From Halarcobacter sp. (GTDB lineage Bacteria > Campylobacterota > Campylobacteria > Campylobacterales > Arcobacteraceae), in contig OY781089.1 in NCBI GenBank assembly GCA_963676565.1, positions 1,248,001 to 1,312,000 of the forward strand: 64,000 nucleotides of DNA, in the 5' to 3' direction. Position 1 is the stretch's first letter. Each line of letters starts with the position of its first letter. The position numbers and the translations under genes were made by a program. This document shows positions 1-64,000 of this stretch, piece after piece. The notes under the pieces were generated by a model. The model saw nothing but the letters and a program-made list of their open reading frames with translations. It ran no database searches and was not told where the DNA came from.

Positions 1-925
1 CATATGAGTTTTTTAAAATTTTTGTAGAATTTTTTGAACCTATCCATGAATAACCAATATTTTTTCTTTTTAAATATCTATGTACAGATTTTTTTGCCAA
101 GGTCTTTTTAATTGCATTTTCTAGAATTCTAAATCTATGGGGAAAATCTTCTTTAAATTTTTTTGAAACAGCAATTCCTCTTATTGGTCCATTTATAATA
201 GGCATTGTGATACCTGTATCTTTTATTGTATCATTTAAAGTTGGGGCATCCCATCTTTTAGATGGTTTACTGGATACAATAGCAAGTGGCTTTATATCTT
301 CTCTATACTTTTCACTTCCTTGAGCTGCAATAACAAGAAGATCAACTTTTGATTCAAGTAATGCTTTTCTTGCACTTCCACCACCACTATAAAGTTTTAT
401 ATTTACATCTTTAAAAGGGATGTTAAATTTCTCTAGTAATAGTTTAAAAAGAATATGTCCACTTGATTTATTTATTAGTGCTACTTTTAACTCTTTTGGA
501 TTCTTTTTTATATAATTTAAAACTTCAATTATAGAGTTAAATTCAGAGTCTTTTTCCACTGCAATGAAATCTTGTTCAAACCATTGAAGATTTATTATTT
601 CAAAATCATCTAGTGAAAAATCTGTTTTTTTACTTATTATTAGATTTAATAGATATGGAGAAAAAGTAGAACAAAAAACCTTATATCCATCATGGGGTTC
701 TTTTAAAACATAATTAGCAGCATCTAAAGAGCCATTTGTTTTGATTGTTTTCACATTAATATACACACCTAATTCTTCTTGAAGAAGTGATGCCATATTT
801 CTTGTCATTCTATCTGCACTTCCACCTTCACCAAGACCAACTACAAACTCAATTGGTTTATTAGGATAATCAAGTGAAAAAAGCAAACTTTTTAACAAAA
901 TAAAAAATAAAAAGATAAATCTCAT
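1..925 (-). CDS. Tripartite tricarboxylate transporter substrate-binding protein (TctC/Bug family), 3' end truncated by window edge
   Basis: Not in ORF track. Manual translation from ATG 925: MRFIFLFFILLKSLLFSLDYPNKPIEFVVGLGEGGSADRMTR...YSGGGSARKALL; signal-peptide-like N-terminus plus the YP.KPI..VV...GG..D Bug motif; open to position 2. Confidence 0.85.
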   Translation of the reverse strand, partial: MRFIFLFFILLKSLLFSLDYPNKPIEFVVGLGEGGSADRMTRNMASLLQEELGVYINVKTIKTNGSLDAANYVLKEPHDGYKVFCSTFSPYLLNLIISKKTDFSLDDFEIINLQWFEQDFIAVEKDSEFNSIIEVLNYIKKNPKELKVALINKSSGHILFKLLLEKFNIPFKDVNIKLYSGGGSARKALLESKVDLLVIAAQGSEKYREDIKPLAIVSSKPSKRWDAPTLNDTIKDTGITMPIINGPIRGIAVSKKFKEDFPHRFRILENAIKKTLAKKSVHRYLKRKNIGYSWIGSKNSTKILKNSY

Positions 926-934
926 ATTCAAACC

Positions 935-1693
935 TTACATCAAAACAATTCCATCATAAATTAATTTACTTCCTAGTATAAGTATAACAACTTTTAAAAT
1001 CATTTTAAATAGTTCATTACTACTTTTATCAAGAAGTTTTTTACCTGCAAGTGTTCCTAAATATGAAAATAGGATTAACAAAAGAATTAAAAATATCCAA
1101 GGAGTATAATCAAATCCTAAGCCACCAAAAATAATTGCCTTCCCAAAATTTTGAAAAGATACACACCAAGCAAGAGTTCCAACTATTAGATGTCTTTTTG
1201 TTAAAATTGAAGATAAAAAAATTGCAATTAATGGTCCCATAACACCAACAAACATTGTTAAGAACCCTGTTATTATACCAAAAACTACAATTAGAAAATT
1301 AGATACTTTTTCAAACTTTAAATTAGGAAGTAGGTTTAATACAATAATTCCAACTCCCAAAGAAAGTTTCATTATATATTCAGGTAAAGATATCAAAAAG
1401 TAGATACTTAAAGTATATCCTATAAGGGTTCCAATCATAAAAAGAATGAAAAATTTTACTAAAAAAGATTTCCTAAATAGAAAAGAGCGTAAAAGTCCTG
1501 ATCCCGATTGTGTAAGTGCATGAATTGAAAGAAGTGCAGTAGGAGGAAGAACCATACTCATCCCTCCTATTACTAAAAGTCCTCCACCAGAACCAACTGT
1601 TGTTGATATAGCTGCTCCTATAAAACAGCATATTATTAATATAAATATATCAAAAAGCTCTAGTGGAAGATAAAAAAAGTCCATCTTATACAA
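935..1693 (-). CDS. TauE/SafE (TSUP) family membrane transporter
   Basis: Highly hydrophobic 252 aa with GSGGG and GFLTMFVGVMGP repeats typical of TSUP. Confidence 0.75.
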   Translation of the reverse strand: MYKMDFFYLPLELFDIFILIICCFIGAAISTTVGSGGGLLVIGGMSMVLPPTALLSIHALTQSGSGLLRSFLFRKSFLVKFFILFMIGTLIGYTLSIYFLISLPEYIMKLSLGVGIIVLNLLPNLKFEKVSNFLIVVFGIITGFLTMFVGVMGPLIAIFLSSILTKRHLIVGTLAWCVSFQNFGKAIIFGGLGFDYTPWIFLILLLILFSYLGTLAGKKLLDKSSNELFKMILKVVILILGSKLIYDGIVLM

Positions 1694-2756
1694 AAACCTC
1701 TCCGGCCATTAGAAGTCTAGCCGTTCTTGTTGTTTTTCCTTCCACATCTTTTATATCTGTTGTAGGAAAATTTACTCCAACATCGATTGTTCCTGAAGGT
1801 GTTTCTATTTTCACAATGTGTTCTCCAATTTCAAACTCTTTAGAGTTTATTTGATGTAAGATAGTCCCTTTTATAAAAGAACCAGCTGCTACACAAAAAC
1901 CTGCACTCACTGCAAGAGCTGGGTGAGCAGTTGTAGGGGTAAAATATCGAATATTTATATCCCCATCATTTTTTGCCTCTGAAATAATTGCAAATTTTGG
2001 AATTACATTTCCTTTTGCATTACCTAAGCCCATCTTCTGTGAAGCTTGTTCTCTAATTGATTCTATTTTTTCAAAAAGCTCTTTTTTTGCATCAAGTTCA
2101 TTTGGTGTTTCATATCCTGTTAAACCCATATCTTTAGCTTTTACAAAAACAACTGGCATAGAGATATCTAAACAAGTTGCCTTAACCCCATCAAAAATAT
2201 CATATGTATTTCCAGTAGGAAGATAATCTCCTGTTTTCCCACCAGTTATATTTTTAAAAAACATTTTTATAGGAGAAGCTGTACCTGGAACTCCTGCTAT
2301 CTCAAAGTCACCATGGTATTGAACTGTTCTATTTGGAGTTTGGATTACTTGGGTAATAGTTGCACCTGTATTTACATCATATACATTTACTGTTGTTTCA
2401 CCATCTTCTACAGATACCAAACCTTTTTCAATCCCAAATGCTCCAACAGCTGTGAGAATATTACCGCAAGTTGGTTTATCATCTGCTATTGCTTCATCTA
2501 TACTTGGTTGGATAAATTTATACTCTAAATCTATCCCTTCCCTTTTTGATACTGATATAATAGCAACTTTTGTAGTAACTGTTGTTGCCCCACCTATACC
2601 ATCAATTTGTCTAATATCAGGGCTTCCCATAATCTTTAAAATTAAATTATGTCTTTCCTCTTTATCTTTAGGTAAATCATTATCTAAAAAATATGCACCT
2701 TTAGAAGTTCCTGATCTATATAAAATACAGCTAATTCTTTTTAAATCATTCATCAT
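1686..2756 (-). CDS. PrpF/FldA family isomerase (4-oxalomesaconate tautomerase / YbhH-like)
   Basis: RSGTSKG, GSPDIRQIDGIGG, CGN catalytic motif, RTARLLMAGEV C-terminus. Confidence 0.88.
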   Translation of the reverse strand: MMNDLKRISCILYRSGTSKGAYFLDNDLPKDKEERHNLILKIMGSPDIRQIDGIGGATTVTTKVAIISVSKREGIDLEYKFIQPSIDEAIADDKPTCGNILTAVGAFGIEKGLVSVEDGETTVNVYDVNTGATITQVIQTPNRTVQYHGDFEIAGVPGTASPIKMFFKNITGGKTGDYLPTGNTYDIFDGVKATCLDISMPVVFVKAKDMGLTGYETPNELDAKKELFEKIESIREQASQKMGLGNAKGNVIPKFAIISEAKNDGDINIRYFTPTTAHPALAVSAGFCVAAGSFIKGTILHQINSKEFEIGEHIVKIETPSGTIDVGVNFPTTDIKDVEGKTTRTARLLMAGEVFV

Positions 2757-2757
2757 T

Positions 2758-4749
2758 TTATGCTCCTGTTATTGCATCATAAATTAAACCTGTTGGAAGG
2801 TGAAGTGTCATAATATGGCTTATAAATAGAAGAAACCCTATTGCCACACCAGTAATAATGAATATTTTTAACCAAGAAGATTTCATCTTTGTTCTAATAA
2901 TTATTATAAAAAGAATTGCTAATGATGGAACAAAACCTAAAATCCAAGTTCCCAATAAGAAAATAGGAAGGATTAAAAAGTTTTTCCAAATATCAATCCA
3001 TGTAGATGAAAGCTGTCCATTTTCAGTAATTGCAACTGATAAAATATCATTTTGTCTTTTTTTAGATGTAATTTGAATTGATAATATAACTCCAAAAAAT
3101 AGAAGTAATGAACTAATTACTATTGGAAAAATACCACCTAAAAATTGGTGTCCCCAAGAGTCAATTAATGCAAATAAACCAAATGCCATAAGAAGCCAGA
3201 TAAATAATAATTCTCCTGTAAAAAATGAGTACGGATAATTTGTAGTTTCTTCTTCATTTTGTATATTTAATTCTTTCTCTTTTTTAGAATCTCTATTTTT
3301 AAAATAAACACTAATTAAAACTGAAGCGACCATAAATACTATTAAAATAATTACACCTGGTCTTTCCATCATTTCCCAAGAATAAAACTGAACTGCTTGA
3401 TAATAATATGTTTCAATTGTTCCAGCTAAAACAAAACCAATAAGTAGGGCAGGTCTTGGCCAATCAAAGTATTTAAATAGTGTACCTAATGCACCAATTG
3501 CAATTAAAAGCATTAAATCTTCTAAAGATCTTGTTGCTTGAAGTGCAGCAAAGAAGATAATCATTAACATAAATGGAGCAACATATCCATAAGGAATAGT
3601 TGTAATTTTTGAAATCTTATTTGATAGAAGCATACAAGTTCCAGTACCAACAACATTTGCAATTGCTAAAGACCAAATAATAATATATGAAACCTCTAAG
3701 TTCTCATTAACCATTCCAGGTCCAGGTTCAATTCCAAGAATTACAAGTCCACCTAAGAATACAGCCATAGAACCACTTCCAGGGATACCAAATAGAAGTG
3801 TTGGAACTAATCCTCCACCTTCTTTTGCATTATTTGCTGATTCAGGAGCAATAACTCCCCTTACATCACCTTTACCAAATTGTGATTTATCTTTTGAAGT
3901 TTGTACAACATGACCATAAGCAATCCAGTCAACAACACTTCCTCCCAGACCAGGAATAGCACCAATCATAGCACCAATTGGAGCACAACGTGCTACTATC
4001 CATCTTGAAATCCATACATCTTTAATACCTTGAACAAAACTTCCTCCAAGCTTTTCAGCTTTTGAAATCTTTTTGTTCTCAACTAATAAAGAGATGATTT
4101 CAGGAACTGCATAAACACCAAGTCCTAAAATTACAAGTTTAATACCATCATATAAATAGTAACTATCCATTGTCATTCTAAATTCACCAGTTGCTGGTGC
4201 TGAACCAACTGATCCTAAAAGAAGTCCAATTGCAGCAGCTATAAATCCTTTATATAAAGATTTACCACTTAAAACCCCAACCATACTAAGTCCAAAAATA
4301 CCTAAAATAAATAGTTCAGCAGATCCAAGTTTTAAAATTAAATCTCTTGCAAAGATTATAAATATAGATAAAATTAAAGCACCTAATAGTCCTCCAATTA
4401 ATGAAGCAGAAAATGCAGCTCCAAGTGCTCTTGCTGCTTCACCTTTTTTAGACATAGGATATCCATCAAGAACTGTTGCTTGAGAAGCAGAAGAACCTGG
4501 TATTCCCATAAGAACTGAAGTAAAAGTATCTGAGGTTGGAATAACTGCAACCATACCAATTAGCATTGCTAATGCTGAGGTTTGATCCATACCATAAAGA
4601 AATGGTAACATTATAGAAAAACCTACAATACCTCCTAATCCTGGTAAAATCCCAACTAAAATTCCTAAAAACACTCCACCAAGTAGATAAATCATATGAT
4701 GAATTTGCATTAATTCAGAAAATGCATTCATAAGTGTTTCAAAAGCCAT
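2758..4749 (-). CDS. tctA: TTT transporter large permease TctA with fused C-terminal TctB-like membrane domain
   Basis: GILPGLG, GIPG, APESANNAK, PTLLFGIPGS motifs; about 160 extra C-terminal residues with several TM segments ending LHLPTG. Confidence 0.88.
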   Translation of the reverse strand: MAFETLMNAFSELMQIHHMIYLLGGVFLGILVGILPGLGGIVGFSIMLPFLYGMDQTSALAMLIGMVAVIPTSDTFTSVLMGIPGSSASQATVLDGYPMSKKGEAARALGAAFSASLIGGLLGALILSIFIIFARDLILKLGSAELFILGIFGLSMVGVLSGKSLYKGFIAAAIGLLLGSVGSAPATGEFRMTMDSYYLYDGIKLVILGLGVYAVPEIISLLVENKKISKAEKLGGSFVQGIKDVWISRWIVARCAPIGAMIGAIPGLGGSVVDWIAYGHVVQTSKDKSQFGKGDVRGVIAPESANNAKEGGGLVPTLLFGIPGSGSMAVFLGGLVILGIEPGPGMVNENLEVSYIIIWSLAIANVVGTGTCMLLSNKISKITTIPYGYVAPFMLMIIFFAALQATRSLEDLMLLIAIGALGTLFKYFDWPRPALLIGFVLAGTIETYYYQAVQFYSWEMMERPGVIILIVFMVASVLISVYFKNRDSKKEKELNIQNEEETTNYPYSFFTGELLFIWLLMAFGLFALIDSWGHQFLGGIFPIVISSLLLFFGVILSIQITSKKRQNDILSVAITENGQLSSTWIDIWKNFLILPIFLLGTWILGFVPSLAILFIIIIRTKMKSSWLKIFIITGVAIGFLLFISHIMTLHLPTGLIYDAITGA

Positions 4750-4795
4750 CTTAAATCCTTTCTCGAAGTACTACTACTTCTCATTTTATAAAAGA

Positions 4796-4828
4796 AGATT
4801 AACATTCTACTCTGGCATGAAACTTGCA
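4796..4828 (-). promoter_or_regulatory. Shared direct-repeat motif plus -10 box upstream of tctA
   Basis: Sense strand TGCAAG-tttca-TGCCAG-N10-TAATCT. Confidence 0.7.
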
Positions 4829-4871
4829 TTTTTTTGTAAAAAAAGTAATATTAAAAATCTGTAAAAATAAA

Positions 4872-4905
4872 AAAAGCCACCATCGTCAAATAGATGGTGG
4901 CTTTT
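4872..4905 (-). terminator. Intrinsic terminator after tctC
   Basis: AAAAGCCACCATC/GATGGTGGCTTTT stem with U-run on the minus strand. Confidence 0.8.
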
Positions 4906-4929
4906 AGAAGGAAGGGTTAAATTTTATGT

Positions 4930-6039
4930 TTAGAATCTAACGTTATAGTTAGTAGTAAGCCAATTTTGAATCCACTTTCTATCTTCATCGTTTACGTTTG
5001 TTGCAGTTGATTTAAGCTTGTCTGCTTTTTCTCCAACTGTTTGAGGATAAATACCAAGTTGTTGTTCACTCATTGCTTTAAATTCTGGGTCTGAAACAAT
5101 CTTTTTCATCGCATTTTGGTAAGTTTCAACAACATCATTTGATACATCTTTTGGCAACATAATCATCTTTTGAGATGGGAATGAAGCTGTAAAGAATGTT
5201 TTCCATGCATTAAAGGCATCACCTGATGGTTTTTTACCATGAACTTTTTCATATACTTCACCAAAATGTGGTAAATTTGGGAAAGTTGGGTCTCTTTGGA
5301 AATCGCCATTATCATCTAGTGTTCCCCACGCAAATAAAGGAACAGCTCTACCATCTTTTTGTGCAGGTAATACATTTTTAATATAAGAAGACGTAGTTTG
5401 GAAATCAATATTTGTTTCCCCTCTTAAAAATGCAAGTCTTGTTGACTTTTTACCTTTCATACCAAATACTGGTTGAGTTTTAATATCTAATAAATCAAAT
5501 GCTAGTAATGCAATTAAATCCATAGAAGTTGCACCTTGAGATCCAAACTTTAATTCTTGAGAACTAAGCTTATCTAAATCATCAATACTATTAACTCCTA
5601 GTTTAGATGATACATAAACAACTCCACCAGTTGGTGAAGAGATTACTGCTTTCCAATTTTTATAATCATATCTTACTCTTTTATCTCCAAGAAGAAATGG
5701 GATTTGAGTTGAAGCAGATGAAGCAAAAATTGTTAAACCATCTTTTGAAGCTCTTTTTGCAAAGAAGTTTGCACCTTTAGTTGAACCACCACCTGGCATA
5801 TTTTTAATTACAACAGTTGGTTGTCCTGGAAGATTTTTAGAAATTAAAGGAGCATAAAATCTACTCCATTTATCAGTTCCTCCGCCAGCTTTATAAGGAA
5901 CTATCCATTCAATAGTTTTCCCTTTAAAACTAACCTCTTTTGCTGTTGCAACATTTACTAGCATCCCTAGTGCTAGAGTTGAAGCTAAAATTGTCTTTGT
6001 CATTTTACCTGTAAACAGGATTCCTTTTCTAGTCATCAT
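4930..6039 (-). CDS. tctC: TTT transporter periplasmic binding protein TctC
   Basis: Signal peptide, FKGKTIEWIVPYKAGGGTD, NMPGGG, DGLTI motifs. Confidence 0.9.
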   Translation of the reverse strand: MMTRKGILFTGKMTKTILASTLALGMLVNVATAKEVSFKGKTIEWIVPYKAGGGTDKWSRFYAPLISKNLPGQPTVVIKNMPGGGSTKGANFFAKRASKDGLTIFASSASTQIPFLLGDKRVRYDYKNWKAVISSPTGGVVYVSSKLGVNSIDDLDKLSSQELKFGSQGATSMDLIALLAFDLLDIKTQPVFGMKGKKSTRLAFLRGETNIDFQTTSSYIKNVLPAQKDGRAVPLFAWGTLDDNGDFQRDPTFPNLPHFGEVYEKVHGKKPSGDAFNAWKTFFTASFPSQKMIMLPKDVSNDVVETYQNAMKKIVSDPEFKAMSEQQLGIYPQTVGEKADKLKSTATNVNDEDRKWIQNWLTTNYNVRF

Positions 6040-6069
6040 GTTAAATCCTTTTTTTGATTTTATGTTGGA

Positions 6070-6102
6070 AGATTAACATTGGATTCTGGCATGAACCTTG
6101 CA
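6070..6102 (-). promoter_or_regulatory. Shared direct-repeat motif plus -10 box upstream of tctC
   Basis: Sense strand TGCAAG-gttca-TGCCAG-N10-TAATCT. Confidence 0.7.
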
Positions 6103-6164
6103 GAATTGTAAGTTTTATATTGAGATTTCAAATGCTATTTTATTGCTATGTTTAGGGCTTTTTT

Positions 6165-6197
6165 TGCAAGATTATTGACAGAATCCAATGTTAATAT
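6165..6197 (+). promoter_or_regulatory. Shared direct-repeat motif plus -10 box upstream of porin gene
   Basis: TGCAAG-attat-TGACAG-N10-TAATAT. Confidence 0.7.
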
Positions 6198-6256
6198 CAC
6201 ACATTGATTTTATTTAGTGACTGCTAGATAAAAAATCTACATAAAAAAGGAATAAA

Positions 6257-7474
6257 ATGGGGAAATCATATAAAAGAAGCCTTATTGCTGCATTTTTAAT
6301 AGTATCAACAGGTTCACAAGTTTTAGCTTCTGATTCAGTAGTAGAAGCTTTTACAAATGGAAAAGTGAAAGGTGAATTAAAATCATACTATTTTAATGAA
6401 GCTTATGATTCGGCAACATCATCAGATAATAATGTATGGGCGAATGGTATAAAATTAGGATATAAAACTGATTCATATAAAGGGATAAGTTTAGGAGCGA
6501 CATTTCAAGGAGCGGATGTTACATCTATAGATGATGATGCCAATAAACAGACAAAAACTATGAATGCTGGTGGAGCAGTTTTATCAGAAGCTTATGTAAA
6601 CTACAAATATAAAAATACACAGTTTAAAGGTGGTAGACAGTTTATCTCTTTACCTTTAATAAAAGGTTCTGGTTCAAGACTTATAAAAGAATCATTTGAG
6701 GGATATTTTTTATCTAACACAGATATACCTGATACACTTATCTCTTTAGGAAAAATCACTAAATATCAAACAAGAACAGATGCAGTTACATCAACAACTA
6801 ATGCCGCATCATTTACAAACTCAGATTCAAATACAGGTGATGTTGGGGAATTTAATAAAATTGGAACAAATGGAGCTATATCTTTATATTTAAAGAATAA
6901 GTCAATTGAAAACTTAACTATTCAAACTCACTATGTTGATTTTATTGATGAAGTAGCTGATTTATATATTGATGCTAAATATAATTTTGGTGGAGAGTTT
7001 AAACCATATATTGCAGCACAATACTATAACTCAAACTATGATAATAGTGCAACAAAAGATAGCTTTATGACAGGATATAAAGTGGGTGCAACATTTGCTG
7101 GTTATAATATACATGCTTCATATACTTCAACAGATGATGATGGAAATGTAAATAGAGGTATTGGTGAAGCTGCAACAGCATCATTTACATCTGCTACAGC
7201 AACTACAGGAAACTATACAGCAGGAACAGATACTTGGCAAGTAGGAGTTTCTAAAAAGTTTGGTGACTTATCAGCGGAAGTGAAGTACACAAGTAGTGAT
7301 GCTGAATTAAAAAAGAATGACTTAGACCAAATATATTTAGGGTTAAAATATAAATTCTCTGGTGAGCTTAAAAATCTTTCATTATCAACTGAATATACTA
7401 TTTATGACTATGGACAAGGTAATGAAGCAAAAGAAAAAAATGAATTAAGAGCAAAACTAATTTATAAATTCTAA
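6257..7474 (+). CDS. Outer-membrane porin (OprD/Campylobacterota porin-like)
   Basis: Signal peptide, AFTNGKVKGELKSYYF start, amphipathic beta strands, C-terminal YKF. Confidence 0.82.
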   Translation: MGKSYKRSLIAAFLIVSTGSQVLASDSVVEAFTNGKVKGELKSYYFNEAYDSATSSDNNVWANGIKLGYKTDSYKGISLGATFQGADVTSIDDDANKQTKTMNAGGAVLSEAYVNYKYKNTQFKGGRQFISLPLIKGSGSRLIKESFEGYFLSNTDIPDTLISLGKITKYQTRTDAVTSTTNAASFTNSDSNTGDVGEFNKIGTNGAISLYLKNKSIENLTIQTHYVDFIDEVADLYIDAKYNFGGEFKPYIAAQYYNSNYDNSATKDSFMTGYKVGATFAGYNIHASYTSTDDDGNVNRGIGEAATASFTSATATTGNYTAGTDTWQVGVSKKFGDLSAEVKYTSSDAELKKNDLDQIYLGLKYKFSGELKNLSLSTEYTIYDYGQGNEAKEKNELRAKLIYKF

Positions 7475-7515
7475 TGATTATCTTCTAAAATTAGAAATCA
7501 ATATGCGCGAACAAG

Positions 7516-7543
7516 AAAAAAAGGAGCTAAGACTCCTTTTTTT
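7516..7543 (+). terminator. Intrinsic terminator after porin
   Basis: AAAAAAAGGAG-ctaaga-CTCCTTTTTTT. Confidence 0.75.
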
Positions 7544-7558
7544 AATTTTATCTATACT

Positions 7559-7591
7559 TGCAAGATTTATGACAGAAAAATAAAGTACTAT
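7559..7591 (+). promoter_or_regulatory. Shared direct-repeat motif plus -10 box upstream of rraA-like gene
   Basis: TGCAAG-attta-TGACAG-N10-TACTAT. Confidence 0.65.
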
Positions 7592-7615
7592 TCGAAAAAA
7601 TTAAAAAGGATTAAC

Positions 7616-8101
7616 ATGAGACAATATAGAACAGCTGATCTTTGTGATGAAAATCAAGATAAAAAAATTCAAGTATTATCCCACAAATTCAAAAACTATG
7701 GTGGAAAAAAAAGATTTAAAGGAAGAGTAAAAACTATTAAAATTGAAAAAAGTAATTGGGCAGTAATTGATGTGCTAAAAAATGAACCAGGTAAAAATAA
7801 AGTTTTAGTTATTGATGTGGAAGAAGCTCCTTATGGTATTGTTGGAGATAAATTATCTACTCTTGCAGAAAGAAATCAATATGAAGCTATGATTATAAAT
7901 GGATTTGTTAGAGATACAATGGAAACAAAAAAGTTTAATATTGGACTTTTTGCACTAGGGACTTGTCCTTTAAGAAATTTTGATAAAACGCCATCACAAT
8001 TAGGTATTGATTTATACTTTGGAAATGTTTCTTTTAAAGAAGATGATTATATATATTGTGATGAAGATGGAATTATTGTTTCAAATGAAAAGCTTATGTA
8101 A
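7616..8101 (+). CDS. rraA: RraA family protein (RNase E regulator / HMG-aldolase-like)
   Basis: TADLCD, YGGKKRF.G, VLVID, VGD, GFVRD, DEDGI motifs. Confidence 0.88.
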   Translation: MRQYRTADLCDENQDKKIQVLSHKFKNYGGKKRFKGRVKTIKIEKSNWAVIDVLKNEPGKNKVLVIDVEEAPYGIVGDKLSTLAERNQYEAMIINGFVRDTMETKKFNIGLFALGTCPLRNFDKTPSQLGIDLYFGNVSFKEDDYIYCDEDGIIVSNEKLM

Positions 8102-8258
8102 GACGTGCTTTCTTCTTTGCACTTAGTCTTCTAAATCCCAAATTAAACCTTATTTAAATACAATACGCTTTTAATAAATTGTTGGCAAAAGTGTGGTTGT
8201 AGTCGTTACAGCTTAATTAATTGATTAGGGTAGTTATTACTTAAGGAAAAAATAGATT

Positions 8259-8567
8259 ATGGAAGATAATGGAATAGAATTACTTGTTTTATTGGATATT
8301 TCAGGTTTAGAAGATAAACAAAGATTTGAAAAACATTTAAAAAGAGAAGGCTTTAAAACAGTTGAAGGGGAAGAGTTCGTTTATACAGCAAAATCTTCAA
8401 CTACAACTTTTTCTACAAAAGCTTATATTTTAGAAGTATTTAAAGAAGGTCTTAGAAAACAAGAGTTTAAAGGTAGTGCAAATATGGTTTTCTTACTTAA
8501 TGAAACACCATACCCAGCTTATTATTTTGATACAAATACAAATGAGTTTGAACTAGTAAAAGAGTAG
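8259..8567 (+). CDS. Small hypothetical protein, possible Cas2/VapD-like ferredoxin fold
   Basis: RBS AAGGA; LLVLLDISG...FEKHLKREGF...FVY pattern. Confidence 0.6.
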   Translation: MEDNGIELLVLLDISGLEDKQRFEKHLKREGFKTVEGEEFVYTAKSSTTTFSTKAYILEVFKEGLRKQEFKGSANMVFLLNETPYPAYYFDTNTNEFELVKE

Positions 8568-8569
8568 TA

Positions 8570-11557
8570 TTGAAAAATATATATGAATTTCTAAAGAATT
8601 TAAAAGATAATAAAGAGTTAAAAAGCTGCCAACTTTTACTTGTAAATGATGACAAACAAGCACAAGTTGCCAATGATATTATTTCATTTTTAGGGTTTGA
8701 ATCTTTTGTATTATCTGATTTTAGGGCAAATTTTGGTGATGACTTACTCTCTTTTAGTGAAGAGTTACAAAGTATTACTAAAACTCTAAATGATTATTAC
8801 TCTTATAAAAAAGAGAACAAAATCCTAATCTCACCAATTAGGACAGCATCTTTTCCTATGCCAAAGGATAGATGTTTTGATTCTTTTGAAATTTCATTTG
8901 CTGATACTTTAAAACTAGAAGAATTAAAAGATAAACTTCACAACTGGGGATACTATTTTGTTGATATAGTTACATCTGAAGCAGAGGTTTCAATAAGGGG
9001 AGATATCCTTGATATTTGCCCCCTTGGTAGTGAAAAAGGTTACAGGGTTTCACTTTTTGATGACGAGGTTGAATCAATTAGAGAGTTTGATATTGAAGAC
9101 CAAAAATCTTCAAAAGAGGAGATTGAATCTTTTAAAATAACCCCTGCCTTTTTAGCTTTAGATGAAGAAACTTTAGAAGAAATAAATGAGCAAATAGAAT
9201 TAGTTGAATCTGATGCTTTCATTAAAGATATACACTCTTTAGGTTTTTGGTATTTGGGAGAATTAGGTGAGTATTTACCACAAAAGTTAAACTCGTTTAT
9301 TACCCATGAAGCCTTAGATGAACTCAATGAAGTTTATGTTTTTGAAGATAAAAGATTAAACAAAGATAAGTTTTTAACTATCCCTCAAATTACATATTCA
9401 AAAGATTATCAGGAAATTGCTCCTGCTAATGTAAAAGAGTTTCTAAGCTTCCATGAGGGTAAAAAAGTAACTATTATCTCATCTTCTGAAGCAAAAGTAA
9501 AATCTTTTGATTTAGATCTTTCAAATGAAAAAATAAACTATGTATTTAATAATTCAATTATAAATTTAGTTTCAAATAGTGAAGTGATTATCTCATTAAA
9601 TAAAGAGATTAAAAAAAGAAGAAAAAAGAAAATTAAACTTGTGCTTGATGAACTACAAAATGGCGATTTTGTAGTTCATGAGAAACATGGTATTGGTCAG
9701 TACAAAGGGATAGAACCAGTTGTAGTTATGGGTGCAAAAAGAGATTTTGTAGTTGTAATGTATGCTGGCGATGACAAGCTTTTACTTCCAGTTGAAAATA
9801 TTGATTTAATAGATAGATATGTTGCAGATGGAAGCTCTTATGCTGTTGTTGATAAGCTTGGGAAAGGTAGCTTTGCCAAATTAAAAGAAAAAGTAAAAGA
9901 TAGACTTTTTGCCATAGCTAATGATATTATAAAAATAGCAGCTGCAAGGGAGCTTGTAAATGGTATCAAAATCAATACAGAAAAAAAGATTTTACAAGAT
10001 TTTCAAAATAGTGCAGGTTTCGAATATACAAAAGATCAAAAAAGAAGTGTTCGAGAGATTTTTGAAGATTTAAGTAGTGGTCGAGTAATGGATAGACTTT
10101 TAAGTGGTGATGTAGGTTTTGGTAAAACAGAAGTTGCTATGAATGCAATCCTTGCTACAGTTCTAGATGGTTATCAAGCTGTATTTGTTTGTCCAACTAC
10201 ACTTTTGGCATCACAACATTTCCATAGTATGCAAAAGAGGTTTAAAGATTTTGATATAAAAATGGCAAAACTTGATGGGCAATCAACAGCAAAAGAGAAA
10301 ACCCAAATTAAAAAAGATTTAGCAAGTGGAGAGTTGCAATTAGTTATAGGAACACACTCCCTACTTAGTGTAAAAACTCATAATTTAGCACTTGTGATAA
10401 TAGACGAAGAGCATAAATTTGGAGTAAAACAAAAAGAGAAATTAAAAGCATTAAGAGAAGATGTACATATCTTTTCTATGAGTGCAACCCCAATTCCTAG
10501 AACATTAAACTTAGCCCTTAGTAAATTAAAAGGTATGAGTTCACTTTTAACTCCTCCACAAGAAAGATTAGGGGTTAGAACCTATGTAAAAGAGTATAGT
10601 GATAAACTTATAAAAGAGATTATTTTAAGGGAAAAAAGAAGGGGTGGACAACTTTTTTATGTACACAATAATATAGCTTCAATAGATGCAAAAAAAGCAG
10701 ATATAGAAGAGATTGTACCAAATATAAAGATTGAAATAATTCACTCAAAAATAAAACCAGCAGATGCTGAAAAAATTGTTGAAAAATTTGACAATAAAGA
10801 GTTTGATATTCTTTTAGCTACTTCTATTGTAGAGTCTGGTCTTCACCTTCCAAATGCAAACTCAATAATAATTGATGGAGCAGATAGATTTGGTATTGCA
10901 GATTTACACCAATTAAGAGGAAGAGTTGGAAGAAGTGATAAAGAGGGCTTTTGTTATTATGTAGTTGAAGATAAAAAGAAAATTACAAATGATGCTATAA
11001 AAAGACTTGTTGCATTGGAATCAAACTCATATTTAGGAAGTGGTACAGCTTTAGCCCATCAAGATTTAGAAATTAGAGGTGGGGGAAATATTATTGGTGA
11101 AGCTCAAAGTGGTCATATCAAACAAATTGGTTATGGCTTATATCTTAAGATGTTAGAAGATGCACTTGCAACCCTTAGTGGAGATACAAAAGAGGAAGCT
11201 AAAGCCGTTGATATTAAACTAGCAATTTCAGCATATATTAGTAGTGATTATATAGTTGAAGATAGAGTAAGACTTGAACTTTATAGAAGACTTTCAAAAT
11301 GTAAAGGAAAAGATGAAGTTTATGTTATAGAAGAAGAGATGGAGGATAGATTTGGAAAACCTGATACTCCAACAAAACAGTTCTTAGAACTTATTATTAT
11401 AAAAATCCTTGCCATTGCAAAAGGGATTAAGACAATTAGTTCATATGAGATGAATATCACTTTTACAAAATCTGATGATATAAAAGAGACAATAAAAAGT
11501 TCTAGTAAAGACGATGATGATATTATCTCTTCCACTTTACAGTATTTAAGAAAGTAA
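8570..11557 (+). CDS. mfd: Transcription-repair coupling factor
   Basis: CarD-like domain, MDRLLSGDVGFGKT, DEEH, SATPIPRT, QLRGRVGR, TRCF C-terminus. Confidence 0.97.
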   Translation: MKNIYEFLKNLKDNKELKSCQLLLVNDDKQAQVANDIISFLGFESFVLSDFRANFGDDLLSFSEELQSITKTLNDYYSYKKENKILISPIRTASFPMPKDRCFDSFEISFADTLKLEELKDKLHNWGYYFVDIVTSEAEVSIRGDILDICPLGSEKGYRVSLFDDEVESIREFDIEDQKSSKEEIESFKITPAFLALDEETLEEINEQIELVESDAFIKDIHSLGFWYLGELGEYLPQKLNSFITHEALDELNEVYVFEDKRLNKDKFLTIPQITYSKDYQEIAPANVKEFLSFHEGKKVTIISSSEAKVKSFDLDLSNEKINYVFNNSIINLVSNSEVIISLNKEIKKRRKKKIKLVLDELQNGDFVVHEKHGIGQYKGIEPVVVMGAKRDFVVVMYAGDDKLLLPVENIDLIDRYVADGSSYAVVDKLGKGSFAKLKEKVKDRLFAIANDIIKIAAARELVNGIKINTEKKILQDFQNSAGFEYTKDQKRSVREIFEDLSSGRVMDRLLSGDVGFGKTEVAMNAILATVLDGYQAVFVCPTTLLASQHFHSMQKRFKDFDIKMAKLDGQSTAKEKTQIKKDLASGELQLVIGTHSLLSVKTHNLALVIIDEEHKFGVKQKEKLKALREDVHIFSMSATPIPRTLNLALSKLKGMSSLLTPPQERLGVRTYVKEYSDKLIKEIILREKRRGGQLFYVHNNIASIDAKKADIEEIVPNIKIEIIHSKIKPADAEKIVEKFDNKEFDILLATSIVESGLHLPNANSIIIDGADRFGIADLHQLRGRVGRSDKEGFCYYVVEDKKKITNDAIKRLVALESNSYLGSGTALAHQDLEIRGGGNIIGEAQSGHIKQIGYGLYLKMLEDALATLSGDTKEEAKAVDIKLAISAYISSDYIVEDRVRLELYRRLSKCKGKDEVYVIEEEMEDRFGKPDTPTKQFLELIIIKILAIAKGIKTISSYEMNITFTKSDDIKETIKSSSKDDDDIISSTLQYLRK

Positions 11558-11662
11558 TAATTAATTATTTCCTTAAGTTATACCACTTTTTAATATGGTA
11601 TAATCGTGACACTTATAAATCTAAATACAGTTTTATTCTATTTGTAAAAGGGAAGGGGTACA

Positions 11663-14647
11663 ATGAAAATAAGGCTTTTGTTTCTATTCGTACTATCTTC
11701 AATTATAATTGTAGTATTAACTTTTTTTTATATTGAGTATGACAAAAATAGACAACTTAAAAAAGTTACAAAAGATTATGTTAAAGCATATAACACAGTA
11801 TATAATGACCAAAAAGAATTAAGCTATGTAATATTAAAAAACTTTTTAGACTTAGGACATATACGAAATAGACTTTATGATTTTGACAAATTACCTAAAA
11901 ATATGCAAGATTATATAAGAAAGGTAACTTATAAAGAGTTAGAAAATAGATACAATGAGTTTAAGTTCTTAGGTATTAGACAAGTTCATATTCATCTTCC
12001 TGATAATACAAGTTTTTTAAGAATGCATTTTCCTTCAAAATATGGAGATAATTTAACAGGTATAAGACCAACTGTTGAGTATGTAAATAAAAATAAAAAA
12101 CCCATTGATACCTTTGAAGAAGGTCGTGTTCAATATGGCTTAAGATTTGTGTATCCAGTTTTTAGAGATCAAGAACATGTTGGAAGTATTGAAATCTCAT
12201 TTGGTGCTTATGCTCTTATCTCAAAGCTAATAAATGAATATGGTGTTTTAAGTAATTTTTTCATTAAAAAATCAATAGTTCATGATAAAACCTTTGACTT
12301 TTCTGCTACTAGATATATAAGTTCACAACATGAAGATTATTATTTAGATAAAGAGATAGTTGATAAACTAAAAGAGGTTTCAAAAGTAAACTATGTAAAA
12401 CTTCTCCCTTCCAAAAAGATAATAAATCAAATTAGAGAAATTGGTTCAGGAGACAAACCCTCATCTATATATGTTGAATCTTTTAATTCAATTATTACCG
12501 TAATTCCAATATTTAATAAGTTGACAAAGGAAAATGTAGCTTTTATAACAATCAGAAGTAATGATACAGTTATAAAAAGTTCTACGATTTATGCTTATAT
12601 AACTATGATTGGGACAATTTTTTCCCTTGCTTTAATTACATATATCTTTTTTATTATTAGTTCTAAGGAAAGATTGTTTAAATCTATGCTTAAGTATTCA
12701 AGTGAAGAGGTTTTTATATTAGATTTAGATGGTAATTTAATTGATTGCTCTTTGAAAGCAGCTAAGAAATTAGGTTACTCAATGGATACTATGAAAACTT
12801 TAAATGTAAGCCATTGGGATAAAGATATGTCCATAGAAGATTTTAAAAAAGTTGCAGAAACATTAGGGGAAGAGCCTAAAACTTTTAGAAAGATATTTAC
12901 AAAAAGAAATGGGTTTACCTATGATGCAGAGATAAGTACAAATTTATTTGATATTGATGGAAAAAAAGTAATCTATTCTTCTGTTAGAGATATCTCTGAA
13001 CAAAATAGAATATTAGAGGTTTTAGATTATGAACGAAACAAGTATAGAAATATATTAGAGCTCTCTTCAGATGGTATCCATATTCTTGATAGAGAAGGAA
13101 GATTAGTAGAGTTCTCAAAAACCTTTGCCCAAAACCTTGGATATACAAGTGAAGAGTTAAAAGAGCTTAGTGTTTTTGATTGGGATGTTGGACTTTCTTA
13201 TGATGAGTTAGTTAAAAGAACAAAAGACTTAATAGAAAATCCTGATACCTTTGAAACAAAACATATAAGAAAAGATGGTTCAGTTTTTGATGTTCAAATC
13301 TCCGCTAAGGATATTGAAATTGAAGGGGAACATTATCTTTATGCTTCCCAGCGAGACATAAGTGTATTAAAAAATAAAGAAAAAGAGATTAATGATATAA
13401 ATAAAAAACAAAAATCTTTACTCTCTTTATTTGAGAAGGGTGATTCTGTTTTATTTAAGTGGAAAAATGATGATACTTGGACAACTGAGTATGTATCTTC
13501 AAATGTAAAAAATCTTTTAGGATTTCCAAAAGAGGAGTTTTTGTCTGGGAAGGTTAAATATATTGGTTGTATCCATGAAGATGATTTTAAAAAGCTTAAA
13601 AATGAAGTTGATTCTAGTATTAGAAAAAATAAAGACTTTTTTAAACATTCTCCTTATAGGATTATTACAAAAGAGGGGAAAATAAAATGGATATTAGATT
13701 ATACAGTTACAGAAAAAAATAGCAATGGTGAAATAGAGTACTTTATTAGTTATTTAATAGATATTTCTGAACATGAAAATCTTATGTCAAATCTTGAAAA
13801 ATTTGTTGATGCTCAAGAAAACTTAATCATCCTAAGTAATGGTGAAGAAATATCATATGCAAATAAAAAGTTTTTTGACTTTTTTGGCTTTAGTGATTTG
13901 GATAACTTCCACAAAAATCATAATTGTGTATGCGAAAGATTCTTAGAAAATGAGAAATTTTTCCATCCAGGGAAAATTGAAGCTTCTCAAAAATGGATTG
14001 AAGAAATAGAAAAATTACCTGACAATAAAAAAGTTGTCTCTATGTTAAGTAAAAATCTTGAAGTTCATGCCTTTTTTGTAAATGTAAATAAATTTGATGA
14101 AAATCTTTTAATTGTAAGTTTTACTGATATTACCCAAACTATGATAGAGCAAATTGCCCTTGAAGAGAAAATTGTTCATGACCAGTTAACTGGCGCATAC
14201 AATAGAGAATATTTTGAAAAAAATTACAAATTACTTTTACAAAAATATAAAAAAGATGGCTTACTTGCCTTGGCTTTTTTAGATATTGATTACTTTAAAA
14301 AAGTAAATGATATGTTTGGACATGATATTGGGGATAAGGTTTTAATTAAATTTGTTGAAACTATAAATAAACACTCTAGAGAATACGATATCTTAATTAG
14401 ATGGGGTGGTGAGGAGTTTATTTTAATACTAAAACTAAATAAAGAAGAAGACTTATTTAGAATCTTAGATAAATTAAGAAAAATTATTGAAACAACTTAT
14501 TTCCCTCAAGTTGATACTATGACTTGTTCAATGGGTGCAACTATTCATAAAGATAATGAAAGTATCTATAAAACAATTAAAAGAGCAGACAAAGCAGTTT
14601 ATGATGCAAAAGCTCAAGGAAGAAATAAAGTTATTATTGATATTTAA
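11663..14647 (+). CDS. Membrane sensor diguanylate cyclase (Cache-like, several PAS, GGDEF)
   Basis: Two TM segments, PAS repeats, D.LTG.YNR, DID.FK.VND.FGH, RWGGEEF with RxxD (REYD) I-site. Confidence 0.92.
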   Translation: MKIRLLFLFVLSSIIIVVLTFFYIEYDKNRQLKKVTKDYVKAYNTVYNDQKELSYVILKNFLDLGHIRNRLYDFDKLPKNMQDYIRKVTYKELENRYNEFKFLGIRQVHIHLPDNTSFLRMHFPSKYGDNLTGIRPTVEYVNKNKKPIDTFEEGRVQYGLRFVYPVFRDQEHVGSIEISFGAYALISKLINEYGVLSNFFIKKSIVHDKTFDFSATRYISSQHEDYYLDKEIVDKLKEVSKVNYVKLLPSKKIINQIREIGSGDKPSSIYVESFNSIITVIPIFNKLTKENVAFITIRSNDTVIKSSTIYAYITMIGTIFSLALITYIFFIISSKERLFKSMLKYSSEEVFILDLDGNLIDCSLKAAKKLGYSMDTMKTLNVSHWDKDMSIEDFKKVAETLGEEPKTFRKIFTKRNGFTYDAEISTNLFDIDGKKVIYSSVRDISEQNRILEVLDYERNKYRNILELSSDGIHILDREGRLVEFSKTFAQNLGYTSEELKELSVFDWDVGLSYDELVKRTKDLIENPDTFETKHIRKDGSVFDVQISAKDIEIEGEHYLYASQRDISVLKNKEKEINDINKKQKSLLSLFEKGDSVLFKWKNDDTWTTEYVSSNVKNLLGFPKEEFLSGKVKYIGCIHEDDFKKLKNEVDSSIRKNKDFFKHSPYRIITKEGKIKWILDYTVTEKNSNGEIEYFISYLIDISEHENLMSNLEKFVDAQENLIILSNGEEISYANKKFFDFFGFSDLDNFHKNHNCVCERFLENEKFFHPGKIEASQKWIEEIEKLPDNKKVVSMLSKNLEVHAFFVNVNKFDENLLIVSFTDITQTMIEQIALEEKIVHDQLTGAYNREYFEKNYKLLLQKYKKDGLLALAFLDIDYFKKVNDMFGHDIGDKVLIKFVETINKHSREYDILIRWGGEEFILILKLNKEEDLFRILDKLRKIIETTYFPQVDTMTCSMGATIHKDNESIYKTIKRADKAVYDAKAQGRNKVIIDI

Positions 14648-14667
14648 AGAGTATTGTTAATATCAAA

Positions 14668-14982
14668 TTAACAACACTCTTGTTCACATTTATTTAGGGC
14701 ATTAAGTCCTTGTTCATCTTCAGCTTTTTCAAATAGCTCATCTAAATAAAAACTATTAGAACAAACCAAATAAAGTAAAGCCTCTTTTTCATCATCCTTT
14801 GGGTCTCTAGTATAATAAGCTTTTGGAATCATAGGAATTACTTTTTTCCAATAAATATTCATATTCTTTGGATTTTCTAATACCCTTAACATATTGTCAA
14901 TTACTACACAAGCATTTTCAAAACAGTCTATGTTTTTAAAACTTATATAACTTTCATCAACTCTTATTTGATTGTTTGACAT
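14668..14982 (-). CDS. cowN: CowN-like N2-fixation sustaining (CO protection) protein
   Basis: YISFKNIDC near N-terminus and C-terminal EQECC match my recollection of CowN; ATG 14982 with AAGGAG RBS. Confidence 0.72.
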   Translation of the reverse strand: MSNNQIRVDESYISFKNIDCFENACVVIDNMLRVLENPKNMNIYWKKVIPMIPKAYYTRDPKDDEKEALLYLVCSNSFYLDELFEKAEDEQGLNALNKCEQECC

Positions 14983-15086
14983 CACTTCTCCTTGTTATAT
15001 TTATATACAATTATATATTTCTATGTGTATATTTACTATGTTATAATATGAATAATTAGTGACATTTTACGAAAATTGTAGGAAAT

Positions 15087-16091
15087 ATGGCAGAGGTATC
15101 AAGTTTAACTTTTCATTATGTATTAAAATCTTTAGAAAAAATAACAACTATAAAAATTGAGGAGATGCTTCATATAGCTGATATTTCATCTGAAGTTATA
15201 TCAAGTCATGAAAGTAAAATTGATAGTAATAAATTATCATTGATTTTTAGATATTGTGCCAAAAAATCAAATAATCCATATCTAGCTTTACATATAGGTC
15301 AAGCAAGTTCATATCAATCATTAGGGATTTTAGGTTATTTGCTTCTAAATACAAAAAACTTAAAAGAGATAATTGAAAAATTTAATACATACCAAAGATT
15401 AATAAGTGGATATTTCAAGTTTCATTTTAATGATGATGGAACATATTATAAGTTAGCAATTTATATAAATGAAAATCCAATGATACCAGTTCCTAGTTTT
15501 CATGCTCAGGTTCATCTATCTTCACTTGTTTCAATTCTTTCACAAATATTAGGTGAAAAAGTTATCCCTGATTTTACTTGTTTTTCTCAAAAAGAGGAAA
15601 AAAATCTTCATGAGTATAGAAAAATATTTGGAAATAATATTTGCTTTGAAAAGCAAGAAAATGCAATTTTCTTTAAAAAAGATAGATTAGATATCCCTGT
15701 AAAAAACTCAAATGCCTCTATGTTAGAGTATTTTGAAAAACAAGCAAATAAAATCTTAGATGAACAAAAACAAGAATCCTGGTATTTTAAAGTTGAAAAG
15801 GAGATATTTAAAAATATTGGTGTAAATGATATCACAATTGATATGATCTCAAAAAATTTAAATGTTACACCAAGAACTTTACAAAATTATTTAAAAGCAG
15901 AATCAAAAACTTTTCGAAAAGCTTTAGATAGTATTAGACAAAAACTAGCAAATCATTATATAAATAATACAAAAATGGACTTAGGAACAATCTCTATCTT
16001 TTTAGGATATAGTGAACCAAGTTCTTTTTTTAGAGCTTATAAAAGATGGAATAAAAAAACTCCAAAGCAAAGCAAAATAGCATCTTGTTAA
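15087..16091 (+). CDS. AraC family transcriptional regulator
   Basis: LGILGYLL N-terminal ligand domain; C-terminal HTH TPRTLQ...LGYSEPSSFFRAYKRW..KTP. Confidence 0.92.
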   Translation: MAEVSSLTFHYVLKSLEKITTIKIEEMLHIADISSEVISSHESKIDSNKLSLIFRYCAKKSNNPYLALHIGQASSYQSLGILGYLLLNTKNLKEIIEKFNTYQRLISGYFKFHFNDDGTYYKLAIYINENPMIPVPSFHAQVHLSSLVSILSQILGEKVIPDFTCFSQKEEKNLHEYRKIFGNNICFEKQENAIFFKKDRLDIPVKNSNASMLEYFEKQANKILDEQKQESWYFKVEKEIFKNIGVNDITIDMISKNLNVTPRTLQNYLKAESKTFRKALDSIRQKLANHYINNTKMDLGTISIFLGYSEPSSFFRAYKRWNKKTPKQSKIASC

Positions 16092-16141
16092 AATTACGTT
16101 AATATAGAATTAAAATACCATTAAAAGCTTAGTGTCATAAT
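16088..16141 (+). promoter_or_regulatory. Four TTAA(A/T)A direct repeats at 11-bp period followed by extended -10 (TGtCATAAT)
   Basis: Repeats start at 16088, 16099, 16110, 16121; -10 at 16136-16141. Confidence 0.5.
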
Positions 16142-16171
16142 TTCATTGTAAGAAATAAAAAAGGATTTACA

Positions 16172-16723
16172 ATGAAAAGAAAAATTTTAGCAACGGTAGC
16201 TTTAACTACTTTATTAGGAACAGGACTTTACTCAGCAGGATGTAACTTTCAAGGCCAAAATATGCAAGGAATGTATGGAATGCAAGGTCAAGGTCAAGGT
16301 ATGAAAGGTATGAATAATATGCAAGGTATTAAAGGGATGAAAGGAAATAAATCTTGCGGTATGTCAAAAAAAGGTTCAAAAGGTTCAAGAAATTCTGTTA
16401 TGAATATTTTTAAAAAATTAAATCTATCTCCAGACCAATATATGAAAATGGCACAAATTAGACAAGAAGTATTTAAAAAATATGCAACTTTTACTAATGT
16501 AGCTTTTACAAAAGATTCATTTGATAAAGCAAAATATATTGAAATAATGAAACAAAAAAGAGATAATATGATAGAATCAAAAGCTGAAATGGTAGAAAAA
16601 TCATATGCATTATTAACTCCTGAGCAAAAAGAGCAATTTAAAGTTCTTTTAGATTTAAGAGAGGAAAGAAGAAGCACAATGATGCAAAATAGACCGTATA
16701 TGAAAAAAGGAATGAATTTTTGA
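16172..16723 (+). CDS. Spy/CpxP family periplasmic protein
   Basis: Signal peptide, Gly/Met-rich linker, LNLSPDQ and LLTPEQ (LTxxQ) motifs. Confidence 0.8.
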   Translation: MKRKILATVALTTLLGTGLYSAGCNFQGQNMQGMYGMQGQGQGMKGMNNMQGIKGMKGNKSCGMSKKGSKGSRNSVMNIFKKLNLSPDQYMKMAQIRQEVFKKYATFTNVAFTKDSFDKAKYIEIMKQKRDNMIESKAEMVEKSYALLTPEQKEQFKVLLDLREERRSTMMQNRPYMKKGMNF

Positions 16724-17409
16724 TAAAAATTGCAATGGTTGAAGATGATTTAGAACTTGCAGATGTTTTAACTCAATACTTAAAGCAATACAATATTGAA
16801 GTAACAAACTATGAGGAGCCTTTCTTGGCTCTTAGTAGTTTGAAGTTCAATAAATATGATTTGATTATATTAGATCTAACTCTTCCAGGAATGGATGGGC
16901 TTGATGTTTGTAAACTTATTGTAAAAGATTATGATATACCAATAATCATTTCAAGTGCAAGAAGTGATATAACTGATAAAGTAACAGCACTTCAATTAGG
17001 TGCTGATGATTATCTTCCAAAACCTTATGATCCAAGGGAGTTAGAGGTAAGAATTAAAACGATTCTTAGAAGATTTAATTCAAATCATGAAGATTCAGCT
17101 TCTCCCCAAGAAAAAGTAAAATTATTTAATTTAGATATTGAAAAAAGAGAAATTACAAAAAATGGAGAATATCTTAAGCTAACTGCTGCAGAGTATGAGG
17201 TTTTATCTTTAATGTTAAAAAGAGAGGGTTTTATAATAAGCCGAGAAGAGATTTTTGATAATGCAGATTTACTAAATTCAGACTTTGAAAGTTCAGGTTC
17301 TCTAGCTGTTATTATAAATAGAATAAGACATAAAATAGAAAATAACCCAAAAGAACCTAAATATTTACATACAATAAGAGGAATGGGGTATAAATTTACA
17401 AATGAATAG
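16720..17409 (+). CDS. OmpR-family response regulator
   Basis: VEDD, LDLTLPGMDG, GADDYLPKP, winged helix TIRGMGY. Confidence 0.95.
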   Translation: MIKIAMVEDDLELADVLTQYLKQYNIEVTNYEEPFLALSSLKFNKYDLIILDLTLPGMDGLDVCKLIVKDYDIPIIISSARSDITDKVTALQLGADDYLPKPYDPRELEVRIKTILRRFNSNHEDSASPQEKVKLFNLDIEKREITKNGEYLKLTAAEYEVLSLMLKREGFIISREEIFDNADLLNSDFESSGSLAVIINRIRHKIENNPKEPKYLHTIRGMGYKFTNE

Positions 17410-18643
17410 ACAATCGATATTTTTTACCCTGACAATAAGTTTTTTAATAAGTATTATTTTAGTTGTTATAAGTTTTGGAATTTTGATGATAGGAAACCAA
17501 AAAAGATTGGACCATCATCTAGTAGACAAATATAGACCTCTTACAAAAATGCTTATGAGAAAAGAGTTTAGACAAGGTGGTTTAGATGAATTATTCGCAC
17601 AAGATTTAAAAAGATTTAATTATCTTCTATATTTAGACCAAAATAAAATTAATGCAATAACATATAATCCAAAAACAAAAGTAATCGCACAAAGACAATT
17701 TAATGATATATTATTTAGAGTATTACAATTAAACGACAAACAGTTTTTATATTTAAAAAAGAATAACAAAACTTTTTTTGTAGAAGATAAAAATGAGATT
17801 ACCAAAACTTCTAAAACATATATAATTTTAGGATTTGTGATAATCTTATTAACCTTGATTCTTTCATTTATTGTTACACTTAGAAAATTGATGCCATTAA
17901 AACTTTTAAAAGAAAAAGTTAACACCTTAGGTGATGAAAATTTTGATTTTGAATGTTGTAATATGGATGGTAAAGATGAGGTTTCACAGCTTGCTAGAGA
18001 GTTTAAAAATAGTGCAAAAAAACTTAAAGATATAAAAGAAGCTAGAAATGTATTTATTAGAAATATTATGCATGAACTTAAAACACCTATTACCAAAGGG
18101 AAGTTTTTAGCAGAACTTGAAAAAAGCCAAGAAAATGATGAAAAATTAAAAGAGGTTTTCAATAGACTAGAAGCTTTAATCAACGAGTTTGCTTCAATTG
18201 AAGAATTAATTTCTTCGAATAAAAATATTGATAAAAAACACTATTTTTTAAATGATATTATGGACAATGTAAAAGATATTTTGATGATTGAAGACGAGGA
18301 GATTATAAGTTCATATGATAATAAAAAATATGAAGTTAATTTTAAACTATTTTCAATAGCAGTTAAAAATTTAATCGATAATGCCATTAAATATAGTGAT
18401 GATAAAAAAGTAGAAGTAAAAACTGATGGGAACGATATCTTATTTATAAACAGTGGTAAAGAGCTTGAATATGAGCTTGAACAGTATTATGAACCATTCT
18501 TTGCAAATGAAGAAAAAAGAAAAAACTCTTTTGGTTTAGGTTTATATATTATCCATAATATTTTAAAAGCAAATGGATATACACTGTTTTATGAATACAA
18601 AGATGGGAAAAATATCTTCATATGCAAAAAGGATGAAGAATAA
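17402..18643 (+). CDS. Sensor histidine kinase (ArsS-like)
   Basis: Two TM, HAMP, HELKTPI H-box, NLIDNAIKY N-box, GLGLYI. Confidence 0.93.
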   Translation: MNRQSIFFTLTISFLISIILVVISFGILMIGNQKRLDHHLVDKYRPLTKMLMRKEFRQGGLDELFAQDLKRFNYLLYLDQNKINAITYNPKTKVIAQRQFNDILFRVLQLNDKQFLYLKKNNKTFFVEDKNEITKTSKTYIILGFVIILLTLILSFIVTLRKLMPLKLLKEKVNTLGDENFDFECCNMDGKDEVSQLAREFKNSAKKLKDIKEARNVFIRNIMHELKTPITKGKFLAELEKSQENDEKLKEVFNRLEALINEFASIEELISSNKNIDKKHYFLNDIMDNVKDILMIEDEEIISSYDNKKYEVNFKLFSIAVKNLIDNAIKYSDDKKVEVKTDGNDILFINSGKELEYELEQYYEPFFANEEKRKNSFGLGLYIIHNILKANGYTLFYEYKDGKNIFICKKDEE

Positions 18644-19776
18644 TCTACGATATAGCTATTATAGGAGCAGGGGCTAGTGGCCTTATGCTTGCAACTCAAA
18701 TAAAAAATAAAAAAATCTGTTTAATTGATACAAATGATAAAATTGGTGCAAAGATAAAAGTAAGTGGTGGAGCGAAGTGCAATATCACCAATGAAAAGGT
18801 AAGTTTTAATAATTATCTAGGAGATGAAGAGTTTGTAAAAAATACTTTATCAAAATACTCAAATAAAGATTTACTAAATTTTTTAAATAAAAATGGTGTT
18901 TATCCAAAGGTGAATCCAAAAATAGTAAAAGGAACATACTTTTGTAATAGTTCAAAAGAGGTTATAAGTATGTTTGAAAAACTTACTAGCCATGTAAAAA
19001 AATATATGAATACAAAAGTTTTAGATGTAGACTTTGATAAATACTATAAAATCAAAACTAACAAACAAGAGATTTTAACAAAAAAGCTTATTGTTGCAAG
19101 TGGTGGTTTATCTTATCAAACCTTAGGTGCAACATCAATTGCCTATGATATTGCTTCAAAGTTTGGACACACAATTAATCAAACAAAACCTGCACTTGTA
19201 GGTTTTACTGTTCAAAAAGAGCAGTTTTGGTTTAAAAACCTAAGTGGTATATCAACAATGGTTGAAGCAAAAATTGGTGAAAAAAGTTTTTATGGAAGTT
19301 TATTATTTGCCCATAAAGGTTGCTCTGGACCTGTTATTTTAAACTCCTCTTTATATTGGCAAAAAGGCAAGATGAGCTTAGATTTCCTTCCAAATAAAAA
19401 AATAGAAACCCTTTTAAAAGGTAATAAGAAAATTAGTTCAGCAATCCCTCTTCCTAAAAGATTTATGACAGAGTTTTTAAACTCAATAGAACTAGAAGAT
19501 AAAGCAGTTAGCACATTAACAAAAGAGGAAAAAGAAAAGATAAAACTTCTTAAAAATTATGAGTTTGCTCCTGCTGGAACTTTTGGATATACAAAAGCAG
19601 AGGTTACAAGTGGTGGAATAAATACCAATGAAGTAGATATTAATTCTTTTGAAAGTAAAAAACAAAAAGATTTATATTTTATTGGTGAGTGTTTGGATGC
19701 AACAGGGGAATTAGGTGGATACAATTTTCAATTATACTTTTCACAAGCATATGTATGCTCGAAGGGATTTAATTAA
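18640..19776 (+). CDS. HI0933/BaiN family NAD(P)/FAD-dependent oxidoreductase; start probably non-canonical (ATA 18640 or ATC 18643)
   Basis: In-frame IYDIAIIGAGASGLM lies upstream of ATG 18685; SGGAKCNITN, ASGG.S, GECLD..G.LGGYN. Confidence 0.85.
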   Translation: MIYDIAIIGAGASGLMLATQIKNKKICLIDTNDKIGAKIKVSGGAKCNITNEKVSFNNYLGDEEFVKNTLSKYSNKDLLNFLNKNGVYPKVNPKIVKGTYFCNSSKEVISMFEKLTSHVKKYMNTKVLDVDFDKYYKIKTNKQEILTKKLIVASGGLSYQTLGATSIAYDIASKFGHTINQTKPALVGFTVQKEQFWFKNLSGISTMVEAKIGEKSFYGSLLFAHKGCSGPVILNSSLYWQKGKMSLDFLPNKKIETLLKGNKKISSAIPLPKRFMTEFLNSIELEDKAVSTLTKEEKEKIKLLKNYEFAPAGTFGYTKAEVTSGGINTNEVDINSFESKKQKDLYFIGECLDATGELGGYNFQLYFSQAYVCSKGFN

Positions 19777-19794
19777 GTTAGTAAGATAATCTTA

Positions 19795-21768
19795 CTAACT
19801 TAAAAGATGAATAAAGTGCATATGTTTTTGATAATGGTCAACTATATCATTTCTAATACCATCTTTTGACCATCCCATAATATCGTAGTCTTGTCCACCT
19901 TCAATTAAATGAACAACGGCACAATAATATAGTTCTTCTTCTGTTCTTTCTGCTTCTTCTTTTTCTTCAATTGCAAAGCTTGGTTTAACTCTAGGTACAA
20001 CTTTGACTTTATAGATAAAGTTTTTGTTTTCTCCAAAGTTTCCTTCTTCTCCAAGAAAGACAGTTAGAGATATTCCATCATCACTTTCATTTATAGAAAC
20101 ATCTAATTCATGTTTTTTTAATTCTTCAGCAACATCAGTAATAGCAGGATATGCAATTTTTTGAATAAACCTTTTTACATTGTTTTTAGATGGAAAATCA
20201 ATTATATTACTTAACCTTGCATCCCAATCAGCAGTATTACTTGTAGTTGTGATTTGAGTTGGACTATATAATAAACTCTCTTTTTTTGCTATATCTACTC
20301 TTAAGGCTTTCATTAAACCATAGCAAGCTATTAACAGGACAATAGAAAAGGGCAGGGCACTAGCAATAGTCATTGTTTGTAAAGCACTTAATCCACCAAC
20401 TAAAATTAATATAGAGGCAATTACACCTTCTCCTACAGCCCAATAAACCCTTTGCCAAATAGGTGTATTATCATTTCCATTTGAGCAAAGCATATCAATA
20501 ACCATAGAACCTGAGTCCGATGATGTTACGAAGAATACAATTACCATAATTGTTGCTACAATTGATGTTAAACCACTAAAACTAAAGTGTTCTAAAAATG
20601 CAAAAATTGCAACAGGTACATTATCTTTTACAATTTGACCAAATTGGATAAGTCCATCATCTAAAATTAAACTAATAGCAGAATTACCAAAAAAGGTCAT
20701 CCACATCAAAGTAAATCCAGTAGGAACAAGAAGAACCCCAAGTGTAAATTCTCTAATTGTTCTACCCCTAGAGATTCTTGCAATAAATAAACCAACAAAT
20801 GGTGACCAAGAGATCCACCATGCCCAATAAAGAATAGTCCAACCACCTATCCAATCTGTTTTTTGATAAGCAAAAAGATTAAAGGTACTTTTTAATAAGT
20901 TTGAAGCATAATCCCCAACATTTTGTACATATGCTTGAAGTAAGAAAATAGTATTTCCCGCAACTAAAACAAAAAGTAAAAGTAATACTGCTAATACAAG
21001 ATTTATCTCTGATAAAATTTTGATACCTTTATCAAGTCCTGTTGTTACTGAAAGTGTAGCTAGAGCAGTTATTCCAATAATCAAAATGACTTGTGAAGTT
21101 GGGCTTACTGGAATATCCCATAAATAGTTAAGTCCTGTATTTACTTGAAGAACACCATAACCTAAAGATGTTGCAACCCCAAATAAAGTACCAATAACTG
21201 CAAAAATATCAACTGCATGACCAATAGGCCCATATATTTTATCTCCAATTAAAGGATAAAGTGCAGACCTTAATGTTAAAGGTAAATTATGTCTGTAACT
21301 AAAAAATGCAAGAATAATTGCAACAATGGCGTAAATAGCCCAGGCATGTAATCCCCAGTGAAAAAATGTAATCCTTAAAGCCTCTTTAGCAGACTCTATA
21401 GTACTTCCTTCTCCAACAGGAGGATTTAAAAAGTGCATTACAGGCTCAGCTACACCAAAAAACATTAAACCAATTCCCATACCAGCTGAAAATAACATGG
21501 CAAACCAAGAAAGATAAGAGTAATCAGCTTTAGAATGGTCAGGGCCTAATTTAATATCTCCATATTTGGAAATAGCTAAATATAAAACAGTAATTAGGAT
21601 TATTGCAACAGTTAATACATAAAACCAACTACCATTTTGCACAATAACATTTTGCAAGTTTTTAAAAAAATTATCAGCCACTTTTGGAAATATAGAAGCA
21701 AACAATGTTAATAAAATAATTATTCCAGAAGAGGTGAAAAAAACTTGTTTGTTCAATTTCGAACTCAT
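19795..21768 (-). CDS. betT: BCCT family choline/betaine transporter
   Basis: WFAMLFSAGMGIGL, FFHWGLHAW, WTILYWAWWISWSPF, long BetT-like C-tail; start reassigned to ATG 21768 behind AAAGGA. Confidence 0.88.
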   Translation of the reverse strand: MSSKLNKQVFFTSSGIIILLTLFASIFPKVADNFFKNLQNVIVQNGSWFYVLTVAIILITVLYLAISKYGDIKLGPDHSKADYSYLSWFAMLFSAGMGIGLMFFGVAEPVMHFLNPPVGEGSTIESAKEALRITFFHWGLHAWAIYAIVAIILAFFSYRHNLPLTLRSALYPLIGDKIYGPIGHAVDIFAVIGTLFGVATSLGYGVLQVNTGLNYLWDIPVSPTSQVILIIGITALATLSVTTGLDKGIKILSEINLVLAVLLLLFVLVAGNTIFLLQAYVQNVGDYASNLLKSTFNLFAYQKTDWIGGWTILYWAWWISWSPFVGLFIARISRGRTIREFTLGVLLVPTGFTLMWMTFFGNSAISLILDDGLIQFGQIVKDNVPVAIFAFLEHFSFSGLTSIVATIMVIVFFVTSSDSGSMVIDMLCSNGNDNTPIWQRVYWAVGEGVIASILILVGGLSALQTMTIASALPFSIVLLIACYGLMKALRVDIAKKESLLYSPTQITTTSNTADWDARLSNIIDFPSKNNVKRFIQKIAYPAITDVAEELKKHELDVSINESDDGISLTVFLGEEGNFGENKNFIYKVKVVPRVKPSFAIEEKEEAERTEEELYYCAVVHLIEGGQDYDIMGWSKDGIRNDIVDHYQKHMHFIHLLS

Positions 21769-21952
21769 CAGTTTCCTTTTAGTAGTTTTATTAGTATACA
21801 AATTGTATACAATTTCCATTTTACAATTTTTTTCTTAATCTTCAATTCAATCATGTTGTAAGGCTTGATTTATAGGAAAAAATACTGATATAGAAAAGTA
21901 AAACCTAACCATATACTAGATACAATCTTAAAATATAAATATAAGGAAAAAT

Positions 21953-22783
21953 TTGATGCGTATTGCATTTATAGGTGATATAGTTGGTCGACCAGGAAGA
22001 AGAATAATAAAAGAGAACCTTTCAAAAATAAAAAATGAATATAATATAGATTTTGTAATAGCAAATGCAGAAAATGCAAGTCATGGTTTTGGATTAACTG
22101 TAAAAAATTGTAATGAATTATTAAAATGTGGAATTGATGTAATTACAGGTGGTAATCACTCCTTTGATAAAAAACAAGAGATGTTTGCTTTATTAGAAAC
22201 CTCTTATGTGTTAAGACCTGACAACTACCCAGAAGGTGTTCCAGGGACTGGATTAAAAATTTTTGAGATAAAAGATTCAGAAGAAAAAATAGAAAAGTTA
22301 GCGGTATTAAATTTAATGGGTCAGTTTTCTATGCCAACTGTTGAAAATCCATTTAATTGGGCAAAGAAAAAAGTTGAAGAGTTAAATCAACAAGGAATCA
22401 AAAATATTTTTGTAGATTTCCATGGGGAAGCAACAAGTGAAAAAAGAATCATTTTTATGATGCTTAAGGGTAAAGTTAGCGGAATTTGTGGAACACACAC
22501 CCATGTTGGAACCGATGACTTACAAGTTATTGATGGAACCTCTTATTTAACTGATATTGGACTAACAGGTTGTAGGGACAATATAATAGGGATGAATGAT
22601 AAAATTCCTATCCAAAAAGCTACAACAGGAATTGGTGGTCATTTTGAAGTACCAAATAACTGTAAAGCAATTTTACAAATGATGGTTTTAGAAATACAAG
22701 ATGGTAAAACTGTTGAGTCTTTTAAGTTAAAAAAATATTGTGATAGAGCTGAGATAATTAAAACTGAGGCAATCTTTGATTAA
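21953..22783 (+). CDS. YmdB-like metallophosphoesterase
   Basis: GDIVG, NAEN, GNH, DFHGEATSEK, GTHTH. Confidence 0.92.
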   Translation: MMRIAFIGDIVGRPGRRIIKENLSKIKNEYNIDFVIANAENASHGFGLTVKNCNELLKCGIDVITGGNHSFDKKQEMFALLETSYVLRPDNYPEGVPGTGLKIFEIKDSEEKIEKLAVLNLMGQFSMPTVENPFNWAKKKVEELNQQGIKNIFVDFHGEATSEKRIIFMMLKGKVSGICGTHTHVGTDDLQVIDGTSYLTDIGLTGCRDNIIGMNDKIPIQKATTGIGGHFEVPNNCKAILQMMVLEIQDGKTVESFKLKKYCDRAEIIKTEAIFD

Positions 22784-23438
22784 GATAAAAGATAGTTTTG
22801 ATTTATTGAAGTTTTTGAAAAATCAAAATTTATTGGAAAACTCCACTGAATTTTGGTGGCCAAATAACAATGATTTTGAAATCACTATTGGCGCAATTCT
22901 AACACAAAATACAAAATGGGAAAATGTAGAAAAATCCTTAAAAAATTTAAAAGATTTAAACCTTTTATCTTTGGATGCTTTAATCAAAATAGATATAGAA
23001 ATATTAATAGAAGCAATAACTCCAAGTGGTTTTAAAAATCAAAAATCCCATAGAATTAAATTATTTGCAAAGAACATTCTTGAAGAGTTTGGTGATTTTG
23101 AAAGTTTTCAAAAAAATGTTTCAAGAACTTGGCTTTTAAACCAAAAGGGAATAGGGCAAGAAACCGCAGATGCAATTTTGTGTTATGGATGTCATAAAGA
23201 GTTTATGGTTGTTGATAAATATACACAAAAACTTTTATTATTATTTAACCATGAATTCAATTCTTATGAAGATTTATCATCATGGTGTGAATATGGAATT
23301 AATGAAAATTTAGATAGAATTTACGAACTTTATGGATATGAAATATCTCTGAATAAGCTATATTGCAGGTTTCATGGGAAGATTATCGAATATATGAAGC
23401 AGAATAAATCAAAGAGTTTCACAAGGGTTGAAGAATGA
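22776..23438 (+). CDS. HhH-GPD DNA glycosylase (3-methyladenine glycosylase / EndoIII-related)
   Basis: WWP, GAILTQNT.W.NV, KGIG.ETADAIL, VVDKY. Confidence 0.85.
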   Translation: MIKIKDSFDLLKFLKNQNLLENSTEFWWPNNNDFEITIGAILTQNTKWENVEKSLKNLKDLNLLSLDALIKIDIEILIEAITPSGFKNQKSHRIKLFAKNILEEFGDFESFQKNVSRTWLLNQKGIGQETADAILCYGCHKEFMVVDKYTQKLLLLFNHEFNSYEDLSSWCEYGINENLDRIYELYGYEISLNKLYCRFHGKIIEYMKQNKSKSFTRVEE

Positions 23439-24226
23439 TTATTATTCCACAAACAAAAGGTGGTGTTGGGAAGTCAACAGTTGCGATGCAAGTTATTGCA
23501 CCTTATTTGTATAAAAAACATGGAAAAAAAGTAACATATATTGAGATTGATGATGAAAACAATGATAGTCAATCTTTTACAAGAACGCAAATTGTTAACA
23601 AAAGGATGTTAGGAACAAACAAACTAACTGAACTTGATGAACTAATTTTAATGGATGATAAACATGAGATTATTGTTGATGTTGGTGGAAACAAAACTTC
23701 AACTTTAGTTTTAGAAGAGATTAAAAAAGTTGGTTCTTTTGGAAATATAAAATGGATCATCCCTTTAGGTGATGGTGAACTTGATGGTAAAAATGCTATC
23801 GCTACAATGAAAAAAATCAAAAAAATTGAACAAAACATGGAAGACAATATTCTTTTTGCATTAAATAGAGCTATCTCTATGGATAAAGATTATATTGAAG
23901 AACAGTTTATTAACTTTTTTGGTCATAAATATTTAGATAGTAATTCTGTTATCTGTGATTTTGTAAAAGATCCTAAGTATTTTCCTGTTAAAAATGATAA
24001 GGTAATTACAATGAGTAGATATCTTGGAAGTACAGTTTGGGAAATGGCATACAACAATACTGACTTTGCAAAAAAAGCCATGCAGGCAAAAGAGTTAGGT
24101 GATATTGAAAGTGCAAGAAAATTTCTTTTCTTTAGAAGAATTCAAACTGAAGCAAAAGATTATGTTCTTGGAACATTAAACAAAATATTTTGTGATTTAG
24201 ATAACTGGCTTGAAATTAAAAAATGA
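23435..24226 (+). CDS. ParA/MinD-like P-loop ATPase
   Basis: Deviant Walker A KGGVGKST; IIVDVGG. Confidence 0.7.
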   Translation: MIIIPQTKGGVGKSTVAMQVIAPYLYKKHGKKVTYIEIDDENNDSQSFTRTQIVNKRMLGTNKLTELDELILMDDKHEIIVDVGGNKTSTLVLEEIKKVGSFGNIKWIIPLGDGELDGKNAIATMKKIKKIEQNMEDNILFALNRAISMDKDYIEEQFINFFGHKYLDSNSVICDFVKDPKYFPVKNDKVITMSRYLGSTVWEMAYNNTDFAKKAMQAKELGDIESARKFLFFRRIQTEAKDYVLGTLNKIFCDLDNWLEIKK

Positions 24227-24471
24227 GTGACATGACTTTTAAACAAGCTAAGGAGATAGTCGAAAGACTTGAATTAGCTGAACTTAGTTTACGAAACTCT
24301 TTTGATAATATTGATCATGCAAGAAGATCTTTGGATGATTCGCTTATTGCACAAAAAAAGATTTTAAATCAAGTACCACAAAAAGATAAAAAAATTTCTA
24401 TTTTATTTTTAATCATTATGTTAAATGTTGGTTTTATTTTAGGTCTTTTTGTTGGAAAATATTTAGTGTAG
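24223..24471 (+). CDS. Small hypothetical protein with C-terminal TM helix
   Basis: ATGA overlap with upstream gene; helical N-terminus, hydrophobic C-terminus. Confidence 0.65.
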   Translation: MSDMTFKQAKEIVERLELAELSLRNSFDNIDHARRSLDDSLIAQKKILNQVPQKDKKISILFLIIMLNVGFILGLFVGKYLV

Positions 24472-24555
24472 GTTAATTACTTCATTTTTTGAAGTATTTT
24501 AAATTTTAGAAATTTATAAGTCTCTTTTAAATGAGACATTTTTTAGGAGTTATTT

Positions 24556-25266
24556 TTGGGAAAACAAGAAAAAATTGTATCTATGTTTAATGACATTGCT
24601 GGAACTTATGATGTTGCAAATAGAGTTCTTAGTATGGGAATTGATAAGTCATGGAGAAATAAAGCTTGTAATTTAGCCTATAAATTTTATGATAAAGATT
24701 CAATTGATAAAATTGTAGATGTAGCTTGTGGAACTGGTGATATGATTGAGTTCTGGAAAAAAATTGCAAAAAACAATGCAATTGAACTTAAAAATATTGT
24801 TGGAGTTGATCCAAGTGTTGGTATGATGGATGTTGCTAGAGTTAAACTTCCAGAAGTTGAGTTTATTGAAGCAGGAGCAGCACAAATGCCTCTTGATAGT
24901 AATAGTGCTGATATTATCTCTATTTCATATGGGATTAGAAATGTTGTTCAAAGACAAGAAGCCTTTGATGAATTTGCAAGGGTTCTAAAAAAAGGTGGCT
25001 TAGTAGTAATCTCTGAGTTTACAAAAAATGAGAAAAATTCACCACTTGATTATGTAACTGATTTTTATATGAATAAAATTTTACCAACTTTAGGTGGATT
25101 AATTTCAAGAAATAAAGAAGCGTATACTTATTTACCAAACTCAATTGATGAGTTTCTAACAACTGATAATTTATGTAAAGAGTTAAAGCAAGCAGGTCTT
25201 GAGCCAATTCATACACAAGCTTTTTCTATGAATATCTCAACTTTAATAATAGCAAGAAAACTTTAG
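24556..25266 (+). CDS. ubiE: UbiE/MenG-family quinone methyltransferase
   Basis: MF..IA..YD..N..LS.G, DVACGTGD, YGIRNV, AY.YL..SI. Confidence 0.92.
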   Translation: MGKQEKIVSMFNDIAGTYDVANRVLSMGIDKSWRNKACNLAYKFYDKDSIDKIVDVACGTGDMIEFWKKIAKNNAIELKNIVGVDPSVGMMDVARVKLPEVEFIEAGAAQMPLDSNSADIISISYGIRNVVQRQEAFDEFARVLKKGGLVVISEFTKNEKNSPLDYVTDFYMNKILPTLGGLISRNKEAYTYLPNSIDEFLTTDNLCKELKQAGLEPIHTQAFSMNISTLIIARKL

Positions 25267-25288
25267 TTTTCTTGTCTTTAACAGGTTT

Positions 25289-26479
25289 TTGATGAATTCT
25301 CCAATTACAGTTTCAACTTTAAATACCCAAATTAAATCCTTATTAGAAACAACTTTTATAAATGTCTATGTTGAAGGTGAAATTTCAAATTTAACATATC
25401 ATAATTCAGGGCATATCTATTTTTCCATAAAAGATGAAAACTCAACAATCTCTTGTGTAATGTTTAAAGGAAATGCAAAATATTTAAAATTTCAATTAGA
25501 AGTTGGACTAAAAGTTGTAATAACTGGGAATATAACTGTTTATACTCCAAGGGGAAGTTATCAACTTATGTGTAATAAAATTGAACCTTCAGGTCAAGGT
25601 GCCTTAGCTTTAGCTTATGAACAGTTAAAACAAAAACTTCAAGCAAAAGGTTATTTTGAGCCTTCGATAAAAAAACAACTTCCAAGATATCCAAAAAAAA
25701 TTGCGCTTATAACATCTCCTACAGGAGCAGCAATTGAAGATATGAAAAAAGTTGCAAGTAACAGATGGCCTCTAACAAAATTTATTTTAGTACCAACTTT
25801 AGTTCAAGGTGAAGGTGCTAAAACTGATATTGTTAAATCAATAAATTATGCAAAAACTTTAGATGTTGATTTATTAGTAGTTGGACGTGGTGGGGGAAGT
25901 ATAGAAGATTTATGGGCCTTTAATGAAGAAGTTGTTGCCGATGCAATTTATAATTGTGAAAAACCTGTTGTCTCAGCAGTTGGTCATGAAATAGATTTTC
26001 TAATATCTGATTTTGTAGCTGATGTAAGAGCTGCAACCCCATCAAATGCAATGGAAATAGTATTGCCAGATGCAAATGAACATAGAATCTATTTAGACAA
26101 TTTACAAAATGAATTTACTAATAGAATAAAAAATACCATAGAAAACAAACAAAACTTATTAGATAATCTATCTAGACTTTTTGAACAAAACTCTTTAAAA
26201 ACTAGATTTAATCTAATTGAAAAAGAGATAGTTTTTATGAAAAACTCTTTTAAAACAAATTTAACACAAATTTTTAATTCTTATCAAAATGAAATTAATT
26301 CATTAAAAAATAGTTATAAAACAAATGATCCTACAAAAAAAGATTTCAAAGGTTATGTTCAAATATCTCAAAATAATGAGATAATTAACTTAGATAAAAC
26401 AAAAGTAGGTGAAAAAATAACTCTTCAAACACCTAATACAATCGCACTTTGTGAAATAAAAAAATTAAATAAACAATAA
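25289..26479 (+). CDS. xseA: Exodeoxyribonuclease VII large subunit
   Basis: VEGEISN, SGH.YF, RGGGSIEDLW.FN, GHE.D. Confidence 0.95.
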   Translation: MMNSPITVSTLNTQIKSLLETTFINVYVEGEISNLTYHNSGHIYFSIKDENSTISCVMFKGNAKYLKFQLEVGLKVVITGNITVYTPRGSYQLMCNKIEPSGQGALALAYEQLKQKLQAKGYFEPSIKKQLPRYPKKIALITSPTGAAIEDMKKVASNRWPLTKFILVPTLVQGEGAKTDIVKSINYAKTLDVDLLVVGRGGGSIEDLWAFNEEVVADAIYNCEKPVVSAVGHEIDFLISDFVADVRAATPSNAMEIVLPDANEHRIYLDNLQNEFTNRIKNTIENKQNLLDNLSRLFEQNSLKTRFNLIEKEIVFMKNSFKTNLTQIFNSYQNEINSLKNSYKTNDPTKKDFKGYVQISQNNEIINLDKTKVGEKITLQTPNTIALCEIKKLNKQ

Positions 26480-26530
26480 TAATTTAAGTTTACACTCGAT
26501 AGAATATCCCATTATACTCAAAGGTGTTTT

Positions 26531-28708
26531 ATGAAAAAAGACTCGATTGCTGGTAAAATTATTATTAGAGTATTGCTTGTTGCACTTGTTGTTATTGTAA
26601 TTGCTGGTGTAATTTCTTATTTCATTGTAAATTCAATGAAACAAGATGTTGAAGTAAAAACTAAAGAGCATTTTAAAGTTTTAATTGAAGAAAGAATTCA
26701 ATCAAAAATGGATGTTGCAATTTCAAATGCAGTAACTTTATCACAAAACACAGATTTACTTTTAGCTTTAGAAACAAACGATAGAAGTATGTTAAAAGTT
26801 ACTCTTACTTCTCTTACTGATACTATGAAAGATGGAACTACTTTTAACAATATAAAAATTCATGTACATGACAAAGATGTAAAATCTTTTTATAGAAGTT
26901 GGAAACCTGATAAACATGGAGATGATTTAAAATCTTTTAGGGATACAATTTTAGAGGTTAAGAAAACAAAAAAACCTCTTGCTGCAATTGAAGTTGGTAG
27001 AGCAGGACTTGTTCTAAGAGGCTTAGCACCAATATTTGATATGGATGGAAAGTATGTAGGTTCTGTTGAATTTATTCAAGGCTTTAATTCTGTGGTAAAA
27101 GATTTTGAAAAGGATGATGAGTTTTTAATTGTTTTAATGAATGAAAAATTAAAAAGAGGAGATGCCTTAACTTCACAAGATAAACTTGGGAAATACTATT
27201 TATCTCAAAAAACTTTTAACAAAGATTTTAGAGCATCTTTAGATAAATTAGATTTAAGTAAATTTGATAAAACAGGCTTTATTTCTGATGAAAACTATTT
27301 TTATTCAAGATTCCCAATTCTAGATTTTAAAGGTGAAAATCTAGGGTTTTATATTATTGCAGATCATATTGAACATGTTAATAACACATTTAATGAGTCT
27401 GCAAAATTAGTTTATATGATGCTTGGAATGATGGTTGTTTTAACACTTTTATTGGTTGTTACAATAATGTATTTCTTTAATAAAATTATTAGTGGTGGAT
27501 TAAATAAATTTAAAAAATCTTTTGCTGAATTTTTAGAATTTATTACTTTTAAAACTAATAGCTTTAATAAACCAGTAGTTTATACAAATGATGAAGTTGC
27601 TGATATGTTAAAACTTCTAAATGAAACAGCAGACGTATTCGATAAAAAATTAAAAGATGACATGAGAGTTATTGGAGAGATTGTTCTTACTACTGATAAA
27701 GTTGAACAAGGTATTTATAAATGTAGAATCCATTCATCTTCAGATAATCCTATGATTGTAACTTTAAAAGCTACTATAAATAAGATGCTTGATACGGTTG
27801 ATAAAAATATGATTGAACTTATTAGAACTGTTACAAACTATGCTAATGATGATTTTACTGATAAAGTTGAGATAAGTCCAAAATTAAAAGCTAAGATGTT
27901 AGAGGTTATGGAAAGTACAAATAAACTTGGACTTGCTCTAAGTGAAGGTGCAAAAAGAAACCTTAATAATGGACAAACTTTAGAAAAAAATGCTGATATT
28001 ATGAATAATTCAATGAAAAATCTTGCAGCAAAGGCAAATGAACAAGCCGCATCATTAGAAGAAACAGCGGCAGCTTTAGAAGAGATTACTTCAATTACAA
28101 GAAGTAATGCAGAAAATGCTTCAAAAATGGCAAATCTTGGTGAAACAGTAAAACAATCAGTTGTCTCAGGTGAATCTTTAGCAACTAAAACAGCATTTTC
28201 AATGGATGAGATAAATGATAAGGTTAGTTCAATTAATGAAGCAATTACTGTAATTGACCAAATTGCTTTCCAAACAAATATTTTATCTTTAAATGCAGCT
28301 GTAGAAGCGGCAACAGCAGGTGAGGCTGGAAAAGGTTTTGCAGTTGTAGCACAAGAGGTTAGAAACCTTGCAAGTAGAAGTGCAGAAGCAGCAAAAGAGA
28401 TTAAAAATTTGGTTGAAGATGCAAATTTAAAAGCTAATGAGGGTAAAAATATTTCTGATGAGATGATTCATGGGTATCAAGAGTTAAATACTCATATAAA
28501 TGAAACCTTACAATTAATCGAAAATGTTAGTAGTGCTAGTAAAGAGCAAATGACTGGAATTGAGCAAATTAACGACACTGTTACTATGCTTGACAGAGTT
28601 ACCCAAGAAAATGCAAGTGAAGCAAATCAAGTTAGAACTATTGCAAATGATGTATCATCAATGGCTAAAGATTTAGTTCAAGATGCATTGAGTAAAAAGT
28701 TTAATTAG
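26531..28708 (+). CDS. Methyl-accepting chemotaxis protein with Cache sensor
   Basis: Two [33 protein letters not shown]. Confidence 0.95.
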
Positions 28709-28716
28709 GGGAAATT

Positions 28717-29121
28717 ATGGCAATTGGACAAGAAATAGTATTAGATCATAATGCTTTTTTGGTAAGTGAAACCGATGAAAAAGGTATAATAAGATTTGCA
28801 AATGATGATTTCTGTAAAGTGGCAGAGTATACCCTAGATGAATTAATGGGACAACCACACTCTATGGTAAGACATCATGATATGCCAAAAAAAGCTTTTA
28901 AATCCCTATGGGATACTGTTCAAGCAGGTGAAGTTTGGACAGGTTACGTTAAAAATGCAACTAAATCTGGTGGCTTTTACTGGGTTTATGCAACTGTTTA
29001 TCCTTTTGAAAGTTGTGATGGGTCAAAAGGGTATTTGTCCTGTAGAAGAAAACCATCAAAAAAAGAGATTGAAGAGATTGAAAAAGTATATAAAGAATGG
29101 AATAAAGAAGAAGGGAGATAA
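28717..29121 (+). CDS. Stand-alone PAS protein (CetB/Aer-type)
   Basis: SETD.KG.I...N..F, H..VRH.DMP..F..LW, W.G.VKN..K.G..YWV. Confidence 0.88.
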   Translation: MAIGQEIVLDHNAFLVSETDEKGIIRFANDDFCKVAEYTLDELMGQPHSMVRHHDMPKKAFKSLWDTVQAGEVWTGYVKNATKSGGFYWVYATVYPFESCDGSKGYLSCRRKPSKKEIEEIEKVYKEWNKEEGR

Positions 29122-29125
29122 TTAA

Positions 29126-29620
29126 ATGGAAACAAATAACACAAATCAAACAGAAGAAGAGATTTTAAATTACGCAAACACAAGTGAGTTTATGACTTTT
29201 GAATTAGGTAGAATGAAGTACGCAATTGAATTACCTAAAATTAGAGAGATTTTAACCTATCCAAAAAATATAACAGTTTTACCAAACACTACAAAATGGG
29301 TGAAAGGTTTAATTAATCTAAGAGGTGAAGTTGTTCCTATTTTAGATATAAGAATCAAATTTCAAACAGGAGAAGCTATTTATAATGATAGTACTGCTGT
29401 TATTGCTGTTATAACAAAAGATAATAGAATGATAGGTATTGTTGTTGATAAAGTTGATGATGTACAAAGATTAGATACATCAAGCTTAGCTCCTGTTTCA
29501 GATATGGGGTCAGCTATACCATCTAAATACCTAAAAGGTTTTGTTAGACTTGCAAATAATCAAATGTTAGTTGTTATGGATATAGAATCTGTAGTTCATA
29601 AAGATGAACTAAAGAATTAA
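29126..29620 (+). CDS. cheW: Chemotaxis adaptor CheW
   Basis: GLINLRGEVVPILD, GIVVD.V. Confidence 0.92.
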   Translation: METNNTNQTEEEILNYANTSEFMTFELGRMKYAIELPKIREILTYPKNITVLPNTTKWVKGLINLRGEVVPILDIRIKFQTGEAIYNDSTAVIAVITKDNRMIGIVVDKVDDVQRLDTSSLAPVSDMGSAIPSKYLKGFVRLANNQMLVVMDIESVVHKDELKN

Positions 29621-29636
29621 AGTAATAAAATACATT

Positions 29637-30026
29637 ATGCAAGAAAAAATTGAAAAATTAAAAAAATTAAAGCTTCTATTTGTTGAAGATGAAGAGGATT
29701 TAATTGAGATCATAACTGATACATTAAATAAACTTCAAGCAAGTTTTCTAACTGCAAAAAATGGAGAAGAAGCTTTAGGTGTCATTAAACAAAATCCTGA
29801 CATCGATGTTGTAATAACAGATTTAAATATGCCAATAATGAGTGGATTAGAATTAATCGAAAAGTTAAATGAAGATAATTTTAATAAACCTATTATTGTA
29901 ATGTCTGCACACACAGAAGTTGATTATATAAATAAAGCAAAAGAGTTTGGTGTTGATAACTATTTATTAAAACCTTTTGATTTTATAAAGTTTATTGATT
30001 TAGTTACAACAATGGATAATAAATAA
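29637..30026 (+). CDS. Single-domain response regulator
   Basis: VEDE, TDLNMP.MSG, KPF. Confidence 0.9.
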   Translation: MQEKIEKLKKLKLLFVEDEEDLIEIITDTLNKLQASFLTAKNGEEALGVIKQNPDIDVVITDLNMPIMSGLELIEKLNEDNFNKPIIVMSAHTEVDYINKAKEFGVDNYLLKPFDFIKFIDLVTTMDNK

Positions 30027-30028
30027 AG

Positions 30029-31402
30029 ATGGCTTCAGTTGATAAAAAGCTTTTAAAAAGATTAACTGTTCTTTATGTTGAAGATGATGATAACGTAAGG
30101 AATGAGCTAACAAAACTTTTATCAAGCTTTTTTAATAAAATTTATACTGCTTGTGATGGTAAAGAGGGGTTATCTTTATATAGTGAAAAAAAAGATGAAA
30201 TCGATATTATCATAGCTGATATAAATATGCCTAAACTAACAGGTATAGAGATGCTTGAAGAGATTAGGAAAGTCAATAAATCTATTCCTGTAATTTTCAC
30301 AACAGCATATTCTGACACTAAGTTTTTAGTTGATTCAATAAAATTGAAAGTATTTGAATACATCATAAAACCAATAGATATAAGACTTTTGATAACTGTA
30401 TTAGGTGAACTTGCTACAATACTTTATCATGAGTTTTTATTAAAACAACAAAATAAAGAGTTGAAAAAGTATAAAGATATTATTTATAATAATAATATAG
30501 TAATAAGAACAAATAAAAATCTTAAAATTTCATTTGTTAATGATTTATTTATTGAAATAACAGGTTTTGATAAAAAAGAGTTAATAGGAAAAGATTTATT
30601 TTATCTAAAGCATAAAGATTTAGATGAAGATGTTTATAAAAAGATATACAATAGTGTTTATAACAATAAACAATGGAATGGTATTTTAAAAAATATTACA
30701 AAAGATGGAAACTATTATATTGCAAATAGTTCAGTTATTACAACTTTGGATGACACAGGAGTTATGACTGGATGTTTAGTGATACAAAAAGATGAGACAA
30801 AAGAGGCTTTAAAAAGAAGAGAAGTTCAAACCTCATTAATCAGAGATAAAAGTGAGATTTTTAAAAGAAGTAAAGAAACTGCAACATCCCTTGAGCAAAA
30901 AATTAATATCTTAGAAGAAGAGATTAAGATATTAGAAACAAAAATAGAGAATGAACAAACTGAAAAAAATAAATATATTAGTACTTCTGACATCTATTCA
31001 AAAGAGAATAGAAAATTAAGATCAGAACTAGCACTTTATAAAAAAGATTTAGATGAAACTAAAAATTTTCATAAAGATAAACAAAAATATGTAAAACAAA
31101 TAAGTGATTTAAAAGTTGAAGTGAAAAGATTATCAACAAAACTTGAAACAATAGAAGAAGAACATCAAAAGTATCTTAAACAACTAAGACTTAATTATGA
31201 TATTAAAATTGATGATTTAGAAAAAGAACTTAGAAGAACTACAGATAAATACGATGATTTAGAAAACGCTGAAGCAATATCTCAAAAGTTGATTTATTGG
31301 AAAGAAAAAGCAAAAAGTGAAGCTAAGAGGGCTGAAAAACTTGAAAGGGATATTTTAACCCATGGGGATAAAACAATTCTTTCAAAACTATTTGGAAAGT
31401 AA
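30029..31402 (+). CDS. Response regulator with PAS and long coiled coil
   Basis: Receiver (VEDD, DINMP, KP), PAS (FVN..F..ITG...W.G..KN..KDG), heptad-rich C-terminus. Confidence 0.82.
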   Translation: MASVDKKLLKRLTVLYVEDDDNVRNELTKLLSSFFNKIYTACDGKEGLSLYSEKKDEIDIIIADINMPKLTGIEMLEEIRKVNKSIPVIFTTAYSDTKFLVDSIKLKVFEYIIKPIDIRLLITVLGELATILYHEFLLKQQNKELKKYKDIIYNNNIVIRTNKNLKISFVNDLFIEITGFDKKELIGKDLFYLKHKDLDEDVYKKIYNSVYNNKQWNGILKNITKDGNYYIANSSVITTLDDTGVMTGCLVIQKDETKEALKRREVQTSLIRDKSEIFKRSKETATSLEQKINILEEEIKILETKIENEQTEKNKYISTSDIYSKENRKLRSELALYKKDLDETKNFHKDKQKYVKQISDLKVEVKRLSTKLETIEEEHQKYLKQLRLNYDIKIDDLEKELRRTTDKYDDLENAEAISQKLIYWKEKAKSEAKRAEKLERDILTHGDKTILSKLFGK

Positions 31403-31418
31403 AAACTTTCCAAATAAC

Positions 31419-31949
31419 TTACTTAATAGTTATAGAAATAATCTTTTGATCATTTAATGGTCTGTTCCCCTGGTACTGGCTTGTAGTTGGAACATTTTCA
31501 ATTTTTTTAACTATATCCATACCTTTTTTTACATATCCAAAAATTGTATGTCTACCATTTAACCAGTATGTTGCAACAGTTGTTATAAAAAATTGACTTC
31601 CATTTGTATTTGGACCTGCATTAGCCATTGCTAATATTCCAGGCTTATCAAATACTGCATTAGGAGCGAATTCGTCTTCAAATGCTTTACCCCAAATAGA
31701 TTCTCCACCTCTTCCTGTTCCCGTTGGATCTCCACCTTGGATCATAAAGTTTTTAATAACTCTATGGAAAATTAGTCCATTGTAATAACCATTTTTTGCA
31801 TGAGTTACAAAATTCTCCACTGCTTTAGGTGCAATATCTGGCCTTAATTCAATTTCAATTTCACCTTGCTTCGTTTTTAACACAGCAATTGGATTTGCTG
31901 CTTCTAAAAGTAACACTAAGCTGAAAAAAAGAAATAAAATCTTTTTCAT
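31419..31949 (-). CDS. Cyclophilin-type peptidyl-prolyl isomerase
   Basis: [29 protein letters not shown]; signal peptide. Confidence 0.95.
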
Positions 31950-32100
31950 TTTTAACCTTTCTATATGATTTATTTAGAAGAATTAGTATATTATGTAAGG
32001 TGTTAAAGATTTATTAAAAATCTATTTTTAGATACCTTTAAAAAATATTTGATAAAATCGCAACATAATTTACAAAAGCAAACTATAATAAAGGACTTTT

Positions 32101-32463
32101 ATGGAAATGCCAGCAATTCCACAACCAACGTTTTACATTTTTAAATGTGAACAAAGTGCTCCTCCGGGTATGCCAAAACCTTCATGTGTAACTGATGAAT
32201 CAAGGGATTTATTTAACCATTTAGCACAATCAATGATGCAAAAAGGTTTAATGGGACCAGTTCAACCAATCAGAACATCATGTTTAGGAAGATGCCAAAT
32301 GGGACCTGTAATGTTAGTTGAGCCTGGACATCATATGTATTGTAAATTATCTAAGGAAAAAATAGATAAAATTGTGGAAGAACACATAATTGGGGGCAAC
32401 CCTGTACAGGAATATTTAATACCTGAACAATTCTGGGGAGAGCCTATTAATTTAGCGCAATAG
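32101..32463 (+). CDS. Thioredoxin-like [2Fe-2S] ferredoxin
   Basis: C...C...TSCLGRC..GP motif. Confidence 0.85.
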   Translation: MEMPAIPQPTFYIFKCEQSAPPGMPKPSCVTDESRDLFNHLAQSMMQKGLMGPVQPIRTSCLGRCQMGPVMLVEPGHHMYCKLSKEKIDKIVEEHIIGGNPVQEYLIPEQFWGEPINLAQ

Positions 32464-32472
32464 AGGACGTTA

Positions 32473-32859
32473 TTGATGACATTTGATATGCTTTATAGCA
32501 AAATTCATAGAGCAACTGTTACAGATGCAAATTTAAACTATGTTGGTTCAATTACTATTGATGAAGATTTAATGAAAGCTTCAAAATTAAGAGTTGGACA
32601 AAAAGTTGAAATTGTAAATGTAAACAATGGGGAAAGATTTGCTACTTACGTTATAAAAGGGAAAGCTGGTAGCAAAGATATGTGCCTAAATGGTGCTGCT
32701 GCAAGAAAAGTAGAAATTGGTGATAAGATTATTGTTATTTCATATGCTTCATATTCTGAAGAGGAGTTGGAAAACTATTTACCAACAGTTGTAATTGTTG
32801 ATGAAAAGAATAATATAGAAACAATTACAAATGAATTAGTAGGAAGTGATCATGTTTGA
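32473..32859 (+). CDS. panD: Aspartate 1-decarboxylase
   Basis: [16 protein letters not shown] cleavage site, NGAAAR. Confidence 0.96.
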
Positions 32860-33172
32860 TGGAATAGACTTAAGTAAGATAGACCTAAATCAAGTTATGG
32901 GACAAGTTCAAGAAATGGCTGAAAAGGCAAAAGAGGAAAATGCCCAAAAACTTTTCACTGCAAAAGCTGGTGGAGGAATGGTTGAAATATCTATAAATGG
33001 AAATTCTGAAGTTGTTGATTTACAAATTGATGACTCACTTTTAGATGATAAAGACTCTTTACAAATATTACTTATTTCTTGCATGAATGATGTAATTAAG
33101 CAGTCTGATGAGAACAAGAAAATGATGGCCATGAATATGATGGGTGGTTTTGGTTCTTTTGGACAAAAATAA
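32852..33172 (+). CDS. YbaB/EbfC nucleoid-associated protein
   Basis: AGGGMV...NG...V..L.ID; start moved to ATG 32852 behind AGGAAG. Confidence 0.9.
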
Positions 33173-33175
33173 AAA

Positions 33176-34042
33176 ATGGAAAAACTTTTAAAAAGATTTG
33201 AAGATTATCTTCTTGATAATCTTCCTGTTTCAAAAACTTTTCACCCTTATTTTGAAGATGCTTTAGCTGATATGCTAAAAGCTGGTGGTAAAAGATTTAG
33301 ACCAATGCTTTTACTTTCTGTTTTAAAATCTAAGAAATCTTTACTTATTCCTAATGCTATGCCTGTAGCACTTGGAATAGAGATGTTACATACTTATTCT
33401 TTAGTTCATGATGATTTACCTGCAATGGATGATGCAGACCTTAGACGAGGGTTTCAAACTTTACATAAAAAATATGATGAAGTTACGGCTATTTTAGTTG
33501 GTGATGCACTTAATTCAGAAGCTTTTAATTTAGTGGCTTCTGCACCTTTACATAATGATATAAAAATTGAATTAGTTAAATGTTTATCAACTAATGGTGG
33601 AATTGATGGAATGATTATTGGTCAAGCAATTGACTGCTATTTTGAAAATCAAAAATTGGAATTAAAGCAATTGGAGTTTTTACATATTCATAAAACTGCA
33701 AAACTGATTGCTGCAAGTCTAAAAATGGGTGCAATTATTGCTGAATATGATTTAGCAACACAAGAAAAACTTTTTAATTTTGGAATAGATATAGGATTAT
33801 TATTTCAAATACAAGACGATATTATTGACGAAACACAGTCTTCAGAAGAAGCTGGAAAAACAACTCAAAATGATGAATCTAAAAATTCATTTGTAAATCT
33901 GCTTGGTCTTGATGGAGCAATTAAAGCAGCTGATGATTTAGCAAATAAGTGTGAAGAGCAGTTAAATAGTTTAGATGAAAATTTAAAAAATTCATTATCT
34001 GAATTACTTTTAATATATATTTCAAGACATAAAAAGCAATAA
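33176..34042 (+). CDS. ispA: Geranyltranstransferase (FPP synthase)
   Basis: GGKRFRP, HDDLPAMDD..LRRG, FQIQDD. Confidence 0.93.
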   Translation: MEKLLKRFEDYLLDNLPVSKTFHPYFEDALADMLKAGGKRFRPMLLLSVLKSKKSLLIPNAMPVALGIEMLHTYSLVHDDLPAMDDADLRRGFQTLHKKYDEVTAILVGDALNSEAFNLVASAPLHNDIKIELVKCLSTNGGIDGMIIGQAIDCYFENQKLELKQLEFLHIHKTAKLIAASLKMGAIIAEYDLATQEKLFNFGIDIGLLFQIQDDIIDETQSSEEAGKTTQNDESKNSFVNLLGLDGAIKAADDLANKCEEQLNSLDENLKNSLSELLLIYISRHKKQ

Positions 34043-34051
34043 AAAGCAAAA

Positions 34052-34072
34052 CTTTAGTCAAATTAACTCACA
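34052..34072 (+). promoter_or_regulatory. HAIR-like (HspR) operator
   Basis: CTTTAGT-N7-ACTCACA versus consensus CTTGAGT-N7-ACTCAAG. Confidence 0.5.
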
Positions 34073-34076
34073 CTAC

Positions 34077-34105
34077 TTGACATTTAATCAAATTTTTTTT
34101 ATAAT
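34077..34105 (+). promoter_or_regulatory. Sigma70 promoter of groESL
   Basis: TTGACA-17 bp-TATAAT. Confidence 0.85.
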
Positions 34106-34132
34106 TTGGCACTCTAAAAAAATGAGTGCTAA
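34106..34132 (+). promoter_or_regulatory. CIRCE element (HrcA operator)
   Basis: TTGGCACTC-N9-GAGTGCTAA, one mismatch to TTAGCACTC-N9-GAGTGCTAA. Confidence 0.9.
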
Positions 34133-34174
34133 AATTTAATAAATATAATAACAAAAATTTATAGGAGAATAGAA

Positions 34175-36063
<1,889 letters not shown>

Positions 36064-36186
36064 GTTAGGGTAAAGAAAACGTGAATAGTTTCACGTTTTA
36101 CCTAACGCAGACTAATGTGATGTGCGTAAGCACCACCGTGTCCGAAAAAATCTGTTAAAAAAACGTGACATGTGTCACGTTTTTTA
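36064..36186 (+). other. Multi-hairpin structured element downstream of groEL (includes probable terminator)
   Basis: AAAACGTGAA-tagt-TTCACGTTTT; GTGC-GTAA-GCAC; AAAAAACGTGAC-atgt-GTCACGTTTTTT. Confidence 0.65.
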
Positions 36187-36314
36187 CTTTCTTAGTCATA
36201 TAATAAACTACTTTTTTTCTAAAATATAATAAATCAATTAAGTGCAATTTCAAACCTAAATTACAAAATGTAATATTTTCTTTAATTTTTAATTTATTCA
36301 GTTAATATACGCCT

Positions 36315-38132
36315 ATGAATTTAACAAAACAACAAAATGAAATAATAGAAGCAATTCCAAAATATAAAAATATAAAAATTAATGCCTTTGCAGGAACTGG
36401 TAAAACAACAACTTTAAAACTTATTGCAAATAAATATAAAGAAAAAAAGATTTTATATTTGGCATTTAATTCAAGTATTAAAAATGAAGCTAGTAAAATC
36501 TTTCCATCAAATAGTTATGTTAAAACTACCCATGGCTTAGCATATTCTGCAGTGAGTAAATATACAGATATAGACTTATCCACATTAGTAAATTATAGAG
36601 CAATTGATATTTCAAAAGAGTTTAAAATAAACTACAATCAAGCAATTAGTGCCTTAAAGATATTTGAGAACTTTTGTAATAACAAACATGATACCATTGA
36701 AAAAGATGATATTGAACATAAAACTGCAAAAAAGATGTTTGATAATATGTTGCTTGGTATTATGAAGCCAAGTCATAGTTTTTATTTAAAATATTATTAC
36801 TTATTGCTGAAAAATGAGCAGATTCCTCAATTTCAATATGATATTTTAATGTTAGATGAAGCCCAAGATACAAATGAAGTAACATTAGGAATTTTTGAAA
36901 ACCTTTATGCAAAAACAAAAATTTTTGTTGGTGATAAACATCAACAAATTTACTCATTTAGAGGTAGTAAAAATGCCCTTGAAAAAATAGATTGTGATGT
37001 AGAGTTTTATTTATCAACAAGTTTTAGGTTTAATGAATCAATTTGTGAATATGCAAATACTCTTTTAGATAATTTCAAAGGTGAAGAGGTAAAAATAGAT
37101 TCAATTGGTGATAATACAGATATTAATATAAAATCAAGTGGATATATTTCAAGAACAAATGCTTCTTTAATTTCAATAATTGCAAAAAGAATTGAAACAA
37201 GAAAACCCTTTGTAACAGTAAGAAACCCAGAGGAAATTTTTAACCTTACAATTGAAGTTTATTATTTTTTGAATAACGATTCTAATTCAATAAAAAGGAA
37301 TAGATTTTTAAAAGATTTTTCAAGTGAAGATGATTTGAGTGATTATGCTAAAGAGGCTGAAGATTTTGAATTAAAAGCTGCTATAAAGGTTGCAAAGGAA
37401 TATAAAGAAAATATTTTTCATTTTAAAGATATTGCAACAAAGTTTTATAAAGCCTGGCAAAACAAAGAGTTAAATGGTTTTGAAAAAAGAGTAGAGGAGA
37501 TTTTATTTTTAACTACAGCTCATACAAGTAAAGGTCTAGAATGGGATAAAGTGTTTATTGCAGATGATTTTAATGATTTTGCTGATTTAATTTTAGATAT
37601 GGGATTTACTTCATTAGAAGAGTTTAAAAAAGAGCAAAAGAAAAATTCAAAGTTGGAACTTCTTGACGAATTTAATCTCTTTTATGTAGCAATTACAAGG
37701 GCAAGAAAAGTTTTAGTAAAAGATAGTGAAAACTTCCATTATCTTATGTCAAAAAATATAGAAAAATTAATTAATAGTAGAATTAGTGAATTAAATGAAA
37801 ACATTGAATCTAATTTAAAAGATAAAAAAACAAATTTCAGGAAAATGGATCAAGAAGAAAAAAATGAACTTAGAAAAGAGAAAAATTTAAAAGAGGGTAA
37901 AGCAAAAAAAAGTGGCTTTAAATGGACTCTAGAAGAGAAAATAAAAGTGAAAAGTTTATATAAAAAAGATGAAACTATAAACAATATTGCAAATAAACTT
38001 GATAGAAGTACAAGTTCTATCTTAGGTGAATTATTAAAAAGTGAAGTTATTACCAAAGATGAACAAATAAACTTATCAAAAATTATAAAAAATGGGAAAA
38101 TCGCAAAAAGAAGTGCTTTAGTATTTCTTTAA
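36315..38132 (+). CDS. UvrD/SF1-like helicase
   Basis: AFAGTGKT, LAFN, LDEAQD, VGD.HQQIY.FRG, SFRF, TAHTSKGLEW, YVAITRA. Confidence 0.9.
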   Translation: MNLTKQQNEIIEAIPKYKNIKINAFAGTGKTTTLKLIANKYKEKKILYLAFNSSIKNEASKIFPSNSYVKTTHGLAYSAVSKYTDIDLSTLVNYRAIDISKEFKINYNQAISALKIFENFCNNKHDTIEKDDIEHKTAKKMFDNMLLGIMKPSHSFYLKYYYLLLKNEQIPQFQYDILMLDEAQDTNEVTLGIFENLYAKTKIFVGDKHQQIYSFRGSKNALEKIDCDVEFYLSTSFRFNESICEYANTLLDNFKGEEVKIDSIGDNTDINIKSSGYISRTNASLISIIAKRIETRKPFVTVRNPEEIFNLTIEVYYFLNNDSNSIKRNRFLKDFSSEDDLSDYAKEAEDFELKAAIKVAKEYKENIFHFKDIATKFYKAWQNKELNGFEKRVEEILFLTTAHTSKGLEWDKVFIADDFNDFADLILDMGFTSLEEFKKEQKKNSKLELLDEFNLFYVAITRARKVLVKDSENFHYLMSKNIEKLINSRISELNENIESNLKDKKTNFRKMDQEEKNELRKEKNLKEGKAKKSGFKWTLEEKIKVKSLYKKDETINNIANKLDRSTSSILGELLKSEVITKDEQINLSKIIKNGKIAKRSALVFL

Positions 38133-38138
38133 GGCATT

Positions 38139-38178
38139 AAAAAAGGGAAGTTGATTTCAAACCATCTTCCCTTTTTTT
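38139..38178. terminator. Bidirectional intrinsic terminator
   Basis: AAAAAGGGAAG...CTTCCCTTTTTTT. Confidence 0.75.
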
Positions 38179-38237
38179 ATATAAATTGTAAATAAACTTT
38201 CATTTACAAATTTACTTTGTAGTAAATTATTGTTTAT

Positions 38238-38276
38238 CTAAATGTTAACAATAAAAAGTAGTGAATCGTTTGTCAT
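38238..38276 (-). CDS. Putative 12-aa small ORF MTNDSLLFIVNI
   Basis: GGAGGTG RBS at 38280-38286, TATAAT at 38306-38311 on minus strand, terminator downstream. Confidence 0.5.
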   Translation of the reverse strand: MTNDSLLFIVNI

Positions 38277-38396
38277 TGACACCTCCACTAAATGTTCTTA
38301 AAAGTATTATACTCCTTTTTAAAATTAAATTTCAATTAAATTTATCTATTTTCTAAACAAATTTCAATATAATTTCAAAAAAATTAGGTTTTAGCA

Positions 38397-39173
38397 ATGA
38401 TAGATAGATTAAAAGATATAGTTAAAGAGGCTGGTGAGATACTAAAAGAAGGGTACTTTTCAACAAAAGAGATAAGTTTTAAAGCAAAAAAAGATTTAGT
38501 AACAAAATATGATGTAGGTATTGAAAATTTTTTAAAAGAAAAGTTCTCAAATGAGTTTAAAGAGTTCAATTTAATAGCAGAAGAATCAGATAATAGTGAT
38601 ATAAAGTTTAATAATTCAATAATTATAGACCCAATTGATGGTACAACTAATTTTGTAAATGGTGTGCCACACACTGCAATATCTGTTGGAGTATATAAAG
38701 ATAAAAAACCTTTTTATGGAATTGTTTATAATCCTATTTTAAATGAATTATATGAAGCCCAAGTTGAAAAAGGTGCTTTTTTAAATGGAAAGAAAATTGA
38801 AGTTTCAAAGGAAAATGATTTTCAAAAGGCTTTAATTGCAACGGGCTTTCCATATACAAGTGGAACAAATCAAGATGATTTAGATTCTGTTTTAACAATG
38901 ATGAAAAATGTTTTACCAAATTGCCAAGATATAAGAAGGTTAGGTTCAGCTTCACTTGATTTGTGTTATGTGGCAAAGGGTGTATTTGATTCTTATTATG
39001 AGATGAATTTAAAGCCTTGGGATGTAAGTGCAGGAATTATAATTTTAAGTGAAGCAGGTGGAGAGTTTACAAATGAAAAAGGTGAGCCTTATTCACTTTT
39101 TGATGATAAATATATCGTTGCTACAAATGGCTTTTTGCAAGATAAGCTAATAAGTATTTTAGAAGCAAAGTAA
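38397..39173 (+). CDS. suhB: Inositol monophosphatase family protein
   Basis: DLVT..D, AEE, IDPIDGTTNF, RRLGSA.LD, WDV.AG. Confidence 0.9.
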   Translation: MIDRLKDIVKEAGEILKEGYFSTKEISFKAKKDLVTKYDVGIENFLKEKFSNEFKEFNLIAEESDNSDIKFNNSIIIDPIDGTTNFVNGVPHTAISVGVYKDKKPFYGIVYNPILNELYEAQVEKGAFLNGKKIEVSKENDFQKALIATGFPYTSGTNQDDLDSVLTMMKNVLPNCQDIRRLGSASLDLCYVAKGVFDSYYEMNLKPWDVSAGIIILSEAGGEFTNEKGEPYSLFDDKYIVATNGFLQDKLISILEAK

Positions 39174-39233
39174 ACTCATAAGATATTTTTAGTTAAAATA
39201 TCCAATCAAAAAAAGAACTGTAAGGGTTGATTA

Positions 39234-41039
39234 ATGTGTGGAATAGTTGGTTATATAGGTAAAAACGATACTACGAAGTTTTTACTAGATGGGTTAAAGG
39301 AGTTAGAATATAGAGGTTATGACTCTGCTGGTATTGCTCTTTTAAATTGTGATAAAATTGATGTTTTTAAAGCACTTGGAAAATTAGATAATTTAAAAAA
39401 TAAAATAGATAGTGCTAAACTTTCACCTTCATATGATATTGGTATTGGTCACACTAGATGGGCAACACACGGAAAACCAACAGAATTAAATGCCCACCCA
39501 CACCTTGGTGAATACTCTTATGTTGTTCACAATGGTATTATTGAAAACTACAAAGAGTTAAAAGATGAATTAATTAATAAAGGGCATAATTTTGTGTCTC
39601 AAACAGATACAGAAGTTATAGTTCATCTTTTTGAAAACTATAATAATGAATTTGAAAATTGTGAAGAAGCTTTTAAAACTACAATCTCAAGATTAGAAGG
39701 GGCTTTCTCTATCCTTTTAATCTCAAAAGCAGACCCTGAAAAAATATTTTTCTTTAAACATGGAAGCCCCTTAATTATTGCAAAGGGTTATGAAGATGGT
39801 GAGGTTTTATTTGCCTCTTCAGATGCTCCATTAATTGGTCTAGCAAATGATGTTGTTTATTTAGAAGATGGAGTTGGTGGAATTGCAACTTCAAGTGGGA
39901 TTACTTTTTTAAATGACAATTATTCATGGTCAACTTTACCAACATCAAAACAGTTTGCTCAAAAAGATGGCTTTAGATTTTTTATGGAAAAAGAGATTTA
40001 CGAGCAAAGTGATGTTGTAAGTGATTGTATGTTAGGGCGTTTAAAGGATGAAGAGATTTTATTTGATGAGATTGATAAATCTTTAATTGATGGAATCAAA
40101 GAAATTAAAATTTGTGCTTGTGGGACATCATACCACGCAGGACTTACCTCTTCATATCTTTTTGAAAGATTATCAAAAGTTAAGTGTAATGTAGAGATTG
40201 CAAGTGAATTTAGATATAAAGATCCACTTTTAACTAAAGACACTTTATTTATAGTTATCTCTCAAAGTGGTGAAACAGCTGACACTTTAGAAGCTTTAAA
40301 GATGGCTAAAAATGCAGGATTGAAATCACTTGTTATTTGTAATGTTGATAATTCTTCTATGACAAGAACAGCAAATAATACGATTTTAACAAGAGCAGGA
40401 ATTGAAAAAGGTGTTGCTTCAACAAAAGCATTTTCAACTCAAACCGTAGTATTATGGATGTTGGCTTTATATTTTGCAAAAGCAAAAAATGTTATTTCAA
40501 AAGAGAAATTACAAAGTGAGATACATGCACTAAGAGAGGTTCCAAAATCTTTAAAGGTTTTAGATAAGGTACATGAAAAAACAAGAAGACTTTCAAAAAG
40601 ATATCTTCATGGCCATGGATTTTTCTTTATTGGACGAGATGTATTTTTCCCACTTGCTTTAGAAGGTGCATTAAAACTAAAAGAGATTTCATATTTACAT
40701 GCAGAAGGTTATCCTGCTGGTGAAATGAAACATGGTCCAATTGCCCTTGCTGACCCAGAGTTATTTACAATTGCATTGATGCCTGAAAATTTACTATATG
40801 ATAAAATTAAATCAAATGTGGAAGAGCTAAGTGCTAGAGACAGTACTATTTGTGCTATCTCTCCGCTTGATTTTGATCTTGCAGATGATTTTGTAAAAAC
40901 ATGTAAAACAGACCACTATATGCTTGAATTTTTTGAGATGTTAGTGGTTCTACAACTTCTTTCTATGGAGATATCAATTAGACTTGGAAATGATGTTGAT
41001 ATGCCTAGAAACTTAGCTAAAAGTGTTACTGTTGAATAG
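39234..41039 (+). CDS. glmS: Glutamine--fructose-6-phosphate aminotransferase
   Basis: MCGIVG, LEYRGYDSAG, GHTRWATHG, PRNLAKSVTVE. Confidence 0.98.
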   Translation: MCGIVGYIGKNDTTKFLLDGLKELEYRGYDSAGIALLNCDKIDVFKALGKLDNLKNKIDSAKLSPSYDIGIGHTRWATHGKPTELNAHPHLGEYSYVVHNGIIENYKELKDELINKGHNFVSQTDTEVIVHLFENYNNEFENCEEAFKTTISRLEGAFSILLISKADPEKIFFFKHGSPLIIAKGYEDGEVLFASSDAPLIGLANDVVYLEDGVGGIATSSGITFLNDNYSWSTLPTSKQFAQKDGFRFFMEKEIYEQSDVVSDCMLGRLKDEEILFDEIDKSLIDGIKEIKICACGTSYHAGLTSSYLFERLSKVKCNVEIASEFRYKDPLLTKDTLFIVISQSGETADTLEALKMAKNAGLKSLVICNVDNSSMTRTANNTILTRAGIEKGVASTKAFSTQTVVLWMLALYFAKAKNVISKEKLQSEIHALREVPKSLKVLDKVHEKTRRLSKRYLHGHGFFFIGRDVFFPLALEGALKLKEISYLHAEGYPAGEMKHGPIALADPELFTIALMPENLLYDKIKSNVEELSARDSTICAISPLDFDLADDFVKTCKTDHYMLEFFEMLVVLQLLSMEISIRLGNDVDMPRNLAKSVTVE

Positions 41040-41168
41040 TAACACTTAGTTTTTACTTTTCAAATTACTAAAAGAATAATTTAGATAAAATATGCGCTAC
41101 TTTTTTGCAATTTTGTAGAAGAGTATTCAAACTTTTATTTTTTATTAATTTTTTAACTTATTTTTAGT

Positions 41169-41259
41169 TGGAAAACGAAGATGGAAAACAAAGGAATGGA
41201 AAACAATAAGGTTAAAAGACCTTTGGAAAACAAAAGGATGGAAAACAAAAATGGAAAAC
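41169..41259 (+). repeat. Six TGGAAAAC direct repeats in metK leader
   Basis: Copies at 41169, 41182, 41197, 41224, 41239, 41252; the last overlaps the metK start. Confidence 0.9.
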
Positions 41260-42459
41260 AAGACTCAATACTTATTTACTAGTGAAGTAGTAAGTCCAGG
41301 ACACCCTGATAAATGTGCAGATATTATTGCAGACTCAATTGTAGATAAACTAATTATTGAAGATAGCGAAAGTAGAGTAGCTTCTGAAGTGTTTGTAGCA
41401 GGTAAACATGTTGTAATTGGTGGTGAAGTAAAATCAAAAACTCAATTAACTCAAGAAGATTATGAAAAGATTGTAAAAGATGCACTTGCAAAAATTGGAT
41501 ATGATGGAAAATCAAGCTTTACAAAAGAGCAATGCTTACATCCAGATGATGTACAAGTTCAAGTATTATTAAATCAACAATCTCCTGATATATCTCAAGG
41601 GGTTGATCAAACTACAGGTGAAATTGGAGCAGGTGACCAAGGTATTATGTTTGGATTTGCTTCAAATGAAACTGCTGATTTAATGCCAGCAGCTATCACA
41701 TATGCTAGAATGCTTGCTGATAAAGTTTATAATTATGCTTTAAATCATAATCATAAACTTGGTGTTGATATTAAAACTCAAGTAACAGTTGATTATGGTA
41801 CAAAAGAGAATTTTGAAAACTGTAAACCTCAAAAAATTCATACAATTGTTGTAAGTGCTCCTTCTGTTGAAGGAATGCCAATTGAAGAGGTAAGAGAACT
41901 TATTCAAGGTTTAATTGATGATACAGGATTACCAACTGATATGTATAAAAAAGATGAAACAATTATTCATATTAACCCAACAGGAAGATATGTAAATCAT
42001 TCATCTTTACATGATAGTGGATTAACAGGAAGAAAACTAATTGTAGATTCATTTGGTGGTTATTCTCCTATTGGTGGAGGAGCACAATCTTCAAAGGATT
42101 ATACAAAAGTTGACAGAAGTGGATTATATGCTGCAAGATGGATTGCAAAAAATATTGTTGCCGCAGGACTTGCAAAAAAAGCGATTGTACAAATTTCATA
42201 TGCAATAGGTGTTGCAAAGCCTACTTCAGTTTCTATTGATACTATGGGTACATATACAAAGCTAGATGATGATAAACTATCAGAATTTATTATGAACGAG
42301 TACTCTTTAACTCCAAGATGGATTACTGAGAAGTTTGGTTTAGATAAACCTTCAGAGGAAACATTCCTTTATGCAGATGTTGCTTCTAGAGGACAAGTTG
42401 GTCAAAGTGATTACCCTTGGGAAAAACTTGACGAAGTTGAAAAACTAAAAAAACTATAA
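41251..42459 (+). CDS. metK: S-adenosylmethionine synthetase
   Basis: FTSE.V..GHPDK, GAGDQG, DSGLTGRK, GGGA.S.KD..KVDRS. Confidence 0.98.
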   Translation: MENKTQYLFTSEVVSPGHPDKCADIIADSIVDKLIIEDSESRVASEVFVAGKHVVIGGEVKSKTQLTQEDYEKIVKDALAKIGYDGKSSFTKEQCLHPDDVQVQVLLNQQSPDISQGVDQTTGEIGAGDQGIMFGFASNETADLMPAAITYARMLADKVYNYALNHNHKLGVDIKTQVTVDYGTKENFENCKPQKIHTIVVSAPSVEGMPIEEVRELIQGLIDDTGLPTDMYKKDETIIHINPTGRYVNHSSLHDSGLTGRKLIVDSFGGYSPIGGGAQSSKDYTKVDRSGLYAARWIAKNIVAAGLAKKAIVQISYAIGVAKPTSVSIDTMGTYTKLDDDKLSEFIMNEYSLTPRWITEKFGLDKPSEETFLYADVASRGQVGQSDYPWEKLDEVEKLKKL

Positions 42460-42608
42460 TATAACAGGCTTTATTCTTAAAGCCCTTTAGTTTTTCTCAA
42501 AGAGAGTTTAGCAACAAGCTACTTTTAACAATTTTTTATAAATTGTGTTAAAAAGTAGAAGAATATAAAATGGTCCCTTTTAATGGGGACAATTAAAAGG
42601 AAAAAAAT

Positions 42609-43481
42609 ATGGATTTAAAAAACCTGTTTAGTAAAATTTCATTTGACAAAAGTGAGAAAGAACAACCAACACAAAAAGATGCCCCTACACACTGGGTAAA
42701 ATGCCCAGAATGTGCTTCTTTAATGTTTTTTAAAGAGGTTGAAAATCAAAATAATATTTGTCCAAAATGTAATTTTCACATGAGAATTGGTGCTAAAAGA
42801 AGAATTGAAATTTTAGCAGATCTTGACTCATTTGTAGAATATGATGCTGAATTAAAACCCGTTGACCCTCTAAAATTTGTAGATAAAAAATCTTACAAAA
42901 AAAGAGTTGATGAAGCTGTGAAAAAAACAGGTAGAACATCAGCTGTTATAAGTGGTGAATGTACTATAAATGATGTTCCAGTTCAAATTGTTGTATTTGA
43001 TTTTGCTTTCATGGGTGGAAGTTTAGGTTCAGTTGAAGGTGAAAAAATCGTAAGAGCTGTTGATAGAGCTATGGAGAAACACCAAGGTTTAATTATTGTA
43101 TCTGCTTCAGGTGGAGCTAGAATGCAAGAATCAACTTTTGCATTAATGCAAATGGCTAAAACATCAGCAGCATTGAAAAAAATGGATAAAGCTAAGCTTC
43201 CTTTTATTTCGGTTTTAACAGACCCAACTATGGGTGGTGTTTCTGCATCATTTGCCTTTTTAGGTGATATTATTATGGCAGAACCAGGTGCACTTATTGG
43301 TTTTGCAGGTCAAAGAGTTATTAAACAAACAATTGGTGCAGATTTACCAGAAGGATTTCAAAGAGCTGAATTCCTACTTGAAAAAGGTTCAATTGATATG
43401 GTTGTTAATAGAAGTGATATGAAAAGAACATTATCAGATCTTTTAACAATGTTTAAAAAAGCACCTGTACACGCAAGCTAA
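42609..43481 (+). CDS. accD: Acetyl-CoA carboxylase carboxyltransferase beta
   Basis: Zn finger [22 protein letters not shown]. Confidence 0.97.
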
Positions 43482-43487
43482 TTTAAT

Positions 43488-43524
43488 ATGAAGTCTTAGT
43501 TTACAGGTTCTAAGACTTCATTTT
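43488..43524 (+). terminator. Intrinsic terminator after accD
   Basis: ATGAAGTCTTAG/CTAAGACTTCAT 12-bp stem followed by T-run. Confidence 0.7.
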
Positions 43525-43531
43525 CTAATTT

Positions 43532-43990
43532 ATGAATAAAATAAATATATACGCAATTGTAAAACCATCAAAAGATGAGTTTGACAAAATCTCCAACGAT
43601 TTTATAAAGATGTGTTTAAAATATGCAAAGGTTGAAGTACATTGTATTTTTAATAAAAATATTGCAAAAGCCCAAACAATATCTGAATCTGAAGCTCAAA
43701 AGTCATATACCCAAGCCTTTGAACCATATATGAAAGGTTACTGTATTGCCCTTGATGTTTTAGGAAAAAAGCTTGACAGCTTTGAGTTTTCAGAAATTAT
43801 TAGTAATAATAATGAAGTTAATTTTTTTATAGGTGGCGCATTTGGTTTTGAAAGAGATTTTTTAAAAAAATGCAATAAATCTATAAGTCTAAGTTCTTTA
43901 ACAATGGCTCATAAAATCGTTACTCTTGTATTACTTGAACAAGTTTTCAGAGGATTGGCAATAAAAAATAATCATCCATATCATAAGTAA
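43532..43990 (+). CDS. rlmH: 23S rRNA pseudouridine1915 N3-methyltransferase
   Basis: FFIGGA.G, SLS.LT..H, EQ.FR......HPYHK. Confidence 0.92.
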   Translation: MNKINIYAIVKPSKDEFDKISNDFIKMCLKYAKVEVHCIFNKNIAKAQTISESEAQKSYTQAFEPYMKGYCIALDVLGKKLDSFEFSEIISNNNEVNFFIGGAFGFERDFLKKCNKSISLSSLTMAHKIVTLVLLEQVFRGLAIKNNHPYHK

Positions 43991-44038
43991 TTTATGTAAA
44001 TTTCAGTATAATTGCGAAATTTTTTTATAGGGAAAAAT

Positions 44039-44392
44039 ATGGCTAACACAAAACAGATTGATGAGTTAAAGATAATCTTACAAGAAAGAAAAGAGAAAAT
44101 CACTAAGAATATTCAAGGAAGTAGGGACAGTATTGATTCTTTAAAAGATTCTGAATGTAAAGATGAGTATGATTATGCTGAAGTTTCTAGTGATAGTTTT
44201 AAAGAAGGTATTATTGCTAATCAGCAAATAAAAGAACTTGAAGAGATTGAGGCAGCGTTAAAAAGAATTGATAAAGGTACTTATGGTATTTGTGAGATGT
44301 GTGACGAGTCTATTGCAATTGGTAGATTAAGAGCTAAGCCTTTCGCTAAGTATTGTACACCTTGTAGAGAGATTCACGAAAAAGAACAATAA
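44039..44392 (+). CDS. dksA: RNA polymerase-binding protein DksA
   Basis: DEYDYA coiled-coil tip, YGICEMC...I...RL.A.P.A..C..C; start moved to ATG 44039. Confidence 0.92.
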   Translation: MANTKQIDELKIILQERKEKITKNIQGSRDSIDSLKDSECKDEYDYAEVSSDSFKEGIIANQQIKELEEIEAALKRIDKGTYGICEMCDESIAIGRLRAKPFAKYCTPCREIHEKEQ

Positions 44393-44407
44393 AAAAAAGG
44401 ATTAAGC

Positions 44408-45418
44408 GTGGGACTTAAAAAATATATAGGATTTTCGTTATTATTGATTATTGCCGTAGGGCTTTATGTATTCAGTATTGAAAATGGAGATTATAGATTA
44501 ACATTCTTAGATTTTTCACTTTTACTACCAACTGTAATTTGGATACTAGTTCCACTAGTAATACTATTTATTTTTTCGGTTTTACACCTTTTATTTTATG
44601 GCTCAATAAACTATTGTAAAAATAGGTCATATATTAAAGATGAAGAAGCGATAATTGATGTTTTAAAATCAATGCTACTTCAAAAGAATGACAAAAAAAG
44701 ACTTAAGACTCCAGGTTTTAAAAATCTTAGTTCAATTTTAAAACAATTTAAACTTGAAGTTGGTGACTCAACATTTACTTCAACAAATGAAGGTTTAAAT
44801 TTAGTTGTTTCTCAAATTAAAGATATTAAAGCTGGAAAATACGTAAATGAAAAAACTCTTAAATTAGATCCAAATAGTGAACTTGCTAAACAAAATCTAA
44901 TTAATAAGATGAATGAACAACCTGATTTTTCGTTAGACATTCTAAAAAAATCAACTAACTATTCTACTGACATTGTTAATAAAGCTTTTGATAATGTTGT
45001 AGAAACAAAAACAATGACAACTATAAAAAAAGTTTATAACAATATCAAATTAGATAGAGAAAAAGCATATAAACTATTTTTAAAAGATATTGAAAATATT
45101 GAATTTGGTTTAACAAAAGAAGAGATTTTAAAAATTACAAAATCACTAAATTATACTCAAGAAGAATATGTTAATTTGGCAAGACTTTACAAAGAAGTTT
45201 TATCTCCAGATAAATTACTAGAGCTTTTTGAAACATTATCAAATGAAAATGATGAAGCTACAACTGCATATTTTTATGTTTTATGTGAGCTTGAAATGAT
45301 TGAAAAATTAAGAGATCTTTTAAGTGGATATAATGATGATGAGATGGTGCCATTTAGAGCTATTTTAGATCTAAAAGAGGCTGGTAAACACTACTCACTT
45401 GATGATATTATAATTTAA
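44408..45418 (+). CDS. Hypothetical membrane protein
   Basis: Two N-terminal TM segments, helical soluble domain; AAAGGA RBS before GTG. Confidence 0.7.
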   Translation: MGLKKYIGFSLLLIIAVGLYVFSIENGDYRLTFLDFSLLLPTVIWILVPLVILFIFSVLHLLFYGSINYCKNRSYIKDEEAIIDVLKSMLLQKNDKKRLKTPGFKNLSSILKQFKLEVGDSTFTSTNEGLNLVVSQIKDIKAGKYVNEKTLKLDPNSELAKQNLINKMNEQPDFSLDILKKSTNYSTDIVNKAFDNVVETKTMTTIKKVYNNIKLDREKAYKLFLKDIENIEFGLTKEEILKITKSLNYTQEEYVNLARLYKEVLSPDKLLELFETLSNENDEATTAYFYVLCELEMIEKLRDLLSGYNDDEMVPFRAILDLKEAGKHYSLDDIII

Positions 45419-45421
45419 TAT

Positions 45422-46354
45422 ATGACTAATAAAATTGATTTTAGCCAGCCCCTTATGGTGCTGGCTCCCCTTGCTGGATATACTGACTTACCCTTTCGTG
45501 CTGTTGTTAAAAAGTTTGGTGCAGATATTACAATATCTGAAATGATATCATCAAATGCTCTTGTTTATAAATCTGAAAAAACAAGAAAAATGATTGAGAA
45601 AGCACCATCTGAAGATCCATATATTGTGCAAATTGCAGGGAATAAACCTGAACTAGTTAGAGATGCTGTACAAATATTAAATGATATTGATGGTATTGAC
45701 GGCATTGATTTAAATTGTGGTTGTCCTGCTCCAAAAGTTTTTAATCATGGAAGTGGTTCTAACCTTTTAGGTGATTTGAAAAAGCTTGAGGAGATTTTAA
45801 CAACTGTAAAAAAATACAATAAAAAACAATACACTACAGCAAAAGTTAGAATTGGGGTAAATGAAAAAATACCAGTTGAAATTGCAAAAGTTGTTGAAGC
45901 TTGTGGGGTTGATTATATCGCTGTGCATGGAAGAACAAGAGCAGGTAAATATAAAGCACCAGTTGATTATGATGCAATAAAAGCTATGAAAGAAGCAGTT
46001 TCTATCCCTGTTATTGCAAATGGTGATATTACAGATTATGAGAAAGCAAAAGATGTTTTAGCTCATACAAATGCAGATGGTCTTATGATTGGAAGAGCTG
46101 CAATTGGAAAACCATGGATTTTTTATCAATTAAAATATGGTATTGAAAATATTACTGAAGAAAAGAAAAGAGAAATTATACTTGAACATTTTGATGAAGT
46201 TTTAAAGTTTCATGGAGAACATGGAGCAATTATGTTTAGAAAACTTCTTCACTCTTACTCTAAAGGCTATAAAGGTGCAGCTGAATTTAGAGATATTATA
46301 AATCGTGTAAATGATAAACAAATTATGCGGGATATGATAGAAAACTTTTTTTAA
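45422..46354 (+). CDS. dusB: tRNA-dihydrouridine synthase
   Basis: LAPLAGYTD.PFR, DLNCGCP, HGRT, ANGDI, MIGR. Confidence 0.9.
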   Translation: MTNKIDFSQPLMVLAPLAGYTDLPFRAVVKKFGADITISEMISSNALVYKSEKTRKMIEKAPSEDPYIVQIAGNKPELVRDAVQILNDIDGIDGIDLNCGCPAPKVFNHGSGSNLLGDLKKLEEILTTVKKYNKKQYTTAKVRIGVNEKIPVEIAKVVEACGVDYIAVHGRTRAGKYKAPVDYDAIKAMKEAVSIPVIANGDITDYEKAKDVLAHTNADGLMIGRAAIGKPWIFYQLKYGIENITEEKKREIILEHFDEVLKFHGEHGAIMFRKLLHSYSKGYKGAAEFRDIINRVNDKQIMRDMIENFF

Positions 46355-46397
46355 AAACTTTTTAGATAGAATATTAAACTTTTTACAAAGGAAATAT

Positions 46398-47204
46398 TTG
46401 CCTGAATATTATTATGAATTAATTATTAAACCTTCAAATAACTATGAAATATTTGTTGATCTTTTAACATCTCTAACTGGCGATGCAATTGAAGAGTTGG
46501 ATGACACAATTATTGCAAGAAGTGAAGAGGACTTAAGTGATGTAGAGTTTGGGATAAAACAGTTCTCAAAGGCTACTAATATAGAGTGTGAAACTATATT
46601 GTCAAAAAAAGAAAATATCGATTGGATAAAAAAATATCAAGAATCAGTTAAATCAATTGAGATTGATAGATTTTACATAAGACCATCTTGGGAAGAGCCT
46701 AAAGAGGATAAAATAAATATTATCATTGATCCTGCTTTATCTTTTGGTTCAGGTCACCATGAAACAACATACAGTTGTATAAAAGCAATCAATAAATATG
46801 TTGATGACAAAAAAAATGTTTTAGATGTAGGAACAGGAAGTGGTATTTTAGCATTAGCTGCAAAGAAACTAGGTGCTACAGTTGATGTATGTGATACAGA
46901 TGAAGTTTGTGTAAAAGATACAAAATCAAATTTTGAATTAAATAATGAGACATTTGATGATTCATGGTTAGGTAGCGCAAATAATGCAACAAAAAAATAT
47001 GATGTAGTTATTGCAAATATTGTTGCTGATGTTTTAGTCTTCATATCAAATGATTTAAAGAAATGCTTAAATGATGATGCTATTTTAATTGTATCAGGGA
47101 TATTGGATAAACATATTGATAAGGTTTTAAGGAAATTTCAAGACTTAAAACAACTAGAACTTATTCAAAAAAATGAATGGGTTACTGTAGTATTTAAAAA
47201 ATAA
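46398..47204 (+). CDS. prmA: Ribosomal protein L11 methyltransferase
   Basis: IDPALSFGSGHHETT, LDVGTGSGIL, ANI. Confidence 0.95.
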   Translation: MPEYYYELIIKPSNNYEIFVDLLTSLTGDAIEELDDTIIARSEEDLSDVEFGIKQFSKATNIECETILSKKENIDWIKKYQESVKSIEIDRFYIRPSWEEPKEDKINIIIDPALSFGSGHHETTYSCIKAINKYVDDKKNVLDVGTGSGILALAAKKLGATVDVCDTDEVCVKDTKSNFELNNETFDDSWLGSANNATKKYDVVIANIVADVLVFISNDLKKCLNDDAILIVSGILDKHIDKVLRKFQDLKQLELIQKNEWVTVVFKK

Positions 47205-47219
47205 AGGGAGTTATATTTA

Positions 47220-49304
47220 ATGAAAGACAAAAACAACAAAAATGGTGGAGATAATAACAATAATTTTTTTAATAACAATCCACTTTTAGTATTTGTAATT
47301 TTTTCTATAGTTACAATTTTTGTGTTTAAAGCAATTTTTCCAGAGGGAAGTTCAAGCCCTATGGATACACAAACAAGTTCATCTGCATTTGGACAAGCTG
47401 CTAAAAAAACAGTTCCATATTCTGATTTAAAGAAATTAATTGAAAATGGACAAATTGAGTATGTAGGTATTGGTAACACACAAATTAAAGCTGTTAGTAA
47501 ACCTTCAGGTGGAAAAGTTACAACTTATACAGCAAGAAGAGTTATACCTGATGAAACATTAGTTCCTAGTTTAGAGAAAAAAGGTATTGCTTATGGTGGA
47601 ATTAATGAAGAAAATCTAATTGCAGACATTCTTTTTGGATGGGTATTGCCAATTTTTATCTTCTTTGCTATTTGGATGTTCTTAGCAAAAAGAATGTCAA
47701 AATCAATGGGTGGAGGTTCAGGAGGAATCCTTGGAATTGGAAGCTCTAAAAAAATGATTAATTCTGAAAAACCAAATGTAAAATTTGATGATATGGCAGG
47801 AAATGTAGAAGCAAAAGAAGAGGTTCAAGAGGTTGTTGATTTCCTTTCTGACCCTGATAGATATGTTAAACTTGGAGCACAAATCCCTAAAGGTGTGCTT
47901 TTAGTAGGACCTCCTGGAACAGGTAAAACATTACTTGCAAAAGCAGTTGCCGGAGAAGCTAGTGTTGAATTCCTATCTGTTTCAGGTTCTGCATTTATTG
48001 AGATGTTTGTAGGTGTTGGTGCATCGAGAGTTAGAGATTTATTTGAACAAGCAAAAAAAGTTGCACCTGCAATTATTTTTATTGATGAGATTGATGCCAT
48101 TGGTAAAAGTAGAGCTAGTGGTGGACCAATGGGTGGCAATGATGAAAGAGAGCAAACATTAAATCAGCTTTTAGCTGAAATGGATGGTTTCTCAACTGAA
48201 AGTGCACCAGTTATTGTACTAGCAGCTACAAATAGACCAGAAGTTTTAGACCCAGCATTATTAAGACCAGGAAGATTTGATAGACAAGTACTTGTTGATA
48301 AGCCTGATTTTGAAGGTAGAAAAGAAATTTTACAAGTTCATATCAAAAAAGTTAAACTTGGTCGTGATGTTGACTTAGTTGAAGTAGCTAAAATGACTGC
48401 AGGTCTTGCTGGAGCGGATTTAGCAAATATTGTAAACGAAGCAGCACTATTAGCTGGTAGAGGAAAAAAAGAAGAGGTTTCGGCAAGTCATTTTAAAGAA
48501 GCAGTTGAAAGACAAATTGCTGGACTTGAAAAGAAATCAAGAAGAATCTCTCCAAAAGAAAGAAAAATTGTTGCATACCATGAATCTGGACATGCTGTTA
48601 TTGCAGAAATTACAAAGGGTGCTAAAAAAGTAAATAAAGTATCTATTGTTCCAAGAGGTCTTGCAGCACTAGGTTATACATTAAATACTCCAGAAGAGAA
48701 TAAATACTTAATGCAAAAACATGAGTTAATTGCTGAAGTTGATGTTTTACTTGGAGGTCGTGCAGCCGAACAAGTATTTATTGGTGAAATAAGTACTGGT
48801 GCAGGAAATGACTTAGAAAGAGCAACTGATATTATTAAATCTATGGCTTCTGTATATGGTATGAGTGATATTGCAGGTCTTATGGTTTTAGAAAAAAGAA
48901 CTAATCAGTTCTTAGGTGGTCAAACACAAAAAGATTTCTCTGATGAAATGGCTAAAAATCTAGATAGGTATGTAATTGATTTACTAAATGAAAGATATGA
49001 AGTTGTATTAAAGTCTTTAGAAGATAATAGAGATGCCATTGAAGAGATGACAGCTGAGTTATTGGATGTTGAAGTTATTTCAGGAGCTAGAGTTAGAGAA
49101 TTAATTAAAGCTCATGGTGGAGTGGTTTTTGAAGAAGAGGATTTACATTCTGGTGCAATAGATGAAGAAACAAATGAAGAGAAAGATCCCCATACTCCTG
49201 AAAATGATGGTGAAGAAAAAAACCTAGATACAAATGAAAATAGTGAAGAAAAAACTGAAACTTCAGAAGAAGTATCTGAAAATAGTGAAGATAAAAAAGA
49301 ATAA
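47220..49304 (+). CDS. ftsH: ATP-dependent zinc metalloprotease FtsH
   Basis: GPPGTGKT, FIDEID, SRH, HESGH; acidic C-terminal tail. Confidence 0.98.
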   Translation: MKDKNNKNGGDNNNNFFNNNPLLVFVIFSIVTIFVFKAIFPEGSSSPMDTQTSSSAFGQAAKKTVPYSDLKKLIENGQIEYVGIGNTQIKAVSKPSGGKVTTYTARRVIPDETLVPSLEKKGIAYGGINEENLIADILFGWVLPIFIFFAIWMFLAKRMSKSMGGGSGGILGIGSSKKMINSEKPNVKFDDMAGNVEAKEEVQEVVDFLSDPDRYVKLGAQIPKGVLLVGPPGTGKTLLAKAVAGEASVEFLSVSGSAFIEMFVGVGASRVRDLFEQAKKVAPAIIFIDEIDAIGKSRASGGPMGGNDEREQTLNQLLAEMDGFSTESAPVIVLAATNRPEVLDPALLRPGRFDRQVLVDKPDFEGRKEILQVHIKKVKLGRDVDLVEVAKMTAGLAGADLANIVNEAALLAGRGKKEEVSASHFKEAVERQIAGLEKKSRRISPKERKIVAYHESGHAVIAEITKGAKKVNKVSIVPRGLAALGYTLNTPEENKYLMQKHELIAEVDVLLGGRAAEQVFIGEISTGAGNDLERATDIIKSMASVYGMSDIAGLMVLEKRTNQFLGGQTQKDFSDEMAKNLDRYVIDLLNERYEVVLKSLEDNRDAIEEMTAELLDVEVISGARVRELIKAHGGVVFEEEDLHSGAIDEETNEEKDPHTPENDGEEKNLDTNENSEEKTETSEEVSENSEDKKE

Positions 49305-49306
49305 TT

Positions 49307-49897
49307 ATGTTTGATAATATGATAGCAAAAGAGGGACACAAGAAAATTTTAGTGGCATTTATTGCCTTTTTGTTTTTTACAGTTTTAGAGTGTGGTTTAT
49401 TAACCTTTATCTCTTTTGCATCATTTATCTTCTTCCTTTATGCCTATAGGTATAAATATATAGATTTTAATACTTTAGAAAAGAATAAAATCTATGCACC
49501 TATATCAGGAAAAATTTCAGCTATAGATGTAAAAGATTTTAAAAAATCTATTTATATAGATGTTTCTTTATGTGATTCTCATATTTTAAGAAGTTTAGAC
49601 TCTGGTTTAGTAAAAATTAAAATTAAATATGGTCTTAATTTAGTTTTATCTTCACTTAGAGCAAAAAAACTTAACAGTAAAGCAATCTTTGAATATAAAG
49701 ATACAAAAATGGAAATTATTTCATCTTTATTTAATGACTCAATTGAAATAGAAAAAAAAGATGAATTTATCAAAGGTGAAAAAATAGGGACATTTTTAAA
49801 TGGACAAGTGATTATCACTTTAGATGAAAAATATGAAACTAACTTAAAGATAGGGCAGAAAGTAGAATCTGGTATTACTATTTTGGCAATAAAATAA
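49307..49897 (+). CDS. Phosphatidylserine decarboxylase-related protein (degenerate)
   Basis: IAKEG start, APISGKI, KGEKIG, GQKV.SG.T; no GS self-cleavage motif. Confidence 0.6.
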   Translation: MFDNMIAKEGHKKILVAFIAFLFFTVLECGLLTFISFASFIFFLYAYRYKYIDFNTLEKNKIYAPISGKISAIDVKDFKKSIYIDVSLCDSHILRSLDSGLVKIKIKYGLNLVLSSLRAKKLNSKAIFEYKDTKMEIISSLFNDSIEIEKKDEFIKGEKIGTFLNGQVIITLDEKYETNLKIGQKVESGITILAIK

Positions 49898-49904
49898 TAA
49901 ATCC

Positions 49905-49933
49905 TTGACAAAGAGAAATAAACACATTATAAT
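49905..49933 (+). promoter_or_regulatory. Sigma70 promoter of leu leader / leuA
   Basis: TTGACA-17 bp-TATAAT. Confidence 0.85.
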
Positions 49934-49962
49934 TTCTAACTTAAAACTTATAGGAGAGTAAA

Positions 49963-50040
49963 ATGAAAATATTTGATTTTTATAATAACCATTTCATCAA
50001 AAGTGTTAACTCTCTGCTGCTTCTTACAAAATCACTCTAA
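49963..50040 (+). CDS. Leucine-run leader peptide MKIFDFYNNHFIKSVNSLLLLTKSL
   Basis: AGGAGA RBS; CTG CTG CTT CTT run; sits between promoter and leuA. Confidence 0.8.
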   Translation: MKIFDFYNNHFIKSVNSLLLLTKSL

Positions 50041-50135
50041 TATTTAATTATAAATATTTAAAATAATCAAAATACAGTTTTTCTTTTTTTATAGAAAAAA
50101 AGATATAATAATCGACTTTTTAAAAGGTAATAACA

Positions 50136-51689
50136 ATGGATAAAAATAAAATTATAGTTTTTGATACAACTTTAAGGGATGGTGAACAATCGCCAGGTTG
50201 TTCTATGAATACAGAAGAGAAAATTAAAGTTGCATTACAGTTAGAAAAATTAGGTGTAGATGTAATTGAGGCAGGATTTGCAGCGGCAAGTCCAGGTGAT
50301 TTTGATGCTGTTAGTAGAATTGCAGAGATTGTTAAAAACTCTTCAATTTGTTCTTTATCAAGAGCAATAGAAAATGATATTAAACAATCTGGTTTAGCAG
50401 TTTCAAAAGCTCCATTACATAGAATTCACACATTTATTGCTACTTCACCAATTCATATGAAGTACAAATTAAAAATGGAGCCTGATGAAGTTATTAAAAG
50501 AGCAGTACATGCTGTCGAATATGCAAGAACATTTGTTGATGACGTAGAGTTTTCTTTAGAAGATGCAGGTCGTTCAGAAATATCATTTATGAAAGAGGTT
50601 ATGGATGCGGTAATAGCTGCTGGTGCTTCAACAATTAACTTACCTGATACTGTTGGATATAGATTACCAACTGAATTAGGTGCTATGGTTAAAGAATTAT
50701 CTGATTTTGCAGGAGATAGAGCAATAATCTCAGTTCACAATCATAATGACTTAGGTTTAGCAACAGCCAACACTTTATCCGCTGTTATTAATGGTGCAAG
50801 ACAAATAGAAGTTACAATTAATGGTTTAGGTGAAAGAGCAGGAAATTCATCTTTAGAAGAGGCTGTTATGGCAATTAAAACTAGAAAAGATGCATTTGGT
50901 GAACTTTATACAACTATTAATACTCCGGAGATTTACCCAACATCTAGATTAGTTGCTACAATTACTGGTGTTGAACCACAACAAAATAAAGCAATTGTTG
51001 GTAAAAATGCCTTTGCTCACGAAAGTGGTATTCACCAAGATGGTGTATTAAAACACCAAGAGACATATGAGATTATGAAACCTGAAGATGTAGGTGTTTA
51101 TAAAGATTCTACATTAATTTTAGGTAAACATAGTGGTAGAGCAGCATTTAGAGATAAAATTAATCATTTAGGTTTTGATAAAGTTAGTGATGAAGAGTTA
51201 AATGCAGCTTTTGAAAGATTTAAAGTATTAGCAGATAAGAAAAAAGAAGTTACTGATGATGATGTAAGAATGTTAATTACTGATGAATCTTTAAATCAAG
51301 ATAAGACTTATGAATTAATTGGTTTACAAATCTCTGATTGTTCATCAGGTACTCCAATGGCAGCAGTTACAATTAAACATAAAGATGAGATTTTAAGTGA
51401 TGCAAATATTGGTGATGGAACAATGGATGCAATCTTTAAAACAATTGATAGATTAACGGGGATTTCTGGTGATTTACAAAGCTATAATGTAACTTCTGTA
51501 ACAGAAGGTAAAGATGCATTAGCAAAAGTTACAACCAGAATTGCCTTTGAAAAAAACACTCCATCTTTTGTTGGACATGGATTAAGTATTGATACTATGC
51601 TTGCAACCGCAAAAGCTTATTTAGGAGCTGTTAACTCTTATCTTTCTCAAAAAGAAAGATTATCTAAAAAAACAGAACATCAAGTATAA
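50136..51689 (+). CDS. leuA: 2-isopropylmalate synthase
   Basis: [31 protein letters not shown], regulatory domain. Confidence 0.97.
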
Positions 51690-51690
51690 G

Positions 51691-51711
51691 AGAGTACGGG
51701 AGTACTCTTTT
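51691..51711 (+). terminator. Probable terminator after leuA
   Basis: AGAGTAC-ggga-GTACTCT-TTT. Confidence 0.6.
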
Positions 51712-51716
51712 ATACT

Positions 51717-53270
51717 ATGAATAATATTCTTATATCCTTATCTTATAAAATTCAATCCTCAAGAGGATATAAGAGTTTTAAAAATTTTACTTATTCAATT
51801 TTAGAAGACAACTCATTCAAGTATAAAAAATACTTTGATATTTTTATGATTTTTTTAGTACTTAGTACTATTGGAATTTTAATTTTTGAAGTAAATCATC
51901 CAAAACAAGCAATATTTGATAAATTTGAATTTTTTGCAATTGTTATATTTATCATAGAATGGTTAGGAAGATTGTGGGTTTCTTCTGATATGCATACTGT
52001 AATAATAGACGATTTTGAAAAAGCAAATCTAACTGATAAAAAATATTATGTTATAAAATCATTAAAAAAAATTGCTTATCAAAAATTTGATTTTATACTA
52101 TCTCCTATGTCTATTATTGATCTACTTGCTATTTTACCTTATTATAGACCATTAAGAGTTCTTAGAATATTTCTTCTTTTTAGACTATTTAAAATATTAA
52201 GATATACAAATTCAGTAAAACAATTTGGAGAGATATTCAAAGAAAGAAAGTTTGAGTTTTTAACACTGTCAATGCTTTATGTAATGGTTGTATTTTTTAG
52301 TTCAACTATTATGTATATTTATGAAGGCTCAGGTGTAAATGACAAAGTTACAAGCTTTCTCGATGCAATTTACTGGTCAATAATTACTCTATCAACTGTT
52401 GGTTATGGAGATATTACTCCCATGACTATAGAAGGAAAGGCAGTAACGTTAGTTTTAACTATTAGTGGATTTTTAGTAATTGCTTTTGGTACTTCTATTA
52501 TTACCACAGGACTTAGTGATAGGATGCAAGTAATCAAAGAAAATAGAGTTGAATCAGAAGTTTCTAAAATGAGTAACTTTATTGTTCTTTGTGGTTATGG
52601 AATTATGGGAAAAAACCTTGCAGAACAGCTTATAAAATTAAAAACAAAGTTTTTAATCCTTGATATTGATAATAAAAACGTAACAGAAGCTAGAAAAAAT
52701 GGCTATTTATGTTTAAATGCAGATGCAACGAACATGGAAACTCTTCAAAATGTTGGAATTGGTAATGGTGCTACAACTATTATTGCACTTACAAGTGATG
52801 ATGCAGTAAATTTATCTATCATTTTAAGTGCAAGAACACTAGATAAAAAAATAAATATTATTTCAAGAGTTAATAGACTTCAATCAAAATCAAAACTTAA
52901 AATTGCAGGAGCAAATCATGTAATTTCAGCAGATGATATTACTTCATATGTTGCAACTGAATATGTAGGTCAACCCGTTGCTTTTGAAGCTATTGATGAG
53001 ATTTTGTTAAATGATGATATTGGTGCAAATGTAGATGAAATAGAAGTTTTAGAAAATTCAAATTTCATTGATTATTCACTTGATAGAATTGATTTTAAAA
53101 AATATAATTTAACACTAATAGGAATAGTTGATAAAGAAAGAAATTTTATTTTTAATCCTGTAAATAAGGCTCATGTTATTAGAGAAAAAGATATATTTAT
53201 TATTATTGGATATCCAGAAGATATTGTTGAGCTTAAAATTGATTTGATTAACTTAAAGCCAAAGGTTTAA
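51717..53270 (+). CDS. Potassium channel protein with RCK (TrkA-N/C) domains
   Basis: S4-like LRVLRIFLLFRLFK, TVGYGD filter, CGYG.MG Rossmann. Confidence 0.92.
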   Translation: MNNILISLSYKIQSSRGYKSFKNFTYSILEDNSFKYKKYFDIFMIFLVLSTIGILIFEVNHPKQAIFDKFEFFAIVIFIIEWLGRLWVSSDMHTVIIDDFEKANLTDKKYYVIKSLKKIAYQKFDFILSPMSIIDLLAILPYYRPLRVLRIFLLFRLFKILRYTNSVKQFGEIFKERKFEFLTLSMLYVMVVFFSSTIMYIYEGSGVNDKVTSFLDAIYWSIITLSTVGYGDITPMTIEGKAVTLVLTISGFLVIAFGTSIITTGLSDRMQVIKENRVESEVSKMSNFIVLCGYGIMGKNLAEQLIKLKTKFLILDIDNKNVTEARKNGYLCLNADATNMETLQNVGIGNGATTIIALTSDDAVNLSIILSARTLDKKINIISRVNRLQSKSKLKIAGANHVISADDITSYVATEYVGQPVAFEAIDEILLNDDIGANVDEIEVLENSNFIDYSLDRIDFKKYNLTLIGIVDKERNFIFNPVNKAHVIREKDIFIIIGYPEDIVELKIDLINLKPKV

Positions 53271-53271
53271 T

Positions 53272-53982
53272 ATGAGTTCAAAAATTATAATTTATGGATA
53301 TGAATCTTTAGGCTATAAAATAGCAAAACTTTTAGAAAAAAAAGATTATGAAATTATAATTGTAGATCCTATACAATCAAATTATGAGAAGGCCTTAGAA
53401 AATGGTTTTAAAAGTTATAATTATGATTTGATGGATGATGAACAATTACTTGATTTAGGAATTAAAAAAGATATAGATGCAATATTTTGTTTAAGTAAAT
53501 CAGAAAACAATAATTTATTTGTTGTTTTATCTAGTAGAAACTTAAATAAAAAACTAAAAATAATCTCCCTATCAAGTACTAAGCAAAGTAGTAAAAAAAT
53601 GATTCTTGCTGGGGCTTCAAAAGTTTTAAATCCTTATGAAGTTGGAGCTTTAAGAATTTTTAGACTTTTACACAGACCTTTGATATTAGAAGTACTAGAT
53701 AATATTTTATTTAATAAAACAGATTTAAAGGTAATAGAATACCCTATAACAAAAGATTCAATTCTAAATGAAAAGTTTGTAGAAGAGGTTGATTTTTCAA
53801 GAAGGTATAATTTAGTCCTAGTAGGAATTATGGATAAAGAACTTAGTGAAAAATTTATATTTAACTCAAAAGGGATTAATCACAAAATCGATGAAGGCGA
53901 TACTCTCGTTTTAATTGGTTATCAAAAAGATTTAGATATATTTAAAGAATTAACTAGGGGCATAGAAGGGGATAATGTATGA
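53272..53982 (+). CDS. TrkA-family RCK regulatory protein
   Basis: IIIYGY..LG, AGA.KV.NP, TrkA-C GDTLVLIG. Confidence 0.85.
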   Translation: MSSKIIIYGYESLGYKIAKLLEKKDYEIIIVDPIQSNYEKALENGFKSYNYDLMDDEQLLDLGIKKDIDAIFCLSKSENNNLFVVLSSRNLNKKLKIISLSSTKQSSKKMILAGASKVLNPYEVGALRIFRLLHRPLILEVLDNILFNKTDLKVIEYPITKDSILNEKFVEEVDFSRRYNLVLVGIMDKELSEKFIFNSKGINHKIDEGDTLVLIGYQKDLDIFKELTRGIEGDNV

Positions 53983-56006
53983 CGCAATTTAATTTCTTTT
54001 TGAAATTATTGAAGGAATCTTTTAGAGATTTATTACCTATTATTATTGTAATCTTATTTTTTCAGCTTGCTATTATTCAAGCAGTTCCTGAAGGATGGGT
54101 TAGTACAGCGATTGGTTTAGGTATTGTTGGTGTTGGTTTAGCAATCTTTTTACAAGGTCTAGAAATAGGGGTATTTCCTGTTGGTGAAGGACTCGCTAGA
54201 GATTTTGCAAAACATGGAAACATGAAATGGGTATTGTTTTTTGGTTTTTTAATAGGTTTTGGTACAACCATTGCAGAACCTGCACTTGCAGTTATTGCTG
54301 ATAAAGCAGCATCAATTTCAAGTGGAAGAATTGATGCAACAGTTTTAAGACTAGTTGTTGCTGGTTCAGTTGGGTTTGCAATCTTTTTAGGGGTCTTTAG
54401 AATTTATAAAGGTCACCCAATTCACTATTATATTATTGCAGGATATATTGCTGTTGTAGGTGTAACATTTTTTGCACCGCAAGAGATTATTGGACTTGCA
54501 TATGACCTTGGCGGGGTTACAACTTCAACTGTAACTGTTCCGTTAGTTGCTGCACTTGGTATTGGTTTAGCTTCATCTATCAAAGGAAGAAATCCTGTCG
54601 TAGATGGCTTTGGACTTATTGCTTTTGCTTCATTAACTCCGATGATATTTGTGCAGATTTATGGAATAGCAGTTTATAATTTGGTTGAAGCAAAAGATGT
54701 TGCAGCTATCGCAATTGAAACAAGTGTTTCTGTTCCAACTGATATTACAATTAGTTCTATAATTACTGGAATTATAAATGTTGTAAAAGATGTTGCACCA
54801 ATTTTATTAATTATTCTATTTTTTCAATATGCAGTTATAAAGAAAAATATTGAAAAAATTAAAACTGTATTTTTTGGGTTTTTCTTAGTAGTTATTGGTC
54901 TTTATGCATTTATTCTTGGACTTGAAATGGGTCTATTTTCTCTTGGTGAGACTATGGCTTATCAACTTACAAAAAGAGACTCTGTATTTGTAATTTATGC
55001 TTTTGCTTTTGCAATTGGTTTTTCAACAACAATGGCTGAACCAGCATTAATGGCAATTGCTAAAAAAGCTAGAGAGATATCTGATGGTAAGATAAACGAT
55101 TTTGCCTTAAGAATCTTTGTTGCAGGTGGTGTTGCTATTGGTATTGCTTTAGGTGCTTTTAGAATTGTTGATGGTGGACATATCCATTACTATATCATTT
55201 TTGGATATATTTTAGTAATTGTTCTTACTTTTATTGCTCCAAAATATATAATTCCTATCGCATATGATAGTGGAGGGGTTACCACTTCAACAGTAACAGT
55301 TCCATTAGTTGCTGCACTTGGTATTGGACTTGCAACAAATATTGAAGGAAGAAGTCCTCTTATTGATGGTTTTGGACTTATTGCTTTTGCTTCATTATTT
55401 CCAATGATTACGGTTATGCTTTACGGTGTTATCACTGAGAAACTGGGAGTTAAATCTGATACTGAAATTGAAGCTCAAAATATCTTAAGAGATGCTCTTA
55501 TTGATGCAGAGAATATGGACTTAGCAACTGTAAATATTGATGGTAGTGATAGACGACATTCTTTACCAATGGACTTTTCAGCAGTTGTTATATTAGTTCC
55601 AAAAGAGAAAAAAATAGATGCAATTCAAGCTGCCAATAAAGCAGGAGCTCCAGGGGTTACTGTATTAAGAGCAGATGGAATAGGGCTTGGTAAAATAGAT
55701 AACTTTTATAGGTCTGGTTTTGAAGCAAATGATGTAATGTTATTATTCCTTTTACCTCAAAGTATGGTTAATCCTGTTATTAAATCGATTATTCATTCTT
55801 TACATATTACAACTACAGGAAAAGGTATTGCTTTTGCCTTCCCATTAACACATATGAAAGGGATTAGTTTAAGTAGACATGATATCTTTGTAAATAGAAA
55901 AGACCATAAGAATCTTGATAGTGAAGAGTTAATTAGACAAGAAGAGGAAAAATTAACAGAAAAGTTTAAAGAGACAGCAGTAGTTCATGAAGATATTAAC
56001 AAGTAA
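53979..56006 (+). CDS. Tandem DUF1538 membrane domains fused to C-terminal PII-like domain
   Basis: Two copies of T.AEPAL and YD.GGVTTSTVTVPLVAALGIGLA; C-terminal AGAPGVTVL.A.G.G...GKGIAF. Confidence 0.82.
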   Translation: MTQFNFFLKLLKESFRDLLPIIIVILFFQLAIIQAVPEGWVSTAIGLGIVGVGLAIFLQGLEIGVFPVGEGLARDFAKHGNMKWVLFFGFLIGFGTTIAEPALAVIADKAASISSGRIDATVLRLVVAGSVGFAIFLGVFRIYKGHPIHYYIIAGYIAVVGVTFFAPQEIIGLAYDLGGVTTSTVTVPLVAALGIGLASSIKGRNPVVDGFGLIAFASLTPMIFVQIYGIAVYNLVEAKDVAAIAIETSVSVPTDITISSIITGIINVVKDVAPILLIILFFQYAVIKKNIEKIKTVFFGFFLVVIGLYAFILGLEMGLFSLGETMAYQLTKRDSVFVIYAFAFAIGFSTTMAEPALMAIAKKAREISDGKINDFALRIFVAGGVAIGIALGAFRIVDGGHIHYYIIFGYILVIVLTFIAPKYIIPIAYDSGGVTTSTVTVPLVAALGIGLATNIEGRSPLIDGFGLIAFASLFPMITVMLYGVITEKLGVKSDTEIEAQNILRDALIDAENMDLATVNIDGSDRRHSLPMDFSAVVILVPKEKKIDAIQAANKAGAPGVTVLRADGIGLGKIDNFYRSGFEANDVMLLFLLPQSMVNPVIKSIIHSLHITTTGKGIAFAFPLTHMKGISLSRHDIFVNRKDHKNLDSEELIRQEEEKLTEKFKETAVVHEDINK

Positions 56007-56316
56007 GGAAGAACTAGATAGGTATATAAGTGAAGAGGATGCTTTACTTGTATACTTTTCTGGCGTTGATTGTTCCGTTTGTAAGGTTTTAAAACCAAAA
56101 ATAGAATCTGAAATTTTAGAAAATTTTCCAAAGATTAAAACTTTTGAAGTTGAAGCTTCTAAGTATAAAGAGATAGCAAGCAATTTTTCGGTATTTTCTA
56201 TTCCAACAATCTTGGTTTTTTTTGATTCAAAAGAGTTTAAAAGGTATGGAAGAAATATCTCTATAATGCAATTTAAACAGGAATTAAAAAGACCATATAG
56301 CTTATTTATGGAATAG
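55987..56316 (+). CDS. Thioredoxin family protein
   Basis: CSVC motif, VFSIPT cis-Pro loop. Confidence 0.85.
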   Translation: MKILTSKEELDRYISEEDALLVYFSGVDCSVCKVLKPKIESEILENFPKIKTFEVEASKYKEIASNFSVFSIPTILVFFDSKEFKRYGRNISIMQFKQELKRPYSLFME

Positions 56317-56320
56317 GAAA

Positions 56321-56740
56321 ATGAAAAGAGCAATTTTAATAATTTTTTCAATATTAGTGTTTATGCAGTTTTTTCAAATAGATAAAGAAAATAAAGAGAT
56401 TGATAAAACTTTAGAGATAAAAGCTCCTGATAATATTATGGCAATGTTAAAAAATGCATGTTATGATTGTCATTCAAATCAAACAAAATGGCCATGGTAT
56501 TCAAATATAGCACCATTTTCATGGGCAATAAACACCCATGTAAAAGAGGGAAGAAAAGCCTTGAATCTTTCAACTTGGGAAGAGTACTCTCCTGAGGAAA
56601 AGAAAAAAAAGATGAAAGAAATATTTAGAACTGCATATGCTTCTATGCCTTTATCTTCATATATTAAGTTTCATGAAGAAGCAGATTTAACAAGAGAACA
56701 AAGAACACAAATCAGAGATTGGACTGGAGTAAAAAAATAA
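56321..56740 (+). CDS. Haem-binding c-type cytochrome domain protein
   Basis: ACYDCHS, WPWYS, MP...Y...H. Confidence 0.85.
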   Translation: MKRAILIIFSILVFMQFFQIDKENKEIDKTLEIKAPDNIMAMLKNACYDCHSNQTKWPWYSNIAPFSWAINTHVKEGRKALNLSTWEEYSPEEKKKKMKEIFRTAYASMPLSSYIKFHEEADLTREQRTQIRDWTGVKK

Positions 56741-56741
56741 A

Positions 56742-59702
56742 TTGAGAGAAGAAGTTCAAGAACTATTAAATGATAAAAAAACCTTACTTACAATCACTTA
56801 TTTTAAACTTCAAAAACTTTTAGAAAAAAAGTATGGGAACAATGCAGTTGTTCTTATGGAGATAGGAACATTTTTTGAAGTTTATGAAGTAAATAATGAT
56901 GAGGAACAAGTAGGAAAAGCAAAAGAGATTGCAGAACTTCTAAACATCCAGTTAACAAGAAAAAATAAATCTATTTTAGAAAACTCACAAGAAAATCCTA
57001 TTATGGCTGGAGTTCCAGCAATTTCATTTGAGAAACATTTAGCAAGAATAATTGCCGAACAAAAATATACAGTTGCAATTGTTAGACAAAAGGGACTTCC
57101 TCCAAATGTTAGTAGATATTTAGATACAGTTGTAAGTCCTGGTACAAACTTTGATTTTGTAGTTGACCAAGATGAAAACAATATCACTTCTTTAGTAATT
57201 GACCAAATAAGAGGTATCTATTTAGTTGGTTATAGTGCCATTGATGTAACAACAGGAAAGTGTTATTATAATGAAATACATGGTACTAGTGAAGATAAAT
57301 TTTATGCACTTGATGAAGTATTTAATTATATGAATATGCATAAAACCAATGAAGTAGTAATAAGCTTTGCAGATAAAAATATAAATCAAAAAGAGGTTAT
57401 TGATTACCTTGAATTAAAACTAAAAACTTTTCATATAGGAACTTTTAGACCAAAGATAAACTATCAAAATGAACTTTTTAAAAATGTATTTAGAATAGAG
57501 TCTTTATTAACAGCAATTGAACATCTTGATATGGAAAGGGTTCCCTTAAGTACAGAATCATTAGCTATTTTAATTGATTTTGTTATTGGACACGATTCAA
57601 ATATTATTCAAAAACTTTCATACCCTCAAAAACTTGATGTAAGTAGATATATCTATTTAGGAAATAATGCCTTAGAGCAATTAAATATAATAGAAACAAC
57701 CCACAATCCAAGTTTAATTAAACTGATTAATAACACTTCAACAGCTATGGGGAAAAGGCTATTAAAAGAGAGATTAACCCATCCTGTTAAAGACTCTAAA
57801 GAGATACTTAGACGATATGCCCTTTCAAAAGAGCTTTTTGATTTCCATACTCCAATTGAAAACGAGTTAGCAAATATTTATGATATTGAAAGATTAACAA
57901 GAAGAATAAAGTTAAATAGGCTACACCCTTTTGAGTTAAACTATTTATATGATTCTCTATTAAGTATTAAAGAAGTAGTTTCTTTTATGGAAAACTATAA
58001 GTTTTTAACTCCACCTTGTAGTAGTTCTGAATTACAACTTTTTATTCAATCTATTGATTCAACATTTGATTTAGCAATTAGTGGAAAATATATGCTAAAA
58101 GATGTTGAAGGAAATATGGTTTGTGAAGGGATTAATACCCAAATTGATGAACTAAATAAAGAAAATGAAGAGCTTTATACAAAACTTGAACTTCTTCAAA
58201 ATCATATATTAGGATTTTTAAAAACAAAAGATCCAAACTATGTTGGAATAAATAGATTAGATAAAGAGGGTTTCTTTCTAACTCTAACAAAGAATAGATT
58301 TAATCTAGTAAAAGAGGAGTTATTAAACTCACATATTATTATTGATGATGAATTACATTTATTTAAAGATTTTAATATAAAAATTCAAACAAACAATGTA
58401 AAGATTTTTTCTAAAATTAGTGAAGATGTTTCTGACAAATATGTTCATAATTTACGAAAAATAGTTGAACTAAACAAATTAGTATTTAAAGAAAAGATTT
58501 CAGAATTTGAGAAAAAGTTTGCAACACTTTTAGAAGAGTTAGTTCAATTTATTGCAGAAATTGATTTAACAGTTTCAAATATAAAAACAGCCAAAAAGTT
58601 CAACTACACTTGCCCAAAAATTGTAAAAACAAAAGATGAAGAGAACTTTTTAGAGCTTATAGACTTAAGACACCCAATTATTGAAGCAAATGAAGAACAA
58701 GGTATTTATGTACCAAATGATATTATCTTAGGTGAACTTAGCCTTGCTTCTAAAGAGTATAAAGATAATGTAATAGTAAAAAACTCAAATCCAATTAATA
58801 TGTTTAATAATAAGATGCATGGAGTTTTACTTTATGGTATTAACTCTTCAGGTAAATCATCTCTTATGAAAGCAATTGGTATCTCTGTAATTCTTGCACA
58901 AGCAGGTTTTTATGTGCCAGCAAAATCTATGAGATTTTCAATTTTTGATGCAGTTTATACTAGAATTAGTGGAGCAGATAATATTGCAAAAGGTTTATCT
59001 TCTTTTGCTGTTGAGATGTTAGAACTTAAAAATATTTTTAATAGAGCAACTAAAAACTCACTTGTATTAGGTGATGAAATCTCTCATAGTACTGAAACTA
59101 TGAGTGGTCTTTCTATTGTAGCTAGTGCTATATTGAAATTGGCAAAATTAGAATCAATTTTTGTATTTGCAACACACCTACATCAATTACCAGAAATTGA
59201 AGAGATTCAAAAGCTTAAGAATATAATAGCTCTTCATTTATCGGTTATGTATAAAGATGAAGAGGATAAATTAATCTTTGATAGAAAGTTATCATATGGG
59301 AGTGGTTCATCTATGTATGGTTTAGAATATGCGAAATCACTTCATATGGATAGAGAGTTTTTATCTGTTGCCAATGATATTAGAAAAAGACTCACTGATG
59401 ATTATAATCCACTTGAAAGATTGTCTCAGAGAAAGACCTCTAAATATAACAAAGATGTTTTTGCTGCATCATGTGTGATTTGTGGTAAAGCTTGTGATGA
59501 TGTACACCACATAAAAGAACAAGCAAGAGCAAACAAAGATGGCTTTATAGGTCATGTAAATGCAAACCATAAATACAATCTAATCCCACTTTGTAAAAAA
59601 CATCATAAGATGGTTCATGATGGAACAATAAATGTAAATGGTTTTGTTGCAACTTCGACTGGTCTTGAACTTCACTATACTATGGTAGATGAAGATAAAT
59701 AA
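56742..59702 (+). CDS. MutS-family protein with C-terminal HNH nuclease (MutS7-like)
   Basis: G.FFEVY mismatch domain, GINSSGKS Walker A, SSF.VEM, DE, ATHLH; C-terminal CVIC...HHI...NLIPLCKKHH. Confidence 0.88.
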   Translation: MREEVQELLNDKKTLLTITYFKLQKLLEKKYGNNAVVLMEIGTFFEVYEVNNDEEQVGKAKEIAELLNIQLTRKNKSILENSQENPIMAGVPAISFEKHLARIIAEQKYTVAIVRQKGLPPNVSRYLDTVVSPGTNFDFVVDQDENNITSLVIDQIRGIYLVGYSAIDVTTGKCYYNEIHGTSEDKFYALDEVFNYMNMHKTNEVVISFADKNINQKEVIDYLELKLKTFHIGTFRPKINYQNELFKNVFRIESLLTAIEHLDMERVPLSTESLAILIDFVIGHDSNIIQKLSYPQKLDVSRYIYLGNNALEQLNIIETTHNPSLIKLINNTSTAMGKRLLKERLTHPVKDSKEILRRYALSKELFDFHTPIENELANIYDIERLTRRIKLNRLHPFELNYLYDSLLSIKEVVSFMENYKFLTPPCSSSELQLFIQSIDSTFDLAISGKYMLKDVEGNMVCEGINTQIDELNKENEELYTKLELLQNHILGFLKTKDPNYVGINRLDKEGFFLTLTKNRFNLVKEELLNSHIIIDDELHLFKDFNIKIQTNNVKIFSKISEDVSDKYVHNLRKIVELNKLVFKEKISEFEKKFATLLEELVQFIAEIDLTVSNIKTAKKFNYTCPKIVKTKDEENFLELIDLRHPIIEANEEQGIYVPNDIILGELSLASKEYKDNVIVKNSNPINMFNNKMHGVLLYGINSSGKSSLMKAIGISVILAQAGFYVPAKSMRFSIFDAVYTRISGADNIAKGLSSFAVEMLELKNIFNRATKNSLVLGDEISHSTETMSGLSIVASAILKLAKLESIFVFATHLHQLPEIEEIQKLKNIIALHLSVMYKDEEDKLIFDRKLSYGSGSSMYGLEYAKSLHMDREFLSVANDIRKRLTDDYNPLERLSQRKTSKYNKDVFAASCVICGKACDDVHHIKEQARANKDGFIGHVNANHKYNLIPLCKKHHKMVHDGTINVNGFVATSTGLELHYTMVDEDK

Positions 59703-59866
59703 TCAAATTACTAAATTTGTACATGAATGAGGCTCTTAGTAGCTATAATTTTTAGCTCAATTTATTTATAATAAAGTTATTACATTCTAATCAAAATACA
59801 GCTATTATAATAATTGAAACTTGTACTATGTTAGTAATAAAAATATAAACCGATTGTGAGTAATTT

Positions 59867-62020
59867 ATGAGAACTTGTAAATATTTTCAAGCTAAAGGGA
59901 TTGACTATAAAGGTCAATTACAAAAAATTCCTAAAGCTAGTGTAAAACTTCAACCTTTGTATGAGGCTTTAACAAATTCAATTGAAGCAATAAAACTTTT
60001 AAAAGAAAAAAATGATGAAGCAAAAATCATTTTAAGTTTTTTCTTTATTAATAATTTATTTGGAGATGATGATTCTCTTGAATTATCAAAAATAGAACTT
60101 TTAGATTATGGAGTTGGATTTAATGATAAAGAGTTTGAAAGATTTACACAACTACATGATAATACAAAAGGATTTCATAATCAAGGTTCAGGACGTATTC
60201 AATATATGCACTTTTTTGATGAAACAAAATTTGAAAGTGTATATCAAGATGATAGTTCAGAAACAGGCTTTTTAAAAAGAATCTTTTGGTTATCAAAAAA
60301 TGATACTTTTTTAATCAATAAAGCTATAGTTTGTTTTGATGATCCAATTGCTGAACAATCTAAAGAATCCTTTACAAAGATTACATTTAAAAAATTTTTA
60401 GAGGAAGAGGATGCAAAATACTATAGTTCATTTTCTGCTGAAGAGTTAAAAGAAAAACTAATAGAACACTATTTATACTATTTTTGTGAGAATAGAAAGA
60501 ATTTACCAAAAATAGAGATTAAAACCTTTGTAGATGAAAAAATAAAAGAGTCTGCTGAAATAACACTAGATGATATTCCTTCCGAAGATAAAAGTGATAA
60601 TATTGAAATAAACTATAAAAAGCTTACAAGTGACAAAAAATTAATTACTCTAGAAGATGAAACTGAGACTTTTCATATTAAAGCATTTAAACTAAATAAA
60701 GAAGTCCTGCCAAGTAATGATTTGAAACTAACAAGCAAAAAAGAAATTGTTAGAGGTAAACTTGCCAAAAAATTTGAATTAAATGTTTTAAAACCTACTG
60801 ACACAATTGATGACAACAGATATTTGTTTTTAGTTTCAAGTTCTTATATAGATAAAAGAGACTCTGACAACAGAGGTGACCTTAAACTTTATACAGATGA
60901 AGAATTTAAAGAGAACACTTCATTATTTATTGAAGATAAAATCATTTCCTTAAATGATATTCAATCAAATATTAACAATCATGTTTTAACACTTTATTCA
61001 GAAATACTAGAAAAAAAGAATGAACATAATACAGATATAGCTAAGTTACAAGAGATGTTTTTAATTGATGAGGATAATATTAAAAGTGTAAATATCAATG
61101 TTCAAGATACTGATGAGGAAATATTAAAAAAAGTATATAAACATAATGCAAAAAGAGCTGCTGAAAATGATGCCAAGCTAAAAGAGGAAATTGAAAAAAT
61201 TAATAGTGAATTAGATGAAATGAATCCATCAGATAATACTTATAGGGATGATTTAAGTAAGAAAGTCACTTTATTAGTTAAGAAGATACCTTTACAAAAT
61301 AAAAATGAACTTGCACATACTGTAGCTAAAAGAAAACTTGTACTAGATTTATTTGATAAGATTCTTGATAAGGAACTTAGTATTCAACAAGGTGATACAA
61401 GGAATATAGATGAAGAGCTTTTACACAACCTAATATTTAAGCAGTCATCAACTAATCCTGAAGAAAGTGACCTTTGGTTGGTTAATGAAGATTTTATATA
61501 CTTTAAGGGTACCTCTGAAAAGAAATTGAGTGATATTACAATTGATGGTGAAACAATTTTAAAGGATTATGATAGTTTAACTAAAGAGCAAAAAGACTTT
61601 AGAAATTCTTTAGAAGAAAATAGATATTCAAAAAAACCTGATATATTACTTTTCCCTGATGAAGGTAAATGTATTATTTTAGAGTTTAAAAATCCAAAAG
61701 TTAATATTTCTTCCCATTTACAGCAAATTCAAAACTATGCAACTTTGATATGGAATTTTTCAAAAGATAAATTTCAATTCAATACTTTCTATGGCTATTA
61801 CATTGGCGAGAAGATAAATAATTTAGATGTGAGAAGTAAATATCCAAGCTTTGTAGAGTCTTATCATTTTGATTATTTATTTAGACCAAGTGAAGTTGTT
61901 GCAGGGTTCTTTGGTAAAAGAGATGCAAATATCTATACTGAAGTTATAAAATACTCTACACTTTTAAAAAGAGCAAAACGAAGAAATGAACTTTTCATTG
62001 AAAAGTTAGGGATTAAATAA
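59867..62020 (+). CDS. GHKL-type ATPase fused to C-terminal PD-(D/E)xK nuclease-like domain
   Basis: N-box YEALTNSIEA, G1 DYGVGF, G2 QGSGR; C-terminal KPDILLF...IILEFK...QIQNYA. Confidence 0.75.
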   Translation: MRTCKYFQAKGIDYKGQLQKIPKASVKLQPLYEALTNSIEAIKLLKEKNDEAKIILSFFFINNLFGDDDSLELSKIELLDYGVGFNDKEFERFTQLHDNTKGFHNQGSGRIQYMHFFDETKFESVYQDDSSETGFLKRIFWLSKNDTFLINKAIVCFDDPIAEQSKESFTKITFKKFLEEEDAKYYSSFSAEELKEKLIEHYLYYFCENRKNLPKIEIKTFVDEKIKESAEITLDDIPSEDKSDNIEINYKKLTSDKKLITLEDETETFHIKAFKLNKEVLPSNDLKLTSKKEIVRGKLAKKFELNVLKPTDTIDDNRYLFLVSSSYIDKRDSDNRGDLKLYTDEEFKENTSLFIEDKIISLNDIQSNINNHVLTLYSEILEKKNEHNTDIAKLQEMFLIDEDNIKSVNINVQDTDEEILKKVYKHNAKRAAENDAKLKEEIEKINSELDEMNPSDNTYRDDLSKKVTLLVKKIPLQNKNELAHTVAKRKLVLDLFDKILDKELSIQQGDTRNIDEELLHNLIFKQSSTNPEESDLWLVNEDFIYFKGTSEKKLSDITIDGETILKDYDSLTKEQKDFRNSLEENRYSKKPDILLFPDEGKCIILEFKNPKVNISSHLQQIQNYATLIWNFSKDKFQFNTFYGYYIGEKINNLDVRSKYPSFVESYHFDYLFRPSEVVAGFFGKRDANIYTEVIKYSTLLKRAKRRNELFIEKLGIK

Positions 62021-62038
62021 AAAAGGAATGGAGATATA

Positions 62039-64000
62039 ATGTATTTAGAATCATTACAAGAAAAAGATTTATATCTTGCCTATAAAAAGACAAAATTTGA
62101 ATTATTTAATGATAATATATCTACTTCTACCGTTCAACTATTTGAATATGAAGAGAATTTAGAAGATAATATTGATAAATTATATAAGAACATAAAAGAA
62201 GAAGGATTGTTTAATATTTGTTCTTATAGTTATTATGAAATACCTAAATCATATAATGAGAAGCAATCAGAAATTCAAGATGAAGTCCATTTCTTTTCAA
62301 GTTCTCTTATTCACCATAAGGGAAATAAACAAAAAAACATAGAACTAAAATTTAGAAAAATAATTGATGCTAATATTAATTTTCATATAATATCTACATT
62401 ATGGATAGATAAAATAGGACAATACATAGATGAAAAGTTGTCTCATGATGTTTATGGTTCACGGTTAGTGAGAATTAAACCTGTAGATATTAGTTCCTGC
62501 GAATATGATTTGACAATGCAAAGTTATAATTTAGAAAGCCCAAGAATTTTTGAACCATATCAATACAAATATCAAAAATGGAGAAATAATAGTTTTAATA
62601 CAATTAGAGAATTACATAAGTCTTCTTCTGTAATTGCAGTTACTATGGATATAACATCTTTTTATCACCAGATTGATATTGAGGAGTTTATTTCAAAAGA
62701 GTTTTATGACAATTTTGGATTAAGTGATTTATTTGAAGATAATGATGAATTAAAAATTTTTCATGAAGATTTTATTGCATTATTAAAAAAATGGAATAGT
62801 TCAATAAATTCAGAGGATGGACTTCCTATTGGTATTTCAGCTTCTCCTATATTAGCAAATGCTGTAATGAAAGAATTTGATAACAATATTGAAAATAAGT
62901 TAAAACCCACTTATTATGGAAGATATGTTGATGACATTTTATTAGTCTTTCCTGATTCAGGTAACATCCGAAATGGTGAAGATGTTATAAGATATTTAAT
63001 ATCAAAAGACATAGTAAAAAGAGATATAAAAAAAGATCCTAATAGTATCTTTTATAAAAAGTTCACTTTCAAAAAAAATAAACAAAAGATTTTTTATTTA
63101 GATAGAAACTCTGATTTAAGTATTATAGATGCAATTGAAAGTGAAATTAATTCTATATCAAGTGAATGGCGATTTATGCCTGATTTAGTTGATGACAACT
63201 CAACTTTTCTACAGAAAATTATAGGATTTTATGCTGATGGGAATGAGTTTAATGATGCTTTGAGAAAAGTTGATTCTACCACTATTAAAAAGTTGGGATT
63301 GTCTTTATTAATTGGACATGCACATTCTTTAAATGAATATATATCTCCATCAGAATGGAAAAATAAAAGACATGAAATATATGATTTAATAGAAAACCAT
63401 ATATTTATTCCAAGTAATTTTTTTAATAATTATATGTTTATAAGTAGAATCTTTAAACTAATGATTCATAGTGGAGATGGAGAAAGGGCTTATTGCTTTT
63501 TAGAAAAGACTATATCTATTATTGATTCATTTAGAGAAATCTCTTCTAAAAATTGTATAGCTTCAAATGGTAAAGATGTTGAGTTTTATAGATTTGAAAA
63601 ATATCATTATTCTCTACTGCAACAAGTGTTTCTAGAAACTTGTAATATATTGTCTAATATCAAAAAAAGGCATCTTTTAAAGATAATTAATACTTTATTT
63701 AATCAAGAAGTCTTTTGCGATTATTCTAATGTACTGATAACTTTCTATAATAGGGTTATGACTAAAGAAGTTGATAAAGAAGGTTTAATAAGTTTTGATA
63801 ATTTACATATACCTGCAACTGAAATAAATGAAGACGTAATAAAAGAAATAAATGCCCATTTATTTTTTAGGGATTTAGCTTTTAACTCTTTTTCAAGTTC
63901 TTGTACAGAATATGTTCTTACAAAAAACAATTATAATTTACTAAAAATGAATAGAAAGTTTTTATATAATAGATATAAAGACAGTAACCTTGAAATTAAA
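62039..64000 (+). CDS. Large reverse transcriptase (UG/DRT-type), 3' end beyond window
   Basis: Not in ORF track. 654 codons open to window end; MDITSFY (D204), GLPIGISASPILAN (G261), YYGRYVDDILLV (Y296-D299); GGAG RBS. Confidence 0.9.
   Translation, partial: MYLESLQEKDLYLAYKKTKFELFNDNISTSTVQLFEYEENLEDNIDKLYKNIKEEGLFNICSYSYYEIPKSYNEKQSEIQDEVHFFSSSLIHHKGNKQKNIELKFRKIIDANINFHIISTLWIDKIGQYIDEKLSHDVYGSRLVRIKPVDISSCEYDLTMQSYNLESPRIFEPYQYKYQKWRNNSFNTIRELHKSSSVIAVTMDITSFYHQIDIEEFISKEFYDNFGLSDLFEDNDELKIFHEDFIALLKKWNSSINSEDGLPIGISASPILANAVMKEFDNNIENKLKPTYYGRYVDDILLVFPDSGNIRNGEDVIRYLISKDIVKRDIKKDPNSIFYKKFTFKKNKQKIFYLDRNSDLSIIDAIESEINSISSEWRFMPDLVDDNSTFLQKIIGFYADGNEFNDALRKVDSTTIKKLGLSLLIGHAHSLNEYISPSEWKNKRHEIYDLIENHIFIPSNFFNNYMFISRIFKLMIHSGDGERAYCFLEKTISIIDSFREISSKNCIASNGKDVEFYRFEKYHYSLLQQVFLETCNILSNIKKRHLLKIINTLFNQEVFCDYSNVLITFYNRVMTKEVDKEGLISFDNLHIPATEINEDVIKEINAHLFFRDLAFNSFSSSCTEYVLTKNNYNLLKMNRKFLYNRYKDSNLEIK

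Follow-up and report, generated by a model that had tools for sequence, protein, structure and literature searches.

A UG5-large reverse transcriptase-nitrilase beside a paraMORC3-type gene in a repeat-flanked island at the 3' end of mutS-HNH in Halarcobacter

At the right-hand edge of a 64,000-nt stretch of a Halarcobacter sp. chromosome (hereafter the window, G000:C1:1248001-1312000), an open frame carries the motifs of a reverse transcriptase (RT), which raises the question of what kind of RT this is, whether the gene is complete, and what it may do at this place. The frame (62039..64000, + strand) begins with an ATG and stays stop-free for 654 codons as far as the window edge, which bears out the preliminary description, where an uninterrupted frame from ATG 62039 to the window end had been claimed. 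That the RT was absent from the ORF track has a plain cause: the ORF runs past the window end and is listed only if open-ended frames are requested. We have extended the contig and have found a further 383 codons of the ORF beyond base 64000, so that an ORF ending soon after this position, which had been named beforehand as evidence against the proposed reading, is not what the contig holds. The whole ORF encodes 1037 aa (L003 5039-8152 in the numbering of the extended locus), and its end is extrapolated to 65152 in window numbering. A Shine-Dalgarno-like GGAG lies 6-9 nt 5' of the RT-nitrilase ATG, and the spacer between the stop of the upstream gene and this ATG (62021..62038, + strand) is 18 nt long and includes AAGGAATGGAG. 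The gene is real and intact.

All the motifs quoted in the preliminary description have been found at the residues given there, and they include columns that are invariant in the alignments of relatives. The N-terminal part carries LYLAYKKTK (residues 11-19), and FHIISTLWI...YGSRL is present as quoted, as is FEPYQYKYQKWR (residues 171-182). On the + strand, the aspartate of RT motif A (D204, in TMDIT) is encoded at 62648..62650, the motif B region GLPIGISASPILAN (residues 261-274) at 62819..62860, and the catalytic motif C, Y296-V-D-D299, at 62924..62935. Both D204 and YVDD are invariant in 16/16 and 62/62 aligned relatives, P263, G265 and N274 of the motif B region are also invariant, and in the alignment with DRT1, YVDD (296-299) stands opposite the YVDD/RYVDD region of that protein. 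More than 350 residues had been claimed after YVDD; 355 are counted within the window, and SSEWRFMP (residues 374-381) and LRKVD (residues 408-412) are among them. With Pfam RVT_1, the in-window part gives an E-value of 1.1e-13 over residues 168-306, and the full protein gives 2.4e-13. Judged by these profile scores, the RT match of the in-window frame is far above chance.

The family of the RT can be read from the PADLOC models. The full protein matches RT_UG5-nitrilase (PDLC03780) with an E-value of 1.3e-243 and 809.5 bits, and residues 4-1034 align with positions 19-904 of the 907 in the model; the in-window part alone reaches 3.7e-122. The next-best models are UG5_small (122 bits), Drt1a (102.9 bits, mostly over the nitrilase part) and the best retron model (Ec107-like, 27.7 bits). 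On this profile evidence, the frame is a UG5-large RT-nitrilase, new but unremarkable within a family that is already known. The earlier placement near UG1/UG5/UG6 and DRT1 was thus right as to an RT fused to a nitrilase and as to UG5, in its large form, while neither UG1 nor UG6 applies. At E <=1e-10, 252 relatives were obtained among 8000 candidates scored. Among the matches listed (120 of the 252), nearly all are ~1000 aa long, and the nearest named homologues come from Aliarcobacter, Sulfurimonas and Sulfuricurvum. Viral contigs hold a few full-length UG5-large relatives at ~30% identity.

The architecture consists of an N-terminal RT, a helical middle region and a C-terminal domain of the nitrilase superfamily, and the AlphaFold2 model of the protein has a pLDDT of 84.4 and a pTM of 0.87. 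The nitrilase domain (~residues 735-1037, L003 ~7241-8152, + strand) lies wholly outside the window, in the extended contig, as had been predicted, and it is detected by the PADLOC model and by fold. The RT-associated nitrilase model (RTasNitrilase) matches residues 789-1021 with E 1e-46, and a Foldseek search with the C-terminal domain returns Nit2, D-carbamoylases and amidases (E 5.7e-9 to 1e-7, target TM 0.55-0.66). On the other hand, the scan for CN_hydrolase that had been proposed as a check would give a false negative, since Pfam CN_hydrolase misses the domain, with no match at E <=1 in the full protein. The nitrilase residues E800, K864, E871 and C907 are invariant in 62/62 sequences, and C907 aligns with C1116 of DRT1, whose mutation abolishes defence (PMC13275509).

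UG5-large proteins belong to the class 3 UG/Abi RTs and have been described in two papers of 2026, as DRT11 in PMC13436386 and as DRT5L in PMC13275509. Template-independent, protein-primed DNA synthesis leading to abortive infection is described for DRT1, DRT5S and DRT5L (PMC13275509) and for DRT11 (PMC13436386). In a tblastn search against plasmids, our protein matches pSymA of Sinorhizobium meliloti at 109356-112331 with E 1e-87, at 29.6% identity over 93% of its length, and these coordinates agree with those of DRT11 in PMC13436386. DRT11 (S. meliloti RMO17 pSymA, WP_040120558.1) gives Abi-like protection against phage, for which both domains are required (PMC13436386). The two proteins share full-length homology and the same PADLOC model; each is a single polypeptide of ~1000 aa with a YVDD RT, a connector and a C-terminal nitrilase with K-C-E residues, and each is without a transmembrane partner and without a detectable ncRNA. 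They differ in that the identity is only 29.6%, that the present host is AT-rich (24-33% G+C across 1-kb windows), that the present gene is chromosomal at the mutS-HNH 3' end while DRT11 lies in a megaplasmid defence region, and that a paraMORC3-type gene precedes the present one.

Another member of the UG5 radiation with the RT-nitrilase fusion is the UG5-large "RT-nitrilase + TM" system of a P2/P4 hotspot in E. coli (cited in PMC9226505 and PMC13436386), which reportedly needs a downstream transmembrane protein (Mestre et al. 2022, PMC9226505). In the present island this protein is missing: there is no ORF in the 50 nt between the RT-nitrilase stop and the right repeat, and hydropathy predicts no transmembrane segment in the 717-aa neighbour. 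Such a partner occurs in 31/299 UG5-large members (Mestre et al. 2022, PMC9226505), and a same-strand downstream ORF with at least 2 predicted transmembrane segments was seen in 2/63 loci by a crude hydropathy count. Because DRT11 is also without one, the transmembrane partner is not defining for UG5-large; still, with none in the island, it is not certain that the single gene suffices.

DRT1 (UG1; PDB 9YFD; PMC13275509) is likewise a class 3 RT-nitrilase, with which the present protein shares the aligned catalytic Cys, a flexible loop after the palm and a conserved tail after the nitrilase (here FKPVPTGF, with K1014, P1015 and P1017 invariant). However, DRT1 is ~1229 aa long against 1037 and belongs to another PADLOC family (103 vs 809.5 bits), identity to it is detectable in patches only, and its S402 and C-terminal lid residues are without demonstrable equivalents here. 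In DRT1, the priming S402 is located within an unresolved loop (382-478), and this serine is not conserved among other class 3 enzymes (PMC13275509). In our alignment S402 pairs with R378, in a low-confidence stretch. A serine motif, S374-S375-E376-W377 (63158..63169, + strand), lies in a low-confidence loop of the model (pLDDT <50 at residues 375-377 and 397-414); among the 62 aligned relatives, S375 and E376 are invariant and S374 is conserved in at least 90%. Given this lack of conservation of the DRT1 serine, invariance and the flexible loop are the sole basis on which S374/S375 is proposed as a candidate protein-priming site.

We then consider where the gene stands. The core gene mutS with a C-terminal HNH domain (56742..59702, + strand, 986 aa) has at its 3' end an island of 5.5 kb, which holds two genes between 111-nt direct repeats. 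The left repeat (59591..59701, + strand) coincides with the final 111 nt of mutS-HNH, which is intact, and the right copy (L003 8203-8313, extrapolated to 65203-65313), which is 92% identical, starts 50 nt after the RT-nitrilase stop. All 24 other genomes of the genus that were searched keep mutS-HNH, and in none of them was a full-length RT-nitrilase relative found; in the closest relative (G014) the site is empty. In three species of the genus, the mutS-HNH 3' end holds differing repeat-flanked cargos. This site resembles a compact insertion hotspot of accessory genes, with no recombinase of its own, and we have found no report of an island insertion at the mutS-HNH 3' end in the literature searched.

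The other gene of the island (59867..62020, + strand) encodes 717 aa with a GHKL ATPase at the N-terminus, an S5-like middle domain, a helical linker and a PD-(D/E)xK nuclease at the C-terminus. Its invariant residues are E33, N37, D80-x-G82-x-G84, G107-S-G-R110, D592 and E606-x-K608. It has a weak Pfam HSDR_N match, its structure model has a pLDDT of 78, and Foldseek finds the N-terminal (and middle) domains of the SMCHD1, Hsp90 and MutL types with E ~1e-10 to 1e-9. By its sequence features, the protein agrees with the paraMORC3 family as described by Iyer, Abhiman & Aravind 2008 (PMC2292703). With paraMORC3 (PMC2292703) and the GHKL-Shedu protein VcSduA (PMC12137116) it shares the GHKL ATPase, the middle domain and an RE-fold nuclease with D...ExK, and also a sporadic spread over Proteobacteria-like and Bacteroidota lineages; it differs from Shedu in having no Pfam DUF4263 match. 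An identification with Tiamat was rejected, as PADLOC gives nothing beyond a weak Cas4 match. No relative of the 717-aa family was found in viral contigs. In the available parts of PMC2292703 and PMC12137116, no mention of an adjacent RT-nitrilase was found.

Several other readings of the locus have to be weighed. That the RT is a classical retroelement, i.e., a retron, a group II intron or a diversity-generating retroelement (DGR), has in its favour only the generic RT similarity seen with the NCBIfam retron St85 profile (54.7 bits), the group II intron RT profile (32.8 bits) and the PADLOC Ec107-like retron model. These scores are dwarfed by that of UG5-nitrilase, and they stay far from the cut-offs of the profiles (235 for retron NF038233 and 300 for group II intron TIGR04416). 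Rfam finds no retron or group II intron RNA family at E <=1 over 7 kb (L003 2000-9000), where the one match at this level, to a eukaryotic snoRNA model, is below threshold (E 0.13). There is no pair of template and variable repeats, the sole long direct repeat in the 7 kb being the 111-nt mutS 3' end, and no maturase or endonuclease domain is present, the C-terminus being a nitrilase. All three retroelement readings are effectively refuted by the profile scores, the RNA scan and the repeat search, and we regard them as next to impossible. Clustering with such families had been named beforehand as evidence against the proposed reading, and it is not observed, since the RT core falls outside the retron, group II intron and DGR models. 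The 164-nt upstream spacer is no more stably folded than shuffled versions of it (z 0.54), and the counts of promoter-like sites (53 vs 48 expected) and terminator-like sites (1 vs 0.9 expected) are so near to expectation that they carry no information. A second thought, that we are looking at an inactive relic or at a gene with a non-defence housekeeping role beside mutS, could draw on the housekeeping genes that flank it and on its position directly behind a DNA-repair gene. Against it stand the intact frame of 1037 codons, in which the catalytic residues are all conserved, the failure to find the gene in the 24 congeners, all of which have mutS-HNH, the empty site in the closest relative, and the direct repeats, which mark the gene as an insertion. 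We therefore hold both versions to be very improbable.

A more serious alternative is that the RT-nitrilase and the paraMORC3-type ATPase-nuclease constitute one two-gene defence system in their own clade, where the ATPase-nuclease would replace the transmembrane partner of some UG5-large loci, e.g., as a sensor or as a second effector acting on the protein-linked DNA. Both genes are read from the + strand, a ribosome-binding site lies in the 18 nt that separate them, and the junction is spanned (window 61157-64000, ~94.5% identity) by a 6692-nt contig from an independent run with another organism label and study (X3). For four RTs among the closest relatives (58-63% identity), the length of the longest contig (10697, 33089, 7407 and 5621 nt) and the source databases agree with those of a 717-aa-type homologue, from which adjacency is inferred; on the 5621-nt contig, both genes occupy 5331 nt. 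The five RTs read as paired all fall within one clade of 18 members (SH-aLRT 95), and the pairing survives an exchange of partner, since P0007 and P0014, both RTs, share 85% identity, against 59% between their partners. On the other hand, the neighbour is missing beside UG5-large in 70/70 genome loci, where the one match is of 58 aa with E 0.003. The metagenome scan gave 4 other loci, with upstream sequence in L105 only; there, although the RT is 60% identical and of the same clade, the neighbour is not in the 5 kb upstream and cobalt-transport genes adjoin. It is also missing in L028. The 717-aa homologue was found in 2/400 drawn genomes of the phylum Campylobacterota, neither time beside an RT and once inside a type I R-M operon. 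Furthermore, nuclease-bearing paraMORC3 proteins are described as stand-alone genes (PMC2292703), DRT11 functions as a single gene (PMC13436386), and the ten pairs examined show no co-divergence (r = -0.27). Overall, the pairing recurs in the closest relatives and not in the wider family, so the neighbour is unusual and possibly meaningful, while a two-gene system appears to us doubtful, though a real contender. No report of the pairing was found in the literature searched. A bolder version, in which a clade of Campylobacterota-like hosts would have acquired the paraMORC3-type GHKL clamp-nuclease as an obligate partner in place of the transmembrane protein, with this ATP-driven clamp-nuclease reading, or being regulated by, the protein-linked random DNA, and with the cassette entering by recombination at the mutS-HNH 3' end, is a speculation that we think unlikely.

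What explains the locus best, and with high probability in our view, is an intact UG5-large defence enzyme that works by a mechanism of the homologue type and has been horizontally acquired within a two-gene island. By analogy with DRT1 and DRT5L (PMC13275509), the RT-nitrilase in all likelihood synthesises DNA without a template, primed on protein, and this DNA would gate a toxic nitrilase, with abortive infection as the outcome. That is, the RT would prime on its own side chain without an RNA template, and its product would be a short, semi-random single-stranded DNA that is kept covalently bound. The attached DNA would promote oligomerisation via the nitrilase domains and keep the nitrilase dormant, until a phage replication factor frees it to attack an essential metabolite, and the infection is aborted. 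The gene itself would have come by horizontal transfer, in the 5.5-kb island together with the paraMORC3-type gene.

As an anti-phage defence, UG5-large has already been validated, and its chemistry was elucidated in 2026; what the present gene contributes is therefore no more than one divergent member, from a lineage that is AT-rich and under-sampled. The recurring neighbour and the insertion site could matter more than the RT-nitrilase gene itself. If functional, the adjacency would tie protein-primed DNA synthesis to a DNA clamp of the MutL/MORC-like kind, and it could give a handle on what nitrilase systems sense.

The frame that begins at ATG 62039 on the forward strand runs for 654 codons without a stop up to the final base of the window, as the preliminary description had reported, and the residues and motifs quoted there all lie at their places in the translated frame. 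Since the ORF appears solely when frames running past the window end are asked for, its omission from the ORF track is explained. The window (G000:C1:1248001-1312000) is part of one 3.34-Mb contig, and the ORF does continue past 64000: in L003, the locus extended to G000:C1:1305001-1322000 (numbered as window positions less 57000), it spans 5039-8152 (+) and encodes 1037 residues.

This gene is a divergent, new member of the UG5-large (DRT11/DRT5L) family. With the PADLOC model RT_UG5-nitrilase, the part inside the window scores E 3.7e-122 and the full protein E 1.3e-243 (809.5 bits, residues 4-1034, model positions 19-904 of 907), which supports the earlier reading of a long UG reverse transcriptase (RT) with a C-terminal nitrilase. 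The other PADLOC RT models score much less, i.e., 122 bits for UG5_small, 103 bits for Drt1a (mostly in the nitrilase part) and 62 bits for UG36, and RVT_1 at residues 168-306 is the sole Pfam match of the full protein. A tblastn search of plasmids aligned 93% of the protein with positions 109356-112331 of S. meliloti pSymA, at 29.6% identity (E 1e-87). This is the locus at which a passage of PMC13436386 places the validated system DRT11 (109,344-112,361), and the match thus links our gene to a validated member.

The claim that this RT is not retron, group II intron or DGR-like was upheld by profile scores, Rfam and the repeat search. The full protein reaches 54.7 bits with the NCBIfam retron model (cut-off 235), 28 bits with the best PADLOC retron model, and 32.8 bits with the NCBIfam group II intron model (cut-off 300). 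No Rfam family was found at threshold, the lone match at E <=1 being a eukaryotic snoRNA model (E 0.13). The template/variable repeat pair of a DGR is absent, the sole long direct repeat in 7 kb being the mutS 3' end, and the predicted folding of the 164-nt spacer that precedes the first island gene is no stronger than that of shuffled sequence (z 0.54). For these reasons, all three readings fail.

As to the predicted nitrilase, scanning the extended contig for CN_hydrolase gave a divided answer: the Pfam family has no match to the full protein at E <=1, but the domain itself is recovered by the PADLOC RT-associated nitrilase model (residues 789-1021, E 1e-46) and by its fold. In the AlphaFold2 model (pLDDT 84.4, pTM 0.87; alignment of 62 relatives), Foldseek superimposes the domain at the C-terminus on the structures of Nit2, D-carbamoylases, amidases and cyanide dihydratase, at E values from 6e-9 to 1e-7. 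The RT residues D204 and Y296-V-D-D299, together with E800, K864, E871 and C907, are invariant in all 62 aligned relatives. A catalytic tetrad is a feature of the nitrilase superfamily, and the Glu-Lys-Glu-Cys order and the K864-E871 spacing fit it. The tetrad concept is taken up in a section of the DRT1 paper, which also reports that mutation of DRT1 C1116, the residue aligned with C907, abolishes defence (PMC13275509).

Upstream, a 717-aa gene (59867-62020, +) ends 18 nt 5' of the RT-nitrilase ATG, and this spacer contains GGAG. Its GHKL ATPase motifs (E33, N37, D80-x-G-x-G84, G107-S-G-R110) and C-terminal nuclease motif (D592...E606-x-K608) are retained in 15 aligned homologues, and its predicted model (pLDDT 78) retrieves the ATPase-plus-transducer modules of SMCHD1, Hsp90, MutL-type proteins and topoisomerases (Foldseek E ~1e-10 to 1e-8). 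The architecture is that described as paraMORC3, which a passage of PMC2292703 presents as frequently a stand-alone gene; a Shedu-type GHKL-nuclease gives phage protection, according to part of PMC12137116. In another genome (L101, G425:C55, 7800-9935), a homologue with ~50% identity lies between hsdS and hsdR of a type I R-M operon, with HepT-like, Bro-N and Fic genes around it.

The gene preceding both, mutS-HNH (56742-59702, +), encodes a MutS of 986 aa that ends in an HNH nuclease domain, presumably akin to the 'MutS7' type of epsilonproteobacteria, octocoral mitochondria and giant viruses. All 24 other genus genomes have it, 23 of them with a match that is complete or nearly so (85-98% identity), and it occurs in 9 of 16 other sampled genera of the order. 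In the same 24 genomes the RT is not matched over its full length, 7 of them giving weak, partial alignments of at most 30 bits, and the 717-aa gene has no real match (one of 18 bits). The final 111 nt of mutS (59591-59701, +) recur with 92% identity at L003 8203-8313, 50 nt past the RT-nitrilase stop, and this right repeat runs on into sequence that comes after mutS in G014, the closest relative, where mutS stands directly against an MFS-transporter gene. Given the repeated mutS end and this empty site, the two genes are a 5.5-kb insertion. A 130-aa rhodanese-domain gene (L003 8344-8790, extrapolated window 65344-65790) separates the right repeat from the MFS-transporter gene; as it has no counterpart in G014, it represents a second, separate indel at this junction.

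Different cargos between direct duplications of the mutS-HNH end were found in 3 of 25 genus genomes, G000 included: G010 carries a 587-aa pentapeptide-repeat protein (208-nt duplication, L024 4142-6426) and G011 a 361-aa protein (299 nt, L025 3651-5657), beside the 111 nt here. The mutS-HNH 3' end thus looks like an insertion hotspot. A recombinase gene is absent from all three cargos, and in G010 the displaced right copy is like the G014 sequence while the functional left copy is foreign-looking. We speculate that a circular intermediate enters the site by homologous recombination that uses the 3' segment of mutS, which would account for the variable repeat lengths.

Whether the two genes are functionally coupled is doubtful, and we take them for two defences of one gene each that frequently move together. 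In favour of coupling, a 6692-nt contig of the independent run X3 spans 61157-64000 at ~94.5% identity, gene junction included, and a second X3 contig spans 59867-61159. For four of the RTs closest to that of G000 (58-63% identity, among the matches listed), a homologue of the 717-aa type has the same longest-contig size and comes from the same source databases, and all five apparently paired RTs, including that of G000, fall in one 18-member clade (SH-aLRT 95). However, none of 70 UG5-large genome loci has the 717-aa neighbour, and at L105 an RT of this clade, 99.9% identical to the relative P0018, stands alone adjoining cobalt-transport genes. Two of 400 further genomes sampled from the phylum carry a 717-type gene; in neither does an RT adjoin it, and one of the copies sits within a type I R-M operon. 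The two genes also show no correlation in divergence (r = -0.27, n=10 pairs): RTs P0007 and P0014 are 85% identical while their apparent partners P0125 and P0134 are 59% identical, which suggests that partners were exchanged while the arrangement of two genes was otherwise conserved. Of the features described here, only the adjacency to paraMORC3 and the insertion site at mutS-HNH were not found in the literature searched (PMC9226505 supplementary tables excepted).

In X3 and a further public run, X4, similarity to the island starts exactly at the 717-aa ATG (59867), and the 164 nt from the mutS stop to this ATG are not common to them, so elsewhere the left boundary of the cassette lies at or just before that start codon. 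In several distant UG5-large loci, a ~580-600-aa ORF follows the RT-nitrilase by 12-51 nt; similar-sized ORFs occur in L078, L079, L082, L086 and L095. Both ORFs examined (L059 3514-5304; L087 9000-10769) match PglX, the BREX methyltransferase, over its C-terminal half (E ~1e-200), so UG5-large appears to lie within BREX loci or next to them.

The UG5-large family is already validated and mechanistically studied, and we propose for this enzyme the scheme of its homologues. As set out in parts of PMC13275509, DRT1, DRT5S and DRT5L make protein-primed DNA independently of a template, and the product is bound covalently to the protein; the adduct of DRT1 favours tetramerisation through the nitrilase and the assembly of dormant filaments, activation needs a phage helicase, and abortive infection results. 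S374/S375 are proposed as the candidate priming site. S375 and E376 of the SSEW motif are invariant among the 62 relatives, and the motif lies in a stretch left unplaced by the model, with pLDDT <50 at residues 375-377 and 397-414; likewise, the DRT1 priming S402 sits in a loop (382-478) absent from the structure, and its authors state in the same paper that S402 is not conserved among other class 3 enzymes (PMC13275509). The C-terminal FKPVPTGF tail, with K1014, P1015 and P1017 invariant, may be the counterpart of DRT1's essential C-terminal lid.
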